A DNA stretch of 64,000 nt from NCBI GenBank assembly GCA_965199825.1, contig OZ241329.1, positions 800,001 through 864,000 on the forward strand. The letters run 5' to 3'. Positions 1 through 64,000 of the stretch are shown one piece after another. Both the position numbers and the translations under genes were made by a program. The DNA is from Bdellovibrionales bacterium (lineage in GTDB: Bacteria > Bdellovibrionota > Bdellovibrionia > Bdellovibrionales > UBA1609). The first letter of the stretch is position 1. Every line of letters starts with the position of its first letter. The notes beneath the pieces are model-generated. The model was not told where the DNA came from, made no database searches, and worked only from the letters and a program-made list of their open reading frames with translations.

Positions 1-898
1 TCGCCATCGTGCCCGCATGACGATCGGCAAAATCAATAATTTCTGAGTCATCCACAATTCGCTCGGTCATCAATTTGGAGTGCCAGTAGGAGGCCCAACC
101 TTCGTTCATGATTTTGGTCATTCCTTGAGGCGCAAAATAATAGGCCTCATCACGAATGATCGACATAATGTCTTGCTGCCAATTTTTAAGAGGTGCGGTG
201 TGAATCAAAAATTTGAGAACATCACGCTCGGGAGGAGGGGCAGCAGTCATCTGGTCTTCGCGCTTTTGCATTTCGCGCAAGTATTCGGGCGGATTGATGT
301 AACCTTCCATATAGTCGCGGTGCACTTTGAGTTTTCCAGGCGCCGACTTTTCACTGGGTGGAGGAAGCACATCTTCTTTTATTTTAATTTGTGAATAGGG
401 AGAGTAGCGATCGATCAAATTTTCGATGCTTAAGCACTTATCAATAAAATCTTCGACCACATCCACACCCATCCGATCAATGTAGCGGCGGATGCGGGTG
501 GAGTGATTGGCCATTGCATCCATCATTTTGCGATTGGTCTGCGAAAACCACATATTGTTTTTAAAAAAATCGCAGTGGCCAAATACATGGGCCATCACCA
601 ATTTTTGATCGATAAATTCATTGCCCTCCATCAGATAGGCGTAACAAGGATCATTGTTGATCACGAGCTCATAGATTTTTGACAATCCATACTCATAACT
701 TTTGGACATCCGGTCGTATTCCATTCCAAAACGCCAGTGAGGGTAGCGCACCGGAAATCCGCCATAAGAGGCGATCTGATTCATTTGCTCATAAGTGACG
801 AGCTCAAAAATCGTGTCAAAAAAATCGAGGCCGACATCTGCGGCAATTTTGCAGATCTTTGCGCGCTCGCGTTCCAGTTCGGGAGTGAGGTTTGCCAT
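1..898 (-). CDS. spoVR: SpoVR family protein (YcgB-like), 3' end runs off the window
   Basis: Manual translation from ATG at 898: MANLTPELERERAKICKIAADVGLDFFDTIFELVTYEQMNQIASYGGFPVRYPHWRFGMEY, the characteristic SpoVR N-terminus. Lies directly downstream of the DUF444 and PrkA genes. Absent from the ORF track because there is no stop in the window. Confidence 0.92.
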   Translation of the reverse strand, partial: MANLTPELERERAKICKIAADVGLDFFDTIFELVTYEQMNQIASYGGFPVRYPHWRFGMEYDRMSKSYEYGLSKIYELVINNDPCYAYLMEGNEFIDQKLVMAHVFGHCDFFKNNMWFSQTNRKMMDAMANHSTRIRRYIDRMGVDVVEDFIDKCLSIENLIDRYSPYSQIKIKEDVLPPPSEKSAPGKLKVHRDYMEGYINPPEYLREMQKREDQMTAAPPPERDVLKFLIHTAPLKNWQQDIMSIIRDEAYYFAPQGMTKIMNEGWASYWHSKLMTERIVDDSEIIDFADRHAGTMA

Positions 899-1987
899 TT
901 ATTTTCCCTTGCCGAGAAAATCCTTTATCGACTGCAAAATGCGATCGCGGTTTTCTATACGGCTCATCACAAGGTTTTCTTCATTGGTAAAAGATTTTTC
1001 AAGATCCTTAATAAACTGACCACTGCCGTATTTGCTCTCGACCTGGCCATAGCCAAACATATTTGTTTTTGGCAAAAAGAATTCTTTTAGCAATGCAATA
1101 CAGGCCTTGGTGTCCTCACCGCTCCAATTGTCGCCATCACTAAAATGAAATGGATAAATGTTCCACTGACTTGGAGGGTAATCGGTCTCAATAATTTGTT
1201 TACACAATTTGTAGGCCGAAGAAATCAGAGTTCCGCCCGATTCGGATGTCGAAAAAAACGTTTTCTCGTCAACCTCTTTGGCTGCGGCATCGTGAATAAT
1301 AAAACGGCTGTCGAGTCCTTTGTAGTTTCGTCTGAGCCACGTGTTGATCCAAAAACTCTCGAGGCGAACGATCTCTTTTTGCTCGTCACCCATCGACCCT
1401 GAGACATCCATCATATAAATCACGACCGCATTGGATTGCGGCTTTACCGATTTTTTTGAAGCGCGATACCGAAAATCTCTGCGGATCGGCACGATCACCG
1501 GATTGTTTGGATCATAGTTGCCGGTAGACATATAGCGCTTGAGAGCTTCTTTATAGGAGGATTTAAAATGGCGCAGCGACTCGGGCCCCACTTGCGATCG
1601 ACCGGTATAAGAATGAGTAACGCTATCAATATTTTTATTACCGCGCGACTGAATCCGCGGAAGCTCAAGCTCCTCGCCTAAAATATCGGCAAGCTCTTCA
1701 AAGCTAAGTTCGACTTCGAGCTCATGCTCACCGGGCTGATCGCCGGCTTCGCCCTTGCCCGACTCTTCAACTCCGTCGCCGGGTTGACCTTGTCCTTGGC
1801 CAACTCCACCCGATTGTTTTGGCCCATAACGAAAGCGCGGAATTTCAATCTGTGGGATCGGAATCTTGACGTACTCATTTTCGCGCTTACCGATCATTTC
1901 GCCATGGGTGACATACTTTTTGAAATTCTCTTTGATCCGTCCCCGCACAACATCGCGAAATCGACTGTGATCTTCTCGAATTCCCAT
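899..1987 (-). CDS. DUF444 / YhbH-YeaH family vWA-like protein
   Basis: 362 aa with G/Q-rich linker and [13 protein letters not shown] and [11 protein letters not shown] motifs; conserved position between prkA and spoVR. Confidence 0.92.
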
Positions 1988-1991
1988 AAAG

Positions 1992-4079
1992 CTATTTTTT
2001 ATCTTTCACATCACCACGTGCAAAAATGCTGGCCACATAATGGAGCACATCGATTGCCGAGATCTCATCGTAACCGAATTCTTTGATCAATCGAGTTTTG
2101 ACGATGTCGATTTTTTCTTGAGTGTCTTTATCTGTAACAGAGCTCACCAAGGACGTGAGCTTAATGCTGTCTTTTTGATCTTCGAAAAGTTTGAGTTCTA
2201 AAGCCCGATGCAGTCGCTCATTTGTTTTGTAATCAAATTTTTTACCTTCGAGAGACAATGCTCCGATGTAATTCATAATCTCACGGCGAAAATCATCTTT
2301 GCGTGATTCTGGAATTTCAATTTTGTCTTCAATTGATCGCATCAATCTTTCATCCGGCTCATCGTCCTGTCCGGTAAACTGATTTCGTACGCGCTCTTTT
2401 TGTGTGTAAGCCTTGACGTTGTCGATATAGTTTCCACACAAGCGTTGAAGTGCACCTTCGTCAGCCGAAATGGCTCGCTGCACTTCGGATTTAATGATCT
2501 CCTCATACTCTTGCTTCACCACACTTAAGAGTTCGCGGTAATCGGTTTTTAATTCTTCATTCGCAATCAGAGAGTGGTGCTTTAACCCAGCCTCGAGCTC
2601 ATTCATCACCATAAAAGGATTTACCGATCCCTTATTTCTTTGTTGCGCCATCACGATTGCGTTTGAAAGTTTGTCTTGAATGTAGCGAGGAGAAATCCCT
2701 CCAAGCCCTTCGCGTTTTGCATCTTTTCTTAACTCTTTGATATTGTCTTCGGTGTAGCTCGGAAGACTTTTGCCATCATATAATTTAAGTTTTTGAAGAC
2801 GGGTGAGATTTGCTTTTTTTGGTTTTTCTAAACGAGTGAGAATGGCCCACATCGCACCCATTTCAACCGTGTGCGGTGCAATGCTCACACCGCGAAGAAC
2901 CCGGCTATTAAAATCCTTGCGATAGATTTTAACTTCGTCTCGCAATTTTGTGATGTAGGGAATATCAATTTTGACGGTGCGATCCCTTAAGGCTTCCATA
3001 AACTCATTGTCTTGAAGTTTGCGATACTCAGGCTCGTTGGTATGCCCAATAATCACTTCGTCGATATAAGTTTGAGCAAACTTTTTTGGTTTAATTCTGT
3101 GCTCTTGCGAAGCTCCCAAAAGATCATACAGAAACGCGACATCGAGTTTTAAAACTTCAACAAATTCAATCATGCCGCGATTGGCGATATTGAATTCACC
3201 ATCAAAGTTAAATGCTCTTGGATCAGAATCCGATCCATATTCGGCGATTTTGCGATAATTCATATCGCCGGTGAGTTCGGTGGAGTCTTGGTTTTTTTCA
3301 TCTTTGGGTTGAAAGGTTCCGATTCCTACCCGATCGGCTTCGCTTAACACCAATCGTTTGACTCGCACGTGGCTCAAAACTTTTGAAACATCGCCATTAT
3401 AAATATCCATCAGTTTTTTAAAAATAAATCGGCTTGGCGGACAGAGCTCTCCTTTGATCTGCACCCGAAACTCGGTTTTGTTTCCGCGATTAAGTTCTTC
3501 ACAAATTTTGGCGCGCATCTCTTCAGGAATCAGTAGCAGAGGCTCTTCGTGCATCGGACTTGGAAACACTTTGACGTTGGGTCCCAGCACATCTTCAAAG
3601 CGGCCCTCTTCATCAAACCACTCGAAAGTATAAAGGGCACCCTGATCGGTTTTTGCGTATTTCTCCACACCTTGTTTGAGCAAGCGACAGATTGTCGACT
3701 TCGCACTTCCCACAGGGCCATGAAGAAGAATGACTCGCTTTTCGGTTCCATAGCCCAAGGCCGCAGCTCTCAAAACATTGACCAATTTCATCAACGGAAT
3801 TTCTGCGCCGAACACAGCGTCGCGTCCGTCATTTTCTTCGTCATCAAAAAAGCGATAATGGGTCATTTGTTTTTTAACGTCGGTGTAATTCTCAACACCT
3901 TTTTCGATCACAAGATCATACATGCGCTGAAAGGCATTGCGCGTGACCTTTGGATTTTCACGAATCAAATTGAGATAATCATCAAATGTTCCAGACCAAC
4001 TGAGATCTTGAAACATTTTGTTATCTTGTAAGGACTTGATGAGTGCGGAATAATCCACACGACCTGAATTGCCCGCCAT
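1992..4079 (-). CDS. prkA: PrkA/YeaG family serine protein kinase (AAA+ type)
   Basis: 695 aa; [12 protein letters not shown]alker [34 protein letters not shown] upstream. Confidence 0.95.
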
Positions 4080-4217
4080 GTGCTAACCTCCTCGAACTTA
4101 CACTTAAGTATGCATGAAAGGCGAAGGGGGTACCAATGAATCTACGACCCCGACTAATGACTAGGAATGCTCTGTAGTGTTCAAAGGGTTTTGCAATGAA
4201 CGGTTGAGCGGCAGCAG

Positions 4218-5042
4218 CTAGTGGCTATTCTGATGGTGGGCACGATGATGCCCCGAACAAAGAATTGTTAGGTTATCTAGTTCGTTCGTCCCGCCTTCTA
4301 ATATCGGTTTGATATGATGAATATCAATATGTCGCCGCTGCTGGCAGCGCACGCCGTTTTCATCAACATGCATGCATTGACTAGCGCATTTGTGCTGAAC
4401 TTGACGCTTGAGGATGACAGTCATTTTTTGTGAGCCAGTTTTCACAGGTGGGCACGATTTTTTTAGTGGGTCGTTTTTTGATAAAGCGGTTCGGGTGTTA
4501 TCTACCATCGTTTCTTGAATCGTTGCCGCGTGTCCTAATCGCTGACTCAAAAGATCACGCGAGCGTTCGAAGTCTTTAAATTCTTCCAAAGTCATAGCAA
4601 ACCGGATGTCCACTTGGAGTTCATCCCCCGCGTTATAAAGTCGTGCACGCTCTTTGAGTTTTTTTGCGGGTGAGGCTTTTGCCACTTCTTTTTCGAGAGC
4701 ACGCTTGGAGCCCTGTGCAAGTTTCAACCAATGTTCGGCATTTTTAGGAGTGATCACACTGCAAATTCGATTGGCTTTGGAGATCGAAAGTTGGCCCGAC
4801 GCAATTTGTGATTTGAGCTGTGGAATGACGGCACATTTTTTAGCAATTTTATTAAAAATGCTGGTGAGCTCTTCAGACATATTAAGTTTGTTGCAAGTAA
4901 AATCAAAAAGTGATCGACATCCATAAACGTAATGGGTTTTTGCTCGCCAAACATTTTCTATTGATAAGACCAATTCAACATCTGAAATATTTTTGGCCGA
5001 CACAGCTTTGAGTGCTCGAGAATAAATTTTTTGATGATCCAC
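4218..5042 (-). CDS. HNH endonuclease (paralog 1, most divergent copy)
   Basis: C-terminal CxH..RC..RRHIDIHHIKP..GG....NLTILCSGHHRAHH HNH domain; N-terminus homologous to the ORFs at 27474 and 41266 (YGCRSLF motif); RBS AAATAGGAG before GTG. Confidence 0.88.
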   Translation of the reverse strand: MDHQKIYSRALKAVSAKNISDVELVLSIENVWRAKTHYVYGCRSLFDFTCNKLNMSEELTSIFNKIAKKCAVIPQLKSQIASGQLSISKANRICSVITPKNAEHWLKLAQGSKRALEKEVAKASPAKKLKERARLYNAGDELQVDIRFAMTLEEFKDFERSRDLLSQRLGHAATIQETMVDNTRTALSKNDPLKKSCPPVKTGSQKMTVILKRQVQHKCASQCMHVDENGVRCQQRRHIDIHHIKPILEGGTNELDNLTILCSGHHRAHHQNSH

Positions 5043-5134
5043 AATTCGCTCCTATTTAATAAAGCGAAATATATCATAAAAAATATGCGCTGCAAATTGA
5101 TATAAATAAATATTGTAGGTTATTTCTCAAGCGA

Positions 5135-5360
5135 AATTTCCGGCGGTGATATTATCTTTATCAAAAGTTTGAGCGGGCACGATACTTGATCGCTAATTCA
5201 AACCGAAACATTTCGCACACCAGTAGACAGCGCTAGCCCTGGTTACAAATCATAGATGATAAAAACGGTGTGGTTTGTTATTCAACCGAAAAAATGATTT
5301 CGTGCATGAAGGTGAAATAAGATATTGGAAAATGTCGCTCAAGCGAGCGGGCACGATCAC
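5135..5360 (+). repeat. HNH-1 leader with GCGGGCACGA motif copies
   Basis: GCGGGCACGA at 5173 and 5347, plus accessory AATTTCCGGCGG at 5135, within a non-coding AT-rich 410-bp gap upstream of HNH-1. Confidence 0.75.
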
Positions 5361-5454
5361 CGCTACTCATAGATCAGGAATGAAGATCCTGAAAAGCGAG
5401 TTCGGCTTGGCATAAGATTGCGAAAGCAATCGAATGTCTGAGCTTTTAAGCATC

Positions 5455-6090
5455 TCAAGGTTTTTCTAAACTAAACAATCCCTCGCGCGCATCAATCTTA
5501 GGCGAATAGTTTTGAAAGTTCATCTGTAAGCTTCCCAATTCATGCGACACCATGACGGTTCGCTTATCTGCAAATCGGTCGCTCACTTTGATTTCGAGAT
5601 GATGAGGAATTTCTTGGCAAGTTTTTAGCAAACCTTTTTCATCGTTCGAACATTTCCAGTCTGCACTTTGAACAGGTCGATCAAATAAAATATTATAAAA
5701 CCAGTGCGGATCCATTGGGATTGGCAAAACGTTTTTTAGACTCTCTGGTTTTGCGGGCCCAACAAAAAACTTTTTCTGAGGGACTACGACGTACCGAAGC
5801 TCGTCGCCATTCAAAACAATTGTTGCAACATGCCCACCAAGACTTGAGGTGAGATCAATGCGCAAATGCTCGTCGCTGACCGCATTGGCTTTCATGTAAA
5901 GAATAAAAGTTTTTTGATTTTTAAGATCGCGAACCAAAACCTTGGCTTCAAAATGCCCTGAGGTTTTGTCGGATAATTTTACGGGTGTTGTTTGACAGTT
6001 AGTGAGAAGCAGGCTCGCGCAAAGTGGTATCGACCACTTGATGATCCACTGCTGCCAGTTTGCTACGGATTTCTTGAAGTTTCTTTTCAT
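5455..6090 (-). CDS. Putative outer-membrane lipoprotein, LolB/DUF4292-like
   Basis: Lipobox-like LLLTNC followed by a beta-rich domain (LRIDLTSSLGGHVATI). Follows a TPR gene, as lolB usually does. Start moved to MKRNF at 6090; the ORF track extends to 6294. Confidence 0.6.
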   Translation of the reverse strand: MKRNFKKSVANWQQWIIKWSIPLCASLLLTNCQTTPVKLSDKTSGHFEAKVLVRDLKNQKTFILYMKANAVSDEHLRIDLTSSLGGHVATIVLNGDELRYVVVPQKKFFVGPAKPESLKNVLPIPMDPHWFYNILFDRPVQSADWKCSNDEKGLLKTCQEIPHHLEIKVSDRFADKRTVMVSHELGSLQMNFQNYSPKIDAREGLFSLEKP

Positions 6091-7792
6091 CTTTCTCGGT
6101 CTCCACCGCTCGTCGGTACATGCTTTTTGCTTTGTCCACAAGCTGGAGTCGATAATAAACGTCGCCAAGGTGTTCGGCAATAATGCTTTCTTGAGGGCCC
6201 ACATTTGCGGCTTCTTCCAAAAATTTAAGCGATTGGTCAAATTCGCCTTTTTTAAAGTGAATCCATCCAATGGTATCCAAGATAAATGGATCATGCGGTT
6301 GAAGGGTCAATGCTTTTTCTGCAAGCTGCTCGGCTTTATCGAGTTCATGACCCTGTTGCGCATACGTGTAAGCCAAAAAATTGAGAGCTTGAACATGTTC
6401 GGGCTCTAATTTGAGGACGGTGTTCATTTCATCAATGCACTTGTCGGCTTTGTCCAAACGATCGGCCATTAATCCAAGATAAAAGTGGAGTTGTGGATTC
6501 AGTGGAAATTGAATCGTTGCGCTGGTGAGCATATTGAATGCGGTGCTTGATTCTTTTTGCTCATCTAGGATGGCGGCATAAAAAGCGTAAAGCTGGGGCT
6601 GGTCGTGACGTTCGCTTAAAGCTTTTTCGACAACCTTACGTGCTAAGCGCAGATCTGTTTTTTTGATGATCGATGCACTGTGGATAATAGCGTCGGGATA
6701 AAATTGGCTGTTTGAGGGAACAAGTTTAAAATGATCAAGAGCTTTATTGGTTTGCTGAATTTCTTCGTAAACGGCTCCAAGATAAAAACGAATCTTGTCG
6801 CTCTCAGGGGCTTGAACAATAATGTCTTCGAGTAAAACAACTGCACGCGGATACTCTTTGCGTTCAACCAAGAGCAAAGCAATTTTTAATTTTAGGGTCA
6901 AATTGTCATGCTCTAAATTATCGACAACCTCGAGTTCAACCAAAGCGTGATCGATATCTTCTTTTTCTAAATAATAGGAGGCAAGCTCTTGAGCCACATC
7001 ATGGTTTGGTCCGTAATGATCTTCAAAATCTCTTAATACTTTGATCATCGCCTCAATTTTATTCTGATCTTTAAGATTAGCGGCGAGATCTAAAATTGCC
7101 ACATCTAATCCGGGCTTGATGCTCAAAGCTTTTCGAAATGCGGCTTCGGCGTCTTTTAATTTTCCCATTTGTTCATAAACTTTACCTTCGAACAAAAAGG
7201 CTTGTGCGCGCTCGGGATTGTCTTTTTGATTGCTGAGCTCTTTGAAAATGGCAATCGCTTCGTCGTATCTTTTTTGCTCGGCCAACACGGCGGCTTTTAA
7301 AACTTTGGCAGAGGTATTGTCAGGATCAATTCTCAAAGCTTCTGTGTATTGAACCAAAGCTTTTTCATAAATTTTGAGTGTGCAGTAAATTTCGCCCAAT
7401 GCGAGATGAGTCCGAAGTGTGTCGGGCTCAATTTCAACCGCAATTTCGGCTTGCTCTAAAGATTCTGTCATTGCTTGAGTCTTTGCATACTCGCCAGCAA
7501 GGCGGAGATGTATCCCTGCAGCCTTTGGATCATAAATGGTTGCAAGCTTGAATTCTTCAATCGCTTCGGTTGATTTGCCGTCGAGACTCAAAGCCTCGCC
7601 CAAAGTGAAGTGATAATCAGCCTGGCTGCGAAGATATACTGGATCAAGGTTTGGATTTTTTAAATCCTCGCTCGGTGGTGTCATTGAGCGTGGTGCAAGA
7701 TTTGATAAGTTCTCAAAATTTTTAGTTTGTGATGCGCAACCCGCACAGATGAGTAAGAAAAGAGCACCACAAAATTTTATTTTCACCATCAT
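5999..7792 (-). CDS. Tetratricopeptide repeat lipoprotein
   Basis: Many TPR helices (ALNFLAYTYA, ILDTIGWIHFKKG, EHLGDVY) and lipobox ICAGC. Likely start MMVKIK near 7792; the ORF track extends to 7840. Confidence 0.88.
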   Translation of the reverse strand: MMVKIKFCGALFLLICAGCASQTKNFENLSNLAPRSMTPPSEDLKNPNLDPVYLRSQADYHFTLGEALSLDGKSTEAIEEFKLATIYDPKAAGIHLRLAGEYAKTQAMTESLEQAEIAVEIEPDTLRTHLALGEIYCTLKIYEKALVQYTEALRIDPDNTSAKVLKAAVLAEQKRYDEAIAIFKELSNQKDNPERAQAFLFEGKVYEQMGKLKDAEAAFRKALSIKPGLDVAILDLAANLKDQNKIEAMIKVLRDFEDHYGPNHDVAQELASYYLEKEDIDHALVELEVVDNLEHDNLTLKLKIALLLVERKEYPRAVVLLEDIIVQAPESDKIRFYLGAVYEEIQQTNKALDHFKLVPSNSQFYPDAIIHSASIIKKTDLRLARKVVEKALSERHDQPQLYAFYAAILDEQKESSTAFNMLTSATIQFPLNPQLHFYLGLMADRLDKADKCIDEMNTVLKLEPEHVQALNFLAYTYAQQGHELDKAEQLAEKALTLQPHDPFILDTIGWIHFKKGEFDQSLKFLEEAANVGPQESIIAEHLGDVYYRLQLVDKAKSMYRRAVETEKDEKKLQEIRSKLAAVDHQVVDTTLREPASH

Positions 7793-8006
7793 ACATTTAT
7801 TTCGGATGCTCGAAGATGTCGCATAAGGCTTGTGTTTCATTTCTGGTCAAAGGCTTGGGCAATTCGCCAAGGACCAGGTTTTAAGCTCGACTTGACAGGT
7901 TGTGACGCGCGGGAATATGTTCAGCGCGATTTGGGGGGCCGCTTTGGTCACCTTTTGTGACCAGTCCAGGGTCGACATTTAGTGGTTATTCTTTGAGGGA
8001 GGCATT

Positions 8007-8543
8007 GTGAATCAAGAGACGGTAATGACGAGCAAGGCAAACAGCAGAACTAAAATAATCAAGCGATATCAAAATCGAAAACTCTACGACACTCAGCAAT
8101 CCTGTTACGTGACTTTAGACGACATCGCAAAAATGATTCGCTCGAGCGAAGACGTGATGGTGATCGATAATAAAAGCAAAAATGATATTACTGCTGCAAC
8201 TCTCACCCAAATTATTTTTGAATCCGAAAAGAAAGCTTCGCAGTACGCTCCCTTGTTTACGCTTCGTGAAATTATCCAAAACGGAAACGGCAGCATCTCT
8301 AGCTTTTTGGCAAAACTTGGCGCATTTCCTAAAGACTATGCCGAAAAACAAACCCAAGCTTTGGGCGAGATGATGAACTCCGATCGTAACGACTCACGCA
8401 GCTCTTACGATGATGTGAAGCAAACCCTCGAAGAACGTGTCGCAACCGCAGCCAACGCGGCCACGTCGTCAGATTCAAGCCAACGCGGCTACAATGAGCT
8501 TACTCCTGAGCTTCCATCGTCAAATAAAGGTTTTAACAACTAA
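8007..8543 (+). CDS. PhaR-like PHA-synthesis-regulator DNA-binding domain protein
   Basis: IIKRYQNRKLYDTQQSCYVTLDDIAKMIR...VIDNKSKNDIT...LTQIIFE matches the PHB_acc_N domain; RBS GAGGGAGG. Confidence 0.85.
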   Translation: MNQETVMTSKANSRTKIIKRYQNRKLYDTQQSCYVTLDDIAKMIRSSEDVMVIDNKSKNDITAATLTQIIFESEKKASQYAPLFTLREIIQNGNGSISSFLAKLGAFPKDYAEKQTQALGEMMNSDRNDSRSSYDDVKQTLEERVATAANAATSSDSSQRGYNELTPELPSSNKGFNN

Positions 8544-8550
8544 TCATTTA

Positions 8551-8590
8551 TCTGCGTGCAACTTTTTGTTCACGCAGAGTCCTTTTTAAT
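8551..8590 (+). terminator. Probable intrinsic terminator after the phaR-like gene
   Basis: Stem TCTGCGTG (8551) / CACGCAGA (8571) followed by T-rich sequence. Confidence 0.6.
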
Positions 8591-8623
8591 TTTTGCGGCA
8601 TTTTGATTTTGAACTGATGTTGA

Positions 8624-8902
8624 TCGTGAGCACGACAGCTTTGTGGGCACGTAAAAATCTCGAGAGGTGTCAGTCTTTAAATGACTGGGCACGATCAGTT
8701 GAAACTATCGACTCAACAAGAGTTTAGAACACCCTTAAAGATTTCGTTAGAAGCGGGCACGATAATATCTCCGGCGATGTTATTTTATGGGTCAATTAAA
8801 AATTAGCGGGCACGATAAATTCTATCTGATTATAATACCGCGGAGATGTCATTCAAGCTTCTCTCCCACATCATGTGCACGATCAAAGGCTTCTCGAAAA
8901 AA
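8624..8902 (+). repeat. Dispersed GGGCACGA motif field (no adjacent HNH gene)
   Basis: Motif copies at 8628 (GAGCACGA), 8645 (GGGCACGT), 8687, 8753, 8806 and 8875 (GTGCACGA); accessory ATCTCCGGCG at 8767. Confidence 0.8.
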
Positions 8903-9785
8903 GTGGGCACGACAACTTACTGCGGGCACGACAACTTACTTGCGGACACGATAACTTACTTGCGGACACGATAACTTACTTGCGGACACGATAACTTACT
9001 TGCGGACACGATAACTTACTTGCGGACACGATAACTTACTTGCGGACACGATAACTTACTTGCGGACACGATAACTTACTTGCGGACACGATAACTTACT
9101 TGCGGGCACGATAACTTACTTGCGGGCACGACAACTTACTTGCGGGCACGACAACTTACTTGCGGGCACGACAACTTACTTGCGGGCACGACAACTTACT
9201 TGCGGGCACGACAACTTACTTGCGGGCACGACAACTTACTTGCGGGCACGACAACTTACTTGCGGGCACGACAACTTACTTGCGGGCACGACAACTTACT
9301 TGCGGGCACGACAACTTACTTGCGGGCACGACAACTTACTTGCGGGCACGACAACTTACTTGCGGGCACGACAACTTACTTGCGGGCACGACAACTTACT
9401 TGCGGGCACGACAACTTACTTGCGGGCACGACAACTTACTTGCGGGCACGATCACTTACTTGCGGGCACGATCACTTACTTGCGGGCACGATCACTTACT
9501 TGCGGGCACGATCACTTACTTGCGGGCACGATCACTTACTTGCGGGCACGACAACTTACTTGCGGGCACGACAACTTACTTGCGGGCACGACAACTTACT
9601 TGCGGGCACGATCACTTACTTGCGGGCACGATCACTTACTTGCGGGCACGATCACTTACTTGCGGGCACGATCACTTACTTGCGGGCACGATCACTTACT
9701 TGCGGGCACGATCACTTACTTGCGGGCACGATCACTTACTTGCGGGCACGATCACTTACTGTGGGCACGACAACTTACTTGCGGC
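8903..9785 (+). repeat. 20-bp tandem repeat array (consensus TGCGGGCACGACAACTTACT), 42 full units plus two terminal variant units
   Basis: Read directly. 8921-9760 is 42 x 20 bp in variant blocks: B x1, A (GGACACGATAA) x8, hybrid x1, B (GACAA) x16, C (GATCA) x5, B x3, C x8. An identical 19-mer GTGGGCACGACAACTTACT sits at 8903 and 9761. Confidence 0.97.
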
Positions 9786-9857
9786 AAAACCCTGAGCTCC
9801 AGCGACCGCAGTTTTAATTGTGAAGGCGTGACGAGGAAAACTTTGACTAAATAAAAA

Positions 9858-10151
9858 TCAATCGGTGATTTCTGCCTTCAAAGCCCAATCCACAATCACA
9901 TCCGAATTTGAAACCTGATCGGTCTCGATAAGAAGATTTCGATGCTCAGCAATGGCTATCGCCGTAAGGTCTCGCACCACCACAACATGTTGAGGTGACA
10001 TGGGGAGCACAACATCAAAAGCATGATCGTTTTGCTGTACGGTTGCGGTCACCACACCGCTCTCATCAATCGACAAAGCATGAGGATCGATGCTGACCCG
10101 AATGTAATCTGCTGCAAATGCCGAAAGAGCGCAAAATAAAAGTTGGAACAT
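9858..10151 (-). CDS. Small secreted hypothetical protein
   Basis: 97 aa; short signal peptide ending AFA; RBS AAGGAG. Confidence 0.65.
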   Translation of the reverse strand: MFQLLFCALSAFAADYIRVSIDPHALSIDESGVVTATVQQNDHAFDVVLPMSPQHVVVVRDLTAIAIAEHRNLLIETDQVSNSDVIVDWALKAEITD

Positions 10152-10181
10152 AGAATCTCCTTTAAAACAAAATTACTACTA

Positions 10182-11402
10182 CTAACGGTAGCTGCGCCAA
10201 AGGAGAAAAGATTTTTGTCTTGATTTTACAACGATCGAAGCAGGAGCTTTGGATTCACTGGTGGGTTGGTTTTCTTCAGAGAGCCCTTGCACAGATACGG
10301 TATGCACGCCCGCGGGCACGAGAATGCGAGCGATCTGAAAGCTTTCGGGCAAAGTGGACCACTGCCTTAAATCGGCCTGATCAGCTAGGTTGAGCCCCAT
10401 CAGTGTAAGTTGACCTAATAGAGGATTTTTTTGTGCAATCTGATCGGCAATCACCACTTTTGTGGCAAGGCCCGCCACTCGCTTCGCAATCAAACCGGCG
10501 TATTGATCATTCAAGGTTTTGATCGAAACATCCTCAACCGAAAAGACATTTTGGGACAAACTTGAGCCTGCCCCTTCGACAATCAGTCGAGCGCCCGTCG
10601 TTTGTGAGCGCACCGGATACAATCTCGGGATTTGGGCAAACTGCGGACTTGGATTTTTGCGCGGGCCCCAGCCTTGCTCATAAATCAAAACGATTTCGCC
10701 ATAATTTTTGTCGCGCCAATGAGGATTTATTTTTTCGCGCGGAAATTGGGCGCGCCATTTTTGAAGTTCTTCGGGCCTTTGGGCAGCCTCAGCTGCGCGA
10801 ATTAAATCGTTATGCAAAAAAGGCATGTTCGGCTGAACTTTAAAAGCATTTACATAATCGATGTAGGCATTGTCGTAATTAAAATCATTTTCCCAAATCA
10901 GAGCCGACAGATAAAATGCAAATGAATTTTGCTCGTAAGGACGCTTGGCTTCGTATCTATATTTATAAAGCTTTTCGTTGAGTCGGCGGGTTTCGACAAG
11001 GGCATTTTCGGAATCGTGGAGCATTAAAAAATTGACCGCAAGCATGGCGTTGATCATCACTTTTTCGTAATCATCCCCTTTGTATTGAATCATACCTTCG
11101 TTCAACACAAGAGATCCGAATTGTCGTGAGATCGAATGGTAATCGACAATGTCTGCGATTTTTTCGGCTTTTAAAAATGCGGCATTACTTTCTTTGTATT
11201 GACCTGCATTCTGCAAAACGGTGCCGTAATCAAAAAGGTAAACCAACTGGTCGTCATTTTCGGCTTCGGCCAAGAGCTTTAAAATATTTGCGGCTTTTTG
11301 CAGTTCGCCGGTGCGAAGAAAAGTGCGCGAGGCCTCAACCTTTGTTTGGTATGAGGCGCAAGCGACTAGGAGAAAGGGCAATAAACAAAATCTATATGCC
11401 AA
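10182..11402 (-). CDS. COG3014-type TPR-like lipoprotein (LpoB-associated)
   Basis: YKGDDYEKVM, ALVETRR and ADLRQWSTLP motifs; lipobox LVAC; directly downstream of lpoB. Start set to TTG 11402; the ORF track extends to 11453. Confidence 0.8.
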   Translation of the reverse strand: MAYRFCLLPFLLVACASYQTKVEASRTFLRTGELQKAANILKLLAEAENDDQLVYLFDYGTVLQNAGQYKESNAAFLKAEKIADIVDYHSISRQFGSLVLNEGMIQYKGDDYEKVMINAMLAVNFLMLHDSENALVETRRLNEKLYKYRYEAKRPYEQNSFAFYLSALIWENDFNYDNAYIDYVNAFKVQPNMPFLHNDLIRAAEAAQRPEELQKWRAQFPREKINPHWRDKNYGEIVLIYEQGWGPRKNPSPQFAQIPRLYPVRSQTTGARLIVEGAGSSLSQNVFSVEDVSIKTLNDQYAGLIAKRVAGLATKVVIADQIAQKNPLLGQLTLMGLNLADQADLRQWSTLPESFQIARILVPAGVHTVSVQGLSEENQPTSESKAPASIVVKSRQKSFLLWRSYR

Positions 11403-11976
11403 GGTGTTTCTTTTTAAAGATTTTGCGAATCTGTTTATAATCGGTCCAAACAATCAAACCTGTTTGCAAGTTGGTAAGATTCAAACTCACTTTGTAATAA
11501 ACAGTTTTATCGCGACCAGCCTCTTGAACAATCGAATCGAGTCGGCCATTTAATATAAAATCGGCTGCGGTTTGTTGACCTTTGTTTTTACGAGTCTCGC
11601 GTGAAGCATTTTCGGATTGGTAGTCGATCTCGTTTGCCATATCTTCGCGAGCCGATTTATCCACAAAAGATAATTTTCCAGAACGCATCAGCTCGGCGGT
11701 AATCATGTCGGTGATGCTTTGAGTATCAATAATCTCACTGGTTTTGTTTTGTAACTTTGTGACCATCACAACCGGAACTCGTTTTGCCGACATCACCGCA
11801 TTCGAATTTTCAGCACTTGAGACCAACGCCTTAACAGCGTTTTGCATATCACTCTCAGACCACTGGTCAGTGAGCAAATTTGTTTTTTCAACATTGGTAT
11901 CATAATCGCCTTTTACAAAAGCGCTCGGTCCACAGGCGGTTAAAAACATCAAACATAAAACCAAAATCTTTTTCAT
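11392..11976 (-). CDS. lpoB: Penicillin-binding protein activator LpoB family lipoprotein
   Basis: MKKILVLCLMFLTAC lipobox; LQNKTSEIIDT, ADFILNG and YYKVSLNLTNLQTGLIVW motifs; RBS GAGGAG before ATG 11976. Confidence 0.85.
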   Translation of the reverse strand: MKKILVLCLMFLTACGPSAFVKGDYDTNVEKTNLLTDQWSESDMQNAVKALVSSAENSNAVMSAKRVPVVMVTKLQNKTSEIIDTQSITDMITAELMRSGKLSFVDKSAREDMANEIDYQSENASRETRKNKGQQTAADFILNGRLDSIVQEAGRDKTVYYKVSLNLTNLQTGLIVWTDYKQIRKIFKKKHLGI

Positions 11977-12107
11977 ATAAGGTCTCCTCGTGGGCACATG
12001 ATACGAGAAGCCAATGACCGAAGGCAATGCGATTTCGGACTCATCTCAGTGGCATTGTGAATTACATTCGTTCACATCGCGGTTGGCATTTTGCTTCAAG
12101 CCGACAT

Positions 12108-12494
12108 ATGGCAAAGCAATCTGTTTTGATAACGACGAGCCAAGATGCAGCGCTTCATCTTCGCAAACTCATCAGTTATGAGGTCGAGGAATTATGGATT
12201 CTCGCACTCGCCTCAAACTGCACCCTTTTGCGAAAGCAGTGTTTGTTTCGTGGAACTGTAGATGAATGTTTAGTGCATCCCAGAGAGATTTTTAGATTTG
12301 CGGTATTAGCGCGAGCCTCATCTCTGGTTCTTGCCCACTCACATCCCAGCGGCGAGTGTTTTCCATCAGAGGCCGATGTTTCATTTACCCAGCGCATATT
12401 AAAAGCGAGCGAGCTTTTTCAAATCCCAGTTGTTGATCATTTAATTTTAACCCGAACCGCCCACTTTAGCTTTAGTGATCGGCTTTGGCTTTAG
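12108..12494 (+). CDS. radC: RadC-like JAB domain protein
   Basis: EELW, GTVDECLVHPREIF, LAHSHPSG..PSEAD and VDHLI JAB/MPN motifs. JAB domain only; start probably 12108 (ORF track starts at 12027). Confidence 0.88.
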   Translation: MAKQSVLITTSQDAALHLRKLISYEVEELWILALASNCTLLRKQCLFRGTVDECLVHPREIFRFAVLARASSLVLAHSHPSGECFPSEADVSFTQRILKASELFQIPVVDHLILTRTAHFSFSDRLWL

Positions 12495-13018
12495 CGAGGG
12501 GACTTTCTAATTTTTTGAACTTTGATCACTTCGGACTGATCATTGAGGACCACGTGGTAACCACCTTCACGGGCATTTTCGACAAACTCTTTTAGATAAG
12601 CTTTGTTTAAATTTTTATTGTATTCGCTCATAAATTTTTTGAGCTCGATTTCTTGTTCGATTCGATCTTCGGCGGTAGGCGAGCTGGGGCGTCGGTCCAG
12701 CTGGACATCTTTGACCGCCTTCATTCCGAGATCTTCGGTTGCTAGAGTAATCCCCGACATCCGATCTGATTCGGATGACATTGTCGAATTCTCGCCCAAT
12801 TTAGGAGCGGTCATCTGATTTTCGAGTTGAGCTTTCATTTGTTGAAATTCAATTTTTTTGGCAACATCTTGAAGTGAACGATTCAAACTTTCATTATTTT
12901 GTTTGGCCTGTTTTTGTTTTACGACTTGATGATCTTTATCCAAAAAAATACTCAAGAGCATTAAACCCAGAAGTGTGCAGATTCCGATTGTTAAATATTT
13001 CTCGTTTTGAGACGGCAT
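12491..13018 (-). CDS. Hypothetical membrane-anchored protein
   Basis: 175 aa; N-terminal TM helix followed by a coiled coil; RBS GGAG. Confidence 0.7.
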   Translation of the reverse strand: MPSQNEKYLTIGICTLLGLMLLSIFLDKDHQVVKQKQAKQNNESLNRSLQDVAKKIEFQQMKAQLENQMTAPKLGENSTMSSESDRMSGITLATEDLGMKAVKDVQLDRRPSSPTAEDRIEQEIELKKFMSEYNKNLNKAYLKEFVENAREGGYHVVLNDQSEVIKVQKIRKSPR

Positions 13019-13111
13019 GGTGTGCTCCTTCTGTCATACTAAAGAGCAAACTCAGAGCCGGCCCAGCTCTTTTGAGTTGAAGAGCTGTGATCAAAATTCA
13101 AACAGTGCAAA

Positions 13112-13624
13112 TTATTTGGTGAGTTTGGAGAGCGCAAGACCGTGCAGGATTGAGGCATAGCCAGAGCTTGCAAGAAAGAAATTCTTCTGCATTTTGGGAG
13201 CAAGTTTCGAATACTCCGACATCGGAAATTTTATGATTACCAGATTTTTTCGAGAGAGTCGCTTGAGTTGCTGAAGCTGTCGAAATGCGTTTGCATCCAA
13301 AACGGTTTTTAAAGATAAAACCAAAACGTATTCACCCTGCGATTCGTAGCAATCGAGGTAAAAATAATCATACTCACCCTGTTTAAATTCGACCAATTCA
13401 TAATCCGGACCAAATTTAGAAAGTGCCATTGAATGAATGAGGCTTATCGGAGCTTGATCACTCACTGCGATAATTAAATCTTTGTCGGATTCGATTCGGA
13501 CATGTTGCTGTTCGATGTATTCGTAAATCAAATAATCGGTGGGAATGGCTTGAAGCAAATCGGCACAACCAAAATTTGATGCCACCGCACTTTGCAGCAA
13601 CATGATCAAACTAAATAGAATCAA
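13112..13624 (-). CDS. Hypothetical secreted protein
   Basis: 170-aa ORF with a signal-peptide-like start; fills the gap after the kinase gene. Confidence 0.55.
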   Translation of the reverse strand: MILFSLIMLLQSAVASNFGCADLLQAIPTDYLIYEYIEQQHVRIESDKDLIIAVSDQAPISLIHSMALSKFGPDYELVEFKQGEYDYFYLDCYESQGEYVLVLSLKTVLDANAFRQLQQLKRLSRKNLVIIKFPMSEYSKLAPKMQKNFFLASSGYASILHGLALSKLTK

Positions 13625-13646
13625 TTTTCCCCCGGTGGCGTTCTAT

Positions 13647-15581
13647 TTATTCAACATCAAGAACGATTGGTAATTCAATCTGAAATTCGGTTCCACGCCG
13701 GGGTTCAGAACTGACACGAATCTCACCGCCATGCTTTTGAACGATACCATATGAAATACTCAAACCTAGACCTGTTCCTTGTCCAACAGACTTTGTGGTA
13801 AAAAATGGATCAAAGATCTTTTCTTGGGTCGCCTTCGACATGCCCTCACCGGTGTCACGAATCGTAATTAAAATTCTGGTTTTTTTAAGGGACTTTGTTG
13901 AAATAAAAATTTTGCCTTCGCCCTTTATGGCTTGAGCTGCATTCGAGAGAATGTTCATAAACACCTGATTAAGCTGACTGGGATGACACATGATCAAAGG
14001 AATTTTCCCAAAGTCTTTGACCACTTCGATCCTATTTTTAAGCTCGCCGGTCAAAAGCTGTAGTGTCGCATTGAGACCTTCGTGCACATCCACTTCTTTG
14101 ACCTGAGCCTCCTCCAGTCGCGAAAAATTGCGCAGTCCAATCACAATATCCCGGGTTCGGCGGGCGCCATCTTCGCAACTTTGGATTAATCGGGGCAGGT
14201 CCTTTTTGATATAATCAAAGTCCATCTCATCTTTGGCTTTTTCTAATTTGGTCGCCGATTTTTCGGCAATTTGGATCAGCTTGATTAATTTTTCGGTATA
14301 CTCACGGAGGTGGGCCATATTTGAATAAATAAACCCTATTGGATTATTTAATTCATGGGCAATGCCAGCAACCAATTGTCCAAGGCTTGCCATCTTGGCG
14401 GTATGAACGAGTCGTACTTGAGTGTCGCGGATTTCGACATTGGCTTTTTCGAGCTCATTGATTTTATTTTTCAATAGCTGCTGAGCCTCAAATATGCGGC
14501 CCGACATTTGGTTAAAGCTCTCGGTCAAAAGCCCAAGTTCGGTATTTTGGGTTTTGGGCAGCTGCACTTTTTCATTTTGAAAATCTGTTTTTTCGAATGC
14601 TTCAAGAACATCATAAAGCGGCTTTAGTAATATCCTCGAGATGATCACGCTGAGGGCGATCAGCAAAATCACAATCACCCCAAGCACAGTTAAAAAAGCG
14701 TAATTTACATTTTGTAAGACCGCATGGGCCGAAGTTTTTGAAGCCCCAAGGCCGAGCTCCAGTTTTGATTCACCCCACTTGAGTTGTTGCATCATGAATT
14801 GAAACGGCTCACCCTGCAGTTTGATTTCAAAAAATCCAGAATCTCTCGCAAGACTTAAAATTTGGCTCGGGTTATAACTTGAAAGAAACGGCGTAGTGGT
14901 CAAAACGTTTTCGCCATTTTGTTCAAACAAAACAATTTCGAGCTTTAAGCGATTTTTTAAATTGGTGATAAATGTTTCATCAAGTGAGATCACCTCTTCG
15001 AGGTAGCCCACCAAGCGACCGGTGCTATTTTTTAATTTCTTAAAGAACACCAAATCAATTCGTCCATTGAGCGATGTTTTTGTTTTATCAAAATGAAATT
15101 CTGCGGGCATCAGCTCTGCACGGTCTTGCGACTCTTTCAAAAACTTTTCGTTCAGATAAAAATCGGCATCTTCAAGATTTTGCTTCCGCTCGATACTGCC
15201 CTTTGCGGTGCGATAGGGAGCGACTTGGAGTCTCCCATCCCGATTGTAAATCCAAATCCGGTGGGCAAAGCTGGTGTTGAGCCATTTGACCGTAAGATCT
15301 TTTGCCACACTCAGTTGGTTGGTCGATAGGGAATACAGCAAGGACGCATCGGTGGAGTGGCGGCGGCCCTCAGTGGTCAGATTGCTTTGCATGTCTTGCA
15401 GGATCGCTTCGATTTCACGCCCATTGCCGCGCAAACGTTTGCTCAACTCTTGATCGATGGCTTGCTCGTATTTTATGATTGAGTAAATCGAGAGCACCGC
15501 AAGCGGCACAATCGAAAACAATAAAAAGCAAAGCATCAGAATCGCACGAAGTGATTTTTGCGGATTTTTTTTGAAAGGCAT
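13647..15581 (-). CDS. Membrane sensor histidine kinase (HAMP-HisKA-HATPase, NtrB-like)
   Basis: Two TM helices, HAMP, H-box AGIAHELNNP, N-box QVFMNILSNA, DTGEG, FDPFFTTK, GTGLGL. Confidence 0.95.
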   Translation of the reverse strand: MPFKKNPQKSLRAILMLCFLLFSIVPLAVLSIYSIIKYEQAIDQELSKRLRGNGREIEAILQDMQSNLTTEGRRHSTDASLLYSLSTNQLSVAKDLTVKWLNTSFAHRIWIYNRDGRLQVAPYRTAKGSIERKQNLEDADFYLNEKFLKESQDRAELMPAEFHFDKTKTSLNGRIDLVFFKKLKNSTGRLVGYLEEVISLDETFITNLKNRLKLEIVLFEQNGENVLTTTPFLSSYNPSQILSLARDSGFFEIKLQGEPFQFMMQQLKWGESKLELGLGASKTSAHAVLQNVNYAFLTVLGVIVILLIALSVIISRILLKPLYDVLEAFEKTDFQNEKVQLPKTQNTELGLLTESFNQMSGRIFEAQQLLKNKINELEKANVEIRDTQVRLVHTAKMASLGQLVAGIAHELNNPIGFIYSNMAHLREYTEKLIKLIQIAEKSATKLEKAKDEMDFDYIKKDLPRLIQSCEDGARRTRDIVIGLRNFSRLEEAQVKEVDVHEGLNATLQLLTGELKNRIEVVKDFGKIPLIMCHPSQLNQVFMNILSNAAQAIKGEGKIFISTKSLKKTRILITIRDTGEGMSKATQEKIFDPFFTTKSVGQGTGLGLSISYGIVQKHGGEIRVSSEPRRGTEFQIELPIVLDVE

Positions 15582-15589
15582 CTTTCCCG

Positions 15590-16488
15590 TTATTGCTGAA
15601 GGCTCTTATCTTCAACCCATAGGATAATCCGAATTTGGCCTTGAGGCATAACTCGAGGATGACTCTCCTTAGAGATCCGGACTGGACCAACGGCCTCGAG
15701 GCGATTTTTTAGCGCCTCAAAATTCGCTTGAGGAATTTTAAAGTGATAATACTTTCCACCCGGTTTGTGCCAACCAAGCTCCACCGTTCCGGCTTTTAAT
15801 CCACCAAGCGAGAGGATCGCCGCGCGAATCTGATCGCCCACTTGCTCGGTATCTTCAAACGCCATAAAGGCCCGAAATAAAACGCCCTTGGCTGGACCCT
15901 TTGCAGGGGGCCCTTCTTCAAGAGCTTCATCCTTGGCAATTTGGGCTGCCGATAATTCTTTAACATGATCAGGTGGTTTGATTACCGGAGCTTCGGTGAG
16001 AGGAATAGCAACAGGTGCTGCCGCAACTGCCACAGGGGCAACGATCTTTTCTTTTTTGGCTTCAACAAGAGTGATGTCATTGGGATGTTGAGGAATCAGC
16101 TTTGCGAATTTGGACCACGGAAGAGTGATCGCAATGCCGGCCACCAAGATCGAAATTCCCAAGGCCTCAAGACCCCAGCGCAAAAAGTCGGGCCAGTTTT
16201 TTGGATTTAACGACTGCACCGCACGCTCGCCCTTGGATCGCATATTTAAAATGCTATCGATCAGAGCTGTATCCATTTTTAGATTTTTAAGTTCATCGCA
16301 AATTTGTATGCCGCGCTCAAGATTTTCGAGCTCAGATTTTGTTTCGTCACAATCAGGAATAAATTCGATCAAGGCTTGCTTACGTTCCTCATCTAAATGG
16401 CCCACCACGTACTCATACAAAAGTTCTTGGGCCATAAAGCGCGAAAGAAGACGCGACTTCTTTTTTTTAAGAGGTGTCACTTCTAAAT

Positions 16489-16492
<4 letters not shown>
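15590..16492 (-). CDS. Hypothetical membrane protein, anti-sigma-factor-like topology
   Basis: N-terminal LLYEYVVGHL...CDETKSEL resembles a degenerate zinc anti-sigma domain, followed by one TM helix and a periplasmic domain; overlaps the upstream sigma-like gene. Confidence 0.55.
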
Positions 16493-17996
<1,504 letters not shown>

Positions 17997-18054
17997 CTAT
18001 AAAAGTCTCTTTAGGACTTTAGAGCAATCTTAAAATTGGAGTCAATACGCCAGT

Positions 18055-19707
18055 TTAGCTCATGAAATGACTGTCAGCGTTATCGACCCACCCCATCTCA
18101 TGATGAAGATGAGTTTTGAGCTTGGTTTTTTCAACCGAAAAATCGGTCTGACCCAATTTTTCTGTAAAGACTTTTGCTAAAGCTTCAAACATAAAAAAGC
18201 CATGATTTTTTTTGGCTAAAAATAATGGAGTTCGTCTTAGGTAAAAATCGGTGAGGTTCAAACACTGAGTGTGATCAATCGCAAAGTCGGCTTCGGCCAT
18301 CCAATATGCCGCTTCTAAATCGCTGGTTGAAACTTTCCAACGTGTCATCCGAGTTAAAATTTCGAGCGCTTCATAACCATGACGACTGATGGCTCGTTTG
18401 ACCAAATCTTGAGGAATATGAGTTTCTTGCGACCACGCTTCGATATTCGAATTCGCCTTGGCCATGCGCTCTGGCGATGCCAAAGGATTTAAGGGCTCGG
18501 TGGTTTTTGTGCGACCAAACTGAATTTTTTTATCCACCGGAAAAAACCGCAAAACTTTTTTTACCGTCTGCTCGGCCATATGACGATAAGTTGTATACTT
18601 ACCCCCCGACACAACGGTTAACCCCTCATCGGTTGTGAAAATCACATGTTCACGGCTGACTTTGCTTTCGGATTCAGATCCATCCGCAATCAAAGGCCTG
18701 ACACCCGAATAGCTCGCAATCACATCTGCAACCGTTAACTTGGCGAGCGGAAAATAATCATTGGCGATCTTTAATAAATAATCCACATCACGAGTTTCGG
18801 TTTTGACCGTACTGGGATCACCCTTAAAATCGGTGTCGGTTGTGCCAACGATCACCATCTCTTCTCGAGGAATCGCAAAAATCACCCGATCTTCTTTTTC
18901 GAGCGCCATAACCACCGCATCTTCGAGTGGAAATCGCTCGCGCGAAAAAGTCAGATGAATTCCCTTTGTGGGCCGCATCCGATTTTTCCACTGATGATCA
19001 ATTTTTTGATTGAGCAAATCGGTCCATGGCCCCACAGCCGACACAAAATGGCGCCCACGAATTACAAACTCTTGTTTTGAAATTTCATCGCGTGCATTGA
19101 TCGATGTGATTTTACCATTTTCAAAATTAGCACCAAGAGCGCTCACGTAATTTGCACACTGAGCACCATAACTAAAAGCCGAGCGCATTGTCTCATGGAC
19201 TAAGCGATCGTCATCCATATAGGCATCGTAATAGGAATAGGCGCACAATAAATCAGATTGGTTTAACCAGGGAACCACCTCTTTGACCTCGTCCACATTG
19301 AGCTTTTGATGCAGTTCTGGAGCATCAAACAGTGCAAGGGCATCATAAAGCCACATGCCAAGACTCATAATAAATGGGCGCACTCGGCCCGAGCGATAAA
19401 GGGGTAAAACAAATTTAAGCGGATGGACAAGATGGGGCGCGATATCAAACAGCAACCTTCGTTCACGCAAAGCCTCAAACACCAATCCAAATTCAAAATT
19501 TTCGAGATAGCGAATGCCACCATGAATCAGCTTACTTGATCTTGAGCTTGTACCAGCCGAAAAATCTTGCTGGTCGATAAGCGCCACAGACATTCCGCGG
19601 CTTGCGGCATCGCGAGCGACACCAGCGCCGGTTATTCCACCGCCGACCACAACGAGATCAAATGTCTTTTGTTTAAAATTCTCAATGGCTTTTGATCTCG
19701 AAAACAT
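18055..19707 (-). CDS. glpD: FAD-dependent glycerol-3-phosphate dehydrogenase/oxidase
   Basis: VVGGGITGAGVARDAASRG, GTSSRSSKLIHGGIRYLE, GVRPL, GGKYTTYR. Confidence 0.93.
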   Translation of the reverse strand: MFSRSKAIENFKQKTFDLVVVGGGITGAGVARDAASRGMSVALIDQQDFSAGTSSRSSKLIHGGIRYLENFEFGLVFEALRERRLLFDIAPHLVHPLKFVLPLYRSGRVRPFIMSLGMWLYDALALFDAPELHQKLNVDEVKEVVPWLNQSDLLCAYSYYDAYMDDDRLVHETMRSAFSYGAQCANYVSALGANFENGKITSINARDEISKQEFVIRGRHFVSAVGPWTDLLNQKIDHQWKNRMRPTKGIHLTFSRERFPLEDAVVMALEKEDRVIFAIPREEMVIVGTTDTDFKGDPSTVKTETRDVDYLLKIANDYFPLAKLTVADVIASYSGVRPLIADGSESESKVSREHVIFTTDEGLTVVSGGKYTTYRHMAEQTVKKVLRFFPVDKKIQFGRTKTTEPLNPLASPERMAKANSNIEAWSQETHIPQDLVKRAISRHGYEALEILTRMTRWKVSTSDLEAAYWMAEADFAIDHTQCLNLTDFYLRRTPLFLAKKNHGFFMFEALAKVFTEKLGQTDFSVEKTKLKTHLHHEMGWVDNADSHFMS

Positions 19708-19713
19708 ATGACC

Positions 19714-20166
19714 TCAAATCATTTTTGAGGTGCGCACCGCAAAGACTTTTTCTTTTGAGAGCTCACCTTTTAATAGACTGTCATAAGATTCAGACTCAGA
19801 AAAGAGGCAGCGTTGAAAATGTTTTTCTCGCGACAGACGAATCGCCGTATTGGCAAGCTGGAGCGCAATTTCGGGGTTTAAAAAATTCATCGTCTCCACC
19901 CACAAGGTCTGGGTCAGCCCTTGGTAAAACAATAAGGGCTGGGCTAAAAAATAACCCAAAAGTTGATCTTGATCAAAAAGACCAAAGCTCCAACCCAATG
20001 GGAGATAGTGGCTCAATGATTCATCTCTTGATCTTGAATGCCACTGGGCAAATTGCAGCTCCATCGGATCATTCTGCGATTGAGAAAGTACATTTTGATC
20101 AAAGCTTTTAAGTTGTTCGCGATGCTGTTCGGTTAAAATAATAAATTCCATGTCTTTGGCTAGCAC
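19714..20166 (-). CDS. Hypothetical protein (possible GNAT-like fold)
   Basis: 150-aa ORF co-oriented with glpD; the WSFGLFDQDQLLGYFLAQ strand pattern resembles acyltransferase folds. Confidence 0.55.
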   Translation of the reverse strand: MLAKDMEFIILTEQHREQLKSFDQNVLSQSQNDPMELQFAQWHSRSRDESLSHYLPLGWSFGLFDQDQLLGYFLAQPLLFYQGLTQTLWVETMNFLNPEIALQLANTAIRLSREKHFQRCLFSESESYDSLLKGELSKEKVFAVRTSKMI

Positions 20167-20207
20167 GTCACTAGACGAACGAAAAGGTCTCTGTTGTAAT
20201 CCTTAAG

Positions 20208-20942
20208 ATGACACCACAAAAATTATCCCAAATTTTAAAAGCGGTCGATGACGTCCTTAACTCTACTCCCCCGCCACACTACGCCGCATTTGATGCCGAT
20301 GGCACTTTGTGGAACACCGATTTAGGCGAGGCGCTTTTTAAATATCAAATCAAGCATCACCTTGTGCCGCTTCCGCCCAAAGCTTTCGAATATTATTTTG
20401 AAACAAAAGAAAATGTGTCCCACGAAAAAGCCTACCTCTGGCTTGCCCAAATCAACAAAGGGGTGTCACTGGAACAAGTGCGGGCTTGGGCAAAAACATC
20501 GGTGAATGAACTTGATCCTGTACCCGTGTTTGAAAATCAAAAAATCTTGATTGAGCATTTGGTAAAACGAAACGTAAAGGTTTTTATCGTAACTGCTTCA
20601 ATCAAGTGGGCGGTTGAGCCAGGTGCCCGGTTTTTTGGTTTAAATTACGACAATGTGATCGGCATTCGCACTAAGGTGAACGATGGTATCATTACCGATG
20701 TTCAAGAGGGACCTCTCACTTATCGCAAAGGAAAGGTGGATGCTTTGTTGATCGAAACCGGAGGAAAGCCCCCATTTTTATCTTCAGGCAACACCGAAGG
20801 CGATCTTTCGTTGCTTGAATCGGCCACACATCTTCGGATCGTGATGGCAGCCTCACCAAAATCAAATGATAATTATCAAACCGAGCGGCGCTTACTCGAT
20901 ATCGCCAAAGAGCGCGGCTGGTTTTATCACGACTTTTTATAA
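20208..20942 (+). CDS. HAD-superfamily hydrolase (SerB-like, subfamily IB)
   Basis: AAFDADGTLW motif I, IVTAS motif II, GK, and GNTEGD motif IV. Confidence 0.88.
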   Translation: MTPQKLSQILKAVDDVLNSTPPPHYAAFDADGTLWNTDLGEALFKYQIKHHLVPLPPKAFEYYFETKENVSHEKAYLWLAQINKGVSLEQVRAWAKTSVNELDPVPVFENQKILIEHLVKRNVKVFIVTASIKWAVEPGARFFGLNYDNVIGIRTKVNDGIITDVQEGPLTYRKGKVDALLIETGGKPPFLSSGNTEGDLSLLESATHLRIVMAASPKSNDNYQTERRLLDIAKERGWFYHDFL

Positions 20943-22244
20943 ACTCTCGAGTGTATGAATATCTTTTGGTGCTTGTGCGGTCATCACCTCGCATCCGGTA
21001 TCGGTCACAAGCACATTGTCCTCGATACGAATGCCGATTCCGCGCAATTCTTTGGGCGCTGTTTCGTCAGACGCCGGAATATAAATTCCTGGCTCAATCG
21101 TAAAGGTCATCGAAGCTTCAAGCTTGCGGGGTTGACCATCAGTCTCGGTCAAACCTGCATCATGAACATCCATACCTAAAAAATGCCCCACCCCATGAGG
21201 ATAATATTTTTTAAAAGACTGATCAGCAATGCGGTCTTTACGAGTTCCACGCAGCAGCCCCTCTTCAATCATCAGATCGGTGAGATACTCAACGGTTCGA
21301 TCTTGCATGCTTCGCAAAGTGACTCCAGGCTTAACCACCGCAATCAGTTCTTTTTGCAATTTTAAGATGCGTTCGTAAAGCCGACGCTGGGGTTGATTAA
21401 ATTTTTCAGACACAGGAAAAGTTCTGGTAATATCCCCACCAAAATAATTGTACTCGGCTCCTGCATCGACCAAAAGCAAATCGCCCGCTTTCAGATTTTC
21501 ATCATTAAAAACATAATGCAGAGTTGTCGCCGCATCGCCACCCGCAACAATCGAGCCATAGCCCTCGCGTGTAGCCCCGCGCTCAAGAATTGCCTTTAAA
21601 AAAACACCTTGAAGAGTGCGTTCATTGACCCCGGGCTTAGTGGCCTTCATCACTTCGACGTGAGCCTCCGCAGTAATTTGACAAGCTCGCTTAAGCCACT
21701 CGATTTCTATTTTTGATTTCCGAACACGCATTTCACCAAGTAAAGGTGTTGCATCATGAATCGCGGGCAATCCTTTACCGCTTCGACCGCGCTTGGCTTT
21801 GATTGACTCAAGAATTTTTAGAAACTGAGAATCGAATTCGCGATTTTTAAAAAAACTATAATAAATGTCATCCACTTCGTTCAACAGCTCAGGCACCATC
21901 TTTTCGATTTGATCAAAGGTGTAACATTGATCCATCGCAAATAAATCTTTGGCCGCATCAGGACCGTAGCGAAAGCCGTCCCAGGTTTCACGTTCGAGAT
22001 CTTTTTTGCGCACAAATAAAACAGATTCGGGATTTCTGCCAGGGCGAAAAACAAAAAGACTTTCGGGCTCATCAAATGCGGTTAAATAAAATAAGTTTGT
22101 ATCTTGCCTGTACGGATGATGCACATCATGATTGCGAATCATCTCAGGGTGTGAGGCAATCACCAGTGCCTTACCGGTCATGCGATGAGCAAGTTCGAGT
22201 CGTCTATTTTTGAAGTAAGAAATTTCAACCGTGGGAATTCTCAT
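20937..22244 (-). CDS. pepP: Xaa-Pro aminopeptidase
   Basis: YRQDTNLFYLT, LLVDAGAE, DITRTFP, HGVGHFLGMDVHD, TIEPGIY, GIRIEDN. Confidence 0.95.
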   Translation of the reverse strand: MRIPTVEISYFKNRRLELAHRMTGKALVIASHPEMIRNHDVHHPYRQDTNLFYLTAFDEPESLFVFRPGRNPESVLFVRKKDLERETWDGFRYGPDAAKDLFAMDQCYTFDQIEKMVPELLNEVDDIYYSFFKNREFDSQFLKILESIKAKRGRSGKGLPAIHDATPLLGEMRVRKSKIEIEWLKRACQITAEAHVEVMKATKPGVNERTLQGVFLKAILERGATREGYGSIVAGGDAATTLHYVFNDENLKAGDLLLVDAGAEYNYFGGDITRTFPVSEKFNQPQRRLYERILKLQKELIAVVKPGVTLRSMQDRTVEYLTDLMIEEGLLRGTRKDRIADQSFKKYYPHGVGHFLGMDVHDAGLTETDGQPRKLEASMTFTIEPGIYIPASDETAPKELRGIGIRIEDNVLVTDTGCEVMTAQAPKDIHTLESL

Positions 22245-22246
22245 TT

Positions 22247-23068
22247 TTAAAATCCATACTTTTTGGCAATGGCTTGAGCTTGTTTGCGGCTCGCCTTTTC
22301 GCCAATCACAATGGCTTCGCGTCGTTTTTGGGTCTCGGCCAAATCAATACCTGGAGTGGCAATTAAAAATGCTTCGTCAAACATATTAGCTTTAAGAAGT
22401 TGCCCTTTAATTTGCGAATACGCTTCAATCCCTTGGGCTGGAGTTTTTAAAACATCAATGTAAATCAAAATATCAAAGTTTTGTGAACGAAGGTTTTGTA
22501 CAAGATCGGCAACAAAAGTCAGAGGTGGAGGTGCGGTCATTGTGTCGACACATTTTTTGAGAGTCTCAGAAAATTCACCCCGATCTTGGAGCGAAAAATC
22601 TTTGAGATCAGCACAAAAAAATCGCACAGGGGATTGCTCGATCGATCGACCTTTTAAATTGTCTTGATAAAAATGGATCAGCGGATCTTTAGGTTTTGAA
22701 AAAAACGAATGCGAGCTCTCTTTGTTTTCGAGTTTATAAAGCTTCCATTCTGCATCATGAATTTGACCATTTTGAGCATACAGTGCTGCAACCAAACTGC
22801 CCCACTCGATTCCAACAACAGCTTCCACCGGCACGCGCGACCTTAAGAGTTCTTTTAAAACTCCAAGCTCGGCAAAGCTTCGAGCATGACCTGGACCAAA
22901 CACAACCGCAACATGATGAATGGGTTTTTCAACAATCACCGGCTTTGGAGCCTCGACCGGTTGCGGCTGCTCTTGGGGAAGCACAACACCATCTTCGGTT
23001 TTAATTTTAGGATGAGTGGCGCAACCCACCAAAAAAAGTAGCGTAAAGAAAAAATTCTTGGTTGCCAT
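22247..23068 (-). CDS. Patatin-like phospholipase-fold lipoprotein (degenerate motifs)
   Basis: Lipobox LVGC; VVFGPGHARSFAELGVL resembles the patatin glycine loop; GIEWG replaces GxSxG. Confidence 0.65.
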   Translation of the reverse strand: MATKNFFFTLLFLVGCATHPKIKTEDGVVLPQEQPQPVEAPKPVIVEKPIHHVAVVFGPGHARSFAELGVLKELLRSRVPVEAVVGIEWGSLVAALYAQNGQIHDAEWKLYKLENKESSHSFFSKPKDPLIHFYQDNLKGRSIEQSPVRFFCADLKDFSLQDRGEFSETLKKCVDTMTAPPPLTFVADLVQNLRSQNFDILIYIDVLKTPAQGIEAYSQIKGQLLKANMFDEAFLIATPGIDLAETQKRREAIVIGEKASRKQAQAIAKKYGF

Positions 23069-23768
23069 CTTGCCCCTTTATTCGACTGGGCACGTATCTC
23101 AAATTTGTAAATCCAAAGTCTTCAAATGCCCGCTCCATCTTAAACTTTAGGTTTTCATAAAGTCTATGGTCTTTTACGATTCCTTTTTTGTTTAAATCTT
23201 TTTTTGTGAGTTCAAATTGTGGTTTTACAAGAATCAAAATTTTTGAATCCCGTGTCAATAACCCTAAAAGATGCGGAACAACTTTAAGACACGAGGTAAA
23301 CGAAACATCACACACGATCAAATCAAAAGGTGCTTCATTTAAAATCTCAGAATGTGTAGACGCCTGTTGCGCCGAAAGATGATCAAAATACTTCAGAGAG
23401 TTTTTTAATTTTTTGTTCAGCTGAGAATGACCGACGTCAATTCCAACTCCAGCCCTTGCACCTTGTTGCAATAAGCAATCAGAAAATCCGCCGGTGGATA
23501 AGCCCACATCTAAAAATTTTAATCCCGTCACATCGATTTGCAAATCCTGAAGTGCTCCTTCGAGCTTTAATCCACCACGCGAAACATAGCGCAAACAGTT
23601 TTCACTGCTCAATCGGATTTGATTTGTATTGGTAAATTCACTGGGTTTTAAAGCCGTCTGCCATTTTTCTTTAAACACTTCGACCTGACCCAATCGAATC
23701 AGCTCTTGGGCTTTTGACCTTGAGGGTGCGAGTTCGAGCTCAACCAATTTTTGATCAAGCCGACTCAC
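23007..23768 (-). CDS. tlyA: TlyA family rRNA methyltransferase
   Basis: S4 domain RLDQKLV..SRSKAQ, YVSRGGLKLEGAL, DVGLSTGGFSDCLLQ, DVSF, LVKPQFE, GQDGNQEF. Confidence 0.93.
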   Translation of the reverse strand: MSRLDQKLVELELAPSRSKAQELIRLGQVEVFKEKWQTALKPSEFTNTNQIRLSSENCLRYVSRGGLKLEGALQDLQIDVTGLKFLDVGLSTGGFSDCLLQQGARAGVGIDVGHSQLNKKLKNSLKYFDHLSAQQASTHSEILNEAPFDLIVCDVSFTSCLKVVPHLLGLLTRDSKILILVKPQFELTKKDLNKKGIVKDHRLYENLKFKMERAFEDFGFTNLRYVPSRIKGQDGNQEFFLYATFFGGLRHSS

Positions 23769-24646
23769 GACTCGCGGCTTTGATTAAATTCAATTAAAAA
23801 ATGAAGATCTTCAGGCTCGGCAAATTCGCTGGTCAGCTCAATCGATTTTTTTGAGAGCTCTTGCAACAATTGAACAGCACCTTCGCGGCTTAATACATTG
23901 ATGTAGTTTACGGGCTCAGGACTTTCAGATTTAAAATCGAGCAAATCATCTTTAAGTTGAAATGCAAAACCAAGTGTAATCCCAAGCTCTCGCGCGGCTT
24001 CGCGCGTAGAAATTGAAGCTTGTGCAACAACTGCCGCACCTTCACAGGCGGCACGAATCAATGCTCCCGTTTTCATTTCGTGTAGTGTCTGAACGAACGC
24101 GGCACCATGTAGTTTGGTCGGAGAAATATCAAGCGCTTGTCCGCCCACCATCCCGCGCACACCGGCGGCTTCAGACAAAATTTTAATCAGTTCAACTGCA
24201 GTTTCTGGAGGATAGTGTCGTGCGAGTGCCCCAAAGGCTTCGGTCAATAGAGCATCACCCGCAAGAAGAGCCATCGCCTCGCCATACACTTTGTGATTGG
24301 TGGGTTTACCTCTACGAACGTCATCATTGTCCATGCAGGGAAGATCATCGTGAATCAAAGAATAGGCATGGATAAATTCAAGCACGCCTGCCCAAGTCAT
24401 CACATCAAGCACTGATCCATTGAGACATTGGGTCACGATGCATGTGAGCAGCGGACGAAATCGTTTTCCACCCGACAGCAACGAATAGCGCAACGATTCA
24501 ATCAGTTGCTCTTGGCCCGGCCCTTCGGGCAACCACTCCGAAGACATTCGATCCAGAGTGTGCTCGATGGTTTTTAAGAGAGGGTAAAATCGCTCTTCGA
24601 TGGGATTACTCTTGGATAACAAAGGTTTCTGTAACGAGAGTTCCAT
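23765..24646 (-). CDS. ispA: Farnesyl/geranyl diphosphate synthase
   Basis: GGKRFRP, SLIHDDLPCMDNDDVRRGKPT, GQALD, KTGAL, FQLKDDLLD; xseB-ispA-tlyA synteny. Confidence 0.93.
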   Translation of the reverse strand: MELSLQKPLLSKSNPIEERFYPLLKTIEHTLDRMSSEWLPEGPGQEQLIESLRYSLLSGGKRFRPLLTCIVTQCLNGSVLDVMTWAGVLEFIHAYSLIHDDLPCMDNDDVRRGKPTNHKVYGEAMALLAGDALLTEAFGALARHYPPETAVELIKILSEAAGVRGMVGGQALDISPTKLHGAAFVQTLHEMKTGALIRAACEGAAVVAQASISTREAARELGITLGFAFQLKDDLLDFKSESPEPVNYINVLSREGAVQLLQELSKKSIELTSEFAEPEDLHFLIEFNQSRES

Positions 24647-24827
24647 CAGCCTCCACTTTTAATAATGTCTGAACCTTTTGTTCGACTTCGCCGAGTTGCA
24701 CGTGGCATTCCCGCGACAACCGCACACCTTCTTCAAAAGTTTTGAGCGAATCCTCAAGACTGAGCTCACCCTTTTCCATAGTGCGCACAATTTCTTCGAG
24801 ACGGTTTAATTTTTTTTCGAAATCCAT
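24606..24827 (-). CDS. xseB: Exodeoxyribonuclease VII small subunit
   Basis: FEKKLNRLEEIV..ME.GELSLEDSL..FEEGV.L. Confidence 0.93.
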   Translation of the reverse strand: MDFEKKLNRLEEIVRTMEKGELSLEDSLKTFEEGVRLSRECHVQLGEVEQKVQTLLKVEADGTLVTETFVIQE

Positions 24828-26185
24828 TATTTTACTCCTGCTTGAAATTCTCCGTCAGCCACACGGATCGTGATCACATCACCAGATGAAACATCATTTT
24901 TTGAACGAACAATTTTATTTTCTTTTGCAACGATCGCATAGCCTCGATCCACAACCTTGAGTGGACTTAAAACATCGAGCACTTGAGCCGAAGTCCCAAT
25001 GCGATTTTTTTGACTCTTAATTAAAGCAACTAACGCACCCTCGAGTTGGCTCCGAAAAAACCGCAAACGTTCCGATTTTAATTTTACAACTTCGCGCGGC
25101 GAAACAAAACGCGAATTGAGCATGGTCACTCGCAGGCGATCATCACTGATTGATCGCTGTATCGCATTTTCGAGTCGGCTTTTGAGCTCATCAAGACGAA
25201 GCATCGTGTCTTGCAATCGCCGCCGTGGATCGACCAGCTGCCGAGTCAAATGATCAAGACGTTGCCGACGTATTTTTAACCAATGGGCTTTAAGATTGCG
25301 ACATCGTGCAAGCAGTTGGCGAAGTGTGTTTGTCAATTCACTCGCACTTTTGACCACGAGCTCGGCGGCGGCCGAAGGTGTGGGCGCTCGTAGGTCGGCA
25401 ACAAAATCGGCAATAGTAAAATCAATCTCATGACCAACCGCCGAAATTGTGGGAACGCGCGAAGCTGCGATGGCTCGAGCAACCGGCTCGGTGTTAAACG
25501 CCCACATATCTTCAATGCTGCCGCCACCTCGACCGATAATCATCGCGTCGATGTCGTTGATCCGTTGGGCCAGCTCAATCGCTTTAACAATCGATTTTGT
25601 GGCTTGCTCACCTTGTACGACAGTGGGGATCACAGTAATTTTAAGCCCACGAAATCGGCGATGAAGAACATTTAAAATATCACGAATCGCCGCACCTGTT
25701 GGCGAAGTGACCACCGCAATATGCTTTGGGTGTGCCGGAAGCGGCCGTTTTCGCGATCGATCAAACAGACCTTCAAGCGACAGTTTTTTCTTGAGTTGTT
25801 CAAAAGCAAGCTGCAAAGCCCCTGCACCGACAGGCTCCATCGCTTCACAAAAAACTTGGTAGTTCCCGCGCGGTTCATACACCGTGATTTTACCGCGCAC
25901 CAAAACTTCCATTCCATCAGCAGGACGGAATTTTAACTTTTGGTTGTTGGCTTTGAACATGATCGCATTGATTTGGGATTTTTGATCTTTTAAACTAAAA
26001 TAGTAGTGGCCAGAAGAATGCGGTTTAAAGTTTGAGATCTCACCTTTAATCCAGATTAAATTAAATTTGTTTTCTAAGGTCTGACGGATCAGCTTGTTTA
26101 AATCAGATACAGAAAAAACCTGTGGCTGTTCGTCTTTAGGGATTGTGTTGTCGATTGTATTAAAATCGAGCTCGATTTGCTCCAT
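24827..26185 (-). CDS. xseA: Exodeoxyribonuclease VII large subunit
   Basis: GEISNF, SGHYYFSLKD, VTSPTGAAIRD, GRGGGSIED, AVGHEIDFTIADFVAD.RAPTPSAAAE. Confidence 0.96.
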   Translation of the reverse strand: MEQIELDFNTIDNTIPKDEQPQVFSVSDLNKLIRQTLENKFNLIWIKGEISNFKPHSSGHYYFSLKDQKSQINAIMFKANNQKLKFRPADGMEVLVRGKITVYEPRGNYQVFCEAMEPVGAGALQLAFEQLKKKLSLEGLFDRSRKRPLPAHPKHIAVVTSPTGAAIRDILNVLHRRFRGLKITVIPTVVQGEQATKSIVKAIELAQRINDIDAMIIGRGGGSIEDMWAFNTEPVARAIAASRVPTISAVGHEIDFTIADFVADLRAPTPSAAAELVVKSASELTNTLRQLLARCRNLKAHWLKIRRQRLDHLTRQLVDPRRRLQDTMLRLDELKSRLENAIQRSISDDRLRVTMLNSRFVSPREVVKLKSERLRFFRSQLEGALVALIKSQKNRIGTSAQVLDVLSPLKVVDRGYAIVAKENKIVRSKNDVSSGDVITIRVADGEFQAGVK

Positions 26186-26215
26186 GAAGGCGCAAGGATA
26201 AAATGATGTGGTAGC

Positions 26216-26431
26216 TCAGTCAATAAGCAGATTTTGCAGAGACCAGAGGCTTCCTACGATGAGACAGACGAACCCAAGGTGACGGTGCCCTTGAATTTGT
26301 TTTACAATCGCTTGTGGGAGCCGCTCTTCGGCTGCCTCGATCAGTTTTGGCATGTTCAACACGATTGTCATTACCGCGCCGTAACCAAAGACAAAAAATG
26401 GAAAAATCAAGTCGATTTCTTTGTACGTCAT
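26216..26431 (-). CDS. Small membrane hypothetical protein
   Basis: 71 aa with two hydrophobic helices; co-oriented upstream of xseA. Confidence 0.65.
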   Translation of the reverse strand: MTYKEIDLIFPFFVFGYGAVMTIVLNMPKLIEAAEERLPQAIVKQIQGHRHLGFVCLIVGSLWSLQNLLID

Positions 26432-26749
26432 ACTTTCGTTATCGGTTGAGGCGGATCAAAATGTTACAGGACCTTCAGACATATTTTCTTACGGCATAAC
26501 AATTGATCACTAGCTGTTGGGGTTGGGATTTGCTAAAGTGGAATCTGTTCTTGTGGACTGAAGACAACGTAAATCCTATAAAGAATATTTATGGGGCCTG
26601 TCCCTGGGGATGGTGTGCATGCTCAACTTCGCATTGAGAAGCCTAAAGTTCCTATTATGGGCACCCACTTTAAAAAACATGGGTTTTGCGGATCGATCAG
26701 TTCCACAAGAATTTTTTTTTGCCCTTGGGTGGTTTTCGTTTGTTGGGTT

Positions 26750-27264
26750 TCGTGCCCGCTTTTTTTTGGGCGGTTGAGTTTGTCGTGCCCACATCTTTAT
26801 TTGATTGGCCGAAAAAATCTTTGTTTTTAAAAAGTTTGGTGTTTGTGGAACCATTTCCTTTTTTTGCCTGGCGTGGATTTGAAGCTAAAAATTTTGTCGT
26901 GCCCCCTTTGTGTTTCGGTTGGGCCGAAGTTTTTCGTGACCGTCTTTAGATTCATTAGAGCGAATTTTTTTGTTGTGCCCATTCCTTTAAATCAAATGGA
27001 ATCTTTGTTTTTAGAAGTTTGGTATTTTGTAGGATCATTTAATTGTCATGTTCGGATTTTGTTGGTGGCCGAAGTCTGTCGTGCCCGCCTTGAGATTGTT
27101 TTTTTGTCGTGCCCGCTTCTTAAAATCATAAGGAATTTTTTGTTCTTAGAAGTTTGGTGATTTATAGGAGACTTTACTTTTCTTACCCAGCGCAGATTTA
27201 AACCTAAAGAATTTTGTCGTGCCCATCTTTAGATTCATGAGACCGAATTTTTTGTCGTGCCCGC
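26750..27264 (+). repeat. HNH-2 leader: TTTTGTCGTGCCC(GC) repeat field with higher-order 134-184 bp units
   Basis: Exact TCGTGCCC at 26750, 26783, 26897, 27079, 27107, 27217 and 27255; one-mismatch copies at 26934 and 26973. An AATCTTTGTTTTTAGAAGTTTGGT-like block recurs at 26816, 27000 and 27134. Confidence 0.9.
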
Positions 27265-27473
27265 ACAAATTTTCTTGACGGGATTTTGTTATTGCTTAAA
27301 TGGCCCTGGCTTCTATTTTCAAGCCAAATACCCTTTTTCTGCTCCAAATCATCTCGCAGACATCACCAAGCTCAACAAAGACGCCAACAAATGAACCTGT
27401 GATTCACATCCGACAAGCTGTAAAAATGAAAGATTAGAAACCCGTGGTAATCTCCTCTAAATAGGAGATATTT

Positions 27474-28316
27474 ATGGATCATTCAAAAATTCATCTCAAT
27501 GCGTTGACCGCTGCTGATGCTCATCGCAAAACCGAAATGGAATTGCTCAATGCTTTAGAGCTTGTTTGGAAAAACAAAACCTTTTCGCAATATGGTTGCC
27601 GATCGTTGTTTGAATATTCAACCAAACACCTCAAATTATCCGAAGAGATGGCAAGTATTGTAAACAAAATTGCAAAAAAATTTACTGAACTTCCTGAACT
27701 TAAAGCAGGCATGGAGTCTGGTGAACTTTCACTCTCAAAAGCGAATCGAATCACTGCGGTTGTCACAAAAGAAAATGTGGATCACTGGATGAATTTGGCC
27801 AAGGGCACCAAACGCAATCTCGAAAAACAAATTTCCATGGTCCAACCCGAGAAAGCAATTCCGGAGCGGGCACGACATCAAAAAGCGGGCGACACTTTAC
27901 GAGTCGCGATTTCTTATTCGATGACTCAAGAGGAATTTGCAATGTTTGAACGGACACAAGATCTTTTGAGCCAAAAATTAAAGCGACCGGCCTCGATCGG
28001 TGATGTTCATCTTGCAGCTCTTAAAGAGCTCCAGCAAAAGCTCGACCCGTTAGAAAAACCGATTCGCCAAAAATCAGCGGGCACGACAAAATTGACCATC
28101 GCACTAAAGCGAAAAATCCATCACAACCTGAAAAGTCAGTGCAGTCATATTGATCAATCCGGCGAGCGTTGCCCCGCGCGACGCCACCTTGATGTTCATC
28201 ACATCATTCCTAAATCGCAAGGCGGATCAGATAACGAAGAAAACCTGACCCTTTTATGTTCAGGACATCATCGTGCTCACCATCGAAAGGCTAGGAACTC
28301 CCAAAAAGCGTTTTGA
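27474..28316 (+). CDS. HNH endonuclease (paralog 2, full length)
   Basis: C-terminal CSHIDQSGERCPARRHLDVHHIIPKSQGGSDNEENLTLLCSGHHRAHH; RBS AAATAGGAG; homologous to the ORFs at 4218 and 40598. Confidence 0.9.
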   Translation: MDHSKIHLNALTAADAHRKTEMELLNALELVWKNKTFSQYGCRSLFEYSTKHLKLSEEMASIVNKIAKKFTELPELKAGMESGELSLSKANRITAVVTKENVDHWMNLAKGTKRNLEKQISMVQPEKAIPERARHQKAGDTLRVAISYSMTQEEFAMFERTQDLLSQKLKRPASIGDVHLAALKELQQKLDPLEKPIRQKSAGTTKLTIALKRKIHHNLKSQCSHIDQSGERCPARRHLDVHHIIPKSQGGSDNEENLTLLCSGHHRAHHRKARNSQKAF

Positions 28317-28355
28317 GTCGCTGCGCCAACCTGCGACACTAAATGAAAGAGGTGG

Positions 28356-30053
28356 ATGTTGATGATTTCTCGTTTTTGTTTGGTCTTGATGCTGATCGCT
28401 AGCAATGTAACGCAAGCTGCAAATACAACTCCGCCACCAGCACCTGCTGCGCCCTACTCACCCTTCAATCCCAACGACAGAGCTGCACAATGTTCCTCGG
28501 CAAAGAATGCAATGCAAACAGCGGGCTCCACTTTTAGCACGGCATGTGGAAAAGCGAAGATGAGCAACAAAAATAAAGATTTTGAATATTGCTCTGCGGA
28601 TATTTTAAAATGTCGCTCTTGCGTTGATGGCTCAGATAGCACTTCGATTCCGCCGGGGATAACATGCAACGATGTTAAGTCGTCGTCTAAAGATTCTGAT
28701 TCGTCAGCCAAAGATTCTGCAAGTAAATCAGAATACATCAAGGTCACACCTGATGCCGAATCTACAAAAGGCGAATTTGCAAACTGTCCAAGTCTGGCCG
28801 GCGAAGATATGAAAAATTATATTCAAGAAGTCCGAGAGAGTCAGACAAAAGTGCATGAGCTTACAGATAAAGTTTCTAAAGCCCAAGAGGAACAGCAGGC
28901 GCTCAAAGACGATCTTAATGTTAAAATTGAAGAAATCGAAACGAGTGCTCAAGAAAAAAGTCAGGCCGCCCAAGATGCAGTTCAAAAATATAAAGAAGAG
29001 CTTGTGGATGCTCAAACCCAGATGCTCGACGACATTCAAAAATTGAATGTTCAAGTTACAGAAATAGTTGCCAAAGAGGGCCAGGTCCGTATTCAAAAAG
29101 ATGCCAACCAAGAAAAATATAATGAAATGGTCACAACCGAACAGCTTAAATGTCATGGAACAGCTCTGACAAAAGTTGATGCACTTAGAAATTCACGCTT
29201 GGCCGCACAAGATGCAGGGACTTATACCGCAGGGAATTTCAATAATCTTTTGCAAGGCGTGGGGCTTGATACAAGATCTAAATCTCAATTGCTTGCCCAA
29301 CAATATTATCTTTGGTGCTTACAAGATCAAAGTTATCGTGCCCAAATTTCTACAGGCCTTGAGCAAAAAAGAATTTCGGATAAGTCTGCGGATGCCCAAA
29401 TCGTTGCTTATGATAATCAAATTAAGGGAATCAATGCCCAGATCACTACAATTCAAACAACGAAGTTAGATACCGCAAATCAAAAAGTTTCGGCTCAAAT
29501 TCAGAGAACCCAATCAAAACTCACCACAGATTTACAAACTCTTCAGAAAAAAGAATCGAATATCCGACAAACTAATGCCACTAAAGCCGCAGCAAAAGAT
29601 CGAGAGATCGCAAACTTAAATCAACAACTCGCTGAAGAAAAAGATTATCTTAAGCAGAAACAAGACTATCTTGCTCTTAAAAATAAGTACGGTGCCGGTG
29701 CGATGAGCGATGCCAATGCTTACAGTGATGCAAGCGCAGCGATGGACAGTTATGTTGGAGCGGTACGAACCTACTATAGCAGCTGTTGTAACGATATTAA
29801 ACAAGATCCTACATGTGACCAAAAATCTAATTTTGTTTGCGGAAAAGTAGATCAGACTGCGGATTGCCTCGGTAAGCCAGGGAACCAAAGTCTTTATGAT
29901 TCAACTACCACCCCACCAGCAACAACTGCACCGACAACTCCTGCAGCAGCCCCCGCAAACGACGCACCCGCAACCACCCCCGCCAGCGCAAGACCACACG
30001 GCAGACAAAACGGCGGCCGACGGCCTTCCTCAAGCTCCGACTCCGTCCAATAA
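28356..30053 (+). CDS. Secreted Cys-containing coiled-coil hypothetical protein
   Basis: Signal peptide, Cys-rich N- and C-terminal caps, long Q/K/E coiled coil, P/T/A-rich tail. Confidence 0.75.
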   Translation: MLMISRFCLVLMLIASNVTQAANTTPPPAPAAPYSPFNPNDRAAQCSSAKNAMQTAGSTFSTACGKAKMSNKNKDFEYCSADILKCRSCVDGSDSTSIPPGITCNDVKSSSKDSDSSAKDSASKSEYIKVTPDAESTKGEFANCPSLAGEDMKNYIQEVRESQTKVHELTDKVSKAQEEQQALKDDLNVKIEEIETSAQEKSQAAQDAVQKYKEELVDAQTQMLDDIQKLNVQVTEIVAKEGQVRIQKDANQEKYNEMVTTEQLKCHGTALTKVDALRNSRLAAQDAGTYTAGNFNNLLQGVGLDTRSKSQLLAQQYYLWCLQDQSYRAQISTGLEQKRISDKSADAQIVAYDNQIKGINAQITTIQTTKLDTANQKVSAQIQRTQSKLTTDLQTLQKKESNIRQTNATKAAAKDREIANLNQQLAEEKDYLKQKQDYLALKNKYGAGAMSDANAYSDASAAMDSYVGAVRTYYSSCCNDIKQDPTCDQKSNFVCGKVDQTADCLGKPGNQSLYDSTTTPPATTAPTTPAAAPANDAPATTPASARPHGRQNGGRRPSSSSDSVQ

Positions 30054-30095
30054 ACCCAATTTGCATTCTCAAAAGTTAGACGCTACCTTTTGAGA

Positions 30096-32783
30096 ATGCG
30101 AAAAATTATAGCTCTTGTTTTGGTGTTGTTTTTTCTTGGCGTTGCCGGTCTTGCTGGTACCGTTTTTTATGTGGCTCAAAATCTGCCGCAGATGATTACG
30201 CTTCAAGATTATGAGCCGCTTTTGGTCAGCGAAGTGTTTGATCGAAAAAATAAGAAAATTGGTGAGTTCTATCGTGAAAAACGGATTCTCACTCCGTATG
30301 CGCAGATTCCGCAATCTGTGGTGCGGGCTTTTGTCTCGGCCGAAGATGGATCGTTTTTTAAGCATGGCGGCATCAATTATCTCGCGATCTTTCGGGCGTT
30401 TGTTGAAAACATCCAGGCGGGCCGTAAAAAACAAGGTGCAAGTACGATCACGCAACAAGTGGCGCGCTCGCTTTTGCTCACCAGTGAAAAAACTTACGTG
30501 CGTAAAATTAAGGAAATCCTTTTGGCTTACCGAATGGAATCGAATCTTAAAAAAGAAGAGATTCTTTATCTTTACCTAAATCAAATTTATTTGGGTCAAG
30601 GGGCATACGGGGTGGCCGCAGCTTCAGACATTTATTTTCGTAAACCACTCAAAGATATTTCGGTGGGCGAATCGGCAATGATCGCAGGCCTTCCCCAAGC
30701 TCCTTCGCGCTACAGTCCAATTTATAATCCAAAGCGCGCCAAAGAACGTCAGATCTATGTGCTTAACCGCATGGCCGATGATGGAGCGATCACAAAAGAA
30801 GTTGCTCACGCCACCGCTAAGGAACAACTCAAGGTTTATGTGCGCGAAAATTTTCAGGACAAGGCGCCATTTTATCTCGAGACTCTAAGACAACTGTTGG
30901 TCAAAAAATTAGGCGAAGTGCCCGTGCTCGATCGTGGTTTAAAAATTTACACTGGGCTTGATCTGGATTTGCAACTCGCCGCTCAAGAAGAGGTTCGCAA
31001 AGGGTTGCGCGATCTTGATAAACGCCAAGGCTTTCGTGGTGCACTCAAACATATCGAAGCCTCTGATGAGACCGCCGCTTTTTTGAAACTCACTCGTGAC
31101 AATTTGATTGATGATCTCTCGCCGGTCAGAATCATTCGCGAAGATGGAACAATTTTAGAAAAAGGCCCGCTGAATTTGACCCAAACCGCGCCGGGCCTTC
31201 CGCCTTATGCGACCATTGGTAAAATCACACAAGGTTTGGTTACAAAAGTTGATGATCATTACGGACTTGTTTATGTGCGTTTTGCTGAAAGCAAGGCACT
31301 CATGGATCTTGAAAAAATCGCTTGGGCCGGAAAGCCCGATGCCCAAGTTTCTTCTGAAGGACGAAAAATCCGAAAGCCTTCTGAGGCACTAAAAAAAGGC
31401 GATGTGATCGAGATACAGATTCAGAATCGTGTGTTTGCTTCTGAAAGACTCGATAAAGAATTTGCCGCTCTTAAAAAAAAGATGGGCAAAAAATATCGGC
31501 CACCCGAAGATTTGCCCAACTTTAAAGAATATGCCGAGGTCACTTTAGAGCAAACGCCGCTGGTCGAGGGTGCTTTGATTTCACTTGATGAAGCCACTGC
31601 CGATGTTGTGGCAATGGTGGGCGGATATGATTTTACCAAATCAGAATTCAATCGAACCCTTCAAGCTGCAAGACAGGCCGGATCAAGTTTTAAACCGTTT
31701 GTTTATTCTTCGGCCTTGGACAAAGGATTTAATCCGACAACTCCCATTCTTGATGCCCCCATCGTTTTTGAAGAAGAAGGCGATGCCCACGAAGGCCAAG
31801 ATATAAAAACGTGGAAGCCCACCAATATCGGCAAAAAATTTGAAGGCGATATTTTATTTCGGAATGCTTTGATTCGTTCGCTCAATGTCCCGACCGTTAA
31901 AATTATCGAAAAGGTCGGTGTCGATTGGGCCGCCACTTATGCCCGACGCTTAGGAATTTTTAATCCACTCAATATGGATTTTACTTTGGCGTTGGGATCA
32001 AGTGCGGTGACCGTTTATGAAATGACCAAAGCTTTTGGGAGCATAGCAAAACTGGGGCAACGGGTGCGTCCAATGCTTGTGCATAAAGTGATGGATAAAA
32101 AAGGCAAAACGATATTAGAAAATATCAGTCTTGATGAGCGATTTGAAAATGAAATTGCCAAATCAGAAGATGACTTTGAAAAACGTCGCCTTGCCTATTT
32201 GCAGTATAAAAAAGATCCAGCAAAAAGTCCTGTGGCCAAAAAAATGGAAAAAGAACCACCCATTTTTTTTGATGATCCCAATCAGCTGATTAAGCCTCAA
32301 ACCGCTTATGTCATCACGACTTTACTTCAAGGTGTGGTCGATGACAAAGCCGGTACTGGCGGTCGAGCGCGCGCGCTCAATCGTCCCGTGGCGGGCAAGA
32401 CCGGAAGTACCAGTGGATATTACGACGGTTGGTTTATGGGTTTTACCCCTGATTATGTCACGGGGGTTTGGGTTGGTTTTGATGATGAAAAAAGTATGGG
32501 TCGTGGACAAACCGGAGGACACACCGCGCTTCCGATTTGGCTCGAATATATGAAAGCCGCACATAAAGATTTACCCCAGCACTCTTTTCCAGTACCAGAA
32601 GGTATCGTGTTCGCAAATATCGACAACCATACCGGTCTGCTCGCTTCGGCTAGTTCTAAAGATGTTGTTCGACAAGCATTTGTTGAAGGTACTGAGCCAG
32701 GCTCCCCACAATCACTTGATCAACAAAAACAGACAAAGCCTCAAGAGGAGCAAGACTTTTACAAAGAGGATCTTTCTCAATGA
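30096..32783 (+). CDS. mrcA: Class A penicillin-binding protein PBP1A
   Basis: Transglycosylase motifs EDGSFFKHGG, GASTITQQVAR, RKIKE; transpeptidase motifs GSSFKP, SLN, KTG; N-terminal TM anchor. Confidence 0.93.
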   Translation: MRKIIALVLVLFFLGVAGLAGTVFYVAQNLPQMITLQDYEPLLVSEVFDRKNKKIGEFYREKRILTPYAQIPQSVVRAFVSAEDGSFFKHGGINYLAIFRAFVENIQAGRKKQGASTITQQVARSLLLTSEKTYVRKIKEILLAYRMESNLKKEEILYLYLNQIYLGQGAYGVAAASDIYFRKPLKDISVGESAMIAGLPQAPSRYSPIYNPKRAKERQIYVLNRMADDGAITKEVAHATAKEQLKVYVRENFQDKAPFYLETLRQLLVKKLGEVPVLDRGLKIYTGLDLDLQLAAQEEVRKGLRDLDKRQGFRGALKHIEASDETAAFLKLTRDNLIDDLSPVRIIREDGTILEKGPLNLTQTAPGLPPYATIGKITQGLVTKVDDHYGLVYVRFAESKALMDLEKIAWAGKPDAQVSSEGRKIRKPSEALKKGDVIEIQIQNRVFASERLDKEFAALKKKMGKKYRPPEDLPNFKEYAEVTLEQTPLVEGALISLDEATADVVAMVGGYDFTKSEFNRTLQAARQAGSSFKPFVYSSALDKGFNPTTPILDAPIVFEEEGDAHEGQDIKTWKPTNIGKKFEGDILFRNALIRSLNVPTVKIIEKVGVDWAATYARRLGIFNPLNMDFTLALGSSAVTVYEMTKAFGSIAKLGQRVRPMLVHKVMDKKGKTILENISLDERFENEIAKSEDDFEKRRLAYLQYKKDPAKSPVAKKMEKEPPIFFDDPNQLIKPQTAYVITTLLQGVVDDKAGTGGRARALNRPVAGKTGSTSGYYDGWFMGFTPDYVTGVWVGFDDEKSMGRGQTGGHTALPIWLEYMKAAHKDLPQHSFPVPEGIVFANIDNHTGLLASASSKDVVRQAFVEGTEPGSPQSLDQQKQTKPQEEQDFYKEDLSQ

Positions 32784-35662
32784 TAAAGAGCATCAAGCTC
32801 TTAGGTGTTCGGCAAAATAATTTAAAAAATATTGACGTCGAAATTCAGATGAATTCGTTTACTGTGATTTGTGGTCCCAGCGGCTCGGGCAAAAGTTCGC
32901 TTGCGTTTGAGACTCTTTATGCCGAAGGCCAACGTCGTTATATCGAAAGCTTGTCGAATTATTCTAAACAATTTTTAAATAAAGCCCCAAAGCCTGACGT
33001 CGAGAAAATTGAAAATATTCCGCCCGCAATTTCGATCGAACAAAAAAATTCGGTCAAGAGTTCGCGATCAACTGTGGGAACCACCACAGAAATTGTTGAT
33101 TATCTCAGATTGGTTTTTGAAAAAGCCGGAAAAGTTTTTTGTCCCATCCATGCCTTGCCGCTGGATCGGGACTCAACAACCTCGGGTGCCGACAAAATGG
33201 TGCGATTGTTTGATGGAGCACGTGGATATTTGCTTGCGCCAGTAAACAAAGATCGCACTCTTCAGGGCAAAAAATTAATGGCCGAAATGATGAAGGATGG
33301 CTTTGCCCGAGTTTATTTGCCCAAAAAAACAAAACCGCAGTGGACGTCTCCTGAGCCATTCACTCTCGAAGACATGGGCACCATTGTTGAGTTGAGCGAG
33401 CTAAAAAAAGAGCCGCCCAAAGATTTGTTCTATATTATTATTGATCGCGCGGTGGTGAAAGCGGATGAGCGGGATCGTTTAGCCGATTCTCTTTCCCAAG
33501 CGTATCATGCCTCTTTAAAATACAATATGCAGTTGATCGCAGGCACTGCGATCTTTTTGACTACCGAAGGTAAACGTCTTTTATTGAGTGATGAGCACTC
33601 CTGCTCGGTCTGTGGCTATAAATTTCCTAATATTACTTCGGCACTTTTTAGTTTCAATAGTCCTGTAGGGGCCTGCCAAACTTGTAATGGGTTTGGAAAT
33701 ATTCTTACCATTGATGAATCTAAGGTGGTTCCGAATCCTAAGCTTCCCTTGAGCAAGGGGGCAATCACTCCTTTTGCAATGCCCTCGGCAGCAGCAGACA
33801 AAAAAGCCCTTTATGCATTTTGCAAAAAAGCAAAAATTGATCTCAACACTCCTTGGGAAGAGTTGCCGCGCGAAGAGCGCGCCCTTATTTGGAATGGCAA
33901 AGATAAATTTTGGGGTGTTAAAGGTCTGTTTGAATATTTAGAAACCAAAAAATATAAAATGCACGTCCGTGTGTTTTTATCCCGCTACAAATCTCCACAC
34001 CTCTGCACAACTTGTAATGGCACTCGATTAAAACCCGAATCCAATCAAGTGGTGGTTGGCGAGCGCAGTATTTCGCAATTGTGCGACTTAACCGTTGATG
34101 ATTTAAGTGATTTTATGACCGCACTCAAACTCGATATTCAATCCGAAACGGTTTGTGTTGAGCCTTTAAGACAAGTCAAATCACGATTACAATTTTTAAA
34201 AGATGTGGGCGTAGGGTATTTGTCGCTCAATCGTCCGACTCGAACTTTATCGGGCGGCGAGTTTCAAAGATTGATTTTGGCAAACCAACTCGGAATGGGT
34301 TTGTCACAAACACTTTATGTTTTGGATGAACCCACCGTTGGATTGCATCCGCGTGACAATGATCGGCTTATTAAAATTTTAAAGGGTTTGCGCTCTTTGG
34401 GCAATACCCTTGTTGTGGTCGAGCATGACCAAGACGTTATTAAGAGCGCCACTCATATTTTAGAAATGGGCCCAGGGTCGGGACATCTTGGTGGCGAGCT
34501 GATTTATTCTGGACCACTCGAAAAGTTTTGGACCTCAGAAAAATCGGTCACGGTCCCCTATCTTTTGAATCATTCAAAAAATGCAACTCGCGAACTTAAA
34601 AGTGTGGATATTCCTTCGCACAAATATGTTTTGAATATCAAAGGGTGCACCGGTCACAATCTTAAAAATATTGATGTGGTGATTCCTCTTCACCGTATGG
34701 TTACGGTCACTGGAGTTTCGGGCTCGGGCAAATCCACTTTGGTGACACACACTCTGTTTCCGGCACTTGCTCGAGAACTTGAAATTGACTATTTGCCTAC
34801 ACAACCCTATCGATCGCTCACAGGCCAAAAACATTTAAAAAATGTTGTGCTGGTTGATCAATCCTCGATTGGCAAAACCGCACGATCTTCACCCGTTACC
34901 TATCTAAAAATCTATGATGCCATTCGGACTTTGATGGCTTCAACCAATGAGGCGCGGGCACTTGCACTCTCGGCTGGTTCGTTCAGTTTAAATATTGAAG
35001 GCGGACGTTGTCCTGCATGTAAAGGTTTGGGCTACGAACTTGTCGACATGGTTTTTATGGATGACATCGAAATCAAGTGTGAAACTTGTGATGGCAAACG
35101 TTTTCGACCAGAAGTTTTGGGCACCACATTTATGGGTAAAAACATAAATGAGATTTTGAATATGACCGTGTTAGAAGCGATGGAATTTTTTGTGTCCTAC
35201 CCTAACATTCGAAAGCCCTTGGTTTTGTTAAAAGAAGTTGGGTTAGAATATATTCGGCTGGGTCAAAGTGCGAGTTCACTCAGTGGTGGCGAATCGCAAA
35301 GATTAAAAATTGCGCGTGAACTTTTAGAGACTCAACAAAAAGACACTCTCTACATTTTGGATGAGCCCACCACCGGACTCCACTTTCGCGAAGTTCATTT
35401 GTTGCTTTCGGTTTTAAACAAACTGATCGAAAATGGCGGAAGCGTTATTTTGATTGAGCATAATCTTGAGGTCATTCGATCTTCTGATTACGTGATCGAT
35501 ATCGGACCCGAGGGTGGGGCACACGGGGGCGAGGTTGTCGCGGTAGGTAGCCCAAATGAAATTACCAAAGCAAAACTCAGCCACACCGGCCGCTATTTAA
35601 AAGAATATTTAGAAAGTGGCAAACGTGCGCCGGAGAAATTAAATCATGAAATACGTCTTTGA
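32780..35662 (+). CDS. uvrA: Excinuclease ABC subunit UvrA
   Basis: GPSGSGKSSLAFETLYAEGQRRY, Zn fingers, LSGGE twice, second Walker A GVSGSGKST. Confidence 0.95.
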   Translation: MIKSIKLLGVRQNNLKNIDVEIQMNSFTVICGPSGSGKSSLAFETLYAEGQRRYIESLSNYSKQFLNKAPKPDVEKIENIPPAISIEQKNSVKSSRSTVGTTTEIVDYLRLVFEKAGKVFCPIHALPLDRDSTTSGADKMVRLFDGARGYLLAPVNKDRTLQGKKLMAEMMKDGFARVYLPKKTKPQWTSPEPFTLEDMGTIVELSELKKEPPKDLFYIIIDRAVVKADERDRLADSLSQAYHASLKYNMQLIAGTAIFLTTEGKRLLLSDEHSCSVCGYKFPNITSALFSFNSPVGACQTCNGFGNILTIDESKVVPNPKLPLSKGAITPFAMPSAAADKKALYAFCKKAKIDLNTPWEELPREERALIWNGKDKFWGVKGLFEYLETKKYKMHVRVFLSRYKSPHLCTTCNGTRLKPESNQVVVGERSISQLCDLTVDDLSDFMTALKLDIQSETVCVEPLRQVKSRLQFLKDVGVGYLSLNRPTRTLSGGEFQRLILANQLGMGLSQTLYVLDEPTVGLHPRDNDRLIKILKGLRSLGNTLVVVEHDQDVIKSATHILEMGPGSGHLGGELIYSGPLEKFWTSEKSVTVPYLLNHSKNATRELKSVDIPSHKYVLNIKGCTGHNLKNIDVVIPLHRMVTVTGVSGSGKSTLVTHTLFPALARELEIDYLPTQPYRSLTGQKHLKNVVLVDQSSIGKTARSSPVTYLKIYDAIRTLMASTNEARALALSAGSFSLNIEGGRCPACKGLGYELVDMVFMDDIEIKCETCDGKRFRPEVLGTTFMGKNINEILNMTVLEAMEFFVSYPNIRKPLVLLKEVGLEYIRLGQSASSLSGGESQRLKIARELLETQQKDTLYILDEPTTGLHFREVHLLLSVLNKLIENGGSVILIEHNLEVIRSSDYVIDIGPEGGAHGGEVVAVGSPNEITKAKLSHTGRYLKEYLESGKRAPEKLNHEIRL

Positions 35663-37373
35663 TAAGCTGTGGCCCGAACTTCGTCTTCATAAACGAACTT
35701 TGTTTTGGGTGATGCTTGTGGGCGCTTTAACAAGTGCTCTTAAAGCGGTTACACCTGAATTGATTCGCCAGCTGCAAATCGCATGGACCCACGGAGATAG
35801 AGTTCGCGCTTATCAATTGCCATTTGTGGTTGCGTTGGTTTGGTCGATATCGGGTGTGGGTCGATTTTATCATATCGCTTGGATGAAGTTTGCGAGCGAT
35901 CTTGTCGCGGTCAATTTGCGCAGGCGATTGATGAACAAATATTTGTCGCTCAATTTGAGTTTTCATCAAAAATTTGTAAGTGGTTCTGGCGGCCTGATTA
36001 GCCGGATGATTAATGACATCAATGTGATTCAAGGCGGAATTCATAAGGTCGCCGATGTGCTGCGCGAACCTTTTATGGCGGTCTTTGCTTTGGGCTATGT
36101 TGTTTATCTCGACTGGAGACTTACCCTCTTTGTGGGTGCAGCCTCTCCTATTGTGATGACCATTATGAAGAACCTTGCGCGATCTTTAAGAAAGTATGGA
36201 CGCAATCACCAACAAACCATGGAGGATCTCACAAAAACTTTAAAAGAGAGCCTCGACGGAACACGCATCGTGCAGAGTTTTAATTTAGAAAATGAAATGC
36301 GTCGACGGTTTGAGGCCCAATCCGTTGATTACATTAGAAACTCGAGAGCGATTACCATACGAGAAGAAGTCTCTGGTCCAGTTTCTGAAACCCTTGCGGC
36401 CATTACACTTGCTGTGATTTTGGTTTACATCGGAAATCAGATTTTGGCCGGCACACTGACGGTGGGTGATTTTATTGGATTTTCATTTGCGGTGGGGCTC
36501 TTGCAAGATTCTATTAAAAAAATGCAAGATGGTTACATTCGCATCCAACAGGCCTCGGTTGCGCTTGAGCGTCTTTACGCAATCCTTGATGACACCAATA
36601 CGATACCGCTTGCCCAAAATGCAAAATCATTTCCGCTCAACTGGCAGAAAATTGAATTTCGAAATGTTTCGTTTAAATTTGATCAAGAATTGATTTTGAA
36701 GAATATCAATCTGACTGTTCAACGTGGCGAGCTGGTTGCGATTGTTGGTTCAAGCGGTGGGGGCAAGTCTACTCTCGTTAATTTGCTTCCTCGGTTTTTT
36801 GATCCCAGCGAAGGTGAAATCCTTATCGATAATATTCCTATCAAAGATTTGGATTTAACTGAGCTCCGATCAAAAGTGGGCCTTGTTTCACAAGATGTGT
36901 TTTTGTTTGGTGATACCATCGAGCGCAATATTCATGCGGGTGACTTTAGCAAAGAAGGTTCGGGCATCGAGCGTGCGGCAAAACTGGCCAACGCCTCAAC
37001 ATTTATCGCTAAAACTCCTCAAGGTTTTGACACACGCATTGGCGATATGGGTTCGAATTTATCAGGTGGCGAAAAGCAGCGACTGAGCATTGCCCGCGCG
37101 ATTTTTAAAGATGCTCCGATTTTGGTATTGGACGAAGCCACAAGTGCACTTGATTCTGAGTCCGAACGCGAAGTGCAAAAGGGGCTTGATGAATTAATGC
37201 AAGGCCGGACCGCATTTGTGATTGCTCATCGTCTTTCGACAATTGCTAAGGCCACGCGTATTTTGGTTATTCGAAAAGGTGAAATCATTGAGCAAGGATC
37301 GCATCAGCAATTGATCTCCAACAATGGAGAGTACGCTAAATTTTTATCTCTTCAGCAGTCGCCCCAGATTTAG
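35646..37373 (+). CDS. msbA: ABC transporter permease/ATPase, MsbA-like
   Basis: Six-TM domain plus GSSGGGKST, LSGGEKQR, ILVLDEATSALD, IAHRLST. Confidence 0.8.
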   Translation: MKYVFDKLWPELRLHKRTLFWVMLVGALTSALKAVTPELIRQLQIAWTHGDRVRAYQLPFVVALVWSISGVGRFYHIAWMKFASDLVAVNLRRRLMNKYLSLNLSFHQKFVSGSGGLISRMINDINVIQGGIHKVADVLREPFMAVFALGYVVYLDWRLTLFVGAASPIVMTIMKNLARSLRKYGRNHQQTMEDLTKTLKESLDGTRIVQSFNLENEMRRRFEAQSVDYIRNSRAITIREEVSGPVSETLAAITLAVILVYIGNQILAGTLTVGDFIGFSFAVGLLQDSIKKMQDGYIRIQQASVALERLYAILDDTNTIPLAQNAKSFPLNWQKIEFRNVSFKFDQELILKNINLTVQRGELVAIVGSSGGGKSTLVNLLPRFFDPSEGEILIDNIPIKDLDLTELRSKVGLVSQDVFLFGDTIERNIHAGDFSKEGSGIERAAKLANASTFIAKTPQGFDTRIGDMGSNLSGGEKQRLSIARAIFKDAPILVLDEATSALDSESEREVQKGLDELMQGRTAFVIAHRLSTIAKATRILVIRKGEIIEQGSHQQLISNNGEYAKFLSLQQSPQI

Positions 37374-38527
37374 AGTGATGCAGATACCGAATGCTGCTGT
37401 TTTGTAGGAGCAATGGCGGCTTCGAGATTGGAGATTTTGTGCCAGGTTTTTTCCCAAGATAAATTTTTGAGATGTTGATCCACTCGTTTGAGCCAATGCT
37501 CGCGGTCCTCAGCGGCCATTGCGTTTTTTATACTTTCGATAAATTCATCTGGTCCTTGGGCAATTCCAACCAGTTTGGATTCACCAAAAGCTTCAGCAAC
37601 ATCCGGCAAGGGAGTCGACACCACAGGCTTCGCCGCCGACAAACATTCAAGAATTCTTAAAGGATTAAGGACCTCGGTATTCTCATTGATTTGATAGGGC
37701 AAAATGGCACAGTCCCAATTGGCGAGATAAGCCGGAAGTTCGTCATATTCTTTTTTGCCTAAATAAAAAATATTTTGACGTTTCGGGAGGTGGACACCTT
37801 GAGAGGTGTCGATGGGACCGATAAGCACAAAATTCCATTGTGGTTTTTGACATGCTATTTGATCGATAAGTTTAAAATTGACACGATGATCGAGAATTCC
37901 AAAATATCCTATGCGCACTCCACCGATCCGGGCCTGATCACAAGGATCAGGGAGCACTCGACGGGCAAGACCAAAATGTTGTGGGTCCAAACTACTCGGA
38001 CAAAAGTGCACATTAAAATGAGCCCGCCGTTTTTCTTTATAAAGCGCCCGACTGTTTGTAAGGACCAAATCGCTTTTATTTAGCAGTTGTTGTTCGGCTT
38101 GTTTGTCGATATTTCGGTTGAGTTCCGCTGTGCAGTCATAAATCGTGAGTCGAGGCTTTAAATGGCTACTATAGCTCAAGGCTTCTGGCGTATAGTACCA
38201 AAGAGTAAAATCATTTAAATTTTCTTCTGTGATGAGTTCATCAACCAGTTGGCAAATGTCTTGATTACTCAATTCATTGCGTTCGGCAAGATAGGGAGTT
38301 ACCACGTTCATTCCGCATTCCATTTTGCGCACATGAAGTTGTGAAGAGAGGGTGACTCCGAATATTGGTTTTTCGATAAAAAAGACTCTGCGGTATTTCA
38401 CAAAGCGGGTCATAAGATGTTGTGGTCTTTGGAAGATAAAATTCCAGCGCGTCTCGGAAAAAACAAGGAGATCAGAAATTTCACATGGAGTTAGCAAACT
38501 TGAACCCACTTTCATACAACCCGTCAC
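37370..38527 (-). CDS. Glycosyltransferase (GT-B, group 1)
   Basis: RWNFIFQRPQHLM, IYDC, IGYFGILDHR, ECLSAAKPVVSTPLPDV. Confidence 0.85.
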   Translation of the reverse strand: MTGCMKVGSSLLTPCEISDLLVFSETRWNFIFQRPQHLMTRFVKYRRVFFIEKPIFGVTLSSQLHVRKMECGMNVVTPYLAERNELSNQDICQLVDELITEENLNDFTLWYYTPEALSYSSHLKPRLTIYDCTAELNRNIDKQAEQQLLNKSDLVLTNSRALYKEKRRAHFNVHFCPSSLDPQHFGLARRVLPDPCDQARIGGVRIGYFGILDHRVNFKLIDQIACQKPQWNFVLIGPIDTSQGVHLPKRQNIFYLGKKEYDELPAYLANWDCAILPYQINENTEVLNPLRILECLSAAKPVVSTPLPDVAEAFGESKLVGIAQGPDEFIESIKNAMAAEDREHWLKRVDQHLKNLSWEKTWHKISNLEAAIAPTKQQHSVSASL

Positions 38528-38594
38528 TCATCGAGATAGCATCTATATCCATTGGAGTTAATTTATTTTGTCGATTGAGTTTGATGAGGTGCCA

Positions 38595-40589
38595 ATGACG
38601 AACTGGACTCGTGGTTTAAATCAAGAACAGCAACAAGCGGTTCTTCACTCCAATGGGCCTTTGCTTATCCTTGCTGGAGCAGGTTCGGGCAAAACCACCG
38701 TGCTCGTTTCACGCACTGGACAACTCATCGAGCATCACAATATTGCTGCCGAAAAAATTTGTGTTCTTACCTTCACAAATAAGGCGTCGCGTGAATTAAA
38801 GGAAAGAGTCGATCTCAAATTGGGTTTACAGAACCTATGGTCTGGAACATTTCATTCGTTTGGACTCCAACTGTTGCGAAGGTTTGCCAAAGTTGCGGGG
38901 CTTCCCTCAAATTTTGGAGTGATCGACCAATCAGATTCGCAAGCGATCATCAAAGACTTACTTTTAGATATTAAAAATTACTCCAAGGATTCATTTAAAA
39001 CCGAAAAATTGATTTCGATGATCAACGAAAAGCGCCAAGGTCTAACTACCTCCATCGAAGTGGATGAGTACGAAGAGATGGCCGTCGTACTTTTGCCAAA
39101 ATACCTGAAGCGTTTAGAGATGCTGGGTGTTTTAGACTTTGAAGCTTTATTGATTGAGCCATTAAAATTGTTTGAGAAACATCCAAAAGTTTTAGATCAA
39201 CTTCAAGATCAATTTTCACATCTGATGGTCGATGAGTTTCAAGACACCAATGCCCTTCAGTTTAGGTTGGTCAAGGCGTTGAGTGCGCGCGAAAATAATC
39301 TGGCGGTGGTTGGTGATGATGATCAATCGATCTATGGATGGCGCGGAGCGTGTGTTTCAAATATTTTAGATTTTCCGAAACATTTTAAAGACTGCAAAGT
39401 GGTTCGTCTCGAGCGCAATTACCGCTCAACTCCTGCAATCTTGAGTGTGGCGAATGCGGTGATTGGCAAAAACGAAAATCGCTACGGTAAGATTTTAAAA
39501 TGCGATCCCCAAGCCCTTGATGGAGATAAACCAGAATTATTTGTATACGAAACCGACGATATCGAAACCGAAGAGGTCACCACCCACATTCAACATTATC
39601 TCACCCAAGGATTTAGCCTTAAAGATATGGCGGTTCTTTACCGCTCAAACGGCCAAGGCGGAATGATTGAAGCTGGTTTGCGCAAAGCCCAAATTGCGTA
39701 CAGCATTACTGGAGGCACTGGACTTTTTGATCGCCGCGAAAGCAAAGACATCTTGGCTTACTTGCGCTGCTCGGTCAGTCCCAACGAAATTGCATTCCGG
39801 CGTATTCTGAATGTGCCCGCTCGTGGAATAGGTGAAGCCACAATTGAGCGGATTAATGTTTTTGCAGAAACTCATGGAATCAAATTTCATATCGCCGCAC
39901 GTGGCTGGAAAAAAGCGGGCGTGGGTGAAAAAATTGGCGGTCAAATCGACCAGCTGTTTTTAACCCTCGACCATATGGCAGCCGAAATCTTATCGGGGCC
40001 CGAGGTCGGTCAACTGTTGGCTAAACAAATGATCAAGATCGGTTACCGAAACCATCTGCAGTTACAAAGTAAACAAAAAGGATCGCTCGAAAAAAAATGG
40101 GCGATTGTCGAAATCGTCGGGCGAATATTAGAGACTTACGTTGAGCGCGGTCAAAGAGATGAAGCCACCTTGCTCAAATTTCTAGATGCAATGGAACTCC
40201 GAGATCTAGATTTAAAAGAAAATAAGGAAGATCGTGTTCAGCTTTTAACTCTGCACGCATGCAAAGGATTAGAATTTCCGGTGGTGATTTTTGTGGGATG
40301 CGAAGAAGATTTAATCCCCCACCGCATTCTGGGCTCCGATGTTTCCGAAGAACGGCGCTTATTTTATGTGGGACTGACCCGGGCGAAAAAACATTTGGTC
40401 CTCACCCGTGCCCAGACTCGCAAACGTTTTGGAAAATGGCAGCCCTGCGCGCCCTCGCGATTTTTATTAGAAATTCCTTCTGAAATGTTAACCGCCTATG
40501 CCTCGGGCTTTCGTCCATTACCCGAGGTCAATCGTAAACAGATGCTTGCAGATTTATTTGCCAAGATTGATCGTAAGGCGCAGTTGTGA
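38595..40589 (+). CDS. UvrD/Rep/PcrA family DNA helicase
   Basis: AGAGSGKT, TFTNKA, VDEFQDTN, VGDDDQSIYGWRGA, LERNYRS, HACKGLEF, EERRLFYVGLTRA; RBS GAGGT before ATG 38595. Confidence 0.95.
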   Translation: MTNWTRGLNQEQQQAVLHSNGPLLILAGAGSGKTTVLVSRTGQLIEHHNIAAEKICVLTFTNKASRELKERVDLKLGLQNLWSGTFHSFGLQLLRRFAKVAGLPSNFGVIDQSDSQAIIKDLLLDIKNYSKDSFKTEKLISMINEKRQGLTTSIEVDEYEEMAVVLLPKYLKRLEMLGVLDFEALLIEPLKLFEKHPKVLDQLQDQFSHLMVDEFQDTNALQFRLVKALSARENNLAVVGDDDQSIYGWRGACVSNILDFPKHFKDCKVVRLERNYRSTPAILSVANAVIGKNENRYGKILKCDPQALDGDKPELFVYETDDIETEEVTTHIQHYLTQGFSLKDMAVLYRSNGQGGMIEAGLRKAQIAYSITGGTGLFDRRESKDILAYLRCSVSPNEIAFRRILNVPARGIGEATIERINVFAETHGIKFHIAARGWKKAGVGEKIGGQIDQLFLTLDHMAAEILSGPEVGQLLAKQMIKIGYRNHLQLQSKQKGSLEKKWAIVEIVGRILETYVERGQRDEATLLKFLDAMELRDLDLKENKEDRVQLLTLHACKGLEFPVVIFVGCEEDLIPHRILGSDVSEERRLFYVGLTRAKKHLVLTRAQTRKRFGKWQPCAPSRFLLEIPSEMLTAYASGFRPLPEVNRKQMLADLFAKIDRKAQL

Positions 40590-40597
40590 TTTTATTT

Positions 40598-41266
40598 TCA
40601 ACCGGTTTTTTCCGCTCTGTGATGGGCACGATGATGTCCGCTGCATAAAAGCGTCAGATTTTGTTCTATGTTTGTGCCGCCTTGTGATCGTGGGATGATA
40701 TGATGAATATCAAGATGACGGCGTTCAGTGCATCTAATGCCGTCTGCATCTTTGAATGTGCATTGACTGTTATGAACTTGATGAAGTTTTCGCTTAAGAG
40801 TGATGGTCAATTTTGTCGTGCCCGCTGATTTCTGATGTATCGGTTTTTTCAACGGATCAAGTTTTTGTTGCAACTCTTCAAGAGCTGCAAGATGAACCTC
40901 ACTGATCGAGGCTGGCCGCTTTAATTTTTGGCTTAAGAGATCTTGTGTCCGTTCAAACATTGCGAATTCTTCTTGGGTCATCGAATAAGAAATCGCAACT
41001 CGTAAAGTGTCGCCCGCTTTTTGATATCGTGCCCGTTCAGGAATTGCTTTTTCGGGTTGGACCTTTGCGATTTTATTTACAATACTTGCCATCTCTTCGG
41101 AAAGTTTTAATTCCTTGGTCGAATATTCAAAAAGCGAACGACAACCGTACTGAGAAAATGTTTTATTTTTCCAAACGAGCCCAAGCGCATTGAGCAATTC
41201 CATTTCAGATTTGCGATGAGTGTCGGCCGCTTTCTTTGCTTCGAAATGAATTTGAGAATGATTCAT
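40598..41266 (-). CDS. HNH endonuclease (paralog 3, in-frame internal deletion of 54 aa relative to paralog 2)
   Basis: Start MNHSQIHF at 41266 with RBS AACAGGAG; long identical stretches with 27474-28316; intact HNH motif RCTERRHLDIHHIIPRSQGG...NLTLLCSGHHRAHH. Confidence 0.85.
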   Translation of the reverse strand: MNHSQIHFEAKKAADTHRKSEMELLNALGLVWKNKTFSQYGCRSLFEYSTKELKLSEEMASIVNKIAKVQPEKAIPERARYQKAGDTLRVAISYSMTQEEFAMFERTQDLLSQKLKRPASISEVHLAALEELQQKLDPLKKPIHQKSAGTTKLTITLKRKLHQVHNSQCTFKDADGIRCTERRHLDIHHIIPRSQGGTNIEQNLTLLCSGHHRAHHRAEKTG

Positions 41267-41498
41267 AAATTTCTCCTGTTTTTGTGAGGAGTGTAACATG
41301 AGTTTTGCGAGTGCGTTTTTATGGATGGCGAAAATCAATATTAGTCGGTCGAATTTCACAGGTGATTTGGCTCTAGCAGCGCTTGGAGAGGTCATCGCAG
41401 CAAAAAAGTAGAAAATGTTTAGTAATCGCGATACAGGTCAAATGAGCGAGCAAAAAAACACGTCAATAAAAATATGATTCGTGGAAGATTTTAATTTG

Positions 41499-41706
41499 GG
41501 AGGCACGACAAAATCTCCGGCGGTTTTAAAATTGAGTTTGATTTAAAAACACTGGGCAACACAACTAAGCTTTTTTGATTCAACGAAGTTTCTAACATTA
41601 CTAGTTTCATCGTTTATAAAAATAATCTGGATTATTTAAGCGGGCACGACAAAATCCCCAATAATCAAAATTAAATGTAATTCTAAATCAACGGGCACGA
41701 TAACTT
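41499..41706 (+). repeat. HNH-3 leader with GGGCACGA motif copies
   Basis: AGGCACGACAAAATCTCCGGCGG (41501), GGGCAAC (41554), GCGGGCACGACAAAAT (41640), CGGGCACGATAACTT (41692). Confidence 0.8.
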
Positions 41707-41813
41707 CAATTATTTCTAGAAATCATAACCCCCCCAACCAAAGTCCTGTTCAACTCTTAGTCTTTAAGTTGTCCAACAATTTGACGATAAGTCAGAAGAA
41801 CAAGGAGACTTAA

Positions 41814-43361
41814 ATGATCAATTGGGATGAGTTTGAACACATACACGTTATTAAAAAACTTCGTCAGATTCTAAACCACTGGTGGAATATTGATATTGTT
41901 TTTACTGATGAGCGTGGTCATCTCAAGGGTTTCGATTTGCGCCAAGGTGCTTTTTGTAATCCTGCCGTCACCGCTTACCTCGGAAACGAAAATGCGCTTA
42001 CAAACTTGCAAGAAAACGTTGCAACCGCCATTGATGATCTCAGAAATTCTGGCAATCGCTATTGCTTTAAAAAATGGGACACCGCCGGCTACGATGTGGC
42101 CATCATCCCGATCATGATCGAAAATGATTTTATGGGCACTGTTGTGGCAATGGGATTTTTAAAAGACAATGATCCCACTCGTCTAAAAGATATTCATGAG
42201 CGTTTGGCAATTTTTGGTGCAAACCAAGATTTGATTCAAACTGCAGTGAGCAAAATAAAATATGTTGAGGATCAAGATCGCGAACATTTTTTAGAGCTCG
42301 TTGAACTTGTGAGCCAAGAGATTGTGACTCTTCATTTAGAGATCACCAGCCGCGAAAATCGTATCAAAGAACTCAATAAAGAATTGGGCTCACGTTACAA
42401 GTACGACAGCATGATTGGTAAATCCAAGCCCATGCAGACCCTTTACTCACTCCTTGATAAAATCAAAACCGCAGACAGCACCGTGCTGATCCAAGGTGAC
42501 AACGGAACGGGTAAAGAACTTATTGCTAAAGCAATTCACTATAATTCTGCTCGTAAAGATAAAGCTTTTGTTATTCAAAACTGCTCGGCATTTAACGACA
42601 ACCTTTTGGAGTCTGAACTTTTTGGCCATGTGAAGGGTTCTTTTACAGGCGCGATTCGAGACAAAAAAGGTTTATTCGAAATGGCCGACAAGGGCACATT
42701 TTTTCTTGATGAGATTGGTGATACTTCACCCACCATGCAAGTGAAACTTCTTCGCGTTATTCAAGAGGGAACATTTATGCCCGTCGGTGCTGTTGACAGT
42801 CGCCGAGTGGACGTAAGAATTCTTGCGGCAACAAATCGTGGATTAAAAGAAATGGTCGAAGCTGGGACCTTTCGTGAAGATTTGTACTACCGTCTAAATG
42901 TGATCAACATTCGTGTTCCGCCATTGAGAGAGCGAAAGGAAGATATTCCATTCTTGTCAGAATTCTTCTTAAACAAAGCTCAAAATGGCGAAGGTAAAAA
43001 AGTTTTAACTAAACGCGCTTTAGAAAAACTTTATGATTATGCTTGGCCAGGAAACGTTCGAGAACTTCAAAACGAGATTGAGCGAACAATCGTTCTTTCT
43101 GGTAGCGAGACTAAAATTACTGCAGACATGTTGAGTCCTAAGATACTTGAAGCCACCGAGCGTGGAAAAGTTCAGGGCGCACGCGTTCACGGTAAACTCA
43201 AAGATGCTCTCGAAGAGCTTGAGCGTGACATGATTAAAGAAGGACTTCGTCGAACAGGTTGGAATAAAAGTAAATTGGCGAAGGAGCTCGGCATCTCTCG
43301 CGCGGGTCTCATCATGAAAGTTGAAAAATACGGTCTCGATAAAAGAAAAATGCTGAAATAA
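41814..43361 (+). CDS. Sigma-54-dependent transcriptional activator with N-terminal PocR-like sensor and Fis-type HTH
   Basis: GDNGTGKELIA, ESELFGHVKGSFTGA, FLDEIGD, FREDLYYRL, WPGNVRELQN, NKSKLAKELGISR; RBS AAGGAG. Confidence 0.93.
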   Translation: MINWDEFEHIHVIKKLRQILNHWWNIDIVFTDERGHLKGFDLRQGAFCNPAVTAYLGNENALTNLQENVATAIDDLRNSGNRYCFKKWDTAGYDVAIIPIMIENDFMGTVVAMGFLKDNDPTRLKDIHERLAIFGANQDLIQTAVSKIKYVEDQDREHFLELVELVSQEIVTLHLEITSRENRIKELNKELGSRYKYDSMIGKSKPMQTLYSLLDKIKTADSTVLIQGDNGTGKELIAKAIHYNSARKDKAFVIQNCSAFNDNLLESELFGHVKGSFTGAIRDKKGLFEMADKGTFFLDEIGDTSPTMQVKLLRVIQEGTFMPVGAVDSRRVDVRILAATNRGLKEMVEAGTFREDLYYRLNVINIRVPPLRERKEDIPFLSEFFLNKAQNGEGKKVLTKRALEKLYDYAWPGNVRELQNEIERTIVLSGSETKITADMLSPKILEATERGKVQGARVHGKLKDALEELERDMIKEGLRRTGWNKSKLAKELGISRAGLIMKVEKYGLDKRKMLK

Positions 43362-43411
43362 TCTAATTTCGGCACAGACTTTGAAGAAGAGTTGCTCATG
43401 GGTAGAGTTTC

Positions 43412-44224
43412 ATGAGCAACAGATCCGACGAACTTTCATTTTTAGAGTCTCGTCTTGAACATCTTATTAATAAAAGCAAATCGGTATTGGAGCGTCGCTT
43501 TCATTGTGACGTGTCCATTTCTGAAGACAATCATTTAAAAACTGAGAATGTAAAACCTGCTGATCAAAAGCTATGCAGCGAGATCTCGGATGCCCTCTCA
43601 AAAGAGATCCTCGCACTGTATGAGCGCTACTCGGAACTTCTTGCACTAGAAAAAAACTTTGCCCATTTGATCGACGATCTCTATGGGGCAGAACCCAATG
43701 TTTTTTCGCTCACCCGATTTCGAAAACTTCGCGAAGCTGCTAAAAAGATCGACACCGAGCCAGAGAGTAAAATTTATTTTGCCGTCAGCTGTTTTATCGA
43801 TGGTAAAGATGCCGAAGAGTGCCGCAAGCTCGCCTTCGAAATGCACGTCGTCAGCCACCGTATGGCTTTTTTACCTTTTACCGACCTCCACGAAGAGGTC
43901 CGCTCAAAGCCCGAAAATTTGGTCGATATGGGTGCAATCACAATATTTATCCCAGACGTCACCGAGCTCACTGTGAGTGAGCAAAAAGGCCTGCTCGAAT
44001 ACTTTAAGGGAGCTCGCTCCAACGAGACTCCACACATCATGTCGGCGTCCTCAATTTCTTACGCTGAGTTGTTAAAAAGTCGAGTGGTCAGCACCGAACT
44101 TTTGGAGTGGTTGGGCTTAAGTGTGATTCAAATGAACAAACCTTTTAGAACTTATATGAACGATGGTTTGATTCCATTTTTGTATCACTCTCTTCTGGAC
44201 CGTAAGCTCGAAAATAAACCTTGA
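43412..44224 (+). CDS. Hypothetical protein with degenerate sigma54-activator AAA-like C-terminus
   Basis: ITIFIPDVTELTVSEQKGLL...PHIMSAS echoes the GTLFLDEIGELSL..Q.KLL...RIIAAT pattern; no Walker A or GAFTGA. Confidence 0.5.
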   Translation: MSNRSDELSFLESRLEHLINKSKSVLERRFHCDVSISEDNHLKTENVKPADQKLCSEISDALSKEILALYERYSELLALEKNFAHLIDDLYGAEPNVFSLTRFRKLREAAKKIDTEPESKIYFAVSCFIDGKDAEECRKLAFEMHVVSHRMAFLPFTDLHEEVRSKPENLVDMGAITIFIPDVTELTVSEQKGLLEYFKGARSNETPHIMSASSISYAELLKSRVVSTELLEWLGLSVIQMNKPFRTYMNDGLIPFLYHSLLDRKLENKP

Positions 44225-44255
44225 ACTTTAAACTTGAGGTTTGCGACTCTTAATT

Positions 44256-45257
44256 ATGAGCCCGCAACATCTCGCGTTTTTAAAAAGTCATTTTTCCTCT
44301 GACAATTTTCAAATTGTTCCTCTCGCCGGTGATGCAAGCTCAAGGCGGTACTACCGCATTGTGCAGGAACCAAAAACTTATGTGTTAATGAGTTGGGATC
44401 CCTTTCCCGATACTCAGAGCTATCCTTTTTTAAATGTTCGAAATCATTTTGCCCAATTTGATATTCATGTGCCCGAAGTGATTGATGTGGCCCCAGAACT
44501 TGGATTGATCTTGCTTGAGGATTTAGGTGATCTTACCCTGGAGAGAAAATTTTGGGAAAATCAGGATCAAACCGAGTCTTGGCCTTTTTATGAGCAAGCC
44601 ATCGATGAGCTTGTCAAAATCCATGGCCCCGCATCCAAAGACCGCACAAAAACCTGCGCCGCATTTCAAATCGCTTTTGATACCCAAAAATTTATGTGGG
44701 AAATGAATTACGGCAAAGAACATCTGTTCGAAAAACTCGCCCACATCAGCCTTGAGCCGTCACAAGAAAAAGATCTGCAAAAAATATTTTTAAATATTTG
44801 TGAAATTTTGGATCGCGAGCCCAAGTTTATTTCCCACCGCGACTATCACTCGCGAAATTTGATGATCAAATACGGAAAAGTTCGGGTGATTGATTTTCAA
44901 GATGCGCGTATGGGGCCTGTTCAATATGATCTGGTGAGTCTCTTTGAAGACAGTTATGTGCAATTGTCGCGCGAAAGTCGAAAGCATCTGATCAATAATT
45001 ATCTCGATCAAAATCCGGTCGATCAAACACGTGATCATTTTGATCACATCTATAAACTTCAAACCATTCAAAGATGTTTTAAAGCCTGCGGCAGTTTTGC
45101 GAGCTTTTATAATATGCGCGGCGATAAGCGCTATCTCAAATATTTAACCAACACACTCAAGACGGTGGCGCGCCAACTCAAAGAATTTAAAGAGTATCGG
45201 TTTTTTGCCCAATTGATCGAAGACAATGGACTGCTCGAAAGGTCCTACGATTTATGA
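44256..45257 (+). CDS. amgK: Anomeric MurNAc/GlcNAc kinase (APH-family phosphotransferase)
   Basis: LAGDASSRRYYR, LLEDLGD, HRDYHSRNLM, IDFQDARMGP..YDLVSL; coupled to a nucleotidyltransferase gene. Confidence 0.85.
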   Translation: MSPQHLAFLKSHFSSDNFQIVPLAGDASSRRYYRIVQEPKTYVLMSWDPFPDTQSYPFLNVRNHFAQFDIHVPEVIDVAPELGLILLEDLGDLTLERKFWENQDQTESWPFYEQAIDELVKIHGPASKDRTKTCAAFQIAFDTQKFMWEMNYGKEHLFEKLAHISLEPSQEKDLQKIFLNICEILDREPKFISHRDYHSRNLMIKYGKVRVIDFQDARMGPVQYDLVSLFEDSYVQLSRESRKHLINNYLDQNPVDQTRDHFDHIYKLQTIQRCFKACGSFASFYNMRGDKRYLKYLTNTLKTVARQLKEFKEYRFFAQLIEDNGLLERSYDL

Positions 45258-46285
45258 CCGCATTTTTATTATGCGCAGGGCTTGGAACCCGCTTTCGTCC
45301 TCACACCGAATTTATCGCAAAGCCCGCACTCCCCGTTTTAAATATTCCAACTCTTTGTTATTCGCTTTTTTTTCTCGAGCATGCAGGGCTTAACAACTTG
45401 ATCGTGAACACCCATCATTTGCCGCGGACAATTGAACATGCCATCAACACTCTTGAGCTCAACTATCCTTGCACCTTTTCCTCAGAGCAGCCAAAAATCT
45501 TGGGCAGTGGTGGCGCTCTTAAAAATGCCAAACATTTATTGCCCGATCATTTTTTATTGGGCAATGGCGATGCGGTGGTTTTGTTTGAAGATCCAAAGAT
45601 TTTTGATCAAACCGCTGAGCTCAATCAGCGCACCAAAGCGATTGCCACCCTCGTGGTTATCCCTCACCCTCAAGCGGGCAAAGAACTCTCTGCGGTTTGG
45701 GTTGAGAATGACCGGGTTGTGGGATTTGGAAGGTCAGCGCCCACTGTGAACGCCAAGCCATTTCATTTTATTGGATTTACTGTTTTTTCTAAAGATATCT
45801 TAAAATATCTTCCCGAGGGCGAATCCAATATTTTTTATGACGGAATTTTAGGCGCTATTGCACAAGGCCATCTGGCCAATGTTCATATCGTAGAATCGGC
45901 AAAGTGGTACGAGGCCGGCAACGAACATGACTACCTTCGTGCACACCAGGAGTTATTAAGTCTAATCGAAACCCATAAAGTCTTGCGCCAAATTTTGGAC
46001 CGCTTTTCTCATGGCTGGAGTAAATCAAGTCCCTACGCCGGTTTGTATTTTAATGGCGATTACACGCTAAAAGAATCCCCAAAATATGGATTGATTGGAA
46101 AAAATTGTTTGATCCATCCTGATGCTCAATTTTCGAAAACAGGATTCGTGGTTCTTGGTGATGAATGCGAAATAAAAAAACCGGTGTTACTCGATAATGT
46201 GGTGATGGGTATGGGTGCAACCACCGAACAAAAAGGTCATTTGGCCCAGACCTTTATTTCTCGCAGTGACATCAAAGGTCACTGA
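45254..46285 (+). CDS. murU: Sugar-phosphate nucleotidyltransferase, MurU-like
   Basis: LCAGLGTRFRPHT...KPALP, VNTHHL, ILGSGGAL, NGD; overlaps the amgK stop codon. Confidence 0.75.
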   Translation: MTAFLLCAGLGTRFRPHTEFIAKPALPVLNIPTLCYSLFFLEHAGLNNLIVNTHHLPRTIEHAINTLELNYPCTFSSEQPKILGSGGALKNAKHLLPDHFLLGNGDAVVLFEDPKIFDQTAELNQRTKAIATLVVIPHPQAGKELSAVWVENDRVVGFGRSAPTVNAKPFHFIGFTVFSKDILKYLPEGESNIFYDGILGAIAQGHLANVHIVESAKWYEAGNEHDYLRAHQELLSLIETHKVLRQILDRFSHGWSKSSPYAGLYFNGDYTLKESPKYGLIGKNCLIHPDAQFSKTGFVVLGDECEIKKPVLLDNVVMGMGATTEQKGHLAQTFISRSDIKGH

Positions 46286-47314
46286 CTATCTCTTTCTTGG
46301 CGTAAATCCGACGGGCTGTTTTTTGAGCGAGGTCATTGCGCGTTGGGGTTGAGCTTCGACCACTTCGATAAATTCGCCAGCCGCTCGCTTACGTTGATAC
46401 GCCCGGTGAATCATCTCAAAAATATTGTCGCCTTTGACACCAATCGGTTCACCATCAAGCAAAATACTTTTGCCCGCAATAAAGTCGGCTTTTTGTTGGG
46501 CGGTGAGCGGTTTATTAAGGCGTCTTAAATAATCGTTGAGAGCATCGTCAGAGCCCGCCGCAGATCCACCGCCGCCGCCTCCACCTTCGCCCGAATCAAT
46601 CGCAACCGGAACCACATTAGGCCCGCTATTTCCGATACGTGCCAGTGCATCCTTGGTGAGCTTATCCAATGTTGCGCCCGAGGCAGAAATCGCACCCGAT
46701 GAAAACCCTGCCGCAGCCATTGCCGCGGGGCTCGCAAGCGCACTCGCGGGCACAACCGTGCCATCGGGTGTGGTCACAGATTTTGTGACGGGATCAAATT
46801 TATAACCTTTTGAAGTTAAAAACGCGATACCATCGTTCGCCTTTTTTATTCCATCGACCGCCGCAGGAGTTAATCCGGTGTTAGGATCGACCACATTTTG
46901 CAAATCACTCGAACCCGGAGGCAGTGTATTGTCATTCCAACCCGAGGACGCATCGCCCGTTTTTCCTGAGGAGCCCGAAGCCATCAATGAAGTGAGGGCT
47001 TGCATCAACGCCATCGCCGCCATCGGATAGGCCCATGACTTCGCTGATTGATCTGTCTGAGCATAAATAATCAATCCCGCACCGACAGCTCCACTGATTA
47101 AGCCGCCCATCATTTGAGAACTGCCGCCTTGTTTTGCGCTCGAGTTAATGGCGGGTGCAGCCGTATTCGAAGCGGTGGATGCCGCCGTAGGTATTGTGGA
47201 GGTCGCAGGTGCAGCAACCGGCACAGGTGCGGTACTGACCGCACCACTATCGGTGGTCGACAGAGTGGCAAGAGCATTTTGGGATAGAAAAGCCAGTAAG
47301 ATCAAATATCTCAT
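46286..47314 (-). CDS. Secreted/membrane low-complexity hypothetical protein
   Basis: Signal peptide, A/S/T-rich region, two hydrophobic helices, poly-Gly tract, C-terminal IGVKGDNIFEMIHRAY. Confidence 0.75.
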   Translation of the reverse strand: MRYLILLAFLSQNALATLSTTDSGAVSTAPVPVAAPATSTIPTAASTASNTAAPAINSSAKQGGSSQMMGGLISGAVGAGLIIYAQTDQSAKSWAYPMAAMALMQALTSLMASGSSGKTGDASSGWNDNTLPPGSSDLQNVVDPNTGLTPAAVDGIKKANDGIAFLTSKGYKFDPVTKSVTTPDGTVVPASALASPAAMAAAGFSSGAISASGATLDKLTKDALARIGNSGPNVVPVAIDSGEGGGGGGGSAAGSDDALNDYLRRLNKPLTAQQKADFIAGKSILLDGEPIGVKGDNIFEMIHRAYQRKRAAGEFIEVVEAQPQRAMTSLKKQPVGFTPRKR

Positions 47315-47409
47315 CTGACTTTATCGGCAGATTGAGACATGTATTAAAGCGTCTCATCTTAAGACAAAATCCTATCAATATTACTATTATTTAGTAAACC
47401 GTTGTTGTT

Positions 47410-48114
47410 TTGGCACCACTCGAATACACGCAGTTTGTGACCTTATTTATGTTAACCGTTGCGGTATTTTTATTGAGTGTGGCTTATCTGCGTGAGCGCA
47501 GTCGTCATCGTCGGCTTTATTGGCTCACCCGCCAGGCAGTGCATGACCTTCGTTCACCCCTTCATGTGCTGGATGCGGTTAGCAAATTTTTGCCCGACGA
47601 CTATAAGCTGCTTTTGAAATCATCGAAATGTCGCACCCAGGATATCTTAGAGGAACTGCATCACGATTTAGTCCCTTTGGAAATGAGCTCCAATCAACTT
47701 TTGAATTTGATCAACGAACTCATTACTGAAAAAGCGGCAGCCTTTCAAAATATTCAATTCACCAAAACTTTAAATGCACATCAAAACAAAAAATATTTGA
47801 TTCCGATTTCGCAATTGAAGCGCGCGCTCGAAAATGTTTTGCAAAATGCGGTGGATTCAAAAACCAAATCAATTCATTTGTCTTGCGAAGGGAATGATCA
47901 GTCCTTGAAACTCAAAGTGGCAGACCAAGGTTGCGGCATTGGATCTCAAGATTTAATTGCGATTCTCAAAGGCCAAAAAACAAAATTAAATGGTGAAGGT
48001 TTGGGCTTAAAGCAGGTTCGCTCGGCAATAAAGCAAATGGGTGGTCAATTTAAGATTGAATCCGGTAGAGGCACCCAAGTGACTCTCGAAATTCCAACCC
48101 TTACCACCCTTTAG
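47410..48114 (+). CDS. Small sensor histidine kinase
   Basis: One TM helix, H-box HDLRSPL, N-box ENVLQNAVD, DQGCGI, GEGLGL. Confidence 0.85.
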   Translation: MAPLEYTQFVTLFMLTVAVFLLSVAYLRERSRHRRLYWLTRQAVHDLRSPLHVLDAVSKFLPDDYKLLLKSSKCRTQDILEELHHDLVPLEMSSNQLLNLINELITEKAAAFQNIQFTKTLNAHQNKKYLIPISQLKRALENVLQNAVDSKTKSIHLSCEGNDQSLKLKVADQGCGIGSQDLIAILKGQKTKLNGEGLGLKQVRSAIKQMGGQFKIESGRGTQVTLEIPTLTTL

Positions 48115-50074
48115 GTGGATTCATAATCGCACCCGGCGCTGCACTGGGCCCACCGAGCCGATTCATCTGCGAATTTAATAAATTTGGGCTCACAATTTTT
48201 ACCGAATATCCCACACGGCCACCATGGGCCACGCAAGATCCTGGAACTTTATCTTTAAACGCATCATCGGTCACTCCGCACTTTCCAAAATTGGCGATTT
48301 GGGCTGGATAATCAACCGCTCCATCTCCCGGTGCCCACGCGGTTAAAAGATGCTCGCGCTTTCGTGCAAAATAAAACGCTTGGGGGATTTGTATTTCTGA
48401 TCCCTGATTCTCGAGCATCTGGGTTTGGATATTGAACACCGGAATTTTTGGTTCGTGAGTTCCAAGATCTCCTCGAATCACTTGCGAAGATGGTATTTTA
48501 AATTTAGCGCGGTTAGCTTTGATGTACGGCAAATAATTAGACGAAAAATTGGGTTCAATCGAATAGTAGGTCATATCAAAAAGATCTGGCGCAATCGCGG
48601 CAAGCTCATAGCGGCGATAGTCCGGCATTTCATCGGTTTGATAATTCCAAGCCAGAGAATCGTTGGGGGATTGCGCACTAAATTGGGTAAAGATCTTCAT
48701 AAACCAAGCATATTTAATTCGAACCTTGGCCAAATCCTTAAATGCACCTTGTGAAAGATATGTGGTGAGCCCGTTTGTATCTCCCGGAAAGCGAGCATAG
48801 TTTGGCAATCGCCGGGTGTTTTTTGGATCATCCAATGTGCCATCCGATTTTGTGCGATCAGGAAGATTGTTGTCGGTAGGATTGCCCACCGAAAAAGTCG
48901 ATTGGCGCGGCCACTGCGATCCAAACCAAGGGCCGATGCGTCCGCCGAAGGGTTGAGCATAAGCTTTTGCTTTTAAGGTCACATAAGGCCCGATCGGAAA
49001 AAAGATTTGTCGTGGTGTGGTGGTGGCTTTAACTCCGACGTAGGCCATAAACCACGGGTTTTTTTCGACACCAATGCTGTTCGAAAAGGAATCTGTGGCG
49101 GGCGGCTCCCCTTTCATCCATGGAATTAATGGAGCTCCATTCAAAGTTCGAGGATCCATCAATTTGGATTGAGCCTCTGGTCGACTGGGAAGATCACTAA
49201 TCAGGCGCGGTAAAGCGGTACACCCTGCGCCGGCCTTAACATCGGTATAAACAATTGTTGGTGTGATTTTAATTTCGGGAAGCCACGTCGTTTTGGGATC
49301 AACACCTCCTAAGGAATTGAGCATTTCGAAACTTTGAATCGCATTGCTATTGGCAAAGGTCAGATTTTTTTTAAAGGTGTGTTGGGCCCCTTGCATTGCC
49401 GAGTCGCCATTGAGATCGATAAAATCATCGGGCGATGCCGAAAGATTTTGGGCCAAAGCATAGATTAAAGATTTTCTGTTTTCTTGTTCGAGGCGATAAT
49501 TTTGCAAGATGATCGCACCGAACCACCAATTGTAAGCCCCGAACACATCGCAAGCCGCATTAAAGGCGTTGATCAGTTGATTCGACAATGCCGAAACGGT
49601 CGCATTGATTCCGATAAATCCCGCAATGACGGGCACCGCCGGAAGTGGCGGAATACTTAAGCCCGGTTGATTGCACAAATTTTGATCCTTGGCGACTTCA
49701 TCCCAAGTGGGTTTATAATTCACACATAGCGCAGGCCTTGATGCAGCAAGATAGGGGGCCTCATCAATTTTTCCGGTCCAAGCGGGATGGACTGAAGACG
49801 AACTTTGCCGATCAAACCCAAGTGTTCCAAGCACTCGGTAACGAAAAGACAAAAGCTTCCAAGCTTGGCGAATTTGATAATTCACATGGGCAATGGCATT
49901 GAGATGTTCGGCTTGGCGTTCGGCCGCATAGTAGGCCGCAAGATCAACCGAATTTTGTAGATTGATTTTGTCGTGCACCACAAGCGCCACATTGAGAGTC
50001 ATCGCAAAAAGCACAAAAAGAACTTGAAAGATCAGGGCGATAAAGATTGCGGTTTGCCCGCGTTGATTATTCAT
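48101..50074 (-). CDS. Tad/Flp pilus assembly TadG-like pseudopilin domain protein
   Basis: Prepilin-like start MNNQRG|QTAIFIALIF, then KINLQNSVDLAAYYAA (Tad domain); start at 50074. Confidence 0.8.
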   Translation of the reverse strand: MNNQRGQTAIFIALIFQVLFVLFAMTLNVALVVHDKINLQNSVDLAAYYAAERQAEHLNAIAHVNYQIRQAWKLLSFRYRVLGTLGFDRQSSSSVHPAWTGKIDEAPYLAASRPALCVNYKPTWDEVAKDQNLCNQPGLSIPPLPAVPVIAGFIGINATVSALSNQLINAFNAACDVFGAYNWWFGAIILQNYRLEQENRKSLIYALAQNLSASPDDFIDLNGDSAMQGAQHTFKKNLTFANSNAIQSFEMLNSLGGVDPKTTWLPEIKITPTIVYTDVKAGAGCTALPRLISDLPSRPEAQSKLMDPRTLNGAPLIPWMKGEPPATDSFSNSIGVEKNPWFMAYVGVKATTTPRQIFFPIGPYVTLKAKAYAQPFGGRIGPWFGSQWPRQSTFSVGNPTDNNLPDRTKSDGTLDDPKNTRRLPNYARFPGDTNGLTTYLSQGAFKDLAKVRIKYAWFMKIFTQFSAQSPNDSLAWNYQTDEMPDYRRYELAAIAPDLFDMTYYSIEPNFSSNYLPYIKANRAKFKIPSSQVIRGDLGTHEPKIPVFNIQTQMLENQGSEIQIPQAFYFARKREHLLTAWAPGDGAVDYPAQIANFGKCGVTDDAFKDKVPGSCVAHGGRVGYSVKIVSPNLLNSQMNRLGGPSAAPGAIMNPPKGW

Positions 50075-50149
50075 TGATTCTATTTTGACCGAGCTCGGTG
50101 GCAGGGAGAAACTGAATCTTTGATTGCACCTCGACGAAAGTAGGTACGA

Positions 50150-50896
50150 ATGCACATCCTTTTGATATTTTTGAATCTTTCAACCGCCCAGGTTTTGTTC
50201 GAGGGGTATTCAAAAATTTTGGTGGATAAAAAACATTCCGGCTTTAGCGTTCAACGTTATGAGTTTGATAAAAATAAAAAACAAATGAACGCATTTGTGT
50301 TTACCCGTTTGAATCCGCAAGGTGGCAACACCACCGAAACCTTGCATGCCACCGTAAAGGAAAATTTTTTTCCTGTTTCGTTTTTTTATTCTTTCAAAAA
50401 TGACAGCGGCTCAAAGACCATCGACGGCAAAATTAAAGATAAAAAAATGCAGATCAAAATATTTGAAAAGCAAAAGACCAAAACACTGATGCTTCCTCTC
50501 GAAAAAGGCATTTTCTTATCTAGTTTTTTAAATTACTTGATGCTGCAAGAGGGCTATTCGGTGGGAAAAAAACTGAGCTACAAAACTCTAGCCGAAGAAG
50601 AGGGTCAAATTGTTGAGGGCAAGACCCTGATCGAAAAAGAAGAGAATTTTGAAGGAATTTCGGTTTTTCGGGTTCAAAACAATTATAAGCATCTCGAATA
50701 TTCAACCTTGGTGAGTCTTCGAGGCGAGATTTTAAAAAGTTATTTTTCGGATTCAAAAATCGAAACCCAGCTGGTGAAGACCGCATCTGAGGCGACCAAG
50801 GGCATCCCCTATTCAAAGGCTGAATTGGTCTTACTGTTCGGGAGAGAACCTCTCGGAGACAAAAATATCCTTTTTAACCCCAACGAAAGCCCTTAA
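50150..50896 (+). CDS. Secreted hypothetical protein
   Basis: 248-aa ORF with a short signal peptide; beta-rich. Confidence 0.65.
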   Translation: MHILLIFLNLSTAQVLFEGYSKILVDKKHSGFSVQRYEFDKNKKQMNAFVFTRLNPQGGNTTETLHATVKENFFPVSFFYSFKNDSGSKTIDGKIKDKKMQIKIFEKQKTKTLMLPLEKGIFLSSFLNYLMLQEGYSVGKKLSYKTLAEEEGQIVEGKTLIEKEENFEGISVFRVQNNYKHLEYSTLVSLRGEILKSYFSDSKIETQLVKTASEATKGIPYSKAELVLLFGREPLGDKNILFNPNESP

Positions 50897-50922
50897 CTTT
50901 ATTTTTTAGCCATGCTCCAATT

Positions 50923-52029
50923 GTGATTATGAATGTAGGTCAACTTTTTATAATTGGGCTCTCTGGCAAGACTTTAACTCAACAGGAACAAAAATTTTTG
51001 ATCGAAAATGACATCGGCGGAGTCATTTTGTTTGATCGAAATATAGAAAGTCCCGAGCAGGTCCATGCCCTGTGCAGTGAAATCCAAAAACTAAGGCACA
51101 AGCAAGCAACCCAAGCTCCTTTATTTATATCAATCGATATGGAAGGTGGCCGCGTGATGCGCTTTAAGGCCCCCTTTACGAAGTGGCCGCCGCTCGCCAG
51201 GGTCGGAGACCTTGAGTCAACCTCGGTGGCATTTCGTTTTGCCAATGCGATGGGTGCTGAATTAAATGCGGTCGGTGTGAATCTTGATTTTGCTCCCTGT
51301 GTGGATGTGTTTTCAAACCCCAAAAATGCGATCATTGGCGATCGCTCTTTGAGTACCAATGCCGAAACTGTGGCAAAGCTCGCCTCGGCCCTTGTGCGGG
51401 GCTATATCAAATCGGCAGTGATTCCATGTGCAAAGCATTTTCCGGGTCACGGCAATACTCTTCTTGATAGTCATTTTGATTTGCCGGTGGAAGATATCGA
51501 CATGAAGCGACTTCAAGATGTTGAACTTGTTCCGTTTAAAAAAGTTTTTCGTTCCCAACTTGAAATGGTCATGACCGCACATATCAAATTCACAGCGATT
51601 GATCCCGAGTGGCCGATCACACTGTCAGAAAAAGCGATCAAGAATTTTTTGCGTAAAGATTTGCGCTACCGCAACATTGTGATTTCAGACGATCTCGACA
51701 TGAAGGCGTTAACCAAAAACTACGATAAAGAAAAAATTCCGGTCCAAGCCCTCAAAGCGGGTTGTGATATTTTACTTTATTGTAATGAACCCGACTCTCC
51801 GCCGCTTGGTCTTGAGATGATCGCAAAAGCACTCAAAGACAAAACTATCGATGAGGCTTCGATCACTGAAAGCTTAAAGCGTGTCGAAAAATTAAAGGCC
51901 CAACACATCACTGCGCCCGATCCGCTCGATTTCGAGCACGCAAAAAAAATGATCGGTCATCCCGATCATATTCGTTTAGCAAAAGCGATCGAAAACGGCA
52001 GCGTCCCTGCCGATCTCTTAATTACTTAG
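50923..52029 (+). CDS. nagZ: Beta-N-acetylhexosaminidase (GH3)
   Basis: GGVILFDRN, IDMEGGRV, DFAPCVD, KHFPGHG..LDSH, SDDLDM. Confidence 0.93.
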   Translation: MIMNVGQLFIIGLSGKTLTQQEQKFLIENDIGGVILFDRNIESPEQVHALCSEIQKLRHKQATQAPLFISIDMEGGRVMRFKAPFTKWPPLARVGDLESTSVAFRFANAMGAELNAVGVNLDFAPCVDVFSNPKNAIIGDRSLSTNAETVAKLASALVRGYIKSAVIPCAKHFPGHGNTLLDSHFDLPVEDIDMKRLQDVELVPFKKVFRSQLEMVMTAHIKFTAIDPEWPITLSEKAIKNFLRKDLRYRNIVISDDLDMKALTKNYDKEKIPVQALKAGCDILLYCNEPDSPPLGLEMIAKALKDKTIDEASITESLKRVEKLKAQHITAPDPLDFEHAKKMIGHPDHIRLAKAIENGSVPADLLIT

Positions 52030-52955
52030 TAGCAGCTATCGAGAGTGGTTGCGATGGTGACACCAGCACTTGTGAGATTTGCAGTCCCGCATCCGGTGAT
52101 CACCAACGTTTCAGACGTATTCACGAGCGCATTCGCAACCACATTGTTTGGAGTTGCACTGGTGGCCGCAAACGCAGTTGTAAGCGAACCCGAAACGGGG
52201 TTGCAGCAGCTGTCGTTGTAAACCACATTGGAAAAGGTGGTGGTTCCCTTAACTTTTGCCTTGTTATGCCAAACCGTAACCGCACCACTGACCGTGCGCG
52301 ACCCACTGGCCTCACTCACCGTCACGCTTCCATCGATCGAATGATCAAAAGATGTGGCGTAAAGACGTTGACGGACCATCACTCCGGTTCGCACTCCCGC
52401 ACCAGAAAATGTGACCTGTGATCCATATCCTGAATTAATATTTGTTGCGATCGTCGCAGACTGATAGTTCGAAAGATTAGCGCTGCTATGATCGATGGTC
52501 ACCATCTCGCCTTTAGCAGAAGTTCGTGTGCCCGATGAGGGTGAGCCGCTTGTGACAAACTGACGATTGAGGGTTGTCCCGATCACCGTCGGAAATGTGC
52601 CGCAGGTTAATGCCCCGGTGCCTAGAGAAATTCCTAAGGTGCCGGACCAAGTGGCCTGAGAACTTCCAAAACTACAATTGGAATAGGCAAGAATCGATAC
52701 ACCGCTCGTGTTGCTGCATCCTACACCCCCAGTTGTTCTTAAAGTCGGGCAAGCGGTTGAAGCAAAAGCAGATTCAATCAATTTGGGAAATGAATATCTG
52801 CTGGTTGTTCCGCTTGAGGAACTCGTATTCATCGCAGCTCCCACGGATGAAGCCGCAGCTCCGCTCGCTGTGACGTCGGTGATACTGGAACCACCCAACC
52901 CTGCCGTGCAACCAATAGAAACAGAAACTAGGACTAAACAAATTAAATTTTTCAT
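52026..52955 (-). CDS. Ser/Thr/Gly-rich lipoprotein
   Basis: Lipobox SIGC; Cys pairs and beta-rich repeats. Confidence 0.75.
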   Translation of the reverse strand: MKNLICLVLVSVSIGCTAGLGGSSITDVTASGAAASSVGAAMNTSSSSGTTSRYSFPKLIESAFASTACPTLRTTGGVGCSNTSGVSILAYSNCSFGSSQATWSGTLGISLGTGALTCGTFPTVIGTTLNRQFVTSGSPSSGTRTSAKGEMVTIDHSSANLSNYQSATIATNINSGYGSQVTFSGAGVRTGVMVRQRLYATSFDHSIDGSVTVSEASGSRTVSGAVTVWHNKAKVKGTTTFSNVVYNDSCCNPVSGSLTTAFAATSATPNNVVANALVNTSETLVITGCGTANLTSAGVTIATTLDSCY

Positions 52956-53141
52956 ATCGGTAGTTTTGCTCGGTTTTTATTTTTATTGAAGTCGAGATAT
53001 GAAGACTGGGACTTAGGTCTGCTTTATTCAGTGGTGATTGCTAGGCTCTGAGTTGTTGTATTTGTTTGATTTTGAAGCGGCAGCACGACTTGATTTTCGG
53101 CCAGTCTGTTTTGTGGACGAAGGTAGCGTCCGTGCATTGAT

Positions 53142-53684
53142 TTACCCTGCGGTTTTTTTAAAGAAATCCCGCCAATACTCTTTACAACTTTTCTCAAAAT
53201 GTTTGCGAGCGGCTTTTCCAAAGTGCGCTTGAATTAAATTTGCTTCTAAATAATCAAACATGCGAGTTACGTCTCGCCCTTTAGTGATGATGCGAGTGAA
53301 AAGAACCGAATCCCAAAAACGCCCGAACCTTTTTCCTTTTTTTGCACGAACAGTTATTCGTGCGATCACTCCCGCAACAACTCTAAAAAAAGTTTTAACC
53401 AGGGCACGGTCTTGAAACCGAATGATGAGGTGAAAATGGTTGCTCACATTGCTGTAAGCCGCAATACCTACCCCATACTTTTTAGCTTTAGAAAAAATTA
53501 AATTTTTATACTTGATCTGCATATCAAATTTTTTGAAACTTTGGTCACCCTTGGCATGCTGAGATTTAAGAATGACGTGGTGCAAACGCTTTTTGTCTAA
53601 CGGACGCACGGTTTTCCGACGACCTTTCATTTGTCCACCATATGATTTTTGTTTTGATAAATTAAAAAGTGGCAGCTGTTTCAT
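53142..53684 (-). mobile_element. Y1/HUH transposase (IS200/REP-associated tyrosine transposase-like)
   Basis: HHVILKS strand, HUH motif SNHFHL, RFW and DYLEAN catalytic Tyr; 180 aa; no tnpB next to it. Confidence 0.85.
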
Positions 53685-53730
53685 TTATGTAAACTATATC
53701 TATATATGTGAAAATGCAATAGAAACGCTG

Positions 53731-54167
53731 GAGTAATATCATTTTACTTGAGGAAAAAGTTGATTTCTTTCGTGCTCGATTCAATCCTAGGTTCGGTCAG
53801 GGCAATGTCATTTTCTTTGAGTAAATCTTTACTAAATTTATATTTTACTGCGCGATCCGAGGCTCGATCGAGGGCAATTTTATTTTGTTTAAATAAACCG
53901 TATTAACAATTTGATTTCTTCTTGCTCGATTCCTTTTCAGATTCGGTCAGGGCAATGTCATTTTTTTTAATAAAACTTTATTGAGTTTATTTCTGTCCTA
54001 ATGAAGCCAACGCCAGGCTCGGTCAGGGCAATGTCATTTTCTTTAAAGCGTTTTAACGAATCTAATCCCTTGTGCTCCTACCAATCATAGGCTCGGTGGG
54101 GCAATGTCATTTTGTTCAATCAATATCTATTTTCCTCACCATCATTTCGGTCGAAGTAATATCATTT
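53731..54167 (+). repeat. Direct-repeat field TCGGTCAGGGCAATGTCATTTT, ~75-bp period, upstream of the Y1 transposase
   Basis: Exact copies at 53793, 53943 and 54019; variants at 53864, 54093 and 54147; partial copy at 53731. Confidence 0.9.
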
Positions 54168-54370
54168 ATTTATAAAATCAGCGGAGTGTTTCTTAAACGA
54201 ATTCATCCACCACATAATAACAAATCTCCGAGGTGTTCGGATTTTGATCAAATCAAAACTAAAACAGATGAAGCCAATGAACTATAATCCGATCATTCTT
54301 AATGAAGTTGGGTTGTCTGAGGACTTCGCAATGATTTAGTATCGAGCTGTACATTCGGTTTTGGTCGAAA

Positions 54371-54526
54371 TTAAAGATTAAATTGTTGCGCTGCTTTCTT
54401 AAAAAACTGATCTCCACATTGATCGGCCAGCGACTGAGTTAGAGCAAAAGCAAGTTCACATCCTGCGACTCCAAACCAAACGAGCCGACACCATTCCCTC
54501 AACCAAACAAAAATTGTCACCACCAA
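54371..54526 (-). CDS. Possible small hypothetical protein (51 aa)
   Basis: RBS CAGGAG before TTG at 54526, inside the tracked ORF 54371-54616; no recognisable motif. Confidence 0.3.
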   Translation of the reverse strand: MVVTIFVWLREWCRLVWFGVAGCELAFALTQSLADQCGDQFFKKAAQQFNL

Positions 54527-54604
54527 GTAATTTCTCCTGCTGATCTCAATTGTGCCCCCAAACTTGTGCGGTCTTGGGTTTGCTGAATACAGCATCGAAA
54601 GAGG

Positions 54605-55390
54605 TTGCCCATGCAAACACGTTCATTTGGTTCGATCATAATTTCGATTTTGCTTCATGCCGGATTATTCTTAAGCTTGGTCTTTGCTGGTGAACGCGTG
54701 ACTGCGCCAAAGATTGAAAGCCCCGTAGAAATGTCGACGGCTGCACCGGAAGGTCCAAAGACTTCTGACACTCCGGCACCTCAGCCTCAAGCACCGGTTG
54801 CCGCAGCTCCAACACCACAGCCGCAACCCTCTTCACAAAAAATTGCTAAAGTGAAATCGGTTGCCGCACCCAAAGTCGCAGTCAAATCTGCAGATGCCGA
54901 AACCGAAGCAACACCTGGAGTTGAAATTGAATCCGAACCCGCAGACTCGGTGGAATCTGCAGTTACAGCGCCTTCAGTCGTTGCTGCTCCTGCTATCGTT
55001 GCGGCCCCTGCAGCCGGAATTTCTGAAAGCGAACCCCTCGATAAAGCCGAGCCCTCAGGTGGCGGTAATGGCGGAGTGGGACGCTCATATTTGGATCTTA
55101 AACAACAGCCCGGAAATAGACCGCCTCAGTATCCTTCAGAGGCCCGCCTTGAAAAACGTCAGGGCCAAGTGCAGTTGGCTTATTATGTCACTGCAGAAGG
55201 AACGGTTCGCGATGTTAAAATTTTGAAATCATCAGGATTTGCCGACTTAGATCAACAGGCCGCATCGGCAGTTGAGAAATACAAGTATGTACCTGGACAA
55301 GAAGGTTGGGCCGAACACCCAGTGAATTTCACTTTAAAAGGACCTGCAGAAGCAGCGCCCTCAAGACTTCGCACCAGCCAGAACAATTAG
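54605..55390 (+). CDS. TonB family energy transducer
   Basis: N-terminal TM with SILLH, Pro/Ala-rich spacer, C-terminal PQYPSEAR..QGQV...V.AEG.V..V.ILKSSG..LDQQA domain. Confidence 0.88.
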   Translation: MPMQTRSFGSIIISILLHAGLFLSLVFAGERVTAPKIESPVEMSTAAPEGPKTSDTPAPQPQAPVAAAPTPQPQPSSQKIAKVKSVAAPKVAVKSADAETEATPGVEIESEPADSVESAVTAPSVVAAPAIVAAPAAGISESEPLDKAEPSGGGNGGVGRSYLDLKQQPGNRPPQYPSEARLEKRQGQVQLAYYVTAEGTVRDVKILKSSGFADLDQQAASAVEKYKYVPGQEGWAEHPVNFTLKGPAEAAPSRLRTSQNN

Positions 55391-55524
55391 TTTTGAGTGT
55401 CGCCAAAAAGTTCGGCTGCGGTTTTTGTTGTCCCTTTAGTGCGCAGTGAAGCTTTGCGTTTTGTTCCTTGGTTTGAAACTTTGCGCTTGCGGATGTGTTC
55501 GGTTCTTTGAGTTTTTGAAGCCAT
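55387..55524 (-). CDS. Small basic protein (45 aa), below the ORF-track cutoff
   Basis: Manual translation MASKTQRTEHIRKRKVSNQGTKRKASLRTKGTTKTAAELFGDTQN*; RBS AAGGGAG just upstream; fills the gap between two genes. Confidence 0.75.
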   Translation of the reverse strand: MASKTQRTEHIRKRKVSNQGTKRKASLRTKGTTKTAAELFGDTQN

Positions 55525-55553
55525 GACTTCTCCCTTGAAAAGACCTTCTGGTA

Positions 55554-56384
55554 TCAAAACAGAAGGCGCAAGTCAACGCTATGCATTCCTGATCCAGCCC
55601 GGTTGGCGTCTTTCTCGTAAGCATAATCCAGTTTCAATCTTGGGCCATTAAAACCCAAACCCAACGTCAACGTTGTTGAGTCGTCTTGGCGAGCTCCCAA
55701 ACGGATAATCGTCATGGGTGTTGATGCGGTCTCGAACCCACCTTTGACAGCAAGGCGCTGATTTCCAACCTCTTCGTAGTGCGAAAGTACATCCAGTCGT
55801 GCACGCAAAAAATCAAGAAACAAATAGTGCAGCCCTAAACCCAAAGTTGGTTGAAGTCTAAAATCAATCGGGATCACCGTTGATGGATGAACAAAATAAG
55901 CGGCGGTGAATCCAATGGCAAAATCGGGTGTGGGATTGTACAACAACCCGAACACACCATTCCACTGGGTTTGCTCACCGGCCACCGAAAAAATCTTTTG
56001 GCTTAACCGCACACCGGCGATGCCCACCGAAAAATTTTGACCCGCAAATTCGGCAATACTAAATTGCAAAAATTGTTCATCTGCCGGTACACCCTTGTTC
56101 CGCGATGAACGAAGGAATGTTATCGCTCCCGGAAAATAAGTCTGAGGATCGTTATTGGTGATCGAGATGCCGTAAGTTTTTTGCTGATCCGTTTCAACAT
56201 AGCCCCCATTGCGAAAAACCAAACTGGCTTCGATGGGCTGCCCGTGAACCAACACCGCAGGATTTAAGAGATGCCCCTCGCCTGATTCAACTGCTCCAAG
56301 ACTCGCACCTCCCATACCTGAGGCGATGGGACCCGTAAAATATTGGGCACAACAAAAGTGAATTGAGAGAAGCCATAAAATCAT
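55554..56384 (-). CDS. Putative outer-membrane beta-barrel protein
   Basis: Signal peptide, GMGGA...NPA N-terminal motif (FadL/PorV-like), alternating beta strands, C-terminal Phe. Confidence 0.7.
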   Translation of the reverse strand: MILWLLSIHFCCAQYFTGPIASGMGGASLGAVESGEGHLLNPAVLVHGQPIEASLVFRNGGYVETDQQKTYGISITNNDPQTYFPGAITFLRSSRNKGVPADEQFLQFSIAEFAGQNFSVGIAGVRLSQKIFSVAGEQTQWNGVFGLLYNPTPDFAIGFTAAYFVHPSTVIPIDFRLQPTLGLGLHYLFLDFLRARLDVLSHYEEVGNQRLAVKGGFETASTPMTIIRLGARQDDSTTLTLGLGFNGPRLKLDYAYEKDANRAGSGMHSVDLRLLF

Positions 56385-56415
56385 TGGCCAAAGCTAATGA
56401 GGTAAATTTAAAAAA

Positions 56416-57738
56416 TCAATTGCTGCTTTGGTTGCGAGTACAAATTGAAGCATAGTGAGGGCACATGCCGTTTGTTGTATTGGGACACGCTGAGTAGGAA
56501 TTGCTCTGCGTTCTTCGATTGTAATTCACCGGAAGATTTCCGGCTGCAGTTGCTGGCAAAGGACCATAACAGGCGTCGTTATTTGTGCCCAAGTTAAGTG
56601 TGGGCTTTGGAACAATACACTGATCGGTCAAGTTGACGTACCAGTCTTCGGCACGAAGAATGTTTCTTACTTTTCTCATTTGGGCGACAAATGCTGTGTT
56701 GGTAGATGCGCCTGCTGCTGTTTGTGCCGCACTTATTGATTGTGTATCCGTCTGAGCATTACAAGGAATGTTATTGCCATTAGTCGAAAAGTTTGTGGCG
56801 ACGTCGTCTGCACGCACGATCATAAATCGATCTTTTGGATCACAAGTCCAACCCGAAACGGTGGACCCGCCGGTGGATCCGGTTGCCAAATCCACCTCGG
56901 TAATATGATCAATCACCCGTGGATCTGCAGATGTGTAATTGCCAAGATCCAAAGTAAAGGCCATGTTGTATCCCTTGCCGTAGGCGCGACTCGCCGGAGC
57001 ATACACAACCGGCGACACTCCCACAGCACTCACAACTGGAGCTTGAGCCGCATAAGGCTGGGTGATCAACGCATTGGTGTAGGTCAACGTAAGGTAGGCG
57101 CCGTTGTTCATTTGGGTGCGCACAAGGCTCGCGATGTTTTCATTTTCGGTGTAATAAAGGCTGCCTTCGAGCAATCGACCTTGCAGGCCCGGAATGCCAG
57201 AAAAATATCCCACACGACTACTTGCTGTGGGCATATTTGCTAAGCGTTGCACGATTGCTTGTGTATCAAGAGTGTCGAGGAGATTCACATACTCTTGTCC
57301 AAGAGTTCCACTGCCTCCACTGGGCACGATCAATCCGCCTTGCACATCGCTTGAGGTTCGCATCGAAAATTGAATGGATGTCGAAATCATTTGCTGCATT
57401 TTTGAGAGTGCGGTCACTCGTGAAGTGATGGGTAACGGATTTAAAGTGGTGAACATCGCTTGAGTTAAACCAAGACCCGCTTGTCCATTTGGCGAAGTGA
57501 GCGCCGTATTATAAGCGCCACCACGAAATGAAAATACCGCGCGCTTTAAACTATTTGCTGGAGTGGCAGAGCAAGACATGTAAGCAAGAGTGTCAAACGA
57601 TGTTTCCACCGGAAACACGTTACTTTGTGTGGTGCTCAAAAAAGTGCTGTCGCCGTAATTGAGCGGCTGCGCACAATTTTGAAATATGAATGTCAGTGCT
57701 AATCCAAGCACACTGAAAACAAGAATTCTTCTCAACAC
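56416..57738 (-). CDS. Secreted lipoprotein (FQNC-type signal)
   Basis: LTFIFQNC lipobox-like signal; S/T/N-rich, Cys-containing body. Confidence 0.75.
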   Translation of the reverse strand: MLRRILVFSVLGLALTFIFQNCAQPLNYGDSTFLSTTQSNVFPVETSFDTLAYMSCSATPANSLKRAVFSFRGGAYNTALTSPNGQAGLGLTQAMFTTLNPLPITSRVTALSKMQQMISTSIQFSMRTSSDVQGGLIVPSGGSGTLGQEYVNLLDTLDTQAIVQRLANMPTASSRVGYFSGIPGLQGRLLEGSLYYTENENIASLVRTQMNNGAYLTLTYTNALITQPYAAQAPVVSAVGVSPVVYAPASRAYGKGYNMAFTLDLGNYTSADPRVIDHITEVDLATGSTGGSTVSGWTCDPKDRFMIVRADDVATNFSTNGNNIPCNAQTDTQSISAAQTAAGASTNTAFVAQMRKVRNILRAEDWYVNLTDQCIVPKPTLNLGTNNDACYGPLPATAAGNLPVNYNRRTQSNSYSACPNTTNGMCPHYASICTRNQSSN

Positions 57739-57832
57739 TTCCTACCCGTCTTTCGTCGGTCCCTTATTAATACGTATCGGAATTTGGCAAGAAAGTTTGA
57801 GCCCGATGTTTTTTTATGTTTTTGTTGGTGGC

Positions 57833-58708
57833 ATGAGAATTAAAAAAGCAATTATCCCGGTTGCAGGCCTTGGCACACGCTTCTTGCCTGCAACCAAATC
57901 GGTTCCTAAAGAGCTTTTACCCATCGTTGATCGTCCTCTTTTGCTCTGGAATGTCGATGAGATTATTGCTTCGGGCATTGAGGATATTATTCTCATTATG
58001 GGACGCGGTAAGACCGCAATCGAAGATCTCTTTGATACCTCCTACGAGCTTGAAGATCTTTTATATAAAAGCGGAAAATTCCAGCAGCTTGAGGATTTAA
58101 AACGCATTCGCAATAGTTGTAATATTATTAGCGTGCGCCAAAAGCAGGCGCTCGGCCTTGGGCATGCGGTCTACACCGCACGTCCTGTGGTTGGAAATGA
58201 GCCCTTTGCGTTGCTGTTGGGCGATGAATTGATGCTGCAAGAGCCCGCACCGGCCACAAAAATTCTTGCAGAAATTTATGAGGCTCACGATGTTTCATCG
58301 GTTGCGGTGATTGAAGTTTCTGAAGAGGAAGTGGATAAGTACGGAATCATCGAAGTTGATCACACAAAAGATGGGATTATTCGGGTGAAGTCCGTGATAG
58401 AAAAACCAAAGGCTTCAGAGGCTCCTTCGCATTTAGCACTTTCGGGCCGCTATGTTTTTTCGTCTGATATTTTTGCGGCGCTTGAAAATATTAAACCGGG
58501 CAAAAATGGCGAGATTCAATTGAGTGATGCGATGTCAACCATTGCCCAAACTCAAGGATTGGTTGCCACTGTACTTAAAAACGAAAGATTTGATGCCGGA
58601 GATAAGCTCGGATTTTTAAAAGCCAACGTGATGATGGGGATGAAGCATCCAGAAGTGGGTGCCGACTTCAAAAAATTTATTAAAGAACTCTGTCAGGGAG
58701 AATTTTGA
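57833..58708 (+). CDS. galU: UTP--glucose-1-phosphate uridylyltransferase
   Basis: KKAIIPVAGLGTRFLPATKSVPKELLPIVD, RQKQALGLGHAV, EKP, GEIQLSDA; start at ATG 57833. Confidence 0.95.
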   Translation: MRIKKAIIPVAGLGTRFLPATKSVPKELLPIVDRPLLLWNVDEIIASGIEDIILIMGRGKTAIEDLFDTSYELEDLLYKSGKFQQLEDLKRIRNSCNIISVRQKQALGLGHAVYTARPVVGNEPFALLLGDELMLQEPAPATKILAEIYEAHDVSSVAVIEVSEEEVDKYGIIEVDHTKDGIIRVKSVIEKPKASEAPSHLALSGRYVFSSDIFAALENIKPGKNGEIQLSDAMSTIAQTQGLVATVLKNERFDAGDKLGFLKANVMMGMKHPEVGADFKKFIKELCQGEF

Positions 58709-59514
58709 TGCTGTTTTATTTTTTATTTTCGCTTCAGGCTTTTGCAATCCCTGAACTCAAAACCATTTTGTCTCGCACCGCCGAAAATCATGGGCGTGGG
58801 CTTTATTCGGTTGAGCAAGAAGTGCATTTTGCGGGCGACTCTGTGGTTAAAGAAACTTGGTTGATCAAAGACGAAAACACCATGCGCTTGCAATTTGAAG
58901 GTGTGGGAAGCTTAAAAAATTCGGTGCAAGGAACAATCATTTATGATGGTGGCCGAAAATATTTTTTGGATGAATCAGGACTGAAGCAAACTCGAACGTC
59001 CGATAGTTTTTTTGAACCGTTTTTTCATTTTCGATTTAGCAAAAACTTTCGAGCAAAAATGCTCTCAACAAAAGTTTTTAATTCTGAACTCGCAAAAGAC
59101 CGCCCCGCTTTTATAAAAGGAATTTCAAACTACACTCCACCGCCTTATGTGCGCTTGAGCCGATCCGGCGGCGTGGTCACTTACGCCATTGGGCAACCCA
59201 GTGAACCAGATTCCAAACCACGACCCGGAGTGTGGATTGAGCAAGATCAATTTTTGATTCGTAAAGTTCGCACCGCCGATCAGATGGTGGTGAGTGCAGA
59301 TCAGTATCAAAACTACGCTGCAAATCTGTGGCTGCCCAAATCTCGATTGGTGTCATGGGGACCAAACACGGTGCAGATCCAAATCTTGGATGTTCGAAGT
59401 CTTGGCAAAGGATCACCCGATCAACTGGCCAAATTTCATAATAAATCTTTGAATGGAATAACAAAAACCGCTGGAGCCGAAAGCTTGCACGATTTTTATG
59501 CGCACTATCGATGA
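58705..59514 (+). CDS. Secreted hypothetical protein (LolA-like fold possible)
   Basis: Signal peptide ending AFA; VWIEQDQFLIRKV pattern; overlaps galU and priA. Confidence 0.6.
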   Translation: MMLFYFLFSLQAFAIPELKTILSRTAENHGRGLYSVEQEVHFAGDSVVKETWLIKDENTMRLQFEGVGSLKNSVQGTIIYDGGRKYFLDESGLKQTRTSDSFFEPFFHFRFSKNFRAKMLSTKVFNSELAKDRPAFIKGISNYTPPPYVRLSRSGGVVTYAIGQPSEPDSKPRPGVWIEQDQFLIRKVRTADQMVVSADQYQNYAANLWLPKSRLVSWGPNTVQIQILDVRSLGKGSPDQLAKFHNKSLNGITKTAGAESLHDFYAHYR

Positions 59515-61514
59515 CATTTTATCAGATCGCGGTAGCCGCACCCATCGCCGATCTTTTGACCTACACCTCTGACCTCAACGAGACGCTTGTTGTTGGTCAA
59601 TCGGTCATTGTACCTTTAAGTTCGCGCAAAGTTGCGGGTGTGATCATCGCAATCACCGATGAAGCTCCGCCATTTAAGACAAAATCGATTTTAAGTCTCG
59701 ACAACGAGCGGCCAACTTTAAGCCAAAATTCTTTAGAGTGGCTCAAGTGGTTGTCCAGTTATTATATTTATCCTTTTGGCCAAGTGATTGATCTGAGTTT
59801 TCCACCACTAAAAAAAAGTACCCGCAAAAAAAAAGAAAACCAGATTTTTATTCCACAAGAACACACTCCGCCGCCACATCTTACGGTTGAACAAAAAAAT
59901 GTTTTGTCGGCGATCAATCAAACCAAAGGATTTCAGACCCATCTTTTGTTTGGGGTGACGGGCTCGGGTAAAACCGAAGTGTATCTGCAGCTGCTCTATG
60001 AGGTTTTAAAAAATAATGGATCTGGATTGGTTTTGGTTCCAGAGATTTCTTTAACGCCCCAATTGATCGCTCGTTTTGCCGAGCGCTTTCCTGATGAGGT
60101 TGCGGTGATCCACTCGCATTTGACCGAGCGAGAAAAAACCGAGCAGTGGTGGCAAGCCTACTCAGGCCAAAAGAAAATTCTGGTTGGGGCGCGCTCAGCT
60201 CTATTTTGTCCACTTCCTAATTTAAAATTGATTGTGTTGGACGAAGAGCACGAGCCCAGTTTTAAGCAAGACGAAAAATTAAAATACCACGCGCGCGACA
60301 GTGCGGTGATGCTCGCAAAAATTTTGGATATTCCGGTTGTGCTTGGCTCAGCCACTCCCAGTCTCGAAACTTTTAAGCGCGCAAGCGATGGCTTTTACCA
60401 TCTTCACCAAATGAAAAACCGTGTGGAGGATCGAAGCCTCCCCTTAATGTATGTGAATGACCTGCGCCTTGAGCGGTCACAGCGCAAAGAGCAAACAAGT
60501 GAAATTCCCTACTGGTTAAGCGAACAGCTCTACGATGAATTGCTCGCAACACTTTCGCGCAACGAACAAAGCGCCTTATTTTTAAATCGGCGTGGACTTG
60601 CCCAGGTTGCACTATGTGAGAGCTGTGGGTTTACTTACGAATGCCCCAACTGCGCAATTTCTCTCACTGTTCATCATCAAACACATCTTGTTTGTCACTA
60701 CTGTGATTACGCAACCGAACTCAAAGTGAAATGCTCGTCTTGTCACGAAGGCGAGATCAAACCTTTGGGACTCGGTACCGAGCGTGTTGAAAACGATATT
60801 AAAAAACTTTTTCCCCAAGCTCGCGTGGCAAGAGCCGATCGGGATGAGATTCAAAATCGCGAAGACCTCAACAATTTAATTACCGACATGGAACGGGGTG
60901 AAATCGATATTTTGATTGGCACCCAGATGATTGCAAAGGGTCTTGATTTTCCAAAACTGACATTAGTGGGATTGGTTATGGCCGATGTTGGATTTCACTT
61001 ACCCGATTTTAGAGCGAGCGAGCGCAGCTTTCAACTCATCACCCAAGTTGCGGGACGTGCAGGTCGCCACTCAAAAAATCCGGGACGGGTGATAATTCAA
61101 ACCTATGATCCTGACCATATCAGCGTGATTGAATCAAAAAATGCCGACTACTTAAAATTTGCGGCTCAAGAACTCACCTCACGAAAACAATTGCGCTATC
61201 CTCCCTTTGGAAAATTGGCTTTGGTGCGCTTTCAGGGATTGAGTTTGTCGGTCACCGAGAGTTGTGCAGAAAGATTTATCAACCGTGTGCACACCCTAAA
61301 AAATCAGCGACCAGAGTTTGGCGATATTCAGGCCCTTGGTCCAGCTCCCTCGCCATTGTCTCGATTAAGGGGAAAATATCGCTTTCAGGTTTTAATCAAA
61401 AGCCCAGAACACAAATTGCTCAATCGGTTTTGTCGGCTGATTATTTCTGATGGCAAATGGGTTTCTAGCGGGGTCAAACTTCAAATTGATGTGGACCCAA
61501 TTAATATGATGTAG
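59511..61514 (+). CDS. priA: Primosomal protein N' (replication restart helicase)
   Basis: GVTGSGKTEVY, LVPEISLTPQ, DEEHE, LGSATPSLE, Cys-rich Zn motifs, GTQMIAKGLDF, QVAGRAGR. Confidence 0.96.
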   Translation: MTFYQIAVAAPIADLLTYTSDLNETLVVGQSVIVPLSSRKVAGVIIAITDEAPPFKTKSILSLDNERPTLSQNSLEWLKWLSSYYIYPFGQVIDLSFPPLKKSTRKKKENQIFIPQEHTPPPHLTVEQKNVLSAINQTKGFQTHLLFGVTGSGKTEVYLQLLYEVLKNNGSGLVLVPEISLTPQLIARFAERFPDEVAVIHSHLTEREKTEQWWQAYSGQKKILVGARSALFCPLPNLKLIVLDEEHEPSFKQDEKLKYHARDSAVMLAKILDIPVVLGSATPSLETFKRASDGFYHLHQMKNRVEDRSLPLMYVNDLRLERSQRKEQTSEIPYWLSEQLYDELLATLSRNEQSALFLNRRGLAQVALCESCGFTYECPNCAISLTVHHQTHLVCHYCDYATELKVKCSSCHEGEIKPLGLGTERVENDIKKLFPQARVARADRDEIQNREDLNNLITDMERGEIDILIGTQMIAKGLDFPKLTLVGLVMADVGFHLPDFRASERSFQLITQVAGRAGRHSKNPGRVIIQTYDPDHISVIESKNADYLKFAAQELTSRKQLRYPPFGKLALVRFQGLSLSVTESCAERFINRVHTLKNQRPEFGDIQALGPAPSPLSRLRGKYRFQVLIKSPEHKLLNRFCRLIISDGKWVSSGVKLQIDVDPINMM

Positions 61515-61527
61515 GCTCAATGTACTC

Positions 61528-62397
61528 ATGAAAGATTCTGTTCAATGTCCACGCTGTGGCAAAACCGTTGATCATCTGCAGGCTGTCGACACCGCCTTGC
61601 GCGTTTCGCTCGAAACCACCAACATGGAAACTCGCCTGCCCCCCTCAGTCTGTGTCAATTGCTATAGCGAACTGACAAGCTCTGTTTCACAAGGACTCAA
61701 ACTGCGTATCGAGGCCGAGCAGCGCGAAAAAAATAAGATGACCATGTGGAAGCACCGAGTGGAGCTGGTCAAACAGGCGCGCCAGCACATGCTCTACAAA
61801 GGATATTCTGAAGCCGCAGTTCTTTATGAAAAATACTTAAGAGTGATCGAACTTGTTTATAACAAAAAAAAGGGCGAGCTTTCGCCAGAGATCTTTAACA
61901 ACTCAAAACATTCAAAAGAACTTAATGTGATTGCGGCGGTCTATTGGGATTTGCTTCGCATCTATGACAGCTCGCCTCGTCATATGACTCGAATGCAAGA
62001 AACCGCAGATATGCTTGCGAGGTTTTTGCCGCACTCCCATCTGTATCCACATATCGCGCGCAAGGCCGATCAGTTTTTGGCCCAATCAAATAACCCAGAA
62101 ATTATTCGCCAATTTATGATTGCGGTAAAAGCAAAAATTGGTCGTTGTTTTATTGCAACCGCTGCATTCGAAAATTCTTTGACCGAAGAGATTTTATTTT
62201 TACAAAATTTTCGCGATCAAAAATTAAAATCAAATGCCCTCGGCCGAAGGTTCATCAAATTTTATTATAAGGTCTCGCCATCAATCGCCCTGTTCATCGC
62301 GCGCCACTCAATTTTGCGGATGCTCACTCGTTGGGGAATAAAACAATTGATTTCCTTTATTAAACTCGTGATCTTCATTTTATGTTGGACATCTTAG
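61528..62397 (+). CDS. Zn-ribbon / CFI-box-CTERM domain protein
   Basis: N-terminal CPRC...CVNC; C-terminal CFIATAAF...FRDQKL...GRRFIKFYYKVSP. Confidence 0.8.
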   Translation: MKDSVQCPRCGKTVDHLQAVDTALRVSLETTNMETRLPPSVCVNCYSELTSSVSQGLKLRIEAEQREKNKMTMWKHRVELVKQARQHMLYKGYSEAAVLYEKYLRVIELVYNKKKGELSPEIFNNSKHSKELNVIAAVYWDLLRIYDSSPRHMTRMQETADMLARFLPHSHLYPHIARKADQFLAQSNNPEIIRQFMIAVKAKIGRCFIATAAFENSLTEEILFLQNFRDQKLKSNALGRRFIKFYYKVSPSIALFIARHSILRMLTRWGIKQLISFIKLVIFILCWTS

Positions 62398-63458
62398 TAA
62401 TTGGTTCTGGGCTTAGCGGCCTGATCGCGGCCACCGCATTAAAACAAAAAGGCCTTTCGGTTCATGTGATTGAGGCGCTTGATTTGTGCGGCGGATGTTT
62501 AAAGCCGATTGAGGTCAAGGGACATCGACTGTTGCCAGGATTGCAATTTGCGAATAGCTCCGACATTCATTCGATTTTAGAACTCCAAACTCTTTTGCAA
62601 ACCGAAATTGACCCGCAAGTGGAAGAAGCTCGATCTCTCACTTACGACGCTGGACAGTTTAAAACTTTTTTAAGTTTTGGAGACGAATCTACCGCGGTGA
62701 TTGACGAGCTTACCCAATTCAATGTGGGCCAGCGCCTTCATCTTAAAAGTACTCCTGATATTTGGATTCAGAAATTGCTTGAGCACTTAACTCCAAAAGA
62801 GATTTCACCCCTCACTCAACTGACCCAATTTGAAATTGAAAATGGACAAATCAAAGGTGTTCAAGTGAACGGGGCTAAAACCTTGAGCGCCAAAAATTAT
62901 ATCTACACCGGCGCTTTAACTTCACTCGAAAAATTATTGCCCGAAAATACATTAAACCCAAAAACTCGGGCTCGCTTGGTCAAATCAAAAGGGCTCAGCT
63001 CAATTTCGCTGCATCTTGCCCATAGCGCAAAACAAACCGACGAAATGGGATTTCATTTTTTAACCGGCCAACCCTTTCAACCCTTTGTGGGCCGATTTTT
63101 TGGCGAAGACAATGGCATCCAAAAATCAACCTGGATGGCTCTTGTGACCGATGACCAAAGTGATGAAGAGTCAGTTGCCGACACTCTTCGCTACATGAAA
63201 CGCCAAATCAAACGGGCTTATCCTCAGGCTTTTGAAACCGTAGTGGCAGAAAAATTGATCGTCACCGAAGACAGTCACGGCTCATTTCAAAAACTAAAAG
63301 AGCCTGGGGTATTCTCAGAAATACAAAATTTATTTATTGGAACCTCAAGGACTTCGGCTCATGCAGGGCTGACCTCAGCAGTGTCAAAAGGGTTTGCTGC
63401 CGCCACTTGGGCCGCTCCTAGTGAAGTTAAAACCGTTGCCGCCTCATCCAGCCTATGA
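62382..63458 (+). CDS. FAD/NAD(P)-binding oxidoreductase-fold protein
   Basis: ILVIGSGLSGL..A..L...G..V.VIEA....GG Rossmann motif. Confidence 0.75.
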   Translation: MLDILVIGSGLSGLIAATALKQKGLSVHVIEALDLCGGCLKPIEVKGHRLLPGLQFANSSDIHSILELQTLLQTEIDPQVEEARSLTYDAGQFKTFLSFGDESTAVIDELTQFNVGQRLHLKSTPDIWIQKLLEHLTPKEISPLTQLTQFEIENGQIKGVQVNGAKTLSAKNYIYTGALTSLEKLLPENTLNPKTRARLVKSKGLSSISLHLAHSAKQTDEMGFHFLTGQPFQPFVGRFFGEDNGIQKSTWMALVTDDQSDEESVADTLRYMKRQIKRAYPQAFETVVAEKLIVTEDSHGSFQKLKEPGVFSEIQNLFIGTSRTSAHAGLTSAVSKGFAAATWAAPSEVKTVAASSSL

Positions 63459-63561
63459 TATTCCGGCTCAACTAATTACACACTTCCTGTGTCGATGATT
63501 CTGGTCTTTAAATTTTTAAAGCAATTATCACGGGAAGGCGGACAAACCAGAGAGGATCCCT
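63455..63561 (+). promoter_or_regulatory. rpsB promoter / structured 5' leader (putative S2 autoregulatory element)
   Basis: TATGAT -10-like hexamer at 63455; CTTCCTGTG (63483) can pair with CACGGGAAG (63529) around an inner CTTTAAA/TTTAAAG hairpin; RBS GAGG. Confidence 0.5.
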
Positions 63562-64000
63562 ATGGCAATGATCACAATGAAAGAGATGTTGGATGCCGGT
63601 GTGCATTTTGGCCACCAAACCCAACGTTGGAACCCAAAAATGAAGCCCTACGTCTACACAGACCGAGGCGGCATTCATATTATCGATCTGCAAAAATCGG
63701 TAGTGAACGCAAAACGTGCTGCCGAATTTGTACGTAAAGTCGCCTCAGAAGGCGGACGTATGATTTTTGTGGGCACAAAAAAACAAGCTGTTGAGCCAAT
63801 CAAAGAAGCCGCCGAAAAATGCGGTCAATTTCATGTCACAAAACGTTGGCTTGGTGGAATGCTCACAAATTTCCAAACTATCAAAACAAGCATCGATCGC
63901 TTAAAGCGGATTGATCAGATGCGTGAAAAAGGCGAGCTCGAATATTTTTCTAAAAAAGAACGCTCACGTATCGAAAAAGAATATGTTCGTTTAAGTGATT
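63562..64000 (+). CDS. rpsB: 30S ribosomal protein S2 (5' part; runs off the window)
   Basis: Manual translation: [46 protein letters not shown]...FVGTKKQA...[10 protein letters not shown]. Confidence 0.97.

Follow-up and report, generated by a model that had tools for sequence, protein, structure and literature searches.

The locus analysed here raises the question of whether the short repeats that precede its HNH endonuclease gene, all of which read in one direction, belong to that gene, and of what kind of genetic unit the gene and its repeats would form together. A sequence-only reading of the window (the whole stretch of 64,000 nucleotides that was analysed) had reported three paralogous HNH genes with oriented repeats upstream, and all three genes carry a Pfam HNH match. 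Upstream of the gene at 27474, the nine TCGTGCCC copies counted in that reading (seven exact, two with one mismatch) have been recovered, all of them on the + strand (exact copies at 26750, 26783, 26897, 27079, 27107, 27217, and 27255; one-mismatch copies at 26934 and 26973), and no antisense copy with up to 1 mismatch is found in 26717-27473. Other parts of that description are corrected by our analyses. The leader had been described as AT-rich and non-coding; the motif field is there, and the DNA to its left is occupied by a host 6S RNA gene. HNH-3, listed as a paralog, has the HNH domain but lacks an internal segment of the protein, and the stray exact copies in the window, put at about four, are five in number (7, 10314, 16640, 29336, and 57322). 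An accessory motif reported in the leaders of HNH-1 and HNH-3 and at the orphan locus is present at 5136, 8767, and 41513, with a further copy at 17403, but a looser form of it occurs in only 8/27 HNH leaders of the genome and in 2/17 leaders of RAYT-like Y1 genes; as a part of the element it was rejected on the former count. The motif copies inside the gene, a fixed-length module of TTGAC and -10 boxes, and the domain architecture of the protein are points beyond that reading, and they are listed with the other features in Table 1.

Table 1. Coordinates of features in the window, with the basis of the assignment where one is given.
Feature	Position	Strand	Basis
6S RNA gene (host; left boundary, outside the element)	26544..26716	+	Rfam RF00013, 61.1 bits vs cut-off 46.4
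Motif field, 7 exact and 2 one-mismatch TCGTGCCC(GC), all gene-sense, locus-specific	26750..27264	+	
Unit of 28 bp from motif to motif, not present in a related strain (run X3)	27077..27104	+	
Proximal motif, 20 bp 5' of TTGAC; approximate left end of the unit common to recent duplicates	27255..27264	+	
Sigma70 -35-like box TTGACG	27275..27280	+	
Spacer, constant in length and variable in sequence, its T and A tracts in mirror symmetry; TTGAC to TG = 170 bp	27281..27444	+	
Extended -10-like box TGnTAATCT	27445..27453	+	
Ribosome-binding site AAATAGGAG	27459..27467	+	AAAYAGGAG match in 24/27 paralogs
280-aa ORF: ParB/KorB-like helical DNA-binding domain, ribbon-helix-helix, linker, HNH	27474..28316	+	
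Predicted ParB/KorB/Spo0J-like DNA-binding domain, aa 1-127	27474..27854	+	Structure model
In-gene motif copy, E-R-A-R codons	27868..27875	-	
Predicted ribbon-helix-helix domain, aa about 140-197	27891..28064	+	Structure model
HNH nuclease domain	28077..28307	+	Pfam; structure model
In-gene motif copy, linker, A-G-T codons	28079..28086	-	
Terminal motif copy in the H-R-A-H codons, here with one mismatch; lies at about the right end of the unit	28271..28278	+	
Paralog HNH-1, two upstream motifs, shortened 88-bp module	4218..5356	-	
Orphan motif field, 44-copy 20-bp tandem array, without a gene	8687..9784	-	
Paralog HNH-3, internal deletion (about aa 69-119), 168-bp module, two exact upstream motifs	40598..41700	-	

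The tie between motif and gene that had been proposed from the window extends to the whole genome as far as the leaders are concerned. The 2.84 Mb surveyed contain 27 HNH paralogs with an N-terminus and one HNH-only fragment, and TCGTGCCC is found upstream of 27/27 paralogs in the sense-only orientation claimed for it, with 146 sense and 0 antisense copies at 30-900 bp from the start (one antisense copy appears within 1.5 kb upstream). The copy nearest to the module lies 19-52 bp upstream of TTGAC in 18/24 paralogs, and the shared ribosome-binding context also recurs across the paralogs (Table 1). Genome-wide, 522 exact motif copies are present where Markov models of order 2-4 predict 53-68, and the word RTCGTGCCCRC occurs 393 times here vs 0-10 times in each of 40 relatives. 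The arrays are not exclusive to the genes: motif neighbours within 60 bp of each other form 272 same-strand pairs vs 1 opposite-strand pair, the same-strand spacings are 16-20 bp in 221/272 cases, in 13 arrays with unrelated spacers, and 9 of these 13 tandem arrays lie at least 4 kb from any HNH start. With respect to such arrays, it should be borne in mind that slippage alone can make them grow.

Rearrangements that are bounded by motif copies have also been found. A truncated paralog just left of the window matches the 89%-identical HNH-1 as far as the final base of the linker motif and no further; in two genes the 3' end is duplicated, with the duplications anchored at the motif; and in a related strain exactly the 28 bp between the 27079 and 27107 copies are missing (one contig, at a depth of 3.9). 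Among duplicates of 87-96% identity, the homology is limited to an interval that begins at about -222 to -293 and ends at +804 to +852, and the upstream motif fields differ between duplicates that are 92-96% identical; the unit is therefore about 1.04 kb long and the fields arise in place. The ends of the unit are ragged by tens of bases.

Comparison with other genomes provides evidence that the unit occupies sites that are empty in relatives. Among the 6S loci of the family, xseA adjoins the 6S RNA gene in 27/30, and an HNH gene is found only in the locus of this genome; at 7 other 6S loci, which are HNH-free and thus represent empty sites, the order is retained up to the downstream neighbour. 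In another genus, the element of genome G134 is absent from 15/15 congeneric loci in which both flanks could be aligned, the gap between the flanks being -1 to 55 bp at empty sites vs about 1,560 bp when filled, and in the reciprocal case G134 lacks an element common to G153 and G080, the gap there being 13 bp. Insertion sites thus vary between congeners. The copies in this genome are old (dS 0.18-2.5), and the site at 27474 is likewise filled in the related strain. At the elements, duplicates, and empty sites compared, neither a transposase nor a terminal inverted repeat or target duplication was seen; the nearest empty sites are about 77% identical, a divergence in which short target duplications could be hidden. 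Circle joints and empty alleles were likewise not found in the contigs of runs X1-X3, contigs being assemblies that drop rare forms. From these comparisons, the unit is likely to be a transposase-free mobile element of about 1.04 kb with one gene and 27 copies in this genome.

The protein encoded by the element is predicted to combine two DNA-binding domains with a nuclease. In a full-length structure model (mean pLDDT 84.9), residues 16-127 resemble the DNA-binding domains of ParB, KorB, and Spo0J (Z 6.2-7.0), residues 140-197 resemble ribbon-helix-helix proteins (viz. Arc, TraM, NikR, AmrZ, and PutA; Z 4.5-5.2), and residues 202-278 resemble HNH nucleases (Z up to 7.4, for GVE2 HNH). When residues 1-130 are modelled alone (pLDDT 94.4), the top four of 48,161 chains are KorB, ParB, KorB, and Spo0J, with Z of 7.3, 7.1, 6.5, and 6.1 and rmsd of 3.5-7.2 over 96-109 aligned residues, so that the matches span the whole domain. 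A Foldseek search with the same residues places ParB/Spo0J in its first eight rows at E 0.25-0.84, which is not significant, and individual alignment members match HTH_ParB (one member, E 0.011) and Pfam ParG (one member, E 6e-4). An Atlas search with the N-terminal domain gave nothing above 0.76 among named clusters. The models suggest that the N-terminal domain likely has a ParB-like DNA-binding fold, at middling scores. In the nuclease domain, C223, C233, H242, H243, N257, C262, H265, H266, and H270 are invariant in 32 sequences. The gene is under purifying selection (dN/dS 0.04-0.10 in 10 pairs), and 24/27 copies are intact. With a threshold of E 1e-30, the family comprises 3,443 representative clusters, its members are annotated as 'HNH endonuclease' only, and family matches are present in 80/151 genomes of the order. 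Homologs carry the names Pseudobdellovibrionaceae and Bdellovibrionales, which points to a host in the Bdellovibrionota. With these queries, phage, plasmid, and viral-contig collections returned no full-length match.

The motif is also embedded in the coding sequence. Besides the copy in the E-R-A-R codons, one copy lies in the linker that follows the ribbon-helix-helix domain, where its orientation varies by subclade (the sense form being read as S-C-P codons), and another near the 3' end. The codons of R132, A133, and R134 are fixed at 0.90-0.95 among paralogs, and the H-R-A-H codons use CGT in 25/25 and GCC in 24/25 paralogs; when 79 conserved degenerate columns are ranked by fixation, these five motif codons come first (0.90-1.00 vs a median of 0.50).

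The sequence-only reading had made its proposal depend on homologous genes elsewhere also having upstream repeats. TCGTGCCC itself was found upstream of 0/57 homologous loci in 18 other genomes, yet other motifs are found there. A word of at least 12 GC-rich letters is shared by the upstream region and the linker in 24/91 loci (10/24 in this genome and 14/67 elsewhere, involving 11/32 genomes) vs 0/91 in each of two N-terminal controls, in a test from which AT-rich words were filtered out; linkers from other genomes, used as a further control, reached 12 letters in 3/91 rows. In the same GC-filtered test, a shared word of this length is missing in 53/67 loci outside this genome. In held-out loci, a shared word occurs in 12/59 vs 3/59 controls. 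Palindromes with 5-bp arms around a 4-bp centre are found in the linker in 31/94 loci vs 2/94 controls, the pattern having been chosen on this first set of 94 loci, and in the held-out set they are found in 17/59 vs 1/59; with 4-bp arms the excess is weak (42 vs 25; held-out 20 vs 13). The arm-C-N4-G-arm shape of these palindromes is shared with the parS consensus TGTTTCAC-GTGAAACA and the NBS consensus TATTTCCC-GGGAAATA (PMC7383237).

Three other clade motifs, each searched in the same 5 genomes, occur only where the clade is present and at its elements; the motifs of G051 and G015 lie 47-56 bp before TTGAC and 6-49 bp past the stop. Close relatives share motifs, the clade of one genome varies the 4-bp centre, and one genome may hold two clades with two motifs. 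By these comparisons the motif is clade-specific, and other genomes use other, often parS/NBS-shaped palindromes that are located upstream, in the linker, and sometimes past the stop. In the word of this genome, the left half is that of the G051 palindrome and the right half is unmatched; the motif here would thus have a visible direction because the site is an asymmetric derivative of a family palindrome.

Between the proximal motif and the gene lies a module whose length is conserved and whose sequence is not. In a normal sigma70 promoter the distance corresponding to that from TTGAC to TG is 20, and no canonical -35/-10 pair is found on the + strand in 26400-28400. TTGAC lies 168-171 bp before the extended -10 box in 24/25 of the paralogs analysed, and HNH-1 and its sister have a module of 88 bp; the identity of the spacer between paralogs is 36% at the median. 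Modules are found across Bdellovibrionota and Myxococcota, and a spacing of 166-171, 175-177, or 184-189 bp is present at 93/114 loci in 32/43 genomes, Myxococcota included (related genomes in this count are not independent). Among held-out loci, 30/63 show the spacing (21 at 167-169 and 9 at 185-187) vs 0/173 control windows, one locus of the 63 (L210) being a repeat of a previously seen locus. The spacing class follows the protein clade, and one genome contains both classes. To our knowledge, no promoter type explains sigma70-like boxes spaced by 167-170 / 185-188 bp in two phyla. The base profile of the leader is mirror-symmetric at one register (r 0.24-0.40, near 0 elsewhere). Stand-alone modules without a gene were considered and rejected, as 33 box pairs at 168-171 bp occur genome-wide, of which 24 are the elements, with about 12 expected by chance; none was seen beside the orphan arrays. 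We read the module as a duplex-DNA structure of fixed geometry. Its boldest form, a looped promoter spacer, is possibly correct, and is weakened, as a helical-phase wrapping of the module would be, by two observations: a 10.5-bp period was not found in the leader module, and the spacing classes are 18-19 bp apart, i.e., not whole helical turns.

The claim that a selfish HNH element acts on its own motif is supported in part by the predicted ParB-like fold, the clade-specific motifs, the motif-bounded rearrangements, and the empty sites; the binding and nicking are what we infer from these. Our preferred reading, which on sequence comparison and structure models we consider moderately probable, is that of a one-gene element whose ParB-like/ribbon-helix-helix/HNH protein binds and nicks a clade-specific, parS-like site carried by the element itself, with repair multiplying the sites and copying the unit. 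The candidate sites would be those at the left end of the element, in the linker codons, and at or near the 3' end. A dimer would bind the site through its ParB-like domain, as ParB does on parS, and staggered nicks beside the site would be repaired to yield a 16-20-bp duplication that includes the site; by repeated rounds of this, oriented fields and orphan arrays would grow where they stand. Nicks at two terminal sites could start the copying of the unit, dependent on host repair and without a transposase, to a new intergenic site, and the same sites may double as operators that hold the nuclease low. The extended -10 box would drive transcription of the gene, and TTGAC, which lies 167-170 (or 185-188) bp farther upstream, would form part of a fixed-geometry duplex-DNA structure, possibly a looped-out sigma70 spacer. 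The most far-reaching version of this proposal, a widespread and so far undescribed class of mobile DNA that needs no transposase, whose ParB-derived reader, joined to an HNH nickase, writes and multiplies its own parS-like sites and moves between them, with a split sigma70 promoter, a looped-out 150-/165-bp spacer, and each clade as a site-specific nickase reprogrammed by nature with a target readable from its linker codons, is offered tentatively, and we would regard it as doubtful in its entirety.

One alternative is that the motifs are autoregulatory operators only, kept by selection for a KorB-like long-range repression of a toxic nuclease, with slippage making the arrays, host recombination spreading the genes, and no motif being cut. 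The predicted ParB/KorB-like fold, the presence of sites on both sides of the promoter and within the gene in fixed codons, and a fixed-length module that could serve as a repression loop are all consistent with it. We nevertheless consider it rather unlikely, since at 9 of the 13 arrays there is no gene that could be regulated, a spacing of 16-20 bp has been reached independently in separate arrays, one breakpoint falls exactly at the motif, and motif-anchored duplications are found downstream of two genes. The strong purifying selection, the age of the copies, the presence of the family in 80/151 genomes of the order, and the phage and plasmid collections that gave no match for this query would also suit domesticated host genes (defence or repair nucleases) associated with a signal of the host chromosome (Chi, KOPS, or a parS-like site, for example). 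This is improbable in our estimation: the motif is at background in the 40 relatives, two clades with two motifs are possible in one genome, and insertion sites differ between congeners. The isolated single copies, 65 in number, equal the Markov expectation; they show no strand switch, and on this latter ground the motif as a replichore-oriented host signal was rejected.

A repeat-containing RNA partner had been raised as an alternative by the sequence-only reading. Such an RNA, with the leader guiding the HNH protein as in HEARO/omega systems, draws some support from the fixed length of near 170 nt after a -35-like box, from the resemblance of the HNH domain to that of IscB, and from the 6/44 leaders that fold with z below -2. 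The mean folding z is only -0.6, native leader halves pair no better than chimeric halves from different loci, the one Rfam match is the neighbouring 6S RNA, and the near absence of indels at 36% identity is unlike a structured RNA; the leader as a structured RNA or as a single-stranded hairpin promoter was rejected on the weak folding, the lack of excess pairing, and the absence of an Rfam family, and with an IscB score far below its cut-off and confined to the HNH part we find a guide RNA quite improbable. Highly improbable, finally, is that the repeats were made by RAYT-like Y1 (HUH) proteins, with the HNH genes as passengers of intergenic sites rich in REP, although the genome has 17 Y1 genes, one of them has an upstream TCGTGCCC array, and TGCCC is common to the motifs of both. 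The Y1 genes serve as a same-genome control, as 14/17 have an oriented leader motif of their own, which differs from TCGTGCCC and is absent from 27/27 HNH leaders, whereas TCGTGCCC is found in 27/27 HNH but 1/17 Y1 leaders and is fixed in HNH codons; a Y1/RAYT origin of TCGTGCCC was rejected on the different motif of the Y1 leaders.

Among described systems, RAYT/REP(IN) (also TnpA-REP or REPtron) is close in organisation, being described as a nuclease gene flanked by its clade's own short repeats, which are also dispersed or in tandem in the genome (PMC3337134; 10.1101/279083). The HNH gene likewise has short repeats of its own beside it, with further copies scattered over the genome. Its enzyme, unlike that of RAYT/REP, is HNH and not HUH/Y1 (PF01797), Pfam giving HNH only in the three window genes, and the 17 Y1 genes of the genome sit at other loci than the HNH genes. 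RAYT genes are single-copy (PMC3337134), unlike the 27 HNH copies at sites changing between congeners; and in place of the inverted doublets of REPINs there are direct, head-to-tail sites of 10-16 bp, as the pair counts given above indicate. Sites inside the coding sequence and a fixed-length promoter module further distinguish the HNH element.

The DUF222-HNH genes of mycobacteria (REP13E12) are likewise multicopy genes that encode a helical domain and a C-terminal HNH. The profile of our HNH family aligns with a DUF222-labelled protein over its full length (probability 99.8), that protein being a match of the family and not a mycobacterial 13E12 protein, and DUF222 is present on 12% of the members of an Atlas neighbour cluster; Pfam DUF222 (PF02720) has 0 matches in the genome and matches 1/32 alignment members. 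As judged by these profiles, the HNH family is a remote relative of DUF222-HNH. REP13E12 is listed as a repetitive element (PMC10589994), and mycobacterial DUF222-HNH members are described as LexA-controlled (PMC4181829). In the DUF222-HNH literature searched, a cognate motif, a ParB-like fold, a split promoter, or empty sites were not found described.

The protein would resemble ParB, Noc, and KorB in its DNA-binding fold, which is predicted at the middling scores given above. Unlike them, it has no CTPase (ParB/Srx) domain and no Pfam ParBc match, its DNA-binding-like domain beginning at residue 1, its gene has no parA neighbour, it is fused to a nuclease, and its site is carried by the gene itself. 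IscB/OMEGA/HEARO systems resemble it in their related HNH domain, multicopy selfish genes, and conserved non-coding leader, but the match to IscB (NF040563) reaches 32 bits vs 175 and covers HNH residues 211-273 only, RuvC is absent, a structured leader RNA is not supported, and there are no IS200/605 ends. Homing endonucleases cut a site that they lack and home to one allele. The HNH element would be like them in a nuclease-driven spread through host repair, and unlike them it carries several candidate sites and occupies unrelated loci. Insertion sequences are comparable in size and in having one ORF, a stop near the right end, an intergenic position, and sites that are empty in relatives, but neither a DDE, HUH, serine, or DEDD transposase nor inverted repeats or a target duplication were seen here. 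The literature covered, outside which most subscription papers lie, yielded no account of the element, of the sites that it carries, or of its split promoter boxes. As far as tested, the feature is real and general and falls outside the known kinds, its mechanism being our interpretation.

If the preferred reading is true, these elements would represent a mode of DNA mobility in bacteria that operates without a transposase, and a second, independent origin of systems that pair an enzyme with its cognate repeats, beside RAYT/REP. The spacing of the boxes by 167-170 / 185-188 bp is open to a direct reporter test. The family would further be a natural source of numerous small nickases, each specific for a site that sequence analysis can predict, and it would give the long-unexplained DUF222-HNH (13E12) kind of gene a function that can be tested.

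HNH-1, one of the HNH paralogs in the window, is 89% identical to a truncated sister copy, and the two copies flank the prkA operon as direct repeats. An additional upstream stretch of about 60 bp is also common to the two, and in both the leader module (the interval from the TTGAC box to the extended -10-like box) is shortened to 88 bp. In HNH-3, another paralog of the window, an in-frame deletion of about residues 69–119 has removed half of the predicted DNA-binding domain, and the HNH domain is intact despite this N-terminal loss. Elsewhere in the source genome (G000), the HNH-coding parts of the paralogs at G000:C1 positions 37218 and 1170848 are identical, while their N-terminal parts differ (dS 0.42), which points to gene conversion among the copies.

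The oriented HNH motif is also found in arrays that lack a gene, eight of which are present in this genome besides the one in the window. Another repeated word, ACCTTCGYTCRC, occurs in 112 copies genome-wide and is frequently located at the ends of HNH-motif arrays; it shows no clear association with HNH or Y1 leaders in this genome. In three elements of another genome, G015 (L039, L040, and L042), the 70–80 bp immediately 3' of the stop codon are also present, inverted, upstream of that same element, and in G036 (loci L002, L025, L026, L027, and L028) a REP-like hairpin repeat, seen in several elements of the clade, immediately follows the stop codon. In genus g59 (L181, L185, L198, L201, and L205), a perfect palindrome of 25–27 bp, of another kind, is located 440–680 bp upstream of several elements from different clades.

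Features of the window and their positions
Feature	Position	Strand	Remark
HNH-1	4218-5356		sister copy at G000:C1:798484-799300
Orphan array	8905-9784		44 copies of a 20-bp unit with the HNH motif
6S RNA gene	26544-26716	+	divergent from xseA
HNH-3	40598-41266	-	in-frame deletion
RAYT-like Y1 (HUH) locus	53142-54109	-	one of 17 loci in G000
TGACANTGCCC copies (n=4)	53810, 53960, 54036, 54109		at the Y1 locus

Among the family's 30 6S loci, 27 keep this order of xseA and the 6S RNA gene.

The RAYT-like Y1 (HUH) gene of the window has 16 further copies in the source genome. This family has a distinct leader motif of its own, TGACANTGCCC, which is oriented and non-palindromic and is present in 14 of the 17 Y1 leaders (37 copies in sense, none in antisense). 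The Y1 family and TGACANTGCCC represent a second enzyme-plus-motif system, parallel to the HNH system, within the same genome.

Follow-up and report, generated by a model that had tools for sequence, protein, structure and literature searches.

Recurrence of a short site in the leaders and reading frames of a multicopy HNH gene family with a predicted ParB-like domain and a putative split promoter

The window analysed here, a stretch of 64,000 nucleotides from a Bdellovibrionales bacterium (contig C1 of genome G000, G000:C1:800001-864000; 2.84 Mb and 44% GC for the genome), contains three genes for HNH proteins. HNH-1 (4218..5042, minus strand) encodes 274 amino acids and belongs to a divergent branch, HNH-2 (27474..28316, plus strand) is intact and encodes 280 amino acids, and HNH-3 (40598..41266, minus strand) encodes 222 amino acids with a predicted ParB-like helix-turn-helix (HTH), a predicted ribbon-helix-helix (RHH), and an HNH domain that is identified by Pfam (PF01844). 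The start codon of HNH-3 is placed at 41266, replacing 41395. Compared to HNH-2, HNH-3 has an in-frame deletion of 162 bp near 41060 that removes approximately residues 69–122 and takes out the predicted specificity helix, and HNH-3 is likely a passenger copy in which half of the predicted DNA-binding domain is lost. All three genes are members of a multicopy, dispersed family with 28 paralogous loci in G000 (45–85% identity to HNH-2). The family is present in 66 of 201 genomes of the phylum, where the proteins are only 22–40% identical across genomes, and a search of G000 that used the relatives as queries found no second HNH family. The closest homologues with a name come from Bdellovibrionales, which suggests Bdellovibrionota as the phylum. 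The small contigs of G000 have a GC content of 36% to 39%. A repeat of ~57 bp lies upstream of HNH-1 (window 5385-5436) and is also found by two broken copies and four times near C1:983 kb; these other occurrences lie at C1:799352-799409, 982869-984566, and 1029672-1029740.

The HNH domain is matched by Pfam PF01844 at 27–37 bits, above a cut-off of 21.4, and residues C223, C233, H242, H243, N257, C262, H265, and H266 are invariant within it, which retains both the His-Asn-His residues and the cysteines for zinc. By sequence it resembles McrA, the En domain of group II introns, and IscB, and the corresponding domain of the structure model scores a Z of 7.5. In AlphaFold models (pLDDT 83.9 and 91.7) the HNH domain follows a low-confidence linker. 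When the N-terminal model was compared with 48,161 chains, the top four were KorB, ParB-parS, KorB-operator, and Spo0J (Z of 7.1, 6.9, 6.5, and 6.2; rmsd 2.8–3.1 Å over 90–96 residues), and residues 144–197 match RHH proteins (Z of 4.2–4.8); no Z-score here, that of the HNH domain included, reaches 8, and according to the comparison tool such values are frequent among helical proteins. A profile search of the PDB with the N-terminal sequence returned no ParB, Pfam HTH_ParB was matched in only 2 of 29 members (E of 0.011 or worse), and Foldseek gave no match for the whole model at E 0.001. The N-terminus contains no CTPase (ParB/Srx) domain; residues 3–33 form one helix, with no Pfam match. From these models, the protein is predicted to have three domains, of the ParB/KorB-like DNA-binding, ribbon-helix-helix, and HNH nuclease types. 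PF02720 was found neither in the three window proteins nor, for 29 members, among the 25 of 30 Pfam families listed, Pfam finds no RuvC domain in the 280-residue protein, and PF01797 (Y1) does not match the element protein.

The short site that recurs at these genes, GGGCACGA, is the commonest GC-rich 8-mer of G000, with 522 copies; 200 of its anagrams reach at most 179 copies, with a median of 39. Each leader has between 1 and 26 copies, all reading TCGTGCCC and mostly ending 220–350 bp before the ATG. At HNH-3 (minus strand) these are a proximal copy with one mismatch at 41501..41508, a distal copy at 41639..41655 (core 41642-41649), and a further copy at 41693-41700, while the HNH-2 leader (26750..27262, plus strand) contains seven exact copies (26750, 26783, 26897, 27079, 27107, 27217, and 27255) and the HNH-1 leader has copies at 5175 and 5349 on the minus strand. 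Within the genes, the site occupies fixed places at codons 131–134, in the linker, and at the last His codons. In HNH-3 these are the ERAR copy (41027..41034) and the linker or AGTT copy (40810..40826, core 40816-40823), which are inverted relative to the leader copies, and the HHRAH copy (40624..40631), which is direct (all on the minus strand). The corresponding copies are found at 27868, 28079, and 28271 (variant) in HNH-2, and at 4238, 4450 (KKSCP), and 4641 (degenerate) in HNH-1. An earlier reading of the window from sequence only had placed the motif at 11 positions, and the motif or its variant is present at each of them. That reading also described a long inverted repeat at HNH-3. Region 40810-40826 is indeed the exact reverse complement of 41639-41655, with a match that stops at 17 bp, and exact complements of the 15-mer at 28077 are located at 27102, 27250, and 40811; the term is nevertheless overstated, as the genome contains 11 occurrences of this 17-mer, which therefore represents the consensus of the site and not a private pair of one leader and one gene.

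Several other short sequences accompany the leader copies. A second recurring leader motif of the type CACC-n-CCGGAR, to which we assign no role, lies at 41512..41527 (minus strand) and occurs in ~20 places in C1, in both orientations and near site clusters, and a third motif resembling GAACGAAGGTA is often found immediately ahead of arrays. In a contig of a related strain (run X3, depth 3.9), 28 bp are absent between adjacent leader copies (window 27077-27104). A 6S RNA gene (window 26544-26716), the only Rfam match in the window, is located immediately 5' of the HNH-2 leader.

The proposal that the in-gene copies are constrained at the level of the nucleic acid is borne out by a comparison of 25 paralogues, an alignment that leaves out HNH-3, one truncated copy, and one fragment. 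The motif codons are nearly fixed at their silent positions: H266, R267, and A268 each use a single codon in 25/25, 25/25, and 24/25 genes, and R267 is CGT in all 25, as compared to the five or six codons used for the invariant residues R213, R232, and R237. On a tree built without the motif codons, the five testable motif columns show 2, 1, 1, 0, and 1 silent changes; the 63 comparable non-motif columns show 3–14 changes on the same tree. The excess synonymous conservation that the earlier reading had set as a check is thus found at the in-gene sites, at 0–2 changes versus a median of 8.

One explanation put forward for this constraint was pairing between leader and coding-sequence RNA, which would control the translation of a toxic nuclease. 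Perfect complements of 15–17 nt do exist, and both window cases rank near the top; the HNH-3 leader matches its own gene over 17 nt and is beaten by just 1 of 26 foreign leaders. Over all loci, however, foreign leaders match the in-gene copies as well as own leaders do, with no excess in any of four site classes (p 0.12–0.82). The own and foreign values are 12.15 and 11.81 nt for the ERAR copy (n = 20, p = 0.32), 12.73 and 12.52 for the AGTT copy (n = 11, p = 0.82), and −37.3 and −36.7 for the duplex energy (n = 10, p = 0.77). Additionally, the −10 box lies 25–31 nt before the ATG, which puts the leader copies beyond the 5' end of the predicted mRNA; the predicted start site is ~17 nt before the ATG, and the leader copies are 200 nt or more upstream of the predicted transcript. 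The proximal leader and spacer show no conserved RNA or single-stranded DNA fold (folding z near 0 over 24 segments; alifold 0.0 in three families), and no Rfam family was found at the HNH leaders within the window. We consider control by RNA pairing to be very improbable.

The orientation of the in-gene copies provides a second line of evidence. Of the 27 loci that cover its position, 21 have the ERAR copy, and all 26 full-length loci have the HHRAH copy. The linker copy differs between clades in both orientation and place: of the 25 aligned genes, 13 have the direct, KKSCP-type copy, 9 have the inverted, AGTT-type copy, which sits 20 bp beyond the KKSCP position, 1 has both, and 2 have neither. 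Three of 26 genes in G000 lack any inverted copy. This linker flip, together with the three genes without an inverted copy, suggests a site that is tolerant of orientation, and protein dimers probably bind it either way round.

These same observations leave the earlier proposal of a regulated inversion switch unsupported in G000, where none of the 28 loci is in an inverted state and Pfam finds no recombinase domain in the unit. A search of Logan contigs from 4 runs for 9 joints returned neither inversion joints nor a 150-bp deletion that would collapse the promoter, although such contigs lose rare variants and their silence is thus no evidence of absence. The part of the proposal that stands comes from the relatives, which contain fossil junctions linking leader sites with in-gene sites in an inverted arrangement; judging from these sequences, strand exchange between the two has happened there. 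An inverted copy of the 3' part is present in the left flank of 25 of 109 loci in relatives, some of which share only the palindrome and short flanks or contain another repeat. Terminal inverted repeats are absent from G000 and inverted ends of 70–100 bp are found in G129 and G217; no long inverted flanks were seen in G000.

A reading built on these traces is that the sites are points of recombination or template switching that act through the DNA complementarity of leader and in-gene copies, in which case the leader copy would originate by inverted duplication of the in-gene copy and protein binding would be secondary. The junction of the inverted flank falls at the center of the site in G015 L054 and L069; in L166 and L032 it likewise falls at the site. 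Where a central asymmetry reveals its orientation, the leader copy is mostly inverted (G082, G129 L190/L191, G217). In L068, L166, L173, and L193 the inverted flank best matches its own gene, although this is so in only 7 of 19 tested loci out of the 25. The equal match of own and foreign leaders in G000 argues against this, as do the direct linker sites in 13/25 genes, the genes without an inverted copy, the 0/28 inverted loci, and the lack of a recombinase domain in the element, and we regard this reading as unlikely. Of the options that were offered for the in-gene copies, self-recognition sites that mark a mobile unit are the best supported.

The extent of such a unit can be seen in the eight closest paralogue pairs, which share sequence from approximately −217..−263 to +805..+809, with one pair extending to +853. 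This ~1.04-kb unit begins near the proximal leader copy and ends shortly after the HHRAH copy, ~5–14 bp beyond it in HNH-3, so that the site is found at both of its margins. No empty site was found and no target duplication among the G000 paralogues was convincing, and the ends are therefore drawn from paralogue pairs only. In one pair the last ~170 codons are identical and the upstream part differs, a pattern that, from the sequences, is a 3'-anchored conversion tract. The match of the copy at C1:798481 ends immediately past its KKSCP site. The site is also the building block of tandem arrays. One stand-alone array in the window (8905..9784, plus strand) consists of 44 units of 20 bp with one site per unit, 18 of the 27 tandem arrays in C1 are built around the site with units of 16–38 bp, and all 15 C1 arrays with a TRF score of 200 or more carry it. 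Nine large site arrays lie away from HNH genes. Read by eye, the borders of the arrays vary and show no fixed cut phase. Contig C5 of G000 carries duplicated arrays of 60 bp and 21 bp that are unrelated to GGGCACGA.

Relatives in other genomes lack GGGCACGA, yet have palindromes of their own at the same position in the linker (40/69 relatives' linkers versus 26/176 control windows). The linker palindrome is also present in the locus's own leader in 17 of 81 loci (13 or more of 16 matches), and the other 64 have no good leader copy within 450 bp upstream; the palindromes were picked automatically, with a wrong pick in some of the 81 loci. Within one genome, the leader and linker palindromes change together (G142 L151; G082 L171/L174), and different sites are found on different element clades in G142, G082, G036, and G219. 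These palindromes of 12–20 bp resemble the parS/NBS consensus quoted in PMC7383237. The G000 site differs from a ParB-type palindrome in that it is asymmetric. In three loci of G142 (L149, L156, L157) a small element with terminal inverted repeats is inserted at the center of the palindrome, in leaders as well as linkers. In G082 L172–L177 the family's own palindrome lies near the center of a 167-bp spacer in 5/6 loci, and several of the G131 loci L159–L168, whose HNH genes are without the split promoter described below, have an ATACAT..ATGTAT palindrome right before the ribosome site.

In KorB and SopB, specificity is carried by the helix around the counterpart of residue 113. In a table of 43 sites with classes assigned by eye, K or R occupies position 113 in 13 of the 16 loci whose site is CCRG-centered and in 4 of 27 others. 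The link has a median p of 0.005 with one locus per genome; an independent-pairs test offers 5 pairs only (2.9 in the same direction, 0.6 opposite, p 0.6), and column 124 scores as high as residue 113 against site class. The G000 proteins stand outside this table, and all 25 combine K113 with a TGCCCG site, as the rule predicts.

The number and spread of the copies could also be explained by a host-encoded repressor or nucleoid factor that reads the site, silencing the elements or being exploited by them, in which case the HNH protein would not be the reader. The 522 copies and the nine large arrays away from HNH genes fit with this idea, as does the array that adjoins an IS200-like gene, and the occurrence of the split promoter at unrelated enzymes makes some host input likely. 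The coexistence of different sites on different element clades of a single genome (the four named above) is difficult to explain by one host reader, and the center of the site tracks an element residue (113). We judge a host reader improbable.

We place a probability of roughly two in three on the motif being a double-stranded DNA binding site for the element's own protein, one that marks the ends of the unit and likely represses it. The same probability applies to the reading as a whole, in which the placement and silent constraint of the site, the extent of the unit, and the geometry of the promoter are observed, the fold is predicted, and binding, repression, nicking, mobility, and use of the loop are what we infer. 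A dimer of the protein would bind its own site in the leader and in the gene, and there is an even chance that bridged leader and in-gene copies loop the promoter region and hold the nuclease gene off, by analogy to in-gene auxiliary operators. The HNH domain, on its flexible linker, could reach a few bases from a bound site; that it nicks there and that host repair then copies the unit is a proposal we rate slightly below even. Such repair would copy the ~1.04-kb unit and convert paralogues from the 3' end, and might also generate the site-centered arrays and, in relatives, the inverted duplications. Expression from the split promoter would be further gated by a loop, with a host factor or the state of the DNA as its trigger.

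Elements of this arrangement have precedents, namely in-gene operators and multicopy HNH genes. The REP13E12/DUF222-HNH proteins of actinobacteria (PF02720 + PF01844) are also multicopy, with a helical N-terminus and a C-terminal HNH; their PF02720 domain is unmatched in the proteins described here, but is found in two distant homologues and in 12% of the members of an Atlas look-alike cluster. DUF222/REP13E12 are listed as repetitive elements in PMC10589994, and the literature searched gave no mechanism, self-site, or promoter geometry for them. ParB, Noc, and KorB, with their parS, NBS, and OB sites, may share the predicted DNA-binding fold, have palindromes like those of the relatives, and may switch specificity through a few residues, possibly as here. 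Unlike them, the element protein lacks a CTPase domain and is fused to an RHH and an HNH domain, and its site is located inside its own reading frame and is asymmetric in G000. The lac O2 operator is an auxiliary operator inside a coding sequence, and operators of this type likewise have upstream and in-gene copies that are kept by silent-site constraint; the difference is that the inferred reader here is the gene's own nuclease, and that the sites coincide with the ends of the unit. REP/RAYT systems (IS200-like Y1) likewise have an abundant short repeat clustered at an enzyme gene with arrays elsewhere, and the Y1 genes of related genomes have the split promoter too, whereas here the enzyme is HNH rather than HUH, the G000 site forms no hairpin, and copies lie in the gene. 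HNH homing endonucleases and IscB/OMEGA (HEARO) are also selfish HNH genes with a sequence match in the HNH domain. The present family differs in having no intron or intein host, no RuvC, and no nearby RNA family, and in occupying many dispersed loci with a self-site.

Upstream of HNH-3, an extended −10-like box (TG-n-TACACT, 41290..41295) is separated by a 165-bp spacer of fixed length (17 + 148 bp, 41296..41460), which shows no conserved fold, from a −35-like box (TTGACG, 41461..41466) that is followed by a T tract (all minus strand). HNH-2 has the same arrangement at 27275..27453 on the plus strand (TTGACG at 27275-27280, 167-bp spacer, TAATCT at 27448-27453), and HNH-1 has an ordinary promoter-like pair (5068..5095, minus strand; TTGCAG, 16 bp, TATATT). 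In 25 of 27 G000 loci, TTGAC is located 165–168 bp before a TG-n-TA-n-n-n-T box. A weight-matrix scan of G000 finds strong pairs at this distance solely at HNH genes. Across 152 loci of 42 genomes, 99 loci in 28 genomes have the split geometry, with spacers of 163–168 bp in 63, 171–175 bp in 6, and 179–186 bp in 30, and 53 loci are without it; by the same criterion, the geometry precedes just 6 of 1699 G000 genes used as controls. The counts include related loci and are not independent, although the proteins are only 22–40% identical across genomes. A further 11 of 30 loci in five more genomes pass the rule, including the complete genomes G099, G156, and G177, which are of the same order. Both boxes of a sigma-70 promoter are thus present, but 163–186 bp apart rather than at the usual 16–18 bp, and a TTG box with 4 or more matches at 15–19 bp is found in only 2 of 78 split loci.

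The spacer lengths are near 17 bp plus 14, 15, or 16 turns of 10.5 bp (164, 174.5, and 185 bp). The spacers of G000 align with hardly a gap, at 46% identity, and the distance from TTGAC to the −10 box (165–168 bp) is tighter than that from TTGAC to the ATG (198–204 bp). There is a T tract after TTGAC and an A tract ahead of the −10 box; if 150 bp were removed, the tracts would abut and 17 bp would remain. A ~10-bp periodicity of A/T tracts within the spacer is weak and inconsistent. In G142, the −10 box lies 12 nt before the ATG in 8/8 loci, without a ribosome site, and a spacing of 12 nt is typical of leaderless transcripts. From its sequence context, the −10 box of the split promoter looks real.

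Whether the boxes form a single split sigma-70-type promoter that fires only with its ~148–168-bp spacer looped or wrapped out is a question on which we stand at even odds. An alternative is that the extended −10 is self-sufficient and that TTGAC-nnn-TTTT is the far end of a rigid nucleoprotein complex, such as an activator site or an element end that resembles a −35 box. TG-extended −10 boxes can function without a −35, the T tract and the A tract at the two ends of the spacer mirror each other, and two spacer classes are common with the 15-turn class rare (6/99), all of which are compatible with this alternative. It accounts less well for the tighter locking of TTGAC to the −10 box than to the ATG in G000, for the exact 17 bp left when 150 bp are taken away, and for the related branches that lack the long spacer (L131, L136, L138, and HNH-1), which have a TTGAC or TTG box at 15–17 bp. 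We consider this alternative unlikely, if less so than those concerning the site itself.

A search that started from the DNA pattern gave 43 matches in 18 of 151 genomes, versus 7 with the reversed pattern. Among the 30 matches listed, 17 precede the HNH family, 7 precede IS200-like genes, and 6 neither, and the four IS200-like genes tested behind the split geometry were all above the PF01797 cut-off. The 184-bp pattern gave 12 matches versus 5 controls, with 3 at HNH genes, 3 at genes that look IS200-like, and 6 that are neither or cut off. As two unrelated enzymes have the same geometry, the HNH protein is unlikely to be the trigger. Within G000, there is no split promoter at the 17 IS200-like genes, no convincing one at non-HNH genes, and no collapsed 17-bp form.

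Promoters whose activity depends on the state or looping of DNA are known, such as the single-stranded Frpo promoters and the looped sigma-54/IHF promoters. The arrangement seen here has no stem-loop in the spacer, unlike Frpo, and it is the two sigma-70 boxes themselves that are apart, rather than an enhancer from a core promoter, unlike sigma-54/IHF. If it works as one promoter, this conserved split promoter belongs to no known class, and a literature search that included few subscription papers found no account of the element or of the geometry. Tentatively, we propose a new class of promoter in which one sigma-70 holoenzyme would span 14–16 extra turns and gate HNH and HUH enzymes on host chromatin or supercoiling, with the HNH element as a new type of transposon that has parS-like sites in its own frame and is copied by site-directed nicking. 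If true, sigma-70 boxes that work across a loop of ~150–170 bp would break the 17-bp rule, and the split promoter would report directly on how DNA is wrapped, or on its topology, in bacteria that bear histones. The element also suggests how multicopy HNH genes, which are very common and unexplained, may move and restrain themselves. The family is also a natural collection in which ParB-like domains are matched to differing sites, and it could provide small site-specific nickases with a readable code if nicking occurs as proposed.

The loop length of ~148–168 bp is nucleosome-sized, in a phylum that bears histones, and G000 has a 64-residue histone-like open reading frame (G000:C1:1011473-1011670; PF00808 at E 0.007, below the Pfam cut-off). 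Histones are described as major chromatin components in Bdellovibrio (PMC10627809), and they are reported to bend or coat DNA and not to wrap it (PMC11789641), which makes a histone wrap only one option for the spacer. In the window, tblastn locates an IS200-like (Y1) gene at 53142-53684 on the minus strand with a leader at 53758-54131, one of the 17 in G000. Its leader repeats a different asymmetric site, GACATTGCCC, which is found in the leaders of 11 of these 17 genes, and has no split promoter, in what appears to be a parallel self-site design.
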